From Octopus vulgaris (Eukaryota), in contig OX597830.1 in the NCBI GenBank assembly GCA_951406725.2, forward strand, positions 76,508,001 through 76,572,000: DNA of 64,000 nucleotides. Direction: 5' to 3'. Positions 1-64,000 of the stretch are shown piece by piece. A program made the translations under genes and the position numbers. A model generated the notes under the pieces. It did no database searches. It had not been told where the DNA came from and was given only the letters and a program-made list of their open reading frames with translations. Numbering within the stretch: the stretch's first letter is position 1; the number at the start of each line of letters is the position of its first letter.

Positions 1-56
1 ATACAATCTCAAATGCGCGCTCCAGCTCCCTGCATTCATATACAGACATTATATAT

Positions 57-58
<2 letters not shown>

Positions 59-138
<80 letters not shown>

Positions 139-172
139 GGATGTATGTATGTATGTATGCATATATGTATTA

Positions 173-226
<54 letters not shown>

Positions 227-350
227 TGTATGCATATATGTATTAACATATATATATATGTATACTTATATATACTTATATATATGCCGTATTTAAATGT
301 GTATCTGTGTATATGCATGTTTATGTATCTAAAACTAATATGTATATGCG

Positions 351-399
<49 letters not shown>

Positions 400-489
400 A
401 TGCAAAAGGGGACTGTGAAATGTACATACACACACATGCATGCGCGCGCACAAACATGTGAGAGTGTATGTGTGTTTGTGTGTGTGTAT

Positions 490-532
<43 letters not shown>

Positions 533-560
533 TTTGTGTGTATGCGCGCGCGTGTGTGTT
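59..560. repeat. Compound (TA)n/(TATG)n/(TG)n microsatellite; representative of dozens of such tracts across the window
   Basis: Read directly; explains the IYIY/HTHT/CVCV pseudo-ORFs. Confidence 0.95.
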
Positions 561-834
561 TTGCCAATGAACAAACCCAAGGCCACGCCTAGGCACGGAA
601 TCGAAACGACATTATGACAATCGTCAGTTCATTTCCTTAACCACAATAGGGAGAGAGGCAAAGATAATTTTGTGTTGTCGTCCTATGTGTTTTCTTATTT
701 TTGTACATCAAATATTTTCTAGTATTTCTCTCTTTACGTTTCTTGATCATAATAGTGAGAGAGAACATATTATGCTAGGGTTTATATATATATTTGTGTG
801 TGTTCATCAATGCCCCGGAAAGGAAGGCACATTT

Positions 835-901
<67 letters not shown>

Positions 902-979
902 AATATTTATCTATCCATCCATCGATTGTCGATCAATCGATCCACCCATCCATCTATCCGTCCATCCATCTATCCATCC

Positions 980-1064
<85 letters not shown>

Positions 1065-1087
1065 ATATATATATATATATATATATA

Positions 1088-1460
1088 AGATAAGGAAATG
1101 GAGAAATACATCCATATCAAATATCAATTACCAGATAATACTCAATTACATACTTTATTAAACCACCCCATAAGAGACTGTAGGGCTAAATATAAAAAGC
1201 AGAACAAATCAGTGTACATAAATGAATGTACATAAAAAAGTGTACATAAAAGAGTAATGTTGTATAATAAGTAGAATATATATAAAAGAGAATATAAATA
1301 TAAGCAAATATAAATATAAGTATAGGTTACATCTTACAGCTGTTTTGGCCATGTAGATAAGTGTGTCTCATTTTACAAATATTATCCTTTTATGGTAGGT
1401 CAATATATAGATATAAATGAGACATTTACAAAAATATCATAAGGCATCTTCGGAGATTAT
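1088..1460 (-). mobile_element. Penelope-like terminal (pLTR-like) fragment with decayed hammerhead motif, abutting (TA)n
   Basis: Minus strand reads ATCT-CCGAAGA-TGCC...GGCC-AAAA-CAGCTG-TA-AGAT, then AATAAA and (TA)n; its end resembles 28610-28700. Confidence 0.6.
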
Positions 1461-2355
1461 GTAATATAAATCAGTCTATATATATACCCACATGGTTGTG
1501 GGTGCATACCCATATTACAACATATATATATACATATGGGTGCACATACTCACACTCTTATATATATAAAAAATATACATATACATAATGATGTAAATAA
1601 ATAATATAAATTAGTAAACATATATATGTGTTCCACATTCAATGTCTCAGTTTATCGACTTAATATTGTAATAATAAACATACACAAGTTAGTACCTAGA
1701 TGCAAATATACATAGTCAATAATACATTATATTACTTCATACTAATTTCTAAAGTGTCATTAAAGTTAGCATCATTATTGTTGTCAATACCATTAATGTT
1801 ACCATTATTATCATTCATAATATTATTAATAACGCTTACATTAGGATCCAGAGCGGTATATATGTTCGGGTTCCATTTAGTAATTTTCCTTATGACATAA
1901 ATACACTATTGGATTTGAATTTAAAATTATCATTATCTTCCTCACGGTTGGTCAATTGAGAGCCGCCCGACCTCCACCACACCACACGTGCATGTGTGTG
2001 TGAGTTTCTGTGTTGATGTGTGGGTTTAGGGTTAGATATGGATGTGTATGTTTTGCTTGATTTGGATGTATTTCTCCATTTTCTTATCTTGTATTAGTAA
2101 TTTGTGGTAAATCATTTTACCTTGCCCATATAATGCAGTAAATGAATTGATTGCATCGCAATCAGTAACATTTATGTATTAACTTTGTTGGGTACTTCAC
2201 TAGCAGTATATTGGATATATGTTATCCCATGGAGGGTTGCATTTACAACCCCTATCTCAATCAGGGTAGGAAGAAGTTTTGGAAGTTTATTTACTCCCAG
2301 TAGCGTAGCATGTAGAAAACTAGTCAATAGACTGTATATTGTTCATGTAAATACT

Positions 2356-2740
2356 GTGTACATTTAAATACTTAAGAGGTGACTCTCATAGGACAGCTAG
2401 CATGCTAGAAGGTGTAGCCAAAATCTAAACCACTATTAAGGATAAATTTCGAAGGGAATGAAAAATAAAAACATTTACCATCCACCTCCTCGACCATAGT
2501 TTCAAACTTTAAATTAGCAAATAAGATAATTTGCTAGGCGGAACTTTCTTCAGCAGGTATGCAAAGATTAACATATAACTACGAGGCAATACAGTATATG
2601 CCTCGTGCTTATATATATATATATTAATTTTTCAAATCCACCTTCGAAATTTATCCCTAATAGTGGTTTGGATTTTGGCTATTACTTCTAGCATGCTAGG
2701 TGTTCTATGATGGTCACCTCTTATGTGTTTAAATGTACAC
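2356..2740. repeat. Imperfect ~100-bp inverted repeat (arms 2356-2455 and 2641-2740)
   Basis: gtgtacatttaaa...aatttcgaagg is the reverse complement of ccttcgaaattt...tttaaatgtacac, with scattered mismatches. Confidence 0.85.
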
Positions 2741-2879
2741 TGAATATGTATATATATATATATATACATCCATATATATATATATATATATATACATGCA
2801 CATAAATGCACATATCTGTGTTTGCATGTTAGTGTGCGAATTTATATATACTATAAGAGTTTAATATATACTGTTTTAA

Positions 2880-3090
2880 AGGCTGCGAGCTGGGAGAATC
2901 GTTAGCACGCCGGGCAAAATACTTAGCGATATTTCGTCCGTCTTTATGTTCTGATTTCAAATTCCCCTGAGGTCGACTTTGCCTTTCAGCCTTGGTGGGG
3001 TTGATAAAATAATGTACCAGCTTAAAATAGGAAGTTGATGTAATTTCTTACCTCCTCCCCCGAGAGTGTTGCTCTTGTCCTAAAATGTGA
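2880..3090 (+). mobile_element. SINE family A (tRNA-like head; core resembling the MetaSINE domain), diverged copy
   Basis: Head ggc(t)gcgagctgg..gttagcacgccgggc and core gaggtcgactttgcctttca..gataaaa..gtaccag, shared with 22699 and 37832. Confidence 0.8.
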
Positions 3091-3337
3091 AAAAATATTA
3101 AATGAAACCTGTGCTTGACGAGCACAATAGTTTTTAGGAATCTCGAAATGATGAAAAGCAAATGTTGAACTCTACCAAATATAGTTATTATCGCTTGTGG
3201 TTATAGAAAACCCAAGATGGCTGCTTGCAGGAAATTTCAAATAATAGATGTGCTCATCGGTCAAAACTGTCTTATGGTTTAAGAATCAGGCAAATCAAAT
3301 CACATTGTAAAGTATGCACGCTACCACACACACACAC

Positions 3338-3745
<408 letters not shown>

Positions 3746-4264
3746 TTCTCAGGTGAATTCATTCGTATTTTTTATCTTTTTGTCATTTTGTTTGGCACTT
3801 CCTTAGTATGTCTGAATAGAGGGTAAATTTATTCAACTTTCAAAAACGATAAAGAAAAGTTGTATAGGAGGAATAGAACTACAAAAGCAAAAGATGCAAA
3901 GCTCAACGATAGAAATATTTTTTTTGTTAATTCACATAACTCTGGAAAAGACTAAAATAAGTATAGAGAAAAATGCCTGTCTAATTTAAATGACAACCTA
4001 AAACAGATAGCAATGGCCTTAGCTAGGTTTGGGCTTTAACAAATACCAAAAATCTACGCAATACGATTAAACTGCGAACCACTTGATTGTGAAGAAATGA
4101 TTTTAATCTTGTAGCCATGTCTTGCATAAAGAAAATGAAGGTGCGTGATTTTGTGGTGGTAAGGGAGTGAATTCCCTTCCTGGCAGCGCGCTGGGTCCTT
4201 AAGGAAGGTAATATATTTTATTTTGCTCCAGTGCATTAAGCAGGCAAAAATTTGTTGCACAGTA

Positions 4265-4410
4265 ATTCAAAGGACCAGCCTTGTCACACTCGGCGTTCCG
4301 CTGAATCTCCCTGATAAATACGTTAAGGGTACACATGTTTGTGGAGTGCTCAGCCACTTGCACATTAATTCCACGAGTTGGCTGTCCCTGTTGTGAGCAT
4401 TCTGTTTGTA
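4265..4410 (+). mobile_element. SINE family C, 3' fragment
   Basis: ttcaaagg.ccagccttgtcacac..cgctgaatctccc..cagccacttgcac.ttaatt shared with 34545-34670. Confidence 0.65.
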
Positions 4411-4528
4411 ATCGCGCACACACAGAGCAAGCAGGAACGTAAAACAACTATTATTTATGTGTGGGTGTGTTTTGCGTGCGCATACTTATCTTTATGTGTG
4501 TGTGTGTGTATTTATATATGTATGTATG

Positions 4529-4580
<52 letters not shown>

Positions 4581-4583
4581 TAT

Positions 4584-4645
<62 letters not shown>

Positions 4646-4675
4646 GGATCGATAGATGGATAGATCGATAGAAAG

Positions 4676-4724
<49 letters not shown>

Positions 4725-4857
4725 TGCATATATATGTGTGTGCGTGTATGTGTATATATATGTATGTGTTTGAGCGAATGTGAGTACTAGATATATATGG
4801 TTTGAACATGTGCACGCGAACCACATATATGCATGTGTGTGTGTGTGTGTAAAAGGG

Positions 4858-4892
<35 letters not shown>

Positions 4893-4994
4893 CACAGAAT
4901 GAGGGATATCATCACACATGTGTTTCAAATATCGGTGGAAACTGAAGCATGCTAAGGCAAATGCGTACATGTTGATTGCTATAGCAGTAATTAC

Positions 4995-5094
<100 letters not shown>

Positions 5095-5276
5095 TTTATT
5101 TTTATTATTAGGATGTGGATTATGCGCGAGTCGTCCAGTGTTGAGTGATATTGTATTCAGTAGAGACGGTTAAATTAATGATGCATTAGGTCTGGAGGTT
5201 CAGAAACCAGAGCGATAATGTTGTGTGAAAAAATGTGATATCAAATTTAAGTTACTTATTGTTGTTGCTGTTGTTG

Positions 5277-5311
<35 letters not shown>

Positions 5312-5438
5312 GAGCGATGCTGTGGGTGTTGATCGGCGTTGATTCTCACGAGGCATATGGCCGCCGTTACGTTTGAAGAGTTAATGCTTAAGCACATAAG
5401 AGATAAACATATATGTATTCATAAATGTTTGTATATAG

Positions 5439-5471
<33 letters not shown>

Positions 5472-5546
5472 TACATACATATACACAAACATGTGCAAAC
5501 AAAAAGGCTCACAAACCCTCTCATATATCTATGTGCGCACAGAAAC

Positions 5547-5606
<60 letters not shown>

Positions 5607-5772
5607 GTATTGTATATATGTATATCTATGTATGTTCATACATCTATTTATGTAAGCAGCGTTGAATAAAATATATTGATGTAGTTTTATGTTCATGCAC
5701 ATCCGGACTTAAGCTTGTATATGCATACAGCACTCACACACACACAAATACACACATATACACACATATATA

Positions 5773-5818
<46 letters not shown>

Positions 5819-6532
5819 TATATATATGTATGTATGTATGTATATATATTTATGTATATATATATATACATATATACCTATATATTGATATAGATTAAAC
5901 ATATATATGCAAATATATTTATTCGTGTGAGCATGTGTGCGTGCGCATGCGTGTGAGAGAGTGGGCGTCTGTCTGCGTGTGTGTACATGTCCATTTTTTT
6001 GCTTGCAATGCTCTTATCGTTTGACGTTGGTTTTGAAGCCATTGTTGTTGTTATTTTTGTCGTCGATGCAGTTGCTGCTGTCGCTGCTGCTGTTGTCCTC
6101 AAAACTTTACAAGACGAAAAGTTGACTGAAAATTCATCACACTTCATCAGAGTATTATCCCCCCAAAAGTCTTACGATATGCTTCTTTTTAACGTGAAAT
6201 TGTTTTTGTATACTGTTTGACAGAAAAAAAATACAAGCAATGATATACATAAATACATACATACATATATCTATATATACATATATACAACAGTATCTCA
6301 TGTGAGACAAAATATCAGATAGGGTGAAATTTTTAATATAGGCATTGCCATCTTGGTTATACTTCGGTAAATTAAATTTTATGTTACGAAATATATCCTG
6401 GGCATTTGTCGGTTTGAATGTACGACGACTATATCACGTATACATTGTGTTATATAAAAAGTGTTATGCACACATATACTCACACACACGTACACACACA
6501 CACACACACGCGAGCACACACAGCTTTATTTG

Positions 6533-6698
6533 TAGGCGCAGCATAGACGAATAGTTAAGAAGGTTCCTTCGCAGCCACGAGTTGCGGTCTTCAAGTCTAT
6601 TTCGTGAGATCTTGGGCAAGTCACAGTTTCTACAGTTTCGGTCGACCCATATATTATGAATAAAACTGGGTAGACGGAAACTGTATAGAAGCCCGTCG
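6533..6698 (+). mobile_element. Old CORE-type SINE (family B-like), 5' half
   Basis: cttgggcaagt core and ggtagacggaaactg..gaagcccgtcg. Confidence 0.6.
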
Positions 6699-7353
6699 AA
6701 TAAATTGCACCTTTGATCGAAGGTGTCAGCTTTGACACGCAATTTGTCATCTGATACTGAATGAGAATTACGTTTATGTCTGTAGAATACTCAGCCACTT
6801 GCACTTTAACTTAATTCAATGAATGGGTACATCCGACATGATGGAGCGATGCAAATTTATTTTCCCAGGTTTTCACCGGACAGAGTAAAACTTTTCCGAC
6901 CGACAAAATGCGCCAGATCCGATGATAATTCCTCTGCCGGGAAAAATTCTTATCAGCATTTCCTCAATGTTTACGTTCTGAGTTCAAATTCCGCTGAGGT
7001 CGACTTTGCCTTTCATCCTTACGGGGGTCGATAAGCTAATTACCAGCTGAGTACTGGGGTTGATGTAATCGACTGAACCCAACCCCCAAACCCACCCTAA
7101 ACTTGCTTGCCTTCTGCCTATAGTCAAAAGGATTATCTAACCTAATTTTTATAGCAACCAAATCTACTTCACATAACATTTAATTATCTTGAAAAATGAA
7201 GGACACATTTGATGGCAAATCAGCTGCATATTCTTCTCTAAAATATCATCCTGGATCCTATATTGGAAGATTCCCACCCCACGTACCTATAACGTAATAT
7301 TACAAGCTTTAATGTACTAATTTTTTCTCTCTGAATATGCGTTGCAGAAATTA

Positions 7354-7918
7354 TTGGGTTGTTCGGAAAGTTGTGTGCCGATTTATAGTAGCTTACATTT
7401 CGACTTAATTTAGAACATGGTTGAGTCCATAAAATAGTATTTTACTACACCGCCATTTAGAGCATAGTTTAAGCTATCTATTCGTGGAGGGAGGTTTATG
7501 TTCCTATAACCTGTGTTAATTCTGTATCCCTTTAAAATGAAAGATAAGAAAGTTCCTTTTCGGCATTTGATGCTTTGGGAACCAGACAATAATTGCTGCA
7601 GCTCGGCTGGTATGTGCTACCCCACCCTCCATATTCACCAGATATTGCTCCTTCGGATTCCCAATTATTCAGGTCTCTGCAGAAATAGTCTTAATGGTAA
7701 AAATTTCAATTCCTTGGATGACGTAAGATACCTTGATGAATTCTTTGCCATGAAACCATCTCAATTCTGGGAAGAGGGTACTATTTAGTTAAAGGAAAGA
7801 TGGAGACGCATTGTGCAACAAAATGGTTCATATTTAGTTGATTAAAAATGTAATGGCAAGTACTTATTGACCTTTATCTTTCCTTTAAAATTCGACACGA
7901 ACTTTCCGGACAACCCAA
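7354..7918 (+). mobile_element. Internally deleted mariner (Tc1/mariner) element with both TIRs
   Basis: TIRs ttgggttgttcggaaagtt / aactttccggacaacccaa, TA at left; internal translation HPPYSPDIAPSD...LNGKNFNSLDDV...FWEEG..RWRRIVQQNGSY. Confidence 0.9.
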
Positions 7919-8585
7919 AAGTATATGTCTGAAATGGTCTTGCGTCTTTTATGCCGTTAAATACAGTATGTAATAAAGTTCTAGATGTACACTGTCTTCA
8001 GAAAGGAAAGACAAAAAAAAAAAAAAAAAAAAAGAAAAGAAAAATACAAAACCAAAAATAATAAGGTGCATTTAGTCACTGTGTGAATGCTTTTGAACAG
8101 AACTCTATTCCATTATGACTGAGCACATGCTAAACCACCCCAGCCACATTTGCAGCGATCTGCATGGACAGACGAAGAAATAAATTCATAGAAAAGTACA
8201 AAGCCACAATTTATTACAGCTTCGTCATTGACGTGTTCAGTGAGACGGACATGTACAGAGTATAAAAGCCGAAGAACTCACTTGGAAAATTCTCTGTTCT
8301 TCAGTTGGATACCTAACATCTAAGAATAAGTAACTATCCGTTATATTACACCAACGTATACTAAAACCACCAATAAATGTCTCAGTATATGCATGCTGAG
8401 CGAGATGACATCATTGGTGTACAAAATGTTATATACAGTCCAGTGAAGGAATATCGTTGTGGCTGTTATTTCTATCGGGTCATTCATTCGACATGGTAGA
8501 AATAGCAGCAACATCTCCCTGAAATCACACTCTATTGTCTCTAAAATTGAAGATCATATATTATTATATAGATTTAGATACCCTC

Positions 8586-8681
<96 letters not shown>

Positions 8682-8683
<2 letters not shown>

Positions 8684-9033
8684 TACCTCTGCCTTAGTGA
8701 AGGCGAAGGTATGTTTATTTGTCTGTGGACAAGAGATCTCAAGAACCGCTGGATGGATTCGGATGAAACTTTCAAGGATGTTTGGCCTCGTGACTGGCAC
8801 AAATGGATTAGATTTACGGATCGATCGAGTTTAAGACTAGGATTCTGGATTATTTTTCTGTTTTCCTTTTACTTAATTTTTGAGAGCGGTCGGGTTCATT
8901 TTTAGTATTATCGTTTGTGAGAGCAGTCGAGTTTATTTAAAGATATTTTCATTTTAAAAATCATCTCCGGCTAATCGTTGAGAGGTCGTTGCTGTTGCCT
9001 TGGTGGAGGTTTGCGCTCTCTGAGTGCTCTTGT
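8682..9033 (+). mobile_element. Helentron-associated non-autonomous element (HINE/DINE-1-like)
   Basis: Starts ttacctctgcc; ends ccttggtggaggtttgcgctctctgagtgctcttgtt (subterminal IR plus 3' hairpin); second copy at 14830-15138. Confidence 0.7.
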
Positions 9034-9045
9034 TATAAATGTTTT

Positions 9046-9520
9046 AGGCGGCGAGCTGGCTGAATCGTTAGCACACCGGGCAAAATGCTTAGCGGCAAGT
9101 CATCTATCTTTACCTTTCCACTTTATATTCCACAGTGGTCGACTTTGCCTTTCAACCTTTCGGGGTCGATAAAATAGATACTAGTCAAGTACTGAGGTCG
9201 ATGTTACCGACCTCGGGAGAATTTGAACTCAGAACGTAGCGGCTAACGAGATACCTATTTCTTTACTACCCACAAGGGGTTAAACACAGAGGGGACAAAC
9301 AAGAACAGACAAACGAATTAAGTCGATTAGATCGACCCCAGTGCGTAACTGGTTCTTATTTAATCGACCCCAGTGCGTAACTGGTACTTTTTTAATCGAC
9401 CCCGAAAGGATGAAAGGCAAAGTCGACCTCGGCGGAATTCGAAATCAGAACATAACGGCAGACGAAATACGGCTACGCATTTCGCCCGGCTTGCTAACGT
9501 TTCTGCCAGCTCGCCGCCTT
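9046..9520. mobile_element. Two opposed SINE A copies (+ 9046-9210; - 9208-9520), the minus copy with a partial tandem unit
   Basis: ggcggcgagctggc head on + at 9047; gccagctcgccgcctt at ~9505-9520. Confidence 0.85.
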
Positions 9521-10091
9521 CAGCAGTTGCCTAAATATGCCATCGAGGTTAATCCCTTCAATAGCAATATGTTACGCAATATCACCATAAAAAGAAATAT
9601 TGCCGTAAGATAAATACAAACAATCTCCCTGCTATATAATCTATTATTTAAAATTCTTTGTGTGTGTCTGTGTGTGTGTTTTCTAGGATCTCAAGCATCC
9701 TCCATCCGATTGCACTAAAATTTGATATGTAGATACCGACGGTATCAGGGCGTGTATAAGTCTTGAAAAAATTACAAAAATCGATTCCAGGTGTGAATGC
9801 GATCGATAAAACCGTTTTTGTCCTACTTTTCTTCCGTGAACCTGCTTCGAAAAGCTGATGCTCAACTAATAATAAATTTATTTTTATATACATTCTACTA
9901 TAGGAAGAAGGCTTGGAATTAGGGGAAGGATGTAAATCGATTACATCGATCCCAGTGTGCAATTGGTACTTCTTTCATCGAATCTGAAAGGATGAATGGC
10001 AAAGCTGACCTCGTCGAAATTTGAAATTTGAACGTAACGAAGGTCGATAAGTTTATATTTATATGAAGACTCAATAAAGCGCTCAGTGATA

Positions 10092-10487
10092 TCTTTATAT
10101 ATAAAAGTGAAGTTGTGTGTCTGTCTCCTACGATTTAGATTCCTAACTACTCCCACATTTTGCGGTGCAGTGTAACCGAAGGCGGGTATCTTATAGTCGT
10201 GATTCATATCGAACCCTTCTGGGTATTAGCGCACGTCTACGATGAGTCTACGATTTTAAAAATAATTTACCATCATTTTTTCCATTTTAATGCATTTTTT
10301 CGCTATTATATAAGGGAGGTAACTCTCTAAAAATGTCTACGATGAGTCAACGATTTAAAAAAAAATTTAACGTCATTTTTTTTCAATTTTTAATGCATTT
10401 TTTGCTATTTTTTGGCTATAACTCACTAAAAATGCTTATATAGTTATTTCCCTTACAAACCCGAGCAACGCCGGGCGATACTGCTAG
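10092..10487 (+). mobile_element. Non-autonomous Helitron
   Basis: A|TC 5' end (tctttatatataaaag); 3' cccgagcaacgccggg hairpin then CTAG|T. Confidence 0.85.
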
Positions 10488-10863
10488 TTAGTAAATACAG
10501 ATATGACATTGTGAAAGAAAAAAGCTAGGATTTTAAAGCAAATAGATCGGCTAATGTAAACTTATAGATACAATCTATAAATGGAACGGTAAAAAAATTC
10601 AAGATTTGTTCAACATGAAACAGTTACTGTTGTTTGCATTCAAATTCTAGCGACGGTAAAAGAACCACTCCTTCTCTCTACAAAGAGCTCTACACTACAG
10701 AACAAAATACGAAAACATAGAGATATTACATACATTAAAACGTATATGAATTAACGTATCTCTGTACACTATTGTAGTGTTCAAATGTAAACAGAATATA
10801 TATATATATATCTACATACATATATATATATATATATATACATATATATACATATATATACAG

Positions 10864-10947
<84 letters not shown>

Positions 10948-11068
10948 TCACAAACATTCCAGTTGTGTTTCTGTGTTCCTGAACGAAACAGTTCAACAAA
11001 TCTTTTGTTTTCTCCTTTATAACTTTATTCTGCTTGAGGTTGTTGCTCATTTTCTTCTTCGTCTTCTT

Positions 11069-11121
<53 letters not shown>

Positions 11122-11476
11122 CATTATTATTATTATCATTGTTATTCGTTGCTGTAGCTGCCATAATTGTTTCTAAGTTTCAGATTATTCCTCAATCAAT
11201 CAAATTCTCACTGAGACATCAGTTCCCCAGCTGAGCTCCTCAGACATTTTTTTTTATCTATCTCACGTCTTCAAAGAGATTAGCACACACAAACACACAT
11301 ACACACACGCGCACACACACATCTATGAGCATACATTCACACCTACTCAAACACACATACACGTATATATATATATAGAGAGAGAGATGTGTGCGCGTGT
11401 GTGTGTGTGTGTTTCTATATGTACATATATATGTGTGTGTGTGTGTGTGTATTTATATACATATGTATATAAAAAG

Positions 11477-11521
<45 letters not shown>

Positions 11522-12179
11522 CACAAATATGTATATGGATATATATATTATATATATTATATATATATTATATATATATATACATACAGACACATATATA
11601 TACATGAGAAAGCACACATACACACATGTATATGCATATATATATATAAACACATATATATGTATATATATTTATATAAGCACACACACACACACACACA
11701 TATGAGAAAAGATACACACATATACACTGTAAACATACTTCTTCGTAGCAGTATTATAATACTATATATACTTTCTAATAATATAATAATACAGGGAAGA
11801 CAAAACAACAAAACAAAAAATTATAGATAAAAAAAACAAAATGAACGATGAACATCCATCCCCATCTACTACTCTAACCTATGAAAAACAAAATAAACAA
11901 ACAAACACTGACCCCCCCATCCTTAGTAATCACCTCGTATAATCTGGGTATATATATATATACAATGATATGAGTCTCGCTACTGGTTGCTTTGACAGTC
12001 AACATATCTGGATAAAACCACAGGCCGCAGGAATCTTTGTAGAGATTACGTGTTCAATACTTCACACACGCACCCACACACTCACATAAACAAACATGCA
12101 CAAAAACACAAAAATGGAGGCATACAAACAGTTACAAGCACAAAAATAGAAATATGTACACACACTCATACATACATGC

Positions 12180-12234
<55 letters not shown>

Positions 12235-12270
12235 TATACATATACACACACACACACACACATATACATA

Positions 12271-12306
<36 letters not shown>

Positions 12307-12374
12307 CATATATATCCACTCCATATCCACACCATTATCCACACCAATATCCACACCATTATCCTTCTCTTCTC

Positions 12375-12976
12375 CACTTTTGCCCGACCCCACCTTGAAT
12401 ACTGTTGTCCACTGTGGTCTCCCCACACAATACAAGGTATCATAAAAGTCGAAGCACCTCAAAGGGCAATCACAAAAAAGATAGATGGCATGACAGGCCT
12501 CGACTATTGGGGTCGACTAGAAAAGCTAAAACTCTATTCTCTCCAACGTCGTCGTGAGCGCTACATCATCTGCATGATGTGGAAAATATTCCATCAGCAT
12601 TGCCCAAATGATGTTGGCATCACCTTTAAGGTACATCCAAGGCTTGGGCCCCGTGCCATCCGCCCAAAACAAAAATCGCACTCTCATCTCATAACAACAA
12701 TACGGCACAATTATTTCACCTCAATTGGCCCCGCTCTCTTTAACATTACACCAAAACACATTAAAACAGAAACTGACCCTATAGGGTTCAAGAAGTCTTT
12801 GGACAGATTCCTTCAAGAAATCCCGGATAAACCCCCTACACCCGGATATGTCTCTGTAAACAATAACTCTCTACTTGAGTGGGCCATAGTGCCCAAATTC
12901 TGACTTGAAAGACTTCACCAGGTGGTGCTATTAAGTTAGACATGGCCTGGGCCAATAATGGCCGAAACCTATCAAA

Positions 12977-12978
<2 letters not shown>
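12375..12978 (+). pseudogene. 5'-truncated CR1/L2-group LINE; ORF2 C-terminus (stop at 12903) plus 3' UTR
   Basis: [14 protein letters not shown]...QRAITKKIDGM..LDYWGRLEKLKLYSLQRRRERY...FKKSLDRFL. Confidence 0.9.
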
Positions 12979-13055
<77 letters not shown>

Positions 13056-13123
13056 TATATACACGCACACAGAAATATATATTTGTTTGTGGGTTGTGTG
13101 TATACTCACGTATTGGATGTCTA

Positions 13124-13166
<43 letters not shown>

Positions 13167-13584
13167 ATGTATGTATACATATATGTGCGTATGAACATGT
13201 ATAAAATTATTTTTATATGTGTATATATACAGGTACAAGTGTTAATGCTTAAATAACGAATATATGTATTCACTTGTATATACGTATGCATACGCGCACA
13301 CACATGTACGTGTGCATGTATGTATGTGTGTGCGCGTGTGCGCCAGTGTGTGTTTGTGTTTGTGTGTGTGTGTGTGTGCGTGTGTGTGTGTTTTGTGTTT
13401 TCCACAATGTAATCTTGGTGAAAAAAATACTTAAGCAGTTACGAAGAAATTATTGCTGTTATCAATCTAACTCTGATAGTTTGGAATTTATGTAGTCAAA
13501 CTGAAAGAATTCTTGGGGTGAAAATTATCCCAGGAAATTTTTACAAATTACTCCACAATTACAGTCAATAATATTAATATTGTT

Positions 13585-14650
13585 TTCAAATTTTAGCATA
13601 TGTCCAGCAACCTCGGTGGGTAAGTCGATTACATGAACCTCAGTGCGCAACTGGTACTTACTTTATTGATCCTGAAAAGTTGAGAGACAAAGTCGACCTC
13701 GGCGTAATTTGAACTAGGGATTCTAAAAATGCTGCGAGGCATTTTGTCCGACTTGCTAAAGAATCTATCAAACTGTCGCTTAAATAAAGAGTATAACAAT
13801 TATTTCGAATTTTTGCTACAAGAGCAGCTTGGAGGAGGTTGGGATGAGTCGATTAAATCGACCCAAGTGTTCAACTCCTACTTATTTTATCTGCCCCGAA
13901 AAGGGGAAAGGTATCGTCGATATCGGCGGAATTTGAACTCAGAACGTAACGGCAGACGAAATACCGCTAAGCATTTCGCCCGGCGTGCTAACGTTTCTGC
14001 CAGCTCGCCGCCTTATAAAGAGTAATAATAAAGGCTTCAAATATTGGCACAAAAAAGTAAGCAATTTTGGGCGCAGGTATTAGTCAATTCTGTTGACCCC
14101 CATATTCAATTGATGCTTATTTTATCGACCCCGAAAAAATGATGGGCAAAGTCGACGTCAGCAGCATTTAAACTCAGAATGTGAAGATGAACAAAATGCC
14201 GGTAATGCATTTTTTCCCCTCGCACTCAAGATTCTGCTAGTTCGTCGCCTCGTGATAACGGTTTGAAATTCTGTCACAAGGCCAACTGATTCTGAGGGAA
14301 GGGGGAAATCGATGTGATCGACCCAAAATTTGACTAGTGCTTATATTATCGACCCCGAAATGATGAAGGGCAAAATCGACTTCGGCGTGTTTTTTTTCAG
14401 CTCAAAACGTAGAGACGGACGAAATGACGCAAAATATTTTGTCCAGCGTACGTTCGATTCTGCCACACTACCGTCTAGTAATAATTATAACATCAGTTTC
14501 TAACATAAGCGCAAGGCTAGTTCATTATATTTGTCATATGACTGGTACTCAACTAACGTTATGATTCTAAATTTTTCTTAGGTAAAGTCAACCCCGGCAG
14601 AATGTGAACTAAGCATTTCGCCCAGCGTGCTAACGATCCTGCCAGCTCTG
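13585..14650 (-). mobile_element. Cluster of ~5 same-orientation diverged SINE A copies
   Basis: Repeated ttatcgaccccgaaa..aaagtcgac..cggc..tttgaactcaga motifs near 13665, 13890, 14120, 14345 and 14580. Confidence 0.75.
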
Positions 14651-14829
14651 TAAGATCAGACTCCTCACATTTGGAGGCGAAAGTTGCAAACTCAGGATAT
14701 TAATACGATTGATACCCTGCCTGAACATTCTACAAGTGAAGGGTTGCAGGAATGAAAGTGGACAGTCAGAGAACCGAGTGGCTTTTTTGAATGACTGTAG
14801 GAAAATGAACTCTGATATTAGGGATCAAC

Positions 14830-15138
14830 CAACGTACTCTCAACGATTAGCCGGAGATGATTTTTAAAATGAGAATATCTAAAATAAACTCGATTGCACT
14901 CACAAACGAGAATACTAAATATGGACCCAACCGCTCACAAGACTTAAGTAAAAAAAAATGAAAAAACGGAAAAGTAATCCAGAAACCTTGTCCAGTACCG
15001 GATCGATCCCATAATCTAATCAGTTCGTGCTAGCCACGAGGCCAAATAACCTTGAAAGTTTCATCCGAATTCATATCTTTTCCACGGACTGAAACACGAG
15101 TGAAATCAATACCTCCACCTTCGCTGAGGCAGAGGTAA
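14830..15138 (-). mobile_element. HINE-like element, second copy
   Basis: Reverse complement of the 8682-8990 sequence (aaaatcatctccggctaatcgttgag; ttacctctgcct). Confidence 0.7.
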
Positions 15139-15145
15139 TAATGAT

Positions 15146-15860
15146 TTCATTTATTTGCCTTAAGGACGAAGGATGAGGGGCACAATACAGACATAAAGTC
15201 TGGGGGTTTACATATAATGAAATGATAAGGGATGGAAAAAGTATTCACGGTGTTAAAGAAGGGACATTTGCAAGCATATTTGAAAAATATAAAATAATGG
15301 GGGGAGGATGATAGAGATGTGGCCCACCTGATACAGGAAGGCCTCCAGGGATAATCGAGGAACCCCACTGTCCGAGATTTCCAGGAAACCCTAGGAGCAA
15401 GTGCCTTCTCCAATTCATTCTCTCCGACTCACAGGTCTACACTCAGTGAGCTACTCTCCACTCTTGCCATTTTCGTAGCTTTCACCCACCTTTCAGTAAA
15501 CTCACTTGAGGACAGCACTCTCCTCTCCACTCTTAGTTTCCTTTTCAAGTGAAACTTGAAGAAGTCAATGAGAGCCCTACCAAAGAGGAATGTATCTGTC
15601 CTCATGCCTTTCAACCTTGTCAACCAAACGACTTCTTTCGCCACAGTCACCACGCAAAGGAAAACTGCCTTACCTGTCCGATTGAAGGAGGACGGCGGTG
15701 CCATCATCACTTCAGACTCGGCCGACAGACGGATCCGTTCCACACGTGACAGCAGCTGTTCAACATAACCTCAAAAGTCAGCAATGTCCGGAGACCGAAC
15801 GAGGGCGTGCAGAACACTTCCGTCACTCTGCGAGCACCTCGGAAAGACCGTCTGACAGAG
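15146..15860 (-). pseudogene. Tx1/L1-clade LINE 3' fragment (degenerate C-terminal zinc knuckle plus 3' UTR)
   Basis: Minus translation ..PRCSQSDGSVLHALVRSP..EQLLSRVERIRLSAES..AKEVVWLTR..FFKFHLKRKLRVERRVL..ERW; AATAAA near the 3' end. Confidence 0.7.
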
Positions 15861-15861
15861 A

Positions 15862-16286
<425 letters not shown>

Positions 16287-16669
16287 GTGAAACCGTTGTG
16301 GTTGATGACAAGAATAGTGAGAATGAAGATTGTGAATGTAAAGAGAAAAGGAAAAGAAAGAGGAGGAAAATAAAGAAAAACACAAGAAAACGAAGGTGAA
16401 AGAGGAGGGAGGAAAAATAACAAAGGAAAAAAAATAAATAAATACGTCCATGATTATTTCTTAATTTCTCGGGAGCATGTGGCCTCCATATGGCTTCGAA
16501 TAAATCTCATCAGATCTGAATTTGAGATGGTTATCAAGAATCGGAAAAGGGTTTACTACATGGAACAGTAAATACACCGCAGAATATGCTTATGTTTCTA
16601 TACATAAATACATACATAATAACGTAAATACATACCAATACACATATAAATTTATAAGTTCATGCCTCT

Positions 16670-16702
<33 letters not shown>

Positions 16703-16839
16703 TTGTGATGTAGGGAGACATATAAGCTAATAGCTGACATTCACCGTGAATTTTGCCAATCAAAATGTACGACAGAAAAGTTGAGTATGGTATATATATA
16801 CATGTATATACATACATGGATACGCGCACGCACACACAT

Positions 16840-16878
<39 letters not shown>

Positions 16879-16993
16879 AACACACACACACACAAACGCA
16901 TGCTTTTATTAAAGCTACAAAATTATCACAAGTTTGTTACTCGGAGTTTCACGTTCTCGTTCGTCGGACATAAATGTGTATGTATTCACACAC

Positions 16994-17610
16994 AGAACGT
17001 AGACGAAATACCTATTTCTTTACTACCCACAAGGGGCTAAACATAGAGTGAACAAACAAGGACAGACAAAGGGATTAAGTCGATTACATCGACCCTAGTG
17101 CGTAACTGGTACTTAATTTATGGACCCCGAATGGATGAAAGGCAAAGTCGACCTCGGCGGAATTCGAACTCACAGCGTAACGGCAGACGAAATACCTATT
17201 TCTTTACTACCCACAAGGGGTAAACACAGAGAGGACAAACAAGGACAGACAAAGGGCTTAAGTCGATTACATTGACCCCAATGTGTAACTGGTACTTAAT
17301 TTATGGACCCCGAATGGATGAAAGGCAAATTCGACCTCGGCGGAATTCGAACTCACAGCGTAACGGCAGACGAAATACCTATTTCTTTACTACCCACAAG
17401 GGGTAAACACAGAGAGGACAAACAAGGACAGACAAAGGGCTTAAGTCGATTACATTGACCCCAGTGTGTAACTGGTACTTAAATTATCGACCCCGAAAGG
17501 ATGAAAGGCAACGTCAACCTCAGCGAAATTTGAACTCAGAACGTAACGGCAGACAAAATACGGCTACGCATTTCGCCCGGCGTGCTAACGTTTGTGCCAG
17601 CTCGCCGCCT
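16994..17610 (-). mobile_element. SINE A head followed by three tandem ~183-bp body units
   Basis: agac(g/a)aaatac recurs at 17001, 17185, 17368 and 17551; head ends at 17610. Confidence 0.9.
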
Positions 17611-18193
17611 TACATATACATATATATACTGATAGAAATAAAGTATGGAAAAATAATATGCAGTCAACAGAGAAACAGAAAGTTTATTATATGTATTAAA
17701 TTATGTAAAGTAGAAAAAATACTGAGTCTGCTTAAACATGCAATGTTGACAAGAGTTGTCTATTGGCAGGAAAGAAACAGGTGTTTAATAAATGATTAGA
17801 GATGAATAGTTCTATTATTGAAAAAGCATATCAAAGAGAGATATTTATTTCGAAAGACAATTTGTAATTAAAATATGTACTTCCTAATAGTTTAGACATG
17901 AAAAACAAATTTAGTAGAAAGATAAATTGTGTAAAGGAATGTTTTTCAAATTTTTATTTCAATGAATTATGAAATTACATGTATTTTACATCAAGACAGA
18001 TAATTCATTTTTAAAATTCATTGTGGGTAGGGTTTAGGGTAATGTTTCTGAATAACATTAGATATTTGAATGTGGGATGTACAAAAAGACATCGAAATTC
18101 ATAAATTATAGTTATACATTTGGTTCAAAAATCTGTCTCCTGTTCTTAAGAAAGTAACACTCATACACACTTGTATATGCGGCATGTATATGT

Positions 18194-18261
<68 letters not shown>

Positions 18262-18599
18262 ATGTATGTATGCATCTATGTGTATGTATACACACACGTG
18301 TATACATATATATATACGTATCAATATGTATACATATATGTACATATATGTGTGTATATATATATATGTATATATTTATCTATCTATATGTGTGTGTGTG
18401 CGTGTGTGTGCGTGCGTGTGTGAATGTATGTATGTATAGCTGCTGGAGTGGCTGTCTGGTAAGAAGCTTGCTTTCCAAACACATGGCTCAGGGTTCAGTC
18501 CCACTGTGTAGCATCTTGGGCAAATGTCTTCTACTCTAGCCTCGGTCCGACCAAAGCCCAATCAGTAGATTTGGTAGACGAAACTGAAATAAGCCAGTC

Positions 18600-18683
<84 letters not shown>

Positions 18684-18689
18684 GTATAT

Positions 18690-18907
18690 ATTCAAAATGT
18701 GACCGCGTGTGTACCGTTGGCGATTTTTTTTCTCAGTCTTCCCTTCATTGGATCTTTCCTTTTCCTATGTTTCTGACGAAGAGTTTCGCTCGAAACGTTA
18801 AACCCTTCTTCTTTCCTTCTTTCCTGAGCGTCCAATAATACTATACTTGTTCCACGTCCTCACGTTGTTGTATTTTCTCTTTGTGTTTTCATGTTTGGAT
18901 TAACTAT
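18690..18907 (+). mobile_element. Penelope-like pLTR fragment in (TA)n
   Basis: Contains an intact minimal hammerhead motif; pyrimidine-rich; flanked by TA repeats. Confidence 0.65.
18769..18803 (+). ncRNA. Minimal type I hammerhead ribozyme motif
   Basis: GTTT-CTGACGA-A-GAG(tttcg)CTC-GAAA-C-GT-T-AAAC: 4-bp helix I, 3-bp helix II, palindromic ACGT helix III, GUU cleavage triplet. Confidence 0.75.
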
Positions 18908-18913
18908 GTATAT

Positions 18914-19691
<778 letters not shown>

Positions 19692-19757
19692 ATTATACAT
19701 TGACACACCTTGCAACTCATGTCTGTATACTTTGACACTCCATTCTTACATCCAGAT

Positions 19758-20175
19758 ACATCATCATCATTTATCATTGTTCGACCGTGGTCGAGACAAT
19801 GGAATTTACCATGCTACGCCAGACTTCACGGTCCATCATGGCATTACGGAGGTCCTGTTGCTGGATGCCTGTGTCCCTGGAGATTACATCAGGGTAAGAA
19901 AGTGTGCGCCCTCTGGTATTGCGAGTAGACGCCTTCCAGAGGAGAAGAGTAGAAATTACTTCTTTTTCAGCTCTACAACAATGTCCAGCAAACTGGACTC
20001 TCCTACCTTTCACAAGAGATGACGCAGGCGTTAGTTTTCCATATATTTGCATTTTGGTTGGATGACGCTCCCACGAGAGATTTTGAGCTCTCATAAGGAG
20101 GCGAGTGTAGGTTCCATCCAACCGCCTCTCAAACTTCTTTGATAACGTCCAGGTTTCTAAGCCATATAGTAGATA
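19758..20175 (-). pseudogene. RTE-clade LINE 3' fragment with (TGA)n tail
   Basis: LLYGLETWTL...RLLMRAQNLSW...RRVQFAGHCCR...NAMMDREVWRSMV. Confidence 0.88.
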
Positions 20176-20210
20176 CACCTACACATAGACACAGAGTGAC
20201 TGTGTGGTAG

Positions 20211-20400
20211 TCATGCTCGTAGCAGGACTTCCAGATCACTCGTCGTCTTCCAAGGATGTTCTTTCGATTTTGAAGCGCCCATGCCACTTAAAATATTGCG
20301 TACGACCCATTGCCTCGTTGCCGTAAGCTTGCCGAAGCATGCTCAATGTTTCAGTAACAGACTTCGCAAGTTTACTGTAAAGTTCGCAACTTGCGAAGTA
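20211..20400 (-). pseudogene. Mariner transposase N-terminal (HTH) fragment
   Basis: Minus translation KSVTETLSMLRQAYGNEAMGRTQYFKWHGRFKIERTSLEDDE*SGSPATS. Confidence 0.8.
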
Positions 20401-20541
20401 AAAAAAACAGTGATGTCACTCGGCACACTGATTCAGGAAAGTCACAGGTAATTCTCATTGCACAGGCAACCGTCTGCTGCAACCTGTTGTCGCGCTACGG
20501 AACGAGTATGTGTGTGTGTGTGTGGCTGTGTGTGTGTGTGC

Positions 20542-20577
<36 letters not shown>

Positions 20578-21383
20578 CTATGTGTGTGTGTGTGCTTGTG
20601 TTTTGTGTTCCACTGCTTGGCAACAAGTGTTAGTTCATTTACACCCCCGTCACGTAACGTTTCGGCAAAACGGATTGCTTGAATAACTACCAGACTAAAA
20701 AAAATCAAACAGGTACTGGGGCCAATTTGTTCGACTAAGCGCTTGAAGGCCGTGCCCCCAATATAAATTGTAGCCAAACTCTTAAAAGACAAGTAAAAGC
20801 GATTACATGCAGCAACACCTACTAGCCATTCACCAGCCTGCTAACCAGCCAAGGAGAAATATTACTAACATCCGGTATAAACCGGAAACATGTTATAAAA
20901 TAGTTACTGACTATCGACGGCATCCATCTTCGACAAACTTGCAGTTGTTCGATGTTTGCATTTGTTCGCCATTTTCCTTTTGTTTCCGTTTTTTTCCCTC
21001 CACCATCACAATGCCGATGTAATTTAGCGAATGGAATGAAATCCATTTCCATTTCATGACAGGTGTTATGCCTTTATAATATATTGTTATTTGATGTTTG
21101 TTTGTGTATGTTATATTCTTCGTTGTTATTTCTCGTGTATCTCTGCAAAATATGAACAATAATCCCTTTGTCAGCATATTTGTAATAATTGTAGTAAAAC
21201 GTCATCTGAAATTTTGTATATTGTATATTGCATATATTTTGTTTTTATTTACATTCGTTTTATTTAGCAACAGATATTATTAGAGAGCATGTTTCTATTT
21301 CCTACATGTGCATATGTGTATACGCATGTATGTATGTATTATGTATGCATGCATATATATACATGTACATATATATATGTGTG

Positions 21384-21487
<104 letters not shown>

Positions 21488-21579
21488 CATACATATATAT
21501 GCATGTGTGTATATATATATATATGTGTGTGTGTATATATATATATGCATATATATACATACATACATACATATATATG

Positions 21580-21634
<55 letters not shown>

Positions 21635-22241
21635 GTATATATGTATAGAGAGCGCGCGAGAGGAATAGAGAGATGAACTTACATACGGGTATGTATACCT
21701 TGTCTCTTGAAGTGCAACTCTAGTCTGTTTAATTGATGTACACACACTCACGCATACTTGCGCACACATACATACACACACGCACACGCATACATGTATA
21801 TATTTACATGCATACATACATAGATACATACATACATGCAATACATATATGACAGTATATTTATACGTACACACCAAAACATATATCTATAACAATATGC
21901 AACCTGTAAACATTCCCCAACATATCTAGGTTTCTAAAGATGTTGGACAATTGGAGAAATAATGAATTTTACATGAAGTTATATTATATATAATTTATGT
22001 CTGGTCTTCGTAGAAATTGTTTTTAAATTATATTTAATTTGGTTATACGTCCGTTTATATATGGCTGTTATTTTATGTATAAACGAAAAACTAAATACTC
22101 CGACTTACATGTATACTAATATAGTGAAACAGATTTATACATAAAAAGGATATGATGCAATTAATTATATTGTCGCTGGAAAAATAGCTAAGATTAGCAT
22201 ATGTATGTACTCGTATATAGATACACACAAGCACACGCACG

Positions 22242-22284
<43 letters not shown>

Positions 22285-22381
22285 ACACAAATACACAAAC
22301 ACAGACAATCACACAACTTCATATACATGCTTGGAAGTTTGTGTGTGTATCTATATACGACTACATAGATATGCTAGCGTG

Positions 22382-22426
<45 letters not shown>

Positions 22427-22488
22427 TATGTGTGTGCGTACAAATGTAGTAACTATATATTTATGTCTCTAAAAACAAACATGTATAT

Positions 22489-22523
<35 letters not shown>

Positions 22524-22698
22524 TAGTATACATGATATGTGATATGATATATATATATCATACATATGATATACGATTATATATATATATATATATGTAA
22601 AGAACGGAGTCAACGCCTATTGAAAAGGTTGCAAGACCCAACGAAAATTTTAGGGAAAATAAATAATTGAGTGGAAACTTTTGCACGCATACATATAT

Positions 22699-22929
22699 AT
22701 TTCTTTACTACCCACAAGGGGACAAACACAGAGGGGACAAACAAGGACAAACAAAGGGATTAAGTCGATTACATCGACCCCAGTGTGTAACTAGTACTTA
22801 ATTTATCGACCCCGAAAAGATGAAAGGCAAAGTCGACCTCGGTGGAATTTGAACTCGGAACGTAACGACAGACGAAATACGGCTACGCATTTCGCCCGGC
22901 GTGCTAACGTTTCTGCCAGCTCGCCGCCT
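22699..22929 (-). mobile_element. Full-length SINE A
   Basis: aaggcggcgagctggcagaaacgttagc...ccccttgtgggtagtaaagaaata. Confidence 0.9.
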
Positions 22930-22957
22930 TATGTATGTATGTATGTATGTATGTATG

Positions 22958-22991
<34 letters not shown>

Positions 22992-23144
22992 TATATAAAG
23001 ATATATGGAAGCGAGTGTAATTCGGCTGGAGGACTTAAACGACACGCACGCATTCATATATACATACATACATACGTACGTACGTACATACATACATACA
23101 TACATACATACATACATACATACATACATACATACATACATACA

Positions 23145-23364
23145 TTATGGCTGCCTCCTCGTTATCGATTATGGCCATTGCACGAAGCTTAACTCTTACT
23201 GGTGCTGTTATCGAATGTGACTTTTTAGCCCAGCTAAAGATCTACAATGTCTTGTACAAAATTGGCAACTAAAACCTTTACTGGTAATAGCCGGCTGTAG
23301 TTGCAACTGGGCTTCGTGTACCTTTGCATGTCGTTTAAGTCCTTCTGCCGAATTACACTCGCTT

Positions 23365-23368
<4 letters not shown>
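23145..23368 (-). pseudogene. RTE-type LINE 3' end with C2H2 zinc fingers and (ATGT)n tail
   Basis: [15 protein letters not shown]...[21 protein letters not shown]. Confidence 0.75.
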
Positions 23369-23431
<63 letters not shown>

Positions 23432-23494
23432 CATACATACATACATACATACATACATACATACATACATACATACATACATACAGACATACAG

Positions 23495-24010
23495 TAGTGT
23501 AGAAACCAGAGCCAATCATAACAAAAAGGAATACTAGTGGAATGTCCCAATGAAGACCTCAATAAAATGTAAGCACAACAGGCCTAATATAATGATTTGG
23601 GATAGAGAAAAGAAACTCCGCATAGTTGTGGAAATTAGTTGCCCAGCGGATGTTAGCATAAAACTGAAGATCAGTGAAAAAGAGAATATCCACACTGAAC
23701 TATTGAGAAATCTGAAGTTTTTCTATCCAGACTACAAGTTCAGGTTTATACCTGTAATAATTGAGGGCCTACAATATGTAACTAACTACCCAAATACCAA
23801 TCTTGAGTAATTAGGCTTCCCCAAACCAGAAAGTAGAAAGCTACTTCGAAGACTACAGATCCAATCTATCACTGGAACTGTAAAAATCTGCAAAACTTCC
23901 CTGAAGTTTATCATTTAAATATATATGAGCATGCCTAAATATGCGACTATATGCATAAGAATACATACATGAAACAAAATTTACAAAACTGCACATATGC
24001 ATACATGCAT

Positions 24011-24015
<5 letters not shown>
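23495..24015 (+). pseudogene. R4/Dong-like (REL endonuclease) LINE 3' fragment in (TACA)n context
   Basis: KCKHNRPNIMIWD..IVVEISCP..EKENI...FIPVII..LQIQSITGTVKICKT (PD..D..E..K-type motif, degenerate). Confidence 0.8.
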
Positions 24016-24065
<50 letters not shown>

Positions 24066-24098
24066 CACGCATACATACATTCATACATATATATATAT

Positions 24099-25715
24099 GT
24101 TTAGTTAGTTAGTTAGTTAGTTAATTTGGCTCAAAAGCAAATAGCAAGGCCATGTAGGGGGACATGGAGTTAAGTACAGGGTGGTGTTCATGTAAAGAGT
24201 TCAGGCCACTTGAGGTCCAGGGAGGCTTTGAACAAAGCGGTCGTCGGCATCTTCACCATCTCGTCTGGCAGCTTGTTCCACGGATCCGCAACCCGGACGG
24301 AGAAAGCTCCTCTCCTTCGATTGAGATGAAATCGTCGCAGGTAGAGCTTTTCGGAATGACCCCGCAGCCGACGCTCTGGAGCAGGAGTGAAGAACAGCTC
24401 TTTCGAGAGGTTACACTTTCCGCTTATGATGTTGGTGGGCGAGAATGAGATCACCACGGCGGCGGCGTTTTTCAAGAGAATAAAGGTCGAGCGTCCTCAG
24501 CCTTTCTTCGTAGAACAAATTTTTGAGACCATGAACCATGCGGGTAGCCAGCTTCTGGACTCTTTCGAGATGTTGTATGTCTTTGAGGAGATAAGGAGAA
24601 GGGGCTTGAATCCCATACTCCAATATGGGTCTCACCAGCGTGACATAGAGTGGTAGGAATATGGCTGCTGTGAGCATTCCGAATGACCGTCGAATCAAGA
24701 ACAGAATTCCGCGTGCTGTGTTGGCAGCATGGACGCACTGGGCCGAAGGCGAAAAGGAGGAATCCACCAAGATACCCAGGTCCTTTACCTGATCGGTCCT
24801 CTCCAGCAGCAGACGACCCGGCTCGAAATCAAGTTGAGTTGCAGGAGTAGAGCCGACAGGCAGATGACAGCACTTTGACACGTTCAGACACAGGTCCCAA
24901 TCGTTAGACCACTTCCAAATTTGGTGGAGGCATCGACGAAGATCCTCTATATTACCGCGAGGAGCGACCAGTTTGATATCGTCGGCAAATAGAAGGGTGT
25001 GTTGCGTGAGGTCGTCGGGCAAGTCATTTATGAAGACTAAGAACAACAAGGGCCCAAGCACTGAACCTTGAGGCACGCCACTGCTCGCACTGGAGACGTC
25101 GGACCGCGAACCATTAACTTGGACTTGGAAGGAGCGATCTGAGAGGAAGGCACCAACCCATCGTATAATATCCGGATGGAAACTATATGCTTGAAGCTTG
25201 ACAAGTAATAGGCGGTGGTTTACCGAGTCAAAAGCTTTGGCAAAGTCCAATAAAACGATGTCAACAGCATCACTATCATCGAGGATGCGCGTCACCAATT
25301 CTTCCATTACTAGTAAGTTGGTCAAGCATGATCTCTTCGGCACGAAGCCGTGTTGGGAATCAGAGATAGAGGCTGTGTTTAGGAGGTGGAGCATCATACT
25401 TTTCTCAAGGATGGTTTCGAACATCTTGCTGATTATTGATGTAAGGGAAACCGGTCGGTAGTTAAGCGGGTCTTCGCGGCTCCCTTTCTTGAAAATTGGG
25501 CAGATTATCGCTGTTCTCCAGTCTGCAGGTATAACACCCGTCGCCAATGACATATTGAATAGTCGTGTTAAGGGCTCGCAGATGACCGGAGCCAACGCTT
25601 TGATAACCCGTGGGTGTATGCCGTCAGGGCCGTGACCCTTGTTGACATCGAGGCCTTGAATGACACGTTTGACTTCGTCCCGCGTGATGACCAATCGAAG
25701 CATTGGAGGTACCGA
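24099..25715 (-). pseudogene. 5'-truncated CR1/L2-group LINE with long open reverse-transcriptase frame, one frameshift near 24440, and (TAAC)n tail
   Basis: [57 protein letters not shown]; 3' frame RLRGHSEKL..FSVRVADPWNKLP. Confidence 0.95.
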
Positions 25716-25739
25716 TCTATCAAATATATATATATATAC

Positions 25740-25816
<77 letters not shown>

Positions 25817-25848
25817 TATATATATATATATACATACATACATATACA

Positions 25849-25917
<69 letters not shown>

Positions 25918-25923
<6 letters not shown>

Positions 25924-26740
25924 TAAAAATCAAAATAAGGGTGAAAAAATTGAATATTAATTAATAACATCAATTTAAACACCAAGTGGCCTAGCGTATA
26001 AAAGGCTGGGATACAGTAAATATTATTAATACAAAACAATAAGAGAGAATACACTATGTGGACGCTCTAACGCTAGATATAGATCCGCAAAGGGAATCCA
26101 CCACCAAGGAATTGTTCTCAAGAATTAATTCAACACGCCAAGAACGTAAGCGAGCAGTACAAATGAAAAATAACGAAAAAATAGATTAGCTCTATACAAT
26201 TGTTTCATCATTAATAAATTATGTAATTTTACATACGAGGGCAGAACGAGGGCATTTGAATGTAACTGTGAATATAATCGGCCGTACCGTTCGTCTCTGT
26301 TCAACCTCGTGTGAATTTTGACGTGCGGTTCGACAAATTACGAAAATACTTATGTAAGTTAATAAATTATGCAATTTTACTTACATAAGTATTTTCGAAT
26401 CGTCAGTAGAGTACATCAAAATATAATCTGTCGAACCGCACGGCAAAATTAACACGAGGTTGAACAGAGACGAACGGTACGGCCGATTATATTCACAGTT
26501 ACATTCAAATGCCCTCGTTCTGCCCTCGTATGTAAAATTACATAATTTATTAATGATGAAACAATTGTATAGAGTTAATCTATTTTTTCGTTATTTTTCA
26601 TTTGTCCTGCTCGCTTACGTTCTTGGCGTGTTGAATTATTTCTTGAGAACAATTCCTTGGTGGTGGATTCCCTTTGCGTATCTATATCTAGTGTTAGAGC
26701 GTCCACATAGTGGATTCTCTCTTATTGTTTTATATATATA
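25918..26740. mobile_element. Fold-back Penelope-like element (~310-bp inverted arms) in (TA)n, carrying a hammerhead motif
   Basis: Arms 26032-26340 / 26424-26731; nested 19-bp IR in the spacer; CTCTA-CTGACGA...GAAA-CAATTG-TA-TAGAG on minus. Confidence 0.75.
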
Positions 26741-26742
26741 TA

Positions 26743-27546
26743 CTAGCAGCATAGCCCGGCGTTGCCCGGGTATGTAAGAGCCCCTAGTAGGCAACGACTA
26801 ATCCCAATCTAGTCCTTTCCCTCTAGGGAACGAAGGCGCATGTGTACGTTGCAATGTCTTCTCTTCACTCCCAAATAACTATCAAACAGCTATCGATAAT
26901 TCAACCCAACCAATTCCTACCAGGAAGAAATTACATTCGAGACTTTACCCCCAACACCGCCACTTCTGCTAATAGCTGCTGCAGCCGCAAGTTATTCGAA
27001 TACTTTTTTTGTTTACACTTTCTTTATAACTACCACCCCAAACGTTTTACCTTAAATTTTTGACGTACCCTAAGGGTCCTCGGACGCTACTTGCAAACTC
27101 TTGGCTTATTATAAACCGCTTTTGTCGTGTGCATCAAAAAATCTTTTCCATTCGTTTGTTCAGTTTGGTCACTTTTGACTTTTTCGTTGTTGTCACTCAC
27201 ATTGCTGCCCGCTTTTTGCCGTTTTTGTACATTTTTATACATTTTGGGATACTTACCCCACGTGTTCCGAGAGTTAAAAAGGTCGAGTTGCGTCCCCTAG
27301 ACAGTCTGTAGAAAATGTGTTGCATATAAAAAGCTTAGATTCTCGACCCATGTCGAAATTATCGATTTTTTTTCAGAACTGGGGGAACTTTTCGAAATTT
27401 TCGCTGCGTTAGTTTTGAATTATGACATTGGGCTACGTGTGTCAAGTTTCATCAGAATCGGTTGAAAGCCGGGGTCAGGGTGAGGGTACAATCTTACAGA
27501 CACACAGACACACAGACAGACAAACTGCCGTTTATATATAGAGAGA
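26743..27546 (-). mobile_element. Non-autonomous Helitron
   Basis: Minus strand: A|TCTCTCTATATATAAA start; cccgggcaacgccggg hairpin then CTAG|T end; same 3' hairpin as 10460. Confidence 0.85.
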
Positions 27547-27551
27547 TATAT

Positions 27552-28035
27552 AATGTTCGTCCTTCGGGTTCGAAGATGACCATTGACATCATTTGGTGGA
27601 ATTGCTGCTATGTGACCGGAGGTGACTGGTGAGGCCAATCCGGGTAAGAAAGCATCTCCCACAGGTGGGGCAGAAGTGGGTAGGGGCTGTGTTATTGGTG
27701 CAGGTGGCTCTGGCTTTCCGCATCTGGCGTTTCTGTTCTGCTGACTGAATCCGTCTCTCCTGTCTTTGCTCCTGTAGTGATTGCGCTGCGCCAGGTTGAG
27801 CGGTCGGCAGCAAGTGTCTCCCAAGTCTCTGTGCCGATGGAGAAATCTTTGAGAGAGACTTTGAGACTGTCCTTGAAGCGTTTCTTCTGCCCTCCGACTT
27901 TGCGTTTGCCTTGGCTGAGTTAACCGTAGAAGAGCTGTTTTTGGATGCGAGTGTCGGACATGCGGGAGACGTGGCCTGCCCATCTCAGCTGGGCCTTGCG
28001 CATGATCGTGATGGTGCTAGGGAGATCTGCCTGCT
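27552..28035 (-). pseudogene. RTE-clade LINE 3' fragment with terminal C2H2 finger
   Basis: QLRWAGHVSRM..QKQLFYG..GGQKKRFKDSLK..WETLAADRSTWR; FCPTCGRCFLTRIGLTSHLRSH. Confidence 0.88.
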
Positions 28036-28342
28036 TCATACATACATACATATACATATACATGCATACATGCATACATACATACATATACATATATATA
28101 TGTGTGTATATATATATTTATATGTATATATATACGTATGTATGTATACGGGGAGCTTTTAGTTTCCGTCTACCGAATCCACTCGCAAGGATTTGGTCGG
28201 CCCGATGCTATCGTAGAAGACACTTGCCCAAGGTGGCAGGCTGTGAGACTGAATCCAGAATCATATGATTAAGAAGTAAGCTTCTGAGCATAGAAAGCCA
28301 CACCTTCGTTTATGTATAGGTACACACACACACGCACACATA

Positions 28343-28376
<34 letters not shown>

Positions 28377-28559
28377 TTTTTGAGTAGAGATGACTTCTTG
28401 AGGGGGTAATTTTAATTTTAATCTTAATAATGATTATGATTAAAATATAAGTTATCCCCTAAAAAAGCCGTCGCTACTCAATCTTCCAAATATATGTAAT
28501 TCTGTACCAAGATCTTTCTCTTTATCTCTTATTCTGCTGTATATGTATAGACACACACA

Positions 28560-29683
<1,124 letters not shown>

Positions 29684-29821
29684 ATGGCGGTGCCCCAGCA
29701 TGGCCACAGCTCAAGAGCTGAAACTGGAAAAAACAAAAACAAAAAACAAATATACATATATATATATATATGTGTGTGTGTATATGAATGTATGTATGCG
29801 TGAATATATATATATATATAT

Positions 29822-30220
29822 ATCTTTCTCTTTTACTTGTTTCAGTCATTTGACTGCGGCCATGCTGGAGCACCGCCTTTAGACGAGCAAATCGACCCCG
29901 GGATTTATTCTTTTGTAAGCCCAGTACTTATTCTATCGGTCTCTTTTGCCGAACCGGTAAGTAACGGGGACGTAAACACACCAGCATCGGTTGACAAGCA
30001 ATGCTAGGTGGACAAACACAGACACACAAACATACACACACATATACATACATATATACGACAGGCTTCTTTCAATTTCCGCCTACCAAATCCACTCACA
30101 ACGCATTGGTCGGCCCGGGCCTATAGCAGAAGACACTTGCCCAAGATGCCACGCAGTGGGACTGAACCCGGAACCATGTGGTTGGTTATCAAGCTACTTA
30201 CCACACAGCCACTCCTGCGC

Positions 30221-30222
<2 letters not shown>
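29822..30222 (-). mobile_element. Full-length SINE B
   Basis: Both halves with internal CA/TA tract; head ggcgcaggagtggctgtgtggtaag. Confidence 0.9.
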
Positions 30223-30278
<56 letters not shown>

Positions 30279-30443
30279 TTGCAAATAACTTGCACATGCA
30301 AGTGCTACCAGTTAAAAGCTCCCTATACAGGAAGCCAGCAGATTTGACGTAGGAATACAGGTTCTTAGTATATTTTATGACGTAATATATTCATGCGTGT
30401 GTGTGTGTGTGCGTGTTTATCTGTGTTTAGAAGATAGATAGAC

Positions 30444-30539
<96 letters not shown>

Positions 30540-30681
30540 GAATAAATGGATGGATGGATGTTTATATATAGAGAGGGAGAGGGATAGAGAAATAGAGAGA
30601 GAGGGAAAGAGATTGGTAGGTAGTGTGTGGAGGATAAAGATAGGAAAACACAATGAGAGAATGCGAAAGACTTATAGATAT

Positions 30682-30734
<53 letters not shown>

Positions 30735-31136
30735 TACAAAGATACTTTGTGTGAAAGGATGGGTGATAGTGGATAAAGGCTTGTTAAAAATTGCATGGAG
30801 ATGTGTGTAGGGTCGTGACAAGAGCGACGGCGCTAGTTCGCGTAGAGGTGGAAGAGGGTGTGACATTCATTAGAAATATATAAAAAAAAATCCATTTCTC
30901 AGACTCTAGAATTAGTATTGAGGAAGGTAAGGGTTGGTGGTAAGTGGTGGGGTAGGAGTGTAACGGGGAAGGGTAGGTAGTGGTAATAAGGCGATAGGTT
31001 GGACGGGGGCCCACAGGATGAAGGTGGACAGCTCGGAAAATAGAGGAGTGTGGGTAAAAGTATTAAGGAAATTGATATGAGTTATGGAGCTCGGCACGGA
31101 GATATATATGTTGTTAGACAGATAGAAAGACAGGAA

Positions 31137-31302
<166 letters not shown>

Positions 31303-31697
31303 GTATTAAGAAATGGCTAGGCAGATAGATATATGTATTAATGGTCACACACACATAAATATATATGAATACATAAACACACACACATATGATAGAGAGA
31401 GTGGGAGAAGGAGAGAGAGAGAGAGGGAACAAACATAGGGAAGAAGATCCATAGATGTAGCTATGTATGTGTGTGTATGTATATATAGACATATATATGT
31501 ACATCCATCCATATATGCACACACACACACACAAACACACACATATATATATATATATACATAGATACATATACATACACACACACACATATATATATAC
31601 ATACATATACAGTTGTATCGCCAGTTACATGGGCATGCGCATAGACACATATGTGTGGTTAGATAGATAAATAGATACATAGATAGATACATAGGTT

Positions 31698-31816
<119 letters not shown>

Positions 31817-31857
31817 GAGACAGACGGACGGACAGACAGACAGACAGATTGATAGAG

Positions 31858-31937
<80 letters not shown>

Positions 31938-32387
31938 GGATGGATGGATGGATCCTTGTATATAAGCGAGCAGGAGAGAGAAGAAAATAAACTGAGAGAG
32001 AGAGGGAGTGTGTGTGTGTGTGTATGTGTGTGTGTGTATGTGTGTATGTGTGTGAGAGAGAAAAGCGTGAAGAGAAAGTGAACAGAGAACTGGGAGACAG
32101 TGAGAATTAGTAAAACACCGGTTTGTGAAAGAAGCCACATCTCCAGTTGAAGCGGAGCTAAGAAGGAGAGTGTGTGTTGGTTGTTGTATGTTGATTTTAC
32201 TCCTAGGGAGATTACTTGCTATTAACTCATCGGAATACATTTATTTCTATCTATTTTTGTCATACATACCCACACCAAACCACCCCCCTGTTGGGATGGA
32301 CTCTACCAGCAAGGCCAGATTGCACTGAAAGAACAGATAAATTATCACAGACTGTACAGATCGGTGTGGATTGTGTATGTGTGGGTC

Positions 32388-32435
<48 letters not shown>

Positions 32436-32639
32436 GTTTGTGTGGTGTGTACGTGTATGTGTGTCGTGTGTATGCATCTTTGCGTGTCGTGTGTTTGTGT
32501 GTTTGTGCGTGTGTATATATTTGTATGTAGATCATGTGTGTGTGTGGCTTCTCCATGTACGTTTGTGTAGATTTGATGTTGTGTATGTGTGTGTGTTTGT
32601 GTGTGGATTGCATGCGTCCACTGTTGCGCGCGCGGTGGT

Positions 32640-33200
32640 GTGACAATGGAAGTATGGCTCTTTGTGTGTGTGTATGAGTGTTTGTAGCATATATGTATGT
32701 GTGTATGTGTGTTTGTAGCATATATGTATGTGTATGTGTGTGTATGTGTGCATGCGTGTGTGCGTGCATGGGTTTGTATGCCAATTGGAGTATGGCTCTT
32801 TGTGTGTGCCTGTGTATGTGTGTGTAAATGTATATGTGTGTATATGTATGTGTGCATGTTCGCATGCCTATGTGTGTGTATGTGTTTGTGTGTGTGCATG
32901 TGTATGTGACAATGGGTATATGACTCTGTGTGTGTATTTGTGTTTGTATGTATATGTATGTGTGTATGTGTGTATGCGTGTGAATGTGTGTATGTGTATG
33001 TATGTGCATGTGTATGTGTGTATGCCAACTGCAGTATGGCTCTTTGTGTGTGCGTGTAAATGTGTGTGTATGTTTGTATGCAAATGTATATGTGTGTGTA
33101 TGCATGCGTGTGCATGTACGCATGCCTAGGTGTGTGTATGTGTACGTGTCTGTAAATGTGTATGTGATAATGGGAATATGGCTCTTTGTGTGTGTGAGTG
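32640..33200. repeat. TG/TA-rich minisatellite with alternating anchors (~260-bp higher-order period)
   Basis: tatg(g/a)ctct(t/g)tgtgtg recurs five times; two alternating upstream motifs. Confidence 0.75.
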
Positions 33201-33471
33201 TGTGTGTGTTTGTATGTATATTTGTATGTGTGAGTATGTGTGTATGTATGTGTATGTGTATGCATGTGTGTATGTCGATTGTGTGCGTTTGCATTGATTG
33301 TGAATTGGGTATTTGTGGATCATGCGCGTTGCGTGTTTTGTAGATTGCAATTGCGTATTGTCGTGCATGTTTTGATGCCTCAGTTGGTGCACATGTAAAT
33401 ATATACTTGTACATATGTATGTGCGTATTTATGTGTAGATATATATATGCGTATATGTGTGCGTATGTATA

Positions 33472-33713
33472 CTCTCTTTACTCTTTTACTTGTTTCAGTC
33501 ATTTGAGGGTGGCCGTGCTGGAGCACCGCATTTAGTCGAGCAAATCGACCCCAGGACTTTATTATTTTGTAAGCTTACTACTTATTCTATCGGTTCTCTT
33601 TTGCCGAACCGCTAGTATACGGAAACGTAAACAGACCAGCATCGGTTGTCAACCGATTTGGGGTAGGGGGCAAACACAGACACACGAACATACACACACA
33701 CACAACACAACAC

Positions 33714-33802
<89 letters not shown>

Positions 33803-33952
33803 CAACTGGCTTCTTTCAGTTTCTGTTTACCAAATCCACTCACAAGGCTTTGATCGACTAGAGGCTGTAGTAGAAGACACTTGACCGTGGGACTGAACCC
33901 GGAACCATGTGGTTGATGAGCAAGCTTCTTACCACACAGCCATTCCTAAGCC
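33472..33952 (-). mobile_element. SINE B copy
   Basis: Same two halves as 29822-30222. Confidence 0.88.
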
Positions 33953-34336
33953 TATATGTGTATTTATACATATGTGTGTGTGTGTGTATGTATCTATGTG
34001 TGTGTGCGTATGTATATATATATATATATATATATATTATAAAATATAATTGCCAACTAAATTTGGCGGTCCCATAGGGGGCCATGCTACTGTTGTTTTT
34101 AGCCCCAGGAGGAATCTCCTCCAGCTGTCTAACACTGTGATCGATTATTATTTGCGAGGGAAAATCATCGTTCCCATCTCTTCGCCTTACGTGATACTCA
34201 CAGACCCAGATTTCTAAATAATAACCCGTCATAGGTGTGTGAATATCACGTTTTCGGGATGGAAAGTCATCCCACCCGCAAAAGTATGTGTATACATGTA
34301 TGTAAATAAATGTGATTGTTTGTGTTTGTGTGTGTA

Positions 34337-34378
<42 letters not shown>

Positions 34379-34394
34379 CCTGTGTATTTAATTT

Positions 34395-34715
34395 TGGAGG
34401 AGCGTGGCTTAGTGGTATAATGCTCCTGACAGTAAAGTTGTGGTTTTGATTCCTAGGCCGGGTGACGCGTTGTGTCCTTAAGCAAGACACTTTATTTCAC
34501 GTTGTTTCAGTCAACGCAAGTGAGAAAAACGGATTGTACCTGTATTTCAAAGGGCCAGCTTTGTTACATTCAATGTCACGCTGAATCCCCTTCAGTATTA
34601 AGGTAGGCATGTGTATATGGAGTGTCCAGCTACTTGCACGTTAATTTCATAAGCAGACTGTTTCAGTGATAGGATCAAACTGGCACCACCATCGTCGTAA
34701 CCGACGGAGTGCCGA
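34395..34715 (+). mobile_element. SINE family C (tRNA head, CORE-like motif), near full length
   Basis: gtggcttagtggta..ttgattcc..tgtgtccttaagcaagacacttt..aaccgacggagtgcc. Confidence 0.7.
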
Positions 34716-34927
34716 TTATTTCACGATGGTCCAGTTCACTCACCTGAGAAAAAACAAAACAAAACAAAAAGAAAGCAAAAAAAAACAAAAGGTGGAGCAT
34801 TGTGATGCATCGGCATCCCGTCTAGGGGTAATGGAATATATATTTCATAGAATCCGGGAAGCCGGATTTATGGAACTATAGTTCGAGATTGACCTTTGAC
34901 TGTCATTTAATATTATTTTTTTTTTTT

Positions 34928-35398
<471 letters not shown>

Positions 35399-35905
35399 AA
35401 AATATTCAAGAATGAAAGAAAATCTAAGTAGATATGCTTGTCTATGTATGGATACATGTGCGCACACCCAGTCCCATGTTACTCACATACCACGCAGTAA
35501 TATGGCCCAAGTGTTAAATAGGCTATGCTACAATGATCAGGTTCTGGGTTCGATACAACTGCTTCGGAATTTCAGCAAGAAAATTATACCCTGGGATCGA
35601 CTCAGAAACTGTATAGGAATCTATCCTTCTATCATTCACAGTTTTATCCTTGTTAAAGAATACAGGTTGTTTCGGGATGAGAATTAGGTAAATGTTGCCC
35701 GTATCTATGCAACACTCAAGCACATTTATCTGAGTGTAGAGTGTAGGTAATACAGTTGAAGCTAACAGCAGAATAGTAAATGTCATTGAGTATCTGTAAT
35801 ATATATTAAATTGTATTATATATATATATACACATACACATACACACAACAGTATGTGAGTATGTGTGTCTGTCTATGTATGTGTGTGTTTGTATATATA
35901 TATGT

Positions 35906-35977
35906 AATCAAAATAAGCAACAAGGATATCCAGGAGTAATGCATTACCTCTGGATATCCCTGTTGCTTATTTTGATT
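35906..35977. repeat. 72-nt hairpin at the edge of a (TA)n-flanked insert
   Basis: aatcaaaataagcaaca.ggatatccag / ctggatatcc.tgttgcttattttgatt. Confidence 0.85.
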
Positions 35978-36182
35978 TTAATCATCTTACTTCGAAATTG
36001 TATGGATAATATCGTACTAAATTCTGGTGCCTCAACTTAAGTACCATATTCATCTGAATCTAAATCATTACTTATATATATATATATATATATATATTTA
36101 CATATATTAGAAATATATATATGTGTGTCTGTCCGTATGTATGTACATATGTACGTATGTATGTATGTACATATCTATCTAT

Positions 36183-36287
<105 letters not shown>

Positions 36288-36553
36288 TACGGACAGATGC
36301 TCCTAAACTAGTTATTAAGTATTCCACCCGTGAGGGATCGATTCTAGATGAGTCGAAACAATTGTAGTGATTAATAAACTCGTATCTTCCATCTTCCGAC
36401 TCTGTCATTAATCATATAGGTGTGTATGTCTGTGTGCATGTGCGTGAGCGTGCTTCAGTCATCTTTAAAGAGATGGTACAGTCTGATAAGCATTGTTGAT
36501 ATTTTCCAAGAATTACGAACCACTGTTCTTAATGAACCCCTTCGTTTCTTCAC

Positions 36554-36629
<76 letters not shown>

Positions 36630-37116
36630 CTCTGTCTGTGGTTATTTTCGTTTTGTACCAACATATCTATTCATACAATGGACGAGTACATTTCTCTATA
36701 CACCGTATACGGATATCCACACACGTGCATGTCGCTACCATTCAACCTTCCTCCGTTTATATTTGTGTGTGTGTGTATGTGTGGATTTATATGTATCTAT
36801 ATGTATATAAATATGTATATAGATATATAAGGTCAGGCGTGGGTCATGCCATGTGTGGAGGCGGTCAGAGTGTCTGTCGTTTAGACAACATAATTTCCCG
36901 CCATAATCAGCTGAAGGATGAAAAATGCTTCCAAAATATTTCCAAATATTTCTCCGATGAAACTGCTAAGATTAATGTATTTTCAGGAAGCCGAATGCCA
37001 AACACTGAAATTTTTATTTTCTTTTTAAAATTAATATATATTTTTTTCTTGAGGGACAAGCCTTATAATTAACTGAAACAGAGTCGTAGTGTATGGTTAC
37101 TGGTATTTTAGTGTTG

Positions 37117-37187
<71 letters not shown>

Positions 37188-37554
37188 AGTAGTAGTAGGA
37201 GTAGTAGTAGGAGTAGTAGTAGTAGTAGTTGTTATTGTCCTTTTTCTTGTTGTTGTTGTTGTACAGCGTTCTCTGGTGAAACCTTATAAAGTAGATGTAA
37301 GATGAATGTAGTTTTGTGACAATCTCGAGTTACTTTATATTGTTGTTTGTTTTTTATTATTTATAAAGAATACTATTACTAAATGTCTTTTTAATCTTTT
37401 AAGACACTACAGTGAGATTTTGACGTGGATTTGGCTGCTATTTCTGGCAACGTGCAAGGCCTTTTAAAAGAGTCTTCATCATTCGCTCGTAGCGGTACCT
37501 TAACTGATTTGCGTGTATGTGTGTTTGTATGTGTGTGTGTCTTTTATCTTTTAT

Positions 37555-37761
37555 CTTTCCCTTGTTTCAGTCATTTGACTGCAGCCATGCTGAAGCACCG
37601 CCTTTAATCGAATCCGATCGACCCCAGGACTTATTCTTTGTAAGTCTAGTACTTATTTCATCGGTCGCTTTTGCCGAACCGCTAAGTTACGGGGGATGTA
37701 AACACACCAGTATCGGTTGTCAAGCGATGTTGGGGGGACAAACATAGACATACACACACAA

Positions 37762-37829
<68 letters not shown>

Positions 37830-38059
37830 TTAAGGCGGCGAGCTGGCAGAAACGTTAGCGCGCCGGGCGAAATGCTTAGCGGTATTTCGTCTGCCGCTAC
37901 GTTCTGAGTTCAAATTCCGCCGAGGTCAACTTTGCCTTTCATCCTTTCGGGGTAGATAAATAAAGTACCAGTTACGCACTGGGATCGATGTGATCGACTT
38001 AATACCTATGTCTGTCCTTGTTTGTCCCCTCTATGTTTAGCCCCTTGTGGGTAGTAAAG

Positions 38060-38106
<47 letters not shown>

Positions 38107-38272
38107 TACGACGGGCTTCTTTCAGTTTCCGTCTTCCAAATCCACTCACAAGGCTTTGGTCGGGCCGAGCCTACATTAGAAGACACTTGCCCAAGGTGCC
38201 ACGCAGTGGGACTGAACCCGGAACCATGTGGTTGGTAAGCAAGCTACTTACCACAAAGCCACTCCTACGCCT
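37555..38272 (-). mobile_element. SINE B with a full SINE A (+, 37832-38063) nested in its internal microsatellite
   Basis: B 3' half 37555-37760, A copy, B 5' half 38108-38272. Confidence 0.88.
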
Positions 38273-38548
38273 AGCTACTTACCGCACAGCGACTCCTGTG
38301 CTTCTGTATGGGCATGTGTATGAGGGTGTGCGCGAGCGTGCGCGTGCGTTCATATTGATATCGAGTCTGGAATGAGACAATTGGGCGTTGTTGCTTGGAT
38401 GCAGACGATTTGGCACGACTGGCTGGATATTCAGCTCATTTTGGCGACAGTAATTTTTGGCACTCGAGGCAAACACACACACACACCTACAAACACGCAC
38501 AACGTGCATGCGCATGCACGCAGTAATATAATCACATACATACACATA

Positions 38549-38768
38549 CAGTAATCCCTCGACTATTGCGGGTGATACGTTCCAAAACCTCCCAGAGAAA
38601 TAATTAAAATCTAAAGTAATATAAATGCCTATCGGCCGTAAAAGCCCTGTTATACTGAAGAGACTGTGATATAGATTTACATACATTAGCCACAAAAATC
38701 TGTGATGCACTGAATGCGCCATAGGTGAGTGCGAAATATGTGAACTGCGATATGGCGAGGGATTATTG
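38549..38768. mobile_element. Tigger/pogo-like MITE
   Basis: TA|cagtaatccctcg ... cgagggattattg|TA. Confidence 0.8.
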
Positions 38769-39479
38769 TACATAAAGTGATAGTGAAAGTAATTACCTAT
38801 ATATACAACCATAGTAGCTAGACGCTCACACACATTGAGAGAAACAGAGTGAGGGAGGGAGAGGGAGAGAGAGAGAGAGAGAGCTAAAATAAGACAGAGA
38901 AAGGAAAAAATTGAGAGGAATAAAGACAGAGACTGTTGTTGTTGTTGCTCTTGTTGTTGTTGTCGTCATCATCATCGTCGTCGTCATCATCATCATCATC
39001 ATCATTATTGAGTGAGAGAGCAGTGCTGGCCATCAAAGTGACACTGGGGTCAAATACGAAGCCCAGTATACCCACCATGACTACCCGTCTGATAAAGTTA
39101 CACTAGGCACATGCATCACAACCAAATACGCGCGACATGGTGATCTCATATCAAGATAAACAGTACATGACCTTGCAGGTGGGGGCCCAGTTAGAATTTT
39201 CTTCTGATCGAGTAGCTCATCCTGCTCAAAAGGTCCCTCAATAAGGGTTGTTTAAGGATGTTGAACGAAACACTCATGTTTCCAGAGGTGAATTACTCAA
39301 ACCCCAAAGAATTCATCTCAACACATGACTGCGATGCTCCCCCACTACTTCTGCTCGTGATCAGAGATGCACATATCGTGAGCCACTAAGGGACATGGTC
39401 AACTGGTTAAGGTCAAACAACTGAGAAGCAAATCTGTGGTATTGAGCAGAATATTTGCTGTAGGCCATCTTTTATACCA

Positions 39480-39577
<98 letters not shown>

Positions 39578-39591
39578 TATTATTATTGTTA

Positions 39592-41370
39592 CAATCACTT
39601 GCCGAGACACACCCGCCGTCCTACGGCGAGTGAAGGATAAGAGATGCTACAGTATGAATGAAAACTTAGGGAGGGGAAACGGCAGAGGCAGTAGCAAAAC
39701 ACCTCCATGTAATACAACACAGACATTTAAATGGATAAGGTTTTTCTAAGGATGCGAGCTATACTTGTTAGCACAATCTTCTGGATTTCTCTGAGACATG
39801 GTTCTCCTGAGATATTATCTAGATGTTTTTGACATCCCTTTCTTATCACACCTGGGGCATCAACAATAGCAGGAACAGTTCTCACTTTAAGATGCCTCAT
39901 CTTTTGTATCTTAATTAGTCTAGAGGTATTTTCTATTCGCCTACAAGTATTTTTCCTCGTCTTTAATCACTATGTCTGGTCGATTAGCCTGAGTCCTTCA
40001 GTCGCTGTTCCCAGCGGATAGTGACATTTTTACCTTCAGCGGCCGGCTCAGGATGCAAGAGTACTGTCTTTGTGATGTTTACATATTTTCCGATGTAAAA
40101 ACTGTCCTACCCTATCGTGGCGATTTTCATATTCCCGTTACATCCTGTGACGAGATAGTCTATTGTATTTTCAAATGTATTACAGAATCTGCATTCAGGG
40201 TCAGACCCGTTTTGAAGAACGTTAACCGCATAGGTTTTTTTGTAAGCAAGCTTTGGTCTTGTGCCACAATATGAAACCTTTCCTATTATTATTTTATTGT
40301 CTATGCACAACTTCTAAAGATGGAGATGTACTAGGTTTTAGCTGTTCACTACCAGTGAACTAATATAATGACCCTTATTTTTCGAGCACCATCCGGAGTG
40401 TTTGAGCGGTTCCAAGCAGTGCCGTTTTTTGCAAGTGATCCACCCTTATCGCAACCCCCATGTGTTCCATGTTTCATGTGTTCCAAAATTTTTACTCACT
40501 GTTCCCAGAGCTCCAACAATTATTGGTTTCTACTAGCACTTTTTTCATCGACAACAATTGCTTAAAATCCCAAGCTAACTTGTCATATCAATCGAATTTC
40601 CTTTCTTCCTTATTGCATACCTTGTTGTCAGTGGGGCATGCTATATCTATGATCCAGCATCATTTGCTTTCTTTCATAATTACTACTATGTATGGTTTCC
40701 TATTCTCTATCTAGTGGTCGCACTGAATCATAAAATCCCATAGGATCTTTGCATTATCATTTTCGATGATGCCTTCGGGTTTATATTCGTACCACCAAAT
40801 GTTTTGCTCTGTCTAGTCCAAACTTATTGGAAAGTGCCCAATGAACAATCCTTGCTATATTGTCATGACATCTCTTATATTCTTCCTGGGCTAGTGGCGT
40901 ACATTGACTGTTAATATGCCATCCAGTATCACCATTTTGTCCACAAATTCTCCACTTATCACTTTCTGATGTGTTATCTATTCTGTATTTGATGTAAGTG
41001 GTTCTTAATGCTTGCTCTTGGGCAGCACAGATTAGAGCTTCTGTTTCCGATTTTAAATCACTTTTAGTCAACCATAGCCATCTTTTTTTTCTCTATCTGT
41101 CTGACGTATCTTAAACATCCCTATGAAATTTTCCATGCATTCTTTTATTTATCCACCTATTTTCACTTTCATTCGTTCTCAAGTTCTTGTACATTATATT
41201 TTCAATCTTCAATCCTACACAAGCATGACCTTCTTACTTCCAATAATAGTGGTTCTATGGAGTTTTTTTTTTTTTTTTACATACCATGCAATGTTGTTTT
41301 CTTCTGCTCTAATGGAGTGATCGCATCCAATCATCGCATCCAATCAGTCCTCTTCCCCTTATAGTGAATG
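39592..41370 (-). pseudogene. Two decayed R4/Dong-like LINE fragments
   Basis: ETEALICAAQEQALRT..RICGQ..H..SQC..LAQEEYKRCHDNIA; RPDIVIKD; IQKIVLTSIARILRK; 3' end abuts (TAA)n. Confidence 0.8.
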
Positions 41371-41586
41371 TATAATGAAATGTGGAAATTGACGATTTAA
41401 AGTCTGTTATCAGCATATTGGCATAGAAATAATTTTTCTTTTGCCATTGTTTATAAGTTGTTTATAATTTTAACCTTTAAAGGTATTTTAATATGTTGCC
41501 ACTTTTGATGAAATTTTTTTCTGAAAAAATGTTTATCCTATATTAGTAGTATGTCTTATGTATGTATACATAGATATATACGGAGT

Positions 41587-41668
<82 letters not shown>

Positions 41669-41778
41669 AGGACAGAGAGAGAAAGCGAGAGAGAGAGACA
41701 GAGACAGAGACAAACAGACAGACAGACAAAGAGAAAAACAGACAAACAGACAAAACGGCAGATTAGTATATAGTATAT

Positions 41779-42190
41779 AGGCGCAGAAGTGGCTGTGTGG
41801 TAAGTAACCTGCTTACCAACCACACGGTTCCGGGTTCAGTCCCACTGTGTGGCACCTTGGGAAAGTATCTTCTACTATAGCTCGGGCCGACCAAAGCCTT
41901 GTGAGTGGATTTGGTAGACGGAAACTGAAAGAAGCCTGTCGTATATATGTATATATGTATATATATGTGTGTGTGTGTTTGTGTGTCTGTTTGTGCCCCC
42001 CCCCCCCAACATTGCTTGACAACCGATACTGGTATGTTTACGTCCCCGTTACTTAGCAGTTCGGCAAAAGAGACCGATAGAATAAGTAAGTACTAGGCTT
42101 ACAAAGAATAAGTCCTGGGGTCGATTTGCTCGACTAAAAGGCGGTGCTCCAGCATGACCGCAGTCAAATGACTGAAACAAGTAAAAAAGA
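41779..42190 (+). mobile_element. Full-length SINE B
   Basis: Near-consensus head and tail. Confidence 0.9.
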
Positions 42191-43099
42191 GAAAAAAAAG
42201 AGAAAAAGAGTGAACAACGTTTCATAAATGACCTCGATGGAATTCAAATAAAAAATTAGTGCTCCCTAGTCACTTTACCATCTACTTGTCACAAGTAAAC
42301 ATACACACAGACGCAAACACATACTCACATGCACACTTACACACGTTCACACACACACACACGCACAATCACACACTTACACACACATATATTCATATAC
42401 CCACGCACATGCAGTCTGCTAGTAATTGATAACATCAGCGTTCTCTATCGCGCCCAGTTTTATTGCTCTTTACATGTCGGAAAATAGATATATCAATTTT
42501 CAAATCTAAATTGGGCTCATTAATTAATTTAACTAAGAATATTAGTATTTAACCCCAATTCTGCTCTGACTCAGTAAACCTGTGTGTGAACAAAAAGTGA
42601 CCCAAATGTGACCTGCTTAGTATATCATGGACTACAATATCCTATGTGTCCGGGAAATCTTAAGAAAAATAAATGAATTCTGAAAATAGACAAAGACTGC
42701 ATGAAGCCTGCCCGATAGAGTGTATCTGCAATTTGAATTGTATTGTCATTTCAAAATGTGTCACACTGAATCTGCATTAGTTTTAGTTGAAGGTTCTCAT
42801 GTCTGTGGAATACTCAACCACCAGACACTAACACCTTAAGTCAATGAGTAAGCAATTCAGTAAATCGAACAACTGAATCCACGTCGTCGAAGCAGACTGA
42901 GATCCCGATCTATATAACATGAATGATATTTAGGGATTAGATGTTGGTACCACTGGTTGTGCTCCGTGCTGAATCCACATAATACACCCATTTTCAGATC
43001 TCATATTTACTTTTTCCAGTGTATTTTAATAGATTTGATCGGAAAGTGTATCCAGGTTATCTAATCAAACAATAAAATCCGTATTATTTTATAGGAAAT

Positions 43100-43760
43100 T
43101 AAGGCTGCGGGATGGCGGAATCCGAATAAATTGCTTAGCAGCATTTTGTCCGTTTTTACTTTTGAGTTCAGTTTCCCCTTAAGTTGACTTTCTTTTCATC
43201 TTTTCGGGGTCGATGAAATAAGTAACAGTTGACTACTGAGGTCAATGTAATTGACTGGCATTCTCCACACAAATTTCAGGCCTTCTGCTTATGGTAGAAA
43301 GGGTTATTATATAGGAAATGTAGACGGCGGGGTGGCTCACTGGCCAAACTGTTTAGCAGTATTTCGTCCTTCTTTACGTTCCAAGTTCAAAATCCGCTGA
43401 GGTCGACTTTGCTAATCAACTTATCGGGATCGTTAAAATAAGTATCTATCAAGAGCTGTGATGAATGTAATTGGGTAGCCCTCTCTCACAAAATTTCAGG
43501 TCTTGTGCCTATAGCAGGGACCATATCATTGAAATTTGACCGCCTGTTGTAAGGTTTCAGGAATGTGGCTAGCTGGCAGAATCTTTGGCAAGTTTATCAA
43601 AATACTTACCGCATTTTTCCGGGCTCTTTACGTTCTGAGTTCAAATCGCACCAAGGTAAATTTTGGTTTTCATTCCTTTGGGGGTCATCAAAATAAAGTG
43701 ACAATAAAATACTGGTATTGATGTAATCGACTTGTCCCCTCAAAATTCCTTGCCTTGAAC
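43100..43760 (+). mobile_element. Three tandem old SINE A-related copies
   Basis: Repeated gagttca..g(t/g)t(c/t)gacttt..ggg(g/a)tcg..aaataag..tgtaat(t/c)g..aaatttcagg. Confidence 0.65.
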
Positions 43761-44946
43761 CAGGCAGTGGACCGGCGTTCCTTTCAGGAAGAATGTTGTG
43801 ATATTGGTTACTTATACACTAGGGAAACCTGGCAACCGGTCTTATGAATCCTAGAGCACAAGAAACAACGGAAAGATTTCAGGACTGAAATATCATAATT
43901 CGTCCTATATGCCCAAGTCATCTGGATAATATAGGGTCTATCTTGAGCCTATTAACCCACTTTCCTTGGTATATAAGTGAGTGAGGTCACAACACTTCTC
44001 GCTGAATGGGACGCTGGTCTGTCACAGGGTTAACTTCTCAGTTGTAGCTGGAGCTCGTTTAGAGCTTAGCGGACAGGAGCAATGTGAGATGAAGTGTTTT
44101 GTTCAAGAGCACAAGATATTGCACGCTGATGGTGCACTCATTAGCGTTGTAAGTATAATATGAATTTTCCCGCAGGCACTAAAAACGACCATAGATGAAG
44201 TAATCCAAGATGATTCAAATGGGATGGTCACCATTCTAATACCTTTGATATTTAGCGTGCTTGATGAGTCAGTGTAGAGACATATGTGAATGACTGATCA
44301 GCTAGAACTAGCAGCTAAATCGCTCACAAACCCTACTCTATAGTCTTTAATTTGGAAATACAAATTAGTTAATATTTGGATGAGATGGAACGAAGAAGCA
44401 CACGCAAGAATATCTTGCATTTTGGATTAGCTTGATCATATCTGACTTGAAGTTAAAGAACGACAACACAGCTTCTCGCAGATCACACCACCAGCGAGAA
44501 ATAGCAACCATATCTCACTCAAATTACATTAGTATCATATCGGTAACAAGAAGAAGGCATCAAATAACGCAATCTTATATAAACAAGATTTGTTGGTTCA
44601 ATAAGACCGATTTTTTTCTTAGACTTACTTAACTAACATTTTACCATGTCTAAACATCACGGGGTAGCCTCCACGTGGTTTCTGAACTAACAGAAATGAC
44701 AGCCAAACTCCTTCAAATCATAACGATACTATATAAAATGGAAGAGAATTACCACCACCAACAGCCATTACCACCACTAATAGCAACAACAACAACAATA
44801 ACTACAACTATAGCATCAATTGTAAAATACTTAATATAATGCGACGCTCGTCTCAACTAAACCCGAACAAGTGATTGTTAATTGCTGTTGAACGTAATTA
44901 TTCACACGCCAATAGACACACACACACACACACACACATACACACA

Positions 44947-44996
<50 letters not shown>

Positions 44997-45157
44997 CACA
45001 CAGACACACACCTACACATTCATGTATGTATACAACAATAGCAACAACGACAATAAAATAAGTAGTGCGGGGCTCACCCCGCTGAAGCCCAAATCAGTGA
45101 CTGTTAATTGCTATGAACCGTAATTAAGTATATAATATGTATACACGTACACATACG

Positions 45158-45195
<38 letters not shown>

Positions 45196-45521
45196 TACAA
45201 TGAAAAATAGTACAATATAACGAACACAAAAATGGCAACAAAAATTAAATATGAAAACAAAAGAAAGCAATTTGAAAAGAAACAGACATCTTCCAAAGCA
45301 TCGAGTATCCGGTTTCAAATTGGACGGGTATCATTAATAAACTCCCGATACATCATACAGCCACCTACCTACCCGTCTTCATTCTTGTGCGGCTGCCAGC
45401 ACCACCATAGTTTTTATAAGATAGGTTAAATTTCAGTTTCGACCCTCATTTACACTAATTATAAATCAATCAACCGTCATTTATCTATGTCAATATGTAT
45501 GTATGTATGCATGTGCATACA

Positions 45522-45574
<53 letters not shown>

Positions 45575-45891
45575 CCATATACGCACAAACACACTCAAGC
45601 ACTCCCACACACCCATACACATATACATATGGAAATGCATATATATGTATTTGTATGTATGTACACAAATACACACACACATATATACATAGGTATGTAT
45701 GTACATACATACATACATATATATACGTATATGTAGATATATATATCATATATATATGTGTGTATGTATGTATATATATATATACATATGTATGTGTATA
45801 TATATATATATACAGATACACACATATATATTATATACATATATAGACACACATATATATACACACACACACATATATATATACATACACT

Positions 45892-45922
<31 letters not shown>

Positions 45923-46514
45923 AACCGCTCAACCACTCGCATATGCACTCACACACACGCATACATATACTCTGAAGCACTCTCACACATACACTCACAC
46001 GTGTACATGTGTCGTAATTACCCAGTTAGTATTTAGAAATTTAAACGGAACTCCATTTGCAACGTAAACAATCAACATTTTAAAGATGTGCTTCAATAGT
46101 TCGTGGCTTCTTAAATGGTGGACACTTAAGGTTTTTATTGATTAGATATGGTGGCTAATGTGAGGCGTCCGCTAAACTTGACCTTGAATGCAATACATGT
46201 ACGAGTGCGTGTGAGTGTGTGTGTGTGTGTTGAACTTAGTGAAGGTGATGTGCTAGCTGATATATTTAAACTCTTGTGGACATCATGTGTAGTTGTTTGT
46301 TTGTAACTTTATGTGCGTGTTGCTGTGTGGGGTTGTGTGTGTGTGTGTATGTGTGTGATACCCTCTCGCACATGTTCATACAGGAAGCAGGAAAATTAAC
46401 GAGAATTTTTACAATTTAAACAGTCGACTAATTTATCAACGATATCATATTTCCCATGTGAACGTTATCACATTATAATAGATGAAAACATTAATACAAT
46501 TATTACGGACACAT

Positions 46515-46615
<101 letters not shown>

Positions 46616-46619
46616 TTAT

Positions 46620-47442
<823 letters not shown>

Positions 47443-47464
47443 ATTATCTTTACTTCTTTTTCAT

Positions 47465-49615
<2,151 letters not shown>

Positions 49616-49617
49616 TT

Positions 49618-49970
49618 TTTCTTTCTTTCTTCAAATTTTCTTCCGTTTCTCGCCGAGTGTTTTCCGTACACCTAAGGCAGAGAAGCACATTGTATGCATT
49701 TCCAGATTACACACGCAATGTCACAGGTAAAATATGTATTTAAAAATTAATAAATAAATAAATTCATGGATGGATGTTGTTTTCACCGCGATAATGCTCT
49801 TCTCAGTACATGAGCCGTTCCAGCTAATACGATTTATTGCACTTCCTGTTGGGATGGTAAGCCAGTTATCATTTTGAAATAGGTTTCAGTACCTTTTTTT
49901 TATCATTCCTAGAGATCATACAATCACTGGTACTGTAGTCGCCTTGAGATGCAAACATATTTTCAATTTC

Positions 49971-50030
<60 letters not shown>

Positions 50031-50263
50031 CATTTTTTTTTCTTCTTTCAAATTTGCTTCCATTTCTTGCCGAGTGTCTTCCCGACTCCTAGGGCAAAGA
50101 AACTCATAGTATACATTGGTAGGCCATTAAACCAAACTCAGTAGTTCATTCATTTTTTTTTTTTTTTAAGTTAAATTAAAATACATGAGCAGCAACAGTT
50201 CTCACATCGACAATGCTCTTCTCAATACGTGTGATGTACCAGTTAAGACAATATTTTGCACTT
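49618..50263 (-). mobile_element. Two very short 5'-truncated Dong-like 3' ends (49618-49972 and 50035-50263) within (TAA)n tracts
   Basis: EIEN..HLKATTVPVIV.SLGMIKK; VQNIVLTGTSHVLRRALSM*; shared 3' end cactcggc(g/a)agaaa..aaatttgaa. Confidence 0.7.
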
Positions 50264-50311
50264 CTTCTTCTTCTTCTTCTTCTTCTTATTCTTATTCTTC
50301 TTCTTCTTCTT

Positions 50312-50394
<83 letters not shown>

Positions 50395-50893
50395 ATTTTG
50401 ACAGAACAGTTTATATAATGTATCAAAATGTTTTGTATATATCCTCGACCTGGTCGCTGACACGCTACCTCAAGTGTATCAGAGAGTATCAAGTGTTAAT
50501 CAAGTGTTATATATGAAACAAACGTTGGAAATCAAACAAAATAGAAAGGAAAAAGAAAATAACTTTAGCACACACAAACACACATACTTGCATAAACACA
50601 TATACACACTTACACATAGGCACGCACACATACACATAGACATTGACGCAAATATATATAGATAATGACCGATGTCTGTCATTATATAATTTGGATTTAA
50701 AGGAAGTCATAACTCAGTAGTTGTAGTTATAAAGCTAATACTAATACTACGAATAATAATAATAATAATGATAATAATAATAATTAGTGTTCGCGATTTA
50801 TTATTCACCCATGGTGACTCGCCCAAAATACAACGATATTTTGTTTCCAACGCGACAGCTGAACACAAGATTTCTTACTAAATACATACATAC

Positions 50894-50993
<100 letters not shown>

Positions 50994-51045
50994 GTATTAT
51001 ATATATATACATACATACATATATATATATATATGTATGTATATG

Positions 51046-51096
<51 letters not shown>

Positions 51097-51622
51097 GTCT
51101 GTATATGAATGAATGTATATATATCTACATATTTGTGTGTATGTGTGTGTGTTTGTGCTTGCGTCAGATAAGAGGAGGAGAATTGAAAAATGTATTACTA
51201 GAGGATAGAAAGATAGATGGAGAGATAAAGAGAGATAGAAATAGAGAGAGAGAGACAGACAGACAGACAGAGAAAAAAGAGAGAGAAATACATACATAGA
51301 GAGAGAAAGAGAGAGAGAGGAGGGAGTGAATAGCGTGAGAGTGATAGGGATAAATCATTGAGATAATCTATCATCAGCTGATCGTAAAAATGTCACGAAC
51401 CAACAGTTTTATTACAAGAATGTCACCTAAATCAGAATGCAATCGCACACACATATTAACACAAATAAACACACACACACATATATATATATACGTACCT
51501 ATGTATGCATGTATATATATATGTGTGTATATGTATGCATATATATATATATGTGTGTGTGTATATATATATAGTCTGCGAGACAAACATACACAGGTAA
51601 ACACATGTGCAGACACAGACGA

Positions 51623-51655
<33 letters not shown>

Positions 51656-51686
51656 TAATCCTCTAGACAATCAAACACATTTCAGT

Positions 51687-51759
<73 letters not shown>

Positions 51760-52249
51760 CCTCTAGACAGTCACGCACATCTCGGTACATATATATATAT
51801 AGGCATTCATCACAACATGTACGGAAGCTACATACGCATATACATATACAGTCACACACGAAACAGAGTGTTGCTAACGAATGTCTTACATTAATACACA
51901 GTTCGTAGTTGTACTTATAAACAGAACATATAAACACACATTTATATATGTATATGTATATATAAAGAAAAGAATGTGCAAAAAGTACGATCAAAGAAAA
52001 GAGTACATGGCCGGCTGAATTATACATGTGCCAAGTCCGACACGCACACACAAACAGTTACACCCCACCACACACAAACACACATATAGAGGCGTGCATA
52101 TGCGTTTGTGTGTGTGTTCAACATACTGGGTGGACAAACAAAATAAAGTAGAATTTAATGCTCAACACATTTATTTGGTTGGAGTTACGTTCCTTTGATA
52201 ACAGATTCTTACAAAACACGGCAAATCGGATATTCGGAGAGAACACAGA

Positions 52250-54360
52250 GAGAAGATGAACGATACTTGACATCCAAGGACCGATCTCGAAATCCTTGCT
52301 GTCCTCAATAAGAGAGCTTTCTGAGTATGTTTTACGCACGTGTAAATCCCAATTTTTCTAACAGATTGCTCAAATCTAGTTGCTAATGCCTCCAGTACTC
52401 CTACAGCTCTTGGGATGACACTGGCTTTCTTTATTGCTCCCAACCGTGCAATTTCACCAATTAGCGGCTTGTACTTTTCAATCTTTTCTAGTTCTTTTTC
52501 ATTTCCTCATACATCTCAAGGTAAGGCAATGTTTCCTTCATCATATTATCAACTACAGAAATGTCTGGTATCCGAGTATCAATCGCTGTATCAGACTAGA
52601 TTGTAAAATCCCAAGAGATCATAAACATCTGGTTTATGCTCATACAATTTTAATGTCCTTTGAAGAGAGTACTTCTCACACAATATCCAATGGACATACT
52701 TAGCTACGTTATCATGCCTCATTTTGTACTTGTTTTGGTCCAATTTGCTTTACTCACTCACAATATGTGAGACTGTTTCATTTTTGATGCCACACACCCT
52801 GAGAAAGGAAGATTCACTACATATCTATTTGTAACATGGAGCAATTAGTTTTCAGAGCTTGTTCTTTACCGCTGCATATCAATGCTTCAGAGCATCCTTT
52901 CAGATCACTTTTTCTTAGTTACCTCCAGGTGTTGATCTTGTCTTTCCCTTTCGCTAAAGTATTGCCCATGTATCGCATTCATTTACCAGTTGTTCACTCT
53001 TTTATTCCCCCATCTTGTTTCTTGAATGTTTTAGGGTATGTCATATTTTCACGAGATTCAATCTGCTGATTGACGTACCATCTCAGACTGCCTTCATTGA
53101 TAACACAGATCTTGCATCCTACGTAACCTCTTCTTCCTTTGTTTCTGGGTACATACACTCTATCGAGATCGCTTTTAGTGTGCAGTTCCTTGTTCGTTGT
53201 CATCACTTTCCAGGTGTTTCTATCCATTTCCTCAAACTCATTTTTTGTCCATCTACGAACACTGTGCCATATCGCATTAAATAGACAGCCCATGTATTCA
53301 TTACCCTGACCTTGTTCTTTCCATTGAATGTACTCTCCATAATCAGTTTGGTTCTTCTGAGGTATTTTTGCCTAAAGCTTTCCTTCATCTAACACCTTAA
53401 TTTTGTAATACTACAAAATCCATCCACCTCAACAGCCTTAATTCTCTCGCATTTGGGCAATTCTACGTCATCAGATGGCACTAGTTTGCCATGTTTAATG
53501 ATAAACATACTACACTTTTTGATCCCAAATTCCATCCCGATATCCTTAGCTGAACATCTACGTTGTTGAAACCAGGCCATTTATTTCACGTTCGGGCTTA
53601 CCGAAAATCTTTAAGTCATCCATAAAGAACAGATGTTTCAAATTTTCTCCAACTTTCAAGGTGTACCCCAATGTCAGTTTCTGTACTTTCTGCATGACGG
53701 GTATCATATAAATCGCAAACAGCAATGGCAACAGACTATCTCCTTGAAATATGCCTCTCCTGATGTTAACCTTCGCCACAAATTCTTTACAAGATGTTAA
53801 CTCGATATTCTAGTTCTTCATTGGTATAAAATTCAACTCAAGACTTCTTAAAATCCAGGAATACTGGACATGCCGTACGTTTTCTTATAATCGATCCACA
53901 CCATTCCTAGATTAGTATATCTTCTTTTTACAGTCATTCAGTACCAATCTTTCTATCAGAAGTTTATCTTTGGTCCCTCGATTTTTCCCTCCTGTATCTA
54001 TTTTGTTCAAATGGTCGGTTGTTATTCATTACAAGAAAATCATATACACAGTTAGATATTACTCCATGTTGGAGTAATGTTGTGGTCATCTACTTCGGGA
54101 TTTCCACACGGTTGTTTATCGTTTCGTCTATTTGCGCAGCTGTTCTTTCGTATAATACTGAGAAATTTTTCAGCCAGTATCCTTGTACCCCATCAGGGCC
54201 AGGATATTTCTAGTTTGGAACCATTGTTGTCTTCTCGGTCTCCATTTCATTAGTTATACTTATGTGGACCTGTTTCACTTCACTTCATTCCGTTATCCTA
54301 GATGTCGCTAAAAAAACCCCAGCTTTCCTCAGCGGCAGGTTTCTCAATGTTATTAATCTT
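52250..54360 (-). pseudogene. Decayed R4/Dong-like LINE
   Basis: RRGIFQGDSLLPLLF, FMDDLKIF, IGMEFGIKKC, YLRRTKLI..NTWA; 5' side abuts (TAA)n. Confidence 0.85.
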
Positions 54361-54380
54361 TTTGTTTATTATTATCATCA

Positions 54381-54473
<93 letters not shown>

Positions 54474-54488
54474 TATTATTATTCAGTA

Positions 54489-54877
54489 GTTTTATTTTTA
54501 TAGCGTGCTTTCACTTCACTACCGAGCGCAGCTCTGTGTGCCTTGGGTATGTGCTGTGATTTGTTGTGATGCTCTGATGGTTATTGTATGGAAAGTGTTC
54601 TGCGTAGGATGTGTGCAGTGCCTAGTAGTGCAATTTTCTGTATGTTATATGTGTTTGTAAGTCCTGGTGTTTTTGTTATGTATTTGTCTGAATATTTTTT
54701 TATCATGCCTAATGCACCTACTATGATAGGGATTGTTTCTCTTTTCAGATTCCACATTCTAGTTACCTCTATTTCCAGGTCTTTGTATTTTGAGAGTTTC
54801 TCCATTTCTTTTAGAGACACGTTGTCATCTGCCGGTATTGATACATCAATTAGAAAGCATTTTTTTTCTTCATGATC

Positions 54878-54878
<1 letters not shown>
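54489..54878 (-). pseudogene. 5'-truncated Dong-like LINE: intact REL C-terminus plus 3' UTR, (TAA)n on both sides
   Basis: KCFLIDVSIP..KEMEKLSKYKDLEIEVTRMW..IPIIVGALG..IQKIALLGTAHILRRTLSIQ*. Confidence 0.9.
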
Positions 54879-54948
<70 letters not shown>

Positions 54949-55455
54949 CATCATCACCATTATTATTATACAGGCACACCAGTCTGTAGTATGTCGGATA
55001 AAATACGTTGTGGTTTAATGTTACGAGACTCCTATAGGTCTGAGTTCAAATCCTGTCGAATTTAGCGTTGCCATTTTACCAATTCGCCATTCTTTTACAA
55101 TATAACCGATCCAGTGCTGGTGACGGTCTAATTAAGCCTACAAACCACCTGCTAATGTTATGACATAGTTTATGAGACATCACTATTTATACAAAGTGTT
55201 TATAATTGGGAGTAAGTTATGGTATCGTGTATTTCAAAAAAAAAATAAAATAAAGACATCGTGTGCGGTTTGTGGCAGCACGGTGGATGGGTGTGTTTGA
55301 GTTGTGTAAAAAATAAGAAGGCGTCTCAAATGTCCATGTGTGTGCGTTTGCATAAGTAAGGGTATGAATGTGGCGTTTGCATAACTATGAAGTGTTAAAT
55401 GTACGTATATATGTATTGGCATGAATACGTTTGAACACACAAAGTCAACACAGTG

Positions 55456-55516
<61 letters not shown>

Positions 55517-55576
55517 GTATGTATATATATATAATATGTATATTTAACATATATATTTAACAAATATATATGTATG

Positions 55577-55673
<97 letters not shown>

Positions 55674-55677
55674 TTCA

Positions 55678-55734
<57 letters not shown>

Positions 55735-56603
55735 CTGAAAACAGTTTGATTCGATTCCATTTAACTGTTTTAAATAATATATGTAACTTCTACTAAATGC
55801 GTTGATTGCCTCTTCCTTTCGTTTACACATTCAAGTATGTGTATATATATATATACATATATATGTATGTATGTATGTTCGTACGTATGTTCGTATGTAT
55901 GTTCGTATGTATATAAATATGTGGGTGTATATGTATGCTCATATGTGTATATACACATACACGCATACATATATAACTATATACATACGCATGTGTGGAT
56001 ACGTATGTGCGTGGCTTTGTGTATGATTGCGCATTTGTCTGTAAATGTGCGTACGTGAAAGCAAAGTTAAAGTTTATAATCGAACATACTGGAAATGTAC
56101 GTAAGAACTAGCTCGTTTCCTTATATGAGAGTGTACAATACATTTACTTATGTACGTGAATGGCTTTCTACGTATGAATGCATGTATTTATGTTCGTGTA
56201 TGCCAGCGTGTTGACAGAGACATAAACTGTAGCTATGAGCGTCCATTGACACTTTTAATGGCGGAAAGAAAGCGAAACACGGTGCTGGAACAAAATGGCC
56301 GCCACATAAACAACATAAAATTGTGACAGCGCTCTTATTTCTTCTACGTTGCGGTTTTGTTGAATTAGACACCAAACAGTGTTATTATGTACAACTTGTG
56401 GGGATATTTTATTGCTGCCGTTGTTGTTGATGTTTGCCATTGTGGTTTAGATGTTTTGCTGTTTATATTTGTACAGATTTTCTGGTTGTCGTTGTTGTGG
56501 ATTATAGAGCATGCTTTACGATTTGTATTTACGCTTTATTTTATCCTTCTTGATGATGTTGTTGCTAACACCAAAGGTTCTTGTTTTCTAATCTTTATTG
56601 CTA

Positions 56604-56645
<42 letters not shown>

Positions 56646-57696
56646 GAGTAGTAACTGCTGTTGTTGTTTTCGGAATTGGTTTAAAGTGTCATGGCGAATA
56701 AAGGATTGGATTTATGGATGTTGCTGTTGCCGTTCTTTTATTTGTTGATCCTTGGAATTTTAAATTTGCGGTTTTTAGCTTCCTCTTTTATTCCCTTTTG
56801 CTTGTTTCAGTCATTTGATTGTGGCCATGCTGGAGTACCGCCTTTAGTCGAGCAAATCACTCCCAGGACTTATTCTTTGTAAGCCTAGTACAAGTCATTG
56901 CTCAGGCTGGGGCTACAATAGAAGATACTTGCCCAAAGTGCGCTGCAGTGGGACTGAACTCTGAACCACGTGGTTACAAAATGAGCGTCTTTACAACGAA
57001 CTCATGCCCTCGTTTATATATGCTTATATGTATGTATGTATATATGTATGTATGTTATATATGTGCAGATTTGTATGTTTTATGTATGTATTCTCATGCA
57101 CATATTTGCATATCTAGACATGTATGTATGTATGTATGTATGTATGTATGTATGTATGTATGTATGTATGTTGTGTATGTATGTTCAAAGAAGCAAAGAA
57201 ACTGTTGATAAATACAGAAATGGCCAGTCTTCACTTTATCAAGTTTTCATCTCTAAACTCTTAATTTTATTCTGCATTCTGTTTTTAACTTTCTTTCTTA
57301 TAATCTGACCCCGACGATAGAATCGGAATTTATAGTCCACCTGACCCTTGTCTGTATATTTCTGTAATTTTTATTTTGATTATATTTGTATTGTGACAGT
57401 CACTACATCTATGTCTATAAACTACTGAAAATAACACTGCTTAGGATTTGCATCCCCATACGGAATAAAATGACAGTAGGATCTTACCGAGGACTTATTT
57501 AAACAATCACTTGAGGTGTATTTAATACCTTCGATGGATTATGATGATTACACAAAATCTCACCAATGGAATATGTGTGAGAAAAATTTGCTGAAACGAT
57601 TGTTGTGATTTTAAATACTCAATATTATTCATCCCATTTTCTATCCACATACATACATGCATACATACATACAAACATACATACATACATACATAC

Positions 57697-57742
<46 letters not shown>

Positions 57743-57943
57743 TCACTCACACATACGTGCGCATATGCATACATAAATACATACATGCATGCATACATGC
57801 TTGCGTACATGTATGCATACATATATACATACATATATGTGTGAATTGGTGTCTGTATTTGGGATTTCTCCTATCACTGCTTGACAAACCGTATTGTTTA
57901 GTTTACTTCCTCGATACATAGCGGTTCGGCAAAATATACTGAT

Positions 57944-58264
57944 AAGCGTAAAGTGTAACCTCTCGAAAGAGCTGTTCTTCACTCCTGCTCCAGAGCGTCG
58001 GCTGCGTGGTCATTCCGAAAAGCTCTACCAGCGACGATTTCATCTCAATCGAAGGAGAGGAGCTTTCTCCGTCCGGGTTGCGGATCCGTGGAACAATCTG
58101 CCAGACGAGATAGTGAAGATGCCGACGACCGCTTTGTTCAAAGCCTCCCTTGACCTCAAGTGGCCTGAACTCTTTACATGGACACCACCCTGTACTTAAC
58201 TCCATGTCTCCCTACATGGCCTTGCTATTTGCTTTTGAGCCAAATTAACTAACTAACTAACTAA
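57944..58264 (+). mobile_element. 3' fragment of the same LINE family as 24099-25715, inserted in a SINE B tail
   Basis: Close reverse-complement match to 24110-24427, with (TAAC)n tail. Confidence 0.92.
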
Positions 58265-58368
58265 GTGCCAGACTTAAAAGCCTAAACAAGTAATAGGGTC
58301 AATTTGTTCGACTAAATATTACAAAGCGGAACCCTGGTATGGCTGCTGTCCAATGACTGAAACAAGAA

Positions 58369-58399
<31 letters not shown>

Positions 58400-58404
<5 letters not shown>

Positions 58405-58632
58405 AATAGATGAAAAATGGAAAAGAGCAAAGCATTTGGCGTAAAAATATGAAGTATAAATAAAATATAGAACAGTTATAATACATAAGCAAAGTCTCCT
58501 ACAGCTGTTTCTGGAATAGCTGATCAAGTGAATCATGTTAATGTGTAACAAATTCACGTAAACCAAGCATCTCGTCATCGAAGAGATCGGATCAGAAACA
58601 GCTGTAAGCTTAGCTGTTCCATGCTTCCGTTA
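58400..58632. mobile_element. (TA)n-adjacent insert with two inverted hammerhead half-motifs
   Basis: tacagctgtttctg (58500-58513) / cagaaacagctgta (58593-58606). Confidence 0.55.
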
Positions 58633-58662
58633 TACATACATACATAAAACATTCATACATAC

Positions 58663-58756
<94 letters not shown>

Positions 58757-58759
58757 GAT

Positions 58760-58811
<52 letters not shown>

Positions 58812-59270
58812 CTCGATTCTACACAGTTTTCGACTACCAGATTGACCCACAAGGCATTGGTTGGCGCGAGGCAATATTGGACGACACTTGTCTATGTCAC
58901 CGCTGAGTGTGATTGGAACCGGAAACCACACGATTATATAGCAGACTTCATATCCACACGCCCATTCCTTGTCTTTACTATAAAATTACCAGAAATTCTT
59001 TAGAATTTGATATCGAAATTCTAAATGCTTTCTAATTTTTGTTGTTTTTGTTTTTTACTTAAAACACTTAAAAAAAAACACACTTACCTCTGTATGTGAA
59101 TATGCGATAATCTATTTTTCCTATACAGGTAGAGTTTTTGGGTAATGTCCGTTTGCTGCTAAATGCATAAATAAATCAATTACTGCTTTTGTAATATATT
59201 TTCCTCTGCAGATAATAATACATAAGGAATTGGCTAAATGTGTGCGTGTGTATGTGCGTATGTGTGTCTG

Positions 59271-59305
<35 letters not shown>

Positions 59306-59653
59306 GTTATATATAGTAGATTTTATTGGCATATTCGCTTTTAGACATATGTGCATGTACATACGTCTATATATATGTATATATATATATATATATACAT
59401 AAATATATATATATATGTATATATATGTGTATGTATATGTGTATGTATATACATGTATATATATATATGTATATATATGTCTGTATACATGTGTATATAC
59501 ATATACGTCTATATATATGCATATATATGTACATATATATATGTATATATATATATATATATGTATGTATATATATATATATATGTATGTATATACATGT
59601 ATATTTATACATATATACATACAAATATACACACACATACATACATACAACCC

Positions 59654-59697
<44 letters not shown>

Positions 59698-60442
59698 GCA
59701 CGCTTACACACTCAATATTGTATATGATTTTGAATAGATTGCATAATGTATGGCTGCTCTGTCTCTCCGTCATTAGACTTCATTTAACCCAATAATGAAT
59801 CATCCAGATGCACGTAAATACGTGTCTTAAAAGTCTTCAAATGCCTCCACATTGAATCAATCACGTTTTTGGATAATAACTCTTACACTTTATATACCAT
59901 GGATATGATTTATATGTTAAATAGATGTTTCTAGTCTTGTTGGTTACCGCTCTTATTTAATGTGTGTTTATGTTTTTCATCCAGGTTTTTTTTATGACTT
60001 ATTTTATATGTTGCGGGTATGGTTGTGTGTGTGGCTAAGAAGCCCCACTTTGCAATTGCGTGATATCATGTTCAATACGGCAGTTTGGGTAAATATCTTT
60101 TACTATCGCCCCGGACCAACGCATGTTTTGCGAGTGTAGATTTTGTAGACAGAAATTGTGATGAAGTGCGTGCGTTTATATTTAGATGTGATTCATAAAT
60201 TAATGTAATCATAATGATTCGGTGATCTTAATAGATTTCTTCGTTTGCATTAATTTGTGAATATGCATTTGTTGTGAGTAATCCTAGACATATATACTGT
60301 AAAATTTTTGCTTATCGAATGTGATCGAACTTCGAAGCTTACAAATTTTATGGTAGTTATATGGAAAGATAAATCTGTTTCCACCTGTCACACTTCCTGA
60401 CATTATATTGTATATATAACTGTATGTATATTTATATAATTG

Positions 60443-60735
60443 GTGGAGGCGCAAAGGTCCAGTGGTTAGGGCAGCGGACTCGCGGTCGTAGGATCGCGGT
60501 TTCGATTCTTAGACCGGGCGTTGTGAGTGTTTATTGAGCAAAAACATCTAAAGCTCCACGGCAGTGGGTGGTGGTGATCCCTGTGGTAGTTTTTCGCCGC
60601 ATCTTTCTCTCACTCTTTCTTCTGTTGGTCTGCTCGCTTAGCCTGCGGGGTAACGTCACTTGATGGCTAAAACAATGAGAAGCGCATTGTGACCAGCGAT
60701 GTGTAGTGACATCTGATAATCTGGTCAGTCACGTG
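60443..60735 (+). mobile_element. Full-length SINE D with ~80-bp target-site duplication
   Basis: tRNA-like head; direct repeats 60359-60442 and 60736-60815. Confidence 0.9.
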
Positions 60736-62129
60736 ATATGGAAAGATAAATCTGTTTCCACCTGTCACACTTCCTGACTTTATATTGTATATATAACTGT
60801 ATGTATATATAATTGAGTGTGCGCATGTGTGTGTGTCTGTATGCCTGTCTTTGTTCCTTAACCACCGCGTGACAGCCGGTGTTGGTTTGTTTATATCTCT
60901 GTTATCAAACGGCCTGGCAAAAAAAAAGATAAAATAAATAAGAAAACAAAACAAATAAATAGGTGTCAAATTGTTGTATGAAATCACTTCAAAGATGGTG
61001 CCCCAGCATGGCTGCAGGTCAATAATATAAACAATTAAATGATAATATGAAAAATAAGATATAAAAAACATTTATTCTGGCATATCTTTAAAAAACGGTT
61101 TCGTTTAGACTATGTTTTTTTTATTATTTTAGTTTATTTTCACAAATTACACCGGTTTCAGATTTTATTATTACATCTGTCTTTGATTTCTTTCGACATT
61201 TCGTTTGCTATGGAAGAAGCAACTGAGCCAGTTATCTCTTGGAGACCTTCAAACCATAGAAACCGTAGAGATGCAACAAGCAAAGAATAAAGAATCTCTC
61301 TCTCTCTCTGTATCTATCTATCTCTATCTCTCTTTCTCTCTGTATATATATGTATATATATGTATATGTATATATGTACATATTATCATTAATAAAATGT
61401 TTATTTTATGCATCATATATCATCTATGGGTTTCAGATTACATAAATGCATATCGAAACTCTGCATCATCTTATCCACAATCACCACTGCGTAGTTTGTA
61501 TTCCGAACACTACCGGAGTTCGAGGTTTGATGCCCAGCATTCTACTACACTGGAAACAAGCGTGATGTGTGGGGCCTACTACTGCGCTTAAACTTAAGGT
61601 ACTATCGCCCTCACATAGAAAGACAGAAAGAAAGAAAGAATACAAATGCATAAGATTCACTACACCTGTTTCTGATGTGCGTTTTTTTAATAGTGAATAA
61701 ACTGATTATATTACAAAATATAAGCGTTTTCTTCAGGTGAATAAAAAACTTAGATTTTAAAATTCGGTTCCGAAAATACCAAGATATTGAATGTATGTTG
61801 AAAACCTCTCATTTCGGCCACATACACATGAACATATACATACAAGTTCACACACTAACATACACACATGTACAGTTACTGGTAAACCGTTACTGTGCTA
61901 AAAGATACAACCCCCAATGTGTCTCGCTTCAAAATCGAACTAGGAAGCGTATGGTTGTCAAAGAAGTTTCGTCATCATATAGCTACATTTGCAAGCATAC
62001 ACACTTGGTTTCATCACTAAATATCCGAAATGTTGCTATAGTAACGAAGCTAAGGGATCCAGAGCAAAGCCACTTGGTACAGATTGACCTTGAACTCTGC
62101 CGTGCATGTCACTAAATTTTAACATTCTG

Positions 62130-62817
62130 GTTCACTGCCGCTATTTACAGCAGTGATTGGAAGGAAGGTGTGTAGCGTGTTATCGTGGCACTGGGAATGA
62201 CAGAGAAAGTTGAGCAGAAAATTTGCATAAATTTTGCCAAAAGGTTGGTGATACCTGCTCCGCGGCTTGCGCAAAGTTTTCAAAGAGTTTTGGCATAAAA
62301 TTGGCAGACACGCGTCTCATACCCAAATTATTGGTGATAACGGACTGAAATGAACCGTACTTAATCTGCACATCCTCTGATAACTCATGGATGGTGATTC
62401 AACAATTTCCCTTCACAGATGCACACACATCTGTGATCTTTTTCTCAGTTCTGCTGGTTGCGGATTTCCCGGAACGTTCGTCAATATCGACATTTTTCGG
62501 CCTTCTTGGAAACGTCTAAACTACTCGTACAAATGTGTGCGGCTCATACACCCCTCTCAATACACTTTCTGCAACTTTGCGTAGGTCTCTCAGCAAGTAT
62601 CGCCATAACAACTTTCTGTCAGGGTCAATGCAACGATAACACGCTGCACACCTTCCATCCAAGCACTGCTGTAAACAGCGAAGGTAGCTACAACGTTAAA
62701 ACTTATTACTCATGCACAACGGAGTTCAAGGCCAATCTTTACTAAGCGGCTTTACTCTGAGGACTTTAGCTTCGTAACTATGTCAACATTCCGATTACTT
62801 ATTGATCAGACCTCGTA
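62130..62817 (-). pseudogene. Mariner 5' remnant with TIR, plus an inverted diverged 5' segment
   Basis: TA-cgaggtctgatcaataagt TIR; ETYAKLQKVY..FRRFQEGR..TIHELSEDVQIKYGS..LGMRRVSANFMPK. Confidence 0.8.
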
Positions 62818-62872
62818 TATAGATTTGGAGAGGGAAATGCAGTTTAGCAATGCATACTTACATACATACATA

Positions 62873-63609
62873 CATCATAGAGGTTAGCTGCCCTGCAAAT
62901 ATTAATATCTCTTTGATAATCAAAGAAAAGGAGGATATCTATGGACAACTGCATCGAAACCTCCAGCTTCTATATCCATATTCGTACCAATAATAATTAG
63001 AGCGTTAGGTTTTGTTAGTAAATGATCAAAGCAGAAAGTGGGTTAACTGGGATTTTCAGAAAGAGAAACCGGCTGGTTGATTCGTACATTACAAGTCCAA
63101 TCGGTGAGTGGAACAGTAAAAATATGCAAGACTTTTCCCAAGTTCCAGATGTGAATTTGTCTGTGTTAACTACATCCCACAAAAAAGCGTTGTATGTTTG
63201 CTGGAAACCGGCTCCCTCCACAGTGGAAGATTTATAATAATCAAAAAATTGAAAATACGAGAGCACCTATGATGAACTATAGATAAATCTGCGCTAACTC
63301 TATCCGGATTACAAGTTCAGGTTTATACCTGTAATTATTGGGTTTATTGGATATGTAACACAGTGCCTAAACACCAATCTTGAGAAATTAGCCTTCTCAA
63401 AACCGGGAAGGAGAAAGCTAATTCAAAGACTACAGATCCAATCCAAAACTGGAACTGTAAAACTAAAATTTTCCACAAGTTCATCATTTAAATATATGAG
63501 CGTGTCTAGATATGCAATTATATACATGAGAATACATACATAAAACATACAAATCTGAGCATACATACATATATACATACATACATACATAAATACATAC
63601 ATACATACA

Positions 63610-63643
<34 letters not shown>

Positions 63644-63760
63644 CAAAAATACACTGTTGCTGGTGTTGAAAGTCCAATAAAGGAACTTCGGATGTAGGCT
63701 AGAAACCGGTTCTTCCTCTATTGGCAAAAAATCTTGAAATATACTGAATAATGACATATA
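62873..63760 (+). pseudogene. Two REL-LINE 3' fragments of the (TACA)n-associated family
   Basis: IIEVSCPAN..KEKEDIYGQL..VSGTVKICKT; second copy YPDYKFRFIPVII..LQIQS.TGTVK plus 3' UTR matching 23725-24000; ends in (ACAT)n. Confidence 0.8.
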
Positions 63761-63857
63761 TACATACATACATACATACATACATACATACATACATACA
63801 TACATACATACTTACATACATACATACATACTTACATGCCTACATACATACATTTAG

Positions 63858-64000
63858 CCCCCAAAATTTTGAAAAATTTTTCGAAAATTTTCCCCAAAAA
63901 TTTTTGAAATGTTTTTGGAAAATTTTCCCCAAAATTTGAGAAAAATTTTTTGAAAATATTCCCCAGAAATTTTTGAAAAATTTTTGAAAATTTTCCCCAT
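63858..64000. repeat. ~35-bp A/T-tract tandem repeat, four units, truncated by the window end
   Basis: Unit ~CCCCAAAATTTTGAAAAATTTTTCGAAAATTTT. Confidence 0.8.

Follow-up and report, generated by a model that had tools for sequence, protein, structure and literature searches.

The locus at 25919–26741 of the window, by which we mean the whole 64,000-nucleotide stretch of DNA that was analysed, is likely a decayed, doubly inverted Penelope-type stub, carrying a hammerhead that is real in origin, split, and predicted to be dead. According to the reading that we prefer, and regard as fairly probable, it is the 3' end of a Penelope-like element (PLE) in (TA)n, inverted twice during reverse transcription, whose compact hammerhead was split by the inverted upstream flank and is predicted inactive. 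The window is animal DNA, taken to be octopus-like from its SINE sequences, rich in microsatellites and packed with retroelement fragments. The features of the locus, and of one relative, are the following.

3377–3617, plus strand: older relative from the same family, about 74–75% identical, between two (TA)n tracts; truncated on its 5' side before the ribozyme, it consists of D and T alone
25722–25918, no strand: (TA)n/(TACA)n microsatellite, likely insertion target at the element 3' end; in the 3377–3617 copy, too, (TA)n follows this position of the family
25919–26032, minus strand: tail (T), a one-sided 3' extension not in the right arm; family contigs cover T in 4 of 4 runs
26033–26340, minus strand: left arm, with inverted upstream flank Q (26340 to about 26233), P (about 26232–26207), hammerhead 3' half (H3) and downstream region D
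about 26232–26207, minus strand: P, the 3' strand of stem II
26190–26206, minus strand: hammerhead 3' half, with GAAA, palindromic stem III, GUA cleavage triplet and stem I 3' strand
after 26195, minus strand: predicted cut
26232–26236, mirrored at about 26528–26532, no strand: inversion junction J1, hammerhead loop II side joined to the inverted upstream flank, placed from family contigs
26341–26359, minus strand: R in inverted form, the 19-bp inner stem of the hairpin
26359/26360: junction J2
26360–26378, minus strand: P', the apex loop, which repeats the 3' strand of stem II (24/26 identical to 26211–26236)
26379–26397, minus strand: R, the family stem II 5' strand
26398–26423, minus strand: H5, a 26-nt one-sided bulge that contains CTGACGA and the 5' strand of stem I; the left half of the hairpin lacks it
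26424–26731, plus strand: right arm, inverted copy without tail; second GAAACAATTGTA at 26558–26569
26732–26741, no strand: (AT)5, right-hand remnant of the target microsatellite, then an unrelated repeat

A preliminary description of the locus had given it two inverted arms of about 310 bp with scattered substitutions and an extent of 700 bp (26032–26731). The arms were found as described, the left (26033–26340) pairing with the right (26424–26731) over 308 bp with 9 substitutions and no indel, but the extent has to be enlarged, since the element runs 113 nt further past the left arm, up to the (TA)n at 25919. The right arm stops at the (AT)5, where another repeat begins. Transversions made up 6 of the 9 differences, and an excess of A>G was absent. 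A second delimitation of the inverted repeat (26024–26340/26424–26740, 96%) includes AT-rich flank. The nested 19-bp inverted repeat (26341–26359/26379–26397, around a 19-nt loop) is exact, as had been claimed, but it does not sit in a spacer: when one half is aligned against the other, a single hairpin results, of which the 19-nt loop is the apex and bases 26398–26423 form a 26-nt one-sided bulge. On the minus strand the order of segments is rcD rcH3 rcP Q H5 R P' / rcR rcQ P H3 D T, where rc marks reverse complements. The right arm also holds an open frame of 69 codons (26529–26735, plus), in ribozyme sense, which begins in stem II; the ORF of a PLE can start in stem II of the hammerhead (PMC11167929).

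The two hammerhead halves of the minus strand lie where they had been placed. The 5' half consists of CTCTA (26411–26407, stem I) and CTGACGA (26406–26400), the 3' half of GAAA (26206–26203), CAATTG, TA and TAGAG (26194–26190). They are 193 nt apart, stem I has 5 bp, and the core nucleotides and stem III are intact, so that the CUGANGA, GAAA and NUH boxes and stems I and III of a type I hammerhead are found. A motif descriptor was used that asked for both core boxes, at least 5 Watson-Crick pairs in stem I, at least 2 further pairs in stem III and an insert of at most 250 nt. It matched twice in the 64-kb window, whereas 100 shuffles averaged 0.02 matches; of 1000 shuffles of the element, one gave a match. 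The second GAAACAATTGTA announced for the opposite arm was found on the plus strand at 26558; this 3' half has no CTGANGA partner on plus. Rfam gave no match at the locus at gathering score, hammerheads included. At E<=10, nine weak non-hammerhead matches appeared, of the miRNA and snoRNA kind; they are far below gathering and reflect hairpin shape or AT content.

Contigs from 4 of 24 runs (X1, X2, X3 and X12, with three organism codes) were aligned to 25919–26423 at 80% likeness, giving 869, 379, 744 and 105 contigs, respectively. X12 was guessed to be RNA, and its contigs were kept out of any inference on expression; its A>G and T>C variants recur in the other three runs. In X1, the summed depth, which is not to be read as copy number, was about 1e5 over D, about 2e4 at 26361–26394 and 290–700 at 26293–26343, most single contigs having a depth of 20–70. 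The family is high-copy and thins out upstream.

Inspection of the joints in these contigs revealed how the family ribozyme is arranged. Six of 11 joint rows skip 148–177 nt, from 26180–26224 to 26358–26373; the skips belong to seven contigs (four in X1, two in X3, one in X12, none in X2) and thus to three of the four runs, and the loose ends before 26358 consist of the hammerhead 3' half. The half-motifs therefore co-occur in other copies, where they are joined directly and enclose a stem II region of some 45 nt. The family ribozyme is thus compact, and the 193-nt insert of the locus is not an ancestral feature. In four of five strand-switch rows (26340/26423, 26312/26421, 26284/26388 and 26236/26296) Q precedes the ribozyme and points the same way; the first of these rows stands in two contigs each of X1 and X2, and the fifth row (26055/26122) is unrelated. 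Diverged Q is also present as a loose end at 26421. Contigs matching up to 26236 run on into another hammerhead 5' half and not into Q (four in X1), and three in X3 that leave at 26236 enter other sequence. The order in family sense (minus) is then Q, H5, R, P, H3, D, T, and the joints show that the insert consists of the genuine strands of stem II and of R and Q in an inverted copy. In one contig of X1 and one of X3, a head-to-tail joint from 26386 to 25984 defines a unit of about 290 nt whose core is CTGAAGA; it is possibly a retrozyme-like tandem or a pseudo-LTR tandem.

Core variants in the family (CTGACGA, CTGATGA and CTGAAGA) differ at the free position 7; in a loose end at 26392 the core is damaged and reads CCGATGA. 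At the locus the base of stem II (10.1–11.1) is U-U, as had been noticed, followed by 3 pairs; the usual closing pair, mostly G-C, is not there. The mismatch had been taken as a weakness of this copy. It seems instead to be a family trait, with U-U or C-C at these positions and then about 3 pairs in family contigs, the 5' and 3' halves coming from separate, unphased contigs. There is a precedent for activity: the axolotl hammerhead HHR_Amex2 has U-U at the base of helix II yet cleaves, 22% in 1 h as monomer (PMC7229834). Two local adjustments were considered and set aside. A bulged base after position 9 does not, by eye, rescue the 10.1–11.1 pair, and an extended stem I (26429–26424 with 26188–26183) needs a right-arm allele absent from the family letters and was not counted.

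Folding was done by secondary-structure prediction, in which tertiary contacts and help from proteins are not modelled. The hammerhead fold was predicted to lie 17.3 or 26.1 kcal/mol above the best fold for RNAs with one arm, and 214 kcal/mol above it for the whole element. When slices of the window were assembled in the compact order and the hammerhead was imposed, stem II comprised 3+4+8 bp with a 6-nt loop; this form missed the minimum-energy fold by 5.7 kcal/mol, or by 9.1 when more upstream sequence was included. The claim that arm and spacer together build a functional hammerhead is thus not borne out: in other copies the halves are about 45 nt apart, the insert is a product of inversion, and the fold is predicted to be blocked and inaccessible in this copy. 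An RNA read through the locus would, on the same predictions, form a long duplex instead of a ribozyme.

The anatomy is that of known PLE insertions in several respects. These are described as 5'-truncated, often adjoining an inverted copy, with a one-sided tail of 30–40 bp and (TA)n targets (PMC8557442), and palindromes at the inverted junction have been interpreted as self-priming (PMC3846280). During integration both target strands are extended, and two start sites give rise to the tail (PMC11167929). For the locus, our preferred reading would proceed in two steps. First, the usual head-to-head product would form, a short cDNA stopped at loop II being joined to the inverted upstream flank; at this junction, J1, segment P, which starts at loop II, meets inverted Q. 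Second, the J1-joined template would be copied from both target ends, once with the tail and once without, the template being either a re-mobilised stub or a self-primed copy within the same event. Both copies would end at stem II and be joined at J2, where the end of P' meets inverted R, whose own end is in loop II. Since J1 is present in both arms, it would have formed before J2. Q and H5 have similar ends, and slippage between these may have removed H5 from one half; the 9 differences between the arms would postdate the second fold-back. A fold-back of the same anatomy at 46945–47233 supports the Penelope-type origin. Against it count the tail of 113 nt, a stem II that is far longer and lacks G10.1-C11.1, and the lack of a linked ORF.

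The same Penelope-type origin could be combined with a later second fold-back: after insertion, the nascent strand would, in the course of DNA replication, have folded at stem-loop II, used the left half as a backward template while skipping H5, and rejoined the template in the homologous arm. We find this unlikely, although it is the main rival of our reading. It is in keeping with a half lacking H5 that reads as a copy of the half bearing it, with a J1 identical in both arms, and with common alleles of the arms at sites polymorphic in the family. However, the natural pairing of stem II would prime copying of H5 and not of R, the microhomology at J2 is just 1–2 nt, and one arm with a tail facing one without is the pattern of PLE integration.

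A different donor is conceivable, namely a non-autonomous hammerhead repeat (a non-LTR retrozyme with a tandem unit of about 290 nt) mobilised in trans, in place of the pseudo-LTR of an autonomous PLE. The head-to-tail joint in X1 and X3, with the hammerhead 5' half between, points in this direction, as do a stem III of canonical type (2 bp and a tetraloop), the U-U base of stem II shared with HHR_Amex2, and the failure to find an ORF. Yet the tandem joint amounts to one contig per run against hundreds aligned, both window copies are dispersed, fixed at one end and set in (TA)n with no tandem array at the locus, and arms inverted and tailed in this way have been described in PLEs, so that we judge such a donor unlikely. 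Animal retrozymes have themselves been proposed, in a preprint, to derive from PLEs (10.64898/2026.07.22.740005).

Palindromes are a known product of chimera formation, and a fold-back chimera, which copies a single molecule, has identical arms. That the locus is an artefact of assembly or library making is nevertheless very improbable. It is true that no contig across J1, J2 or the whole locus was found among the 32 contig pieces listed, so that the locus is not confirmed by reads or contigs (the best of the 24 listed runs contains 22% of the sampled words of the stretch), that no singly inverted parent copy was among these pieces either, and that two thirds of the arm differences are transversions. 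But each arm has private changes, one of them a CpG transition, and no indels separate the two. At 26051, 26158 and 26189 the left arm is private, nearly all family depth having the right-arm base; at 26072 and 26085 it is the right arm, the 3377 copy having the left-arm base and no variant being present among the rows listed. The one-sided tail and flanking (TA)n, as in two other fold-backs of the window, argue likewise for a genuine insertion. As a rough guide, 1.5% per arm would correspond to about 4 million years, if the octopus calibration of distance 0.09 for 25 million years applies (PMC13282606).

We give hardly any credence to a functional long-range hammerhead, whose arm and spacer would pair around an ancestral insert of about 190 nt to let the RNA cleave itself: core, 5-bp stem I and stem III are intact and a PLE hammerhead can be protein-assisted, but family contigs lack the insert and the predicted probability of the fold is at most 1e-15.

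Several other repeats were found in the window. The copy at 3377–3617, which had been described as related and devoid of the ribozyme part, is indeed so; in both copies of the window (2/2) the 3' end is fixed at (TA)n, and the 5' truncation varies. The fold-back at 46945–47233 lies between two (TA)n tracts and belongs to a different family; its arms (47018–47110/47140–47233) are nearly identical, it has a one-sided extension of about 73–89 nt, and its apex loop contains a hammerhead 3' half (minus, from 47132). A small fold-back at 35906–36073, also between (TA)n tracts, has arms of about 30 bp and a 95-nt one-sided extension, and its end has 16/17 nt in common with the 3' terminus of the family of the 26-kb locus. 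At 61655–61742 (minus) there is a second complete type I hammerhead-like motif, with a 6-bp stem I, CTGAAGA, GAAA, a short stem III and GUA; its 57-nt stem II region has no paired base, it has no Rfam match, and it is not the best fold. An older inverted pair of about 205 nt (77%) at 62007–62812 is 250 nt away from it. Inverted arms of 233 nt (98% outside the microsatellite) surround a SINE-like copy at 19012–19691, beside (TA)n/(GATA)n. The repeats at 26742–27545 and 10090–10490 occupy AT-rich sites and are alike over their first 37 nt (89%; match at 10452–10488); their ends recall those of non-autonomous elements of Helitron/Helentron type, to which they may belong. Finally, 24105–25721 (minus) holds a 5'-truncated LINE whose open frame of 436 aa encodes an RT (Pfam RVT_1, E 1.9e-32); the 3' end of this LINE recurs at 57942–58264 with 98% identity.

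No RT or GIY-YIG ORF was found at the locus or linked to the family. The 69-aa frame had no match among 109 longer candidates and was blank in Pfam; three matches among 1.84 billion representatives were translated tandem repeats and no real homologue. The pattern of the compact motif gave 0 loci in metagenomes. Three GC-rich loci retrieved with a 21-nt word and 109 viral loci retrieved with a loose motif were discarded, as none of the 112 matched beyond 20–28 nt. Among the papers listed by one literature search, none described an octopus hammerhead; Penelope families have been reported in Octopus vulgaris (PMC13282606).

As a single copy the locus is of little weight, because Penelope-like integration is expected to leave such fold-back stubs behind. 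It is useful as a fossil: its two inversion junctions both map to loop II of the hammerhead, where a second family of the window is also cut. The shared cut at loop II leads to a countable prediction on the end points of PLE cDNA and on the formation of inverted copies. The compact hammerhead of the family, with its long stem II and U-U base, is easy to assay. A bolder reading, which we hold to be rather improbable, would picture a high-copy family, probably of cephalopods, with an active type I hammerhead whose unusually long stem II is closed by a pyrimidine-pyrimidine mismatch. Reverse transcription would tend to break off at loop II, and folded stubs re-mobilised in trans would give second-generation nested fold-backs and some retrozyme-like tandem units. 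If so, the locus would preserve the traces of two rounds of PLE integration, one after the other.

The preliminary description had seen a PLE hallmark in the inverted arms. A hammerhead-derived motif in an inverted insertion of Penelope type does stand, whereas an RT and GIY-YIG ORF, the mark of strict membership, was not found. Several features of PLEs are present: a sense-strand type I hammerhead near the 3' end, compact in the family contigs, an inverted 5'-truncated copy adjoining the 5' end, and a palindrome at the junction. Direct pseudo-LTRs are not found at the locus, the head-to-tail joint of X1 and X3 being the one candidate. The locus thus likely behaves like a PLE insertion, the Penelope-type label resting on the insertion pattern, with no RT/GIY-YIG ORF linked. 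The locus resembles described insertions of EN+ PLEs (Penelope/Poseidon, Neptune, Nematis, Hydra; PMC8557442, PMC3846280) in its head-to-head arms, one-sided extension and junction palindrome, and also in its (TA)n target, variable 5' truncation and 3'-proximal type I hammerhead. It differs by two nested inversions instead of one, by a hammerhead split by rearrangement, by the length of the tail (113 nt versus 30–40 bp, one-sided in both), and by an ORF that is neither present nor linked.

Minimal PLE hammerheads are reported to have palindromic stem III, a conserved G10.1-C11.1 and opposite-strand pairs 100–700 bp apart (PMC4209133), and PLE hammerheads to be protein-assisted and dispensable for insertion in vitro (PMC11167929). 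The family is like the minimal type I hammerheads of metazoan PLEs in its CUGANGA and GAAA boxes, its stem I of 5–6 bp and its short palindromic stem III suited to dimers; its stem II region of about 45 nt contrasts with the 6–8 bp of stem II given for them, and its U-U (or C-C) with their G10.1-C11.1 (PMC4209133). HHR_Amex2 occurs in 350-bp tandem repeats giving circular RNA, whereas the copies in the window are dispersed, and one tandem joint was found in the family contigs; the two ribozymes are alike in being type I, with a two-pair stem III and tetraloop and U-U at the base of helix II (PMC7229834).
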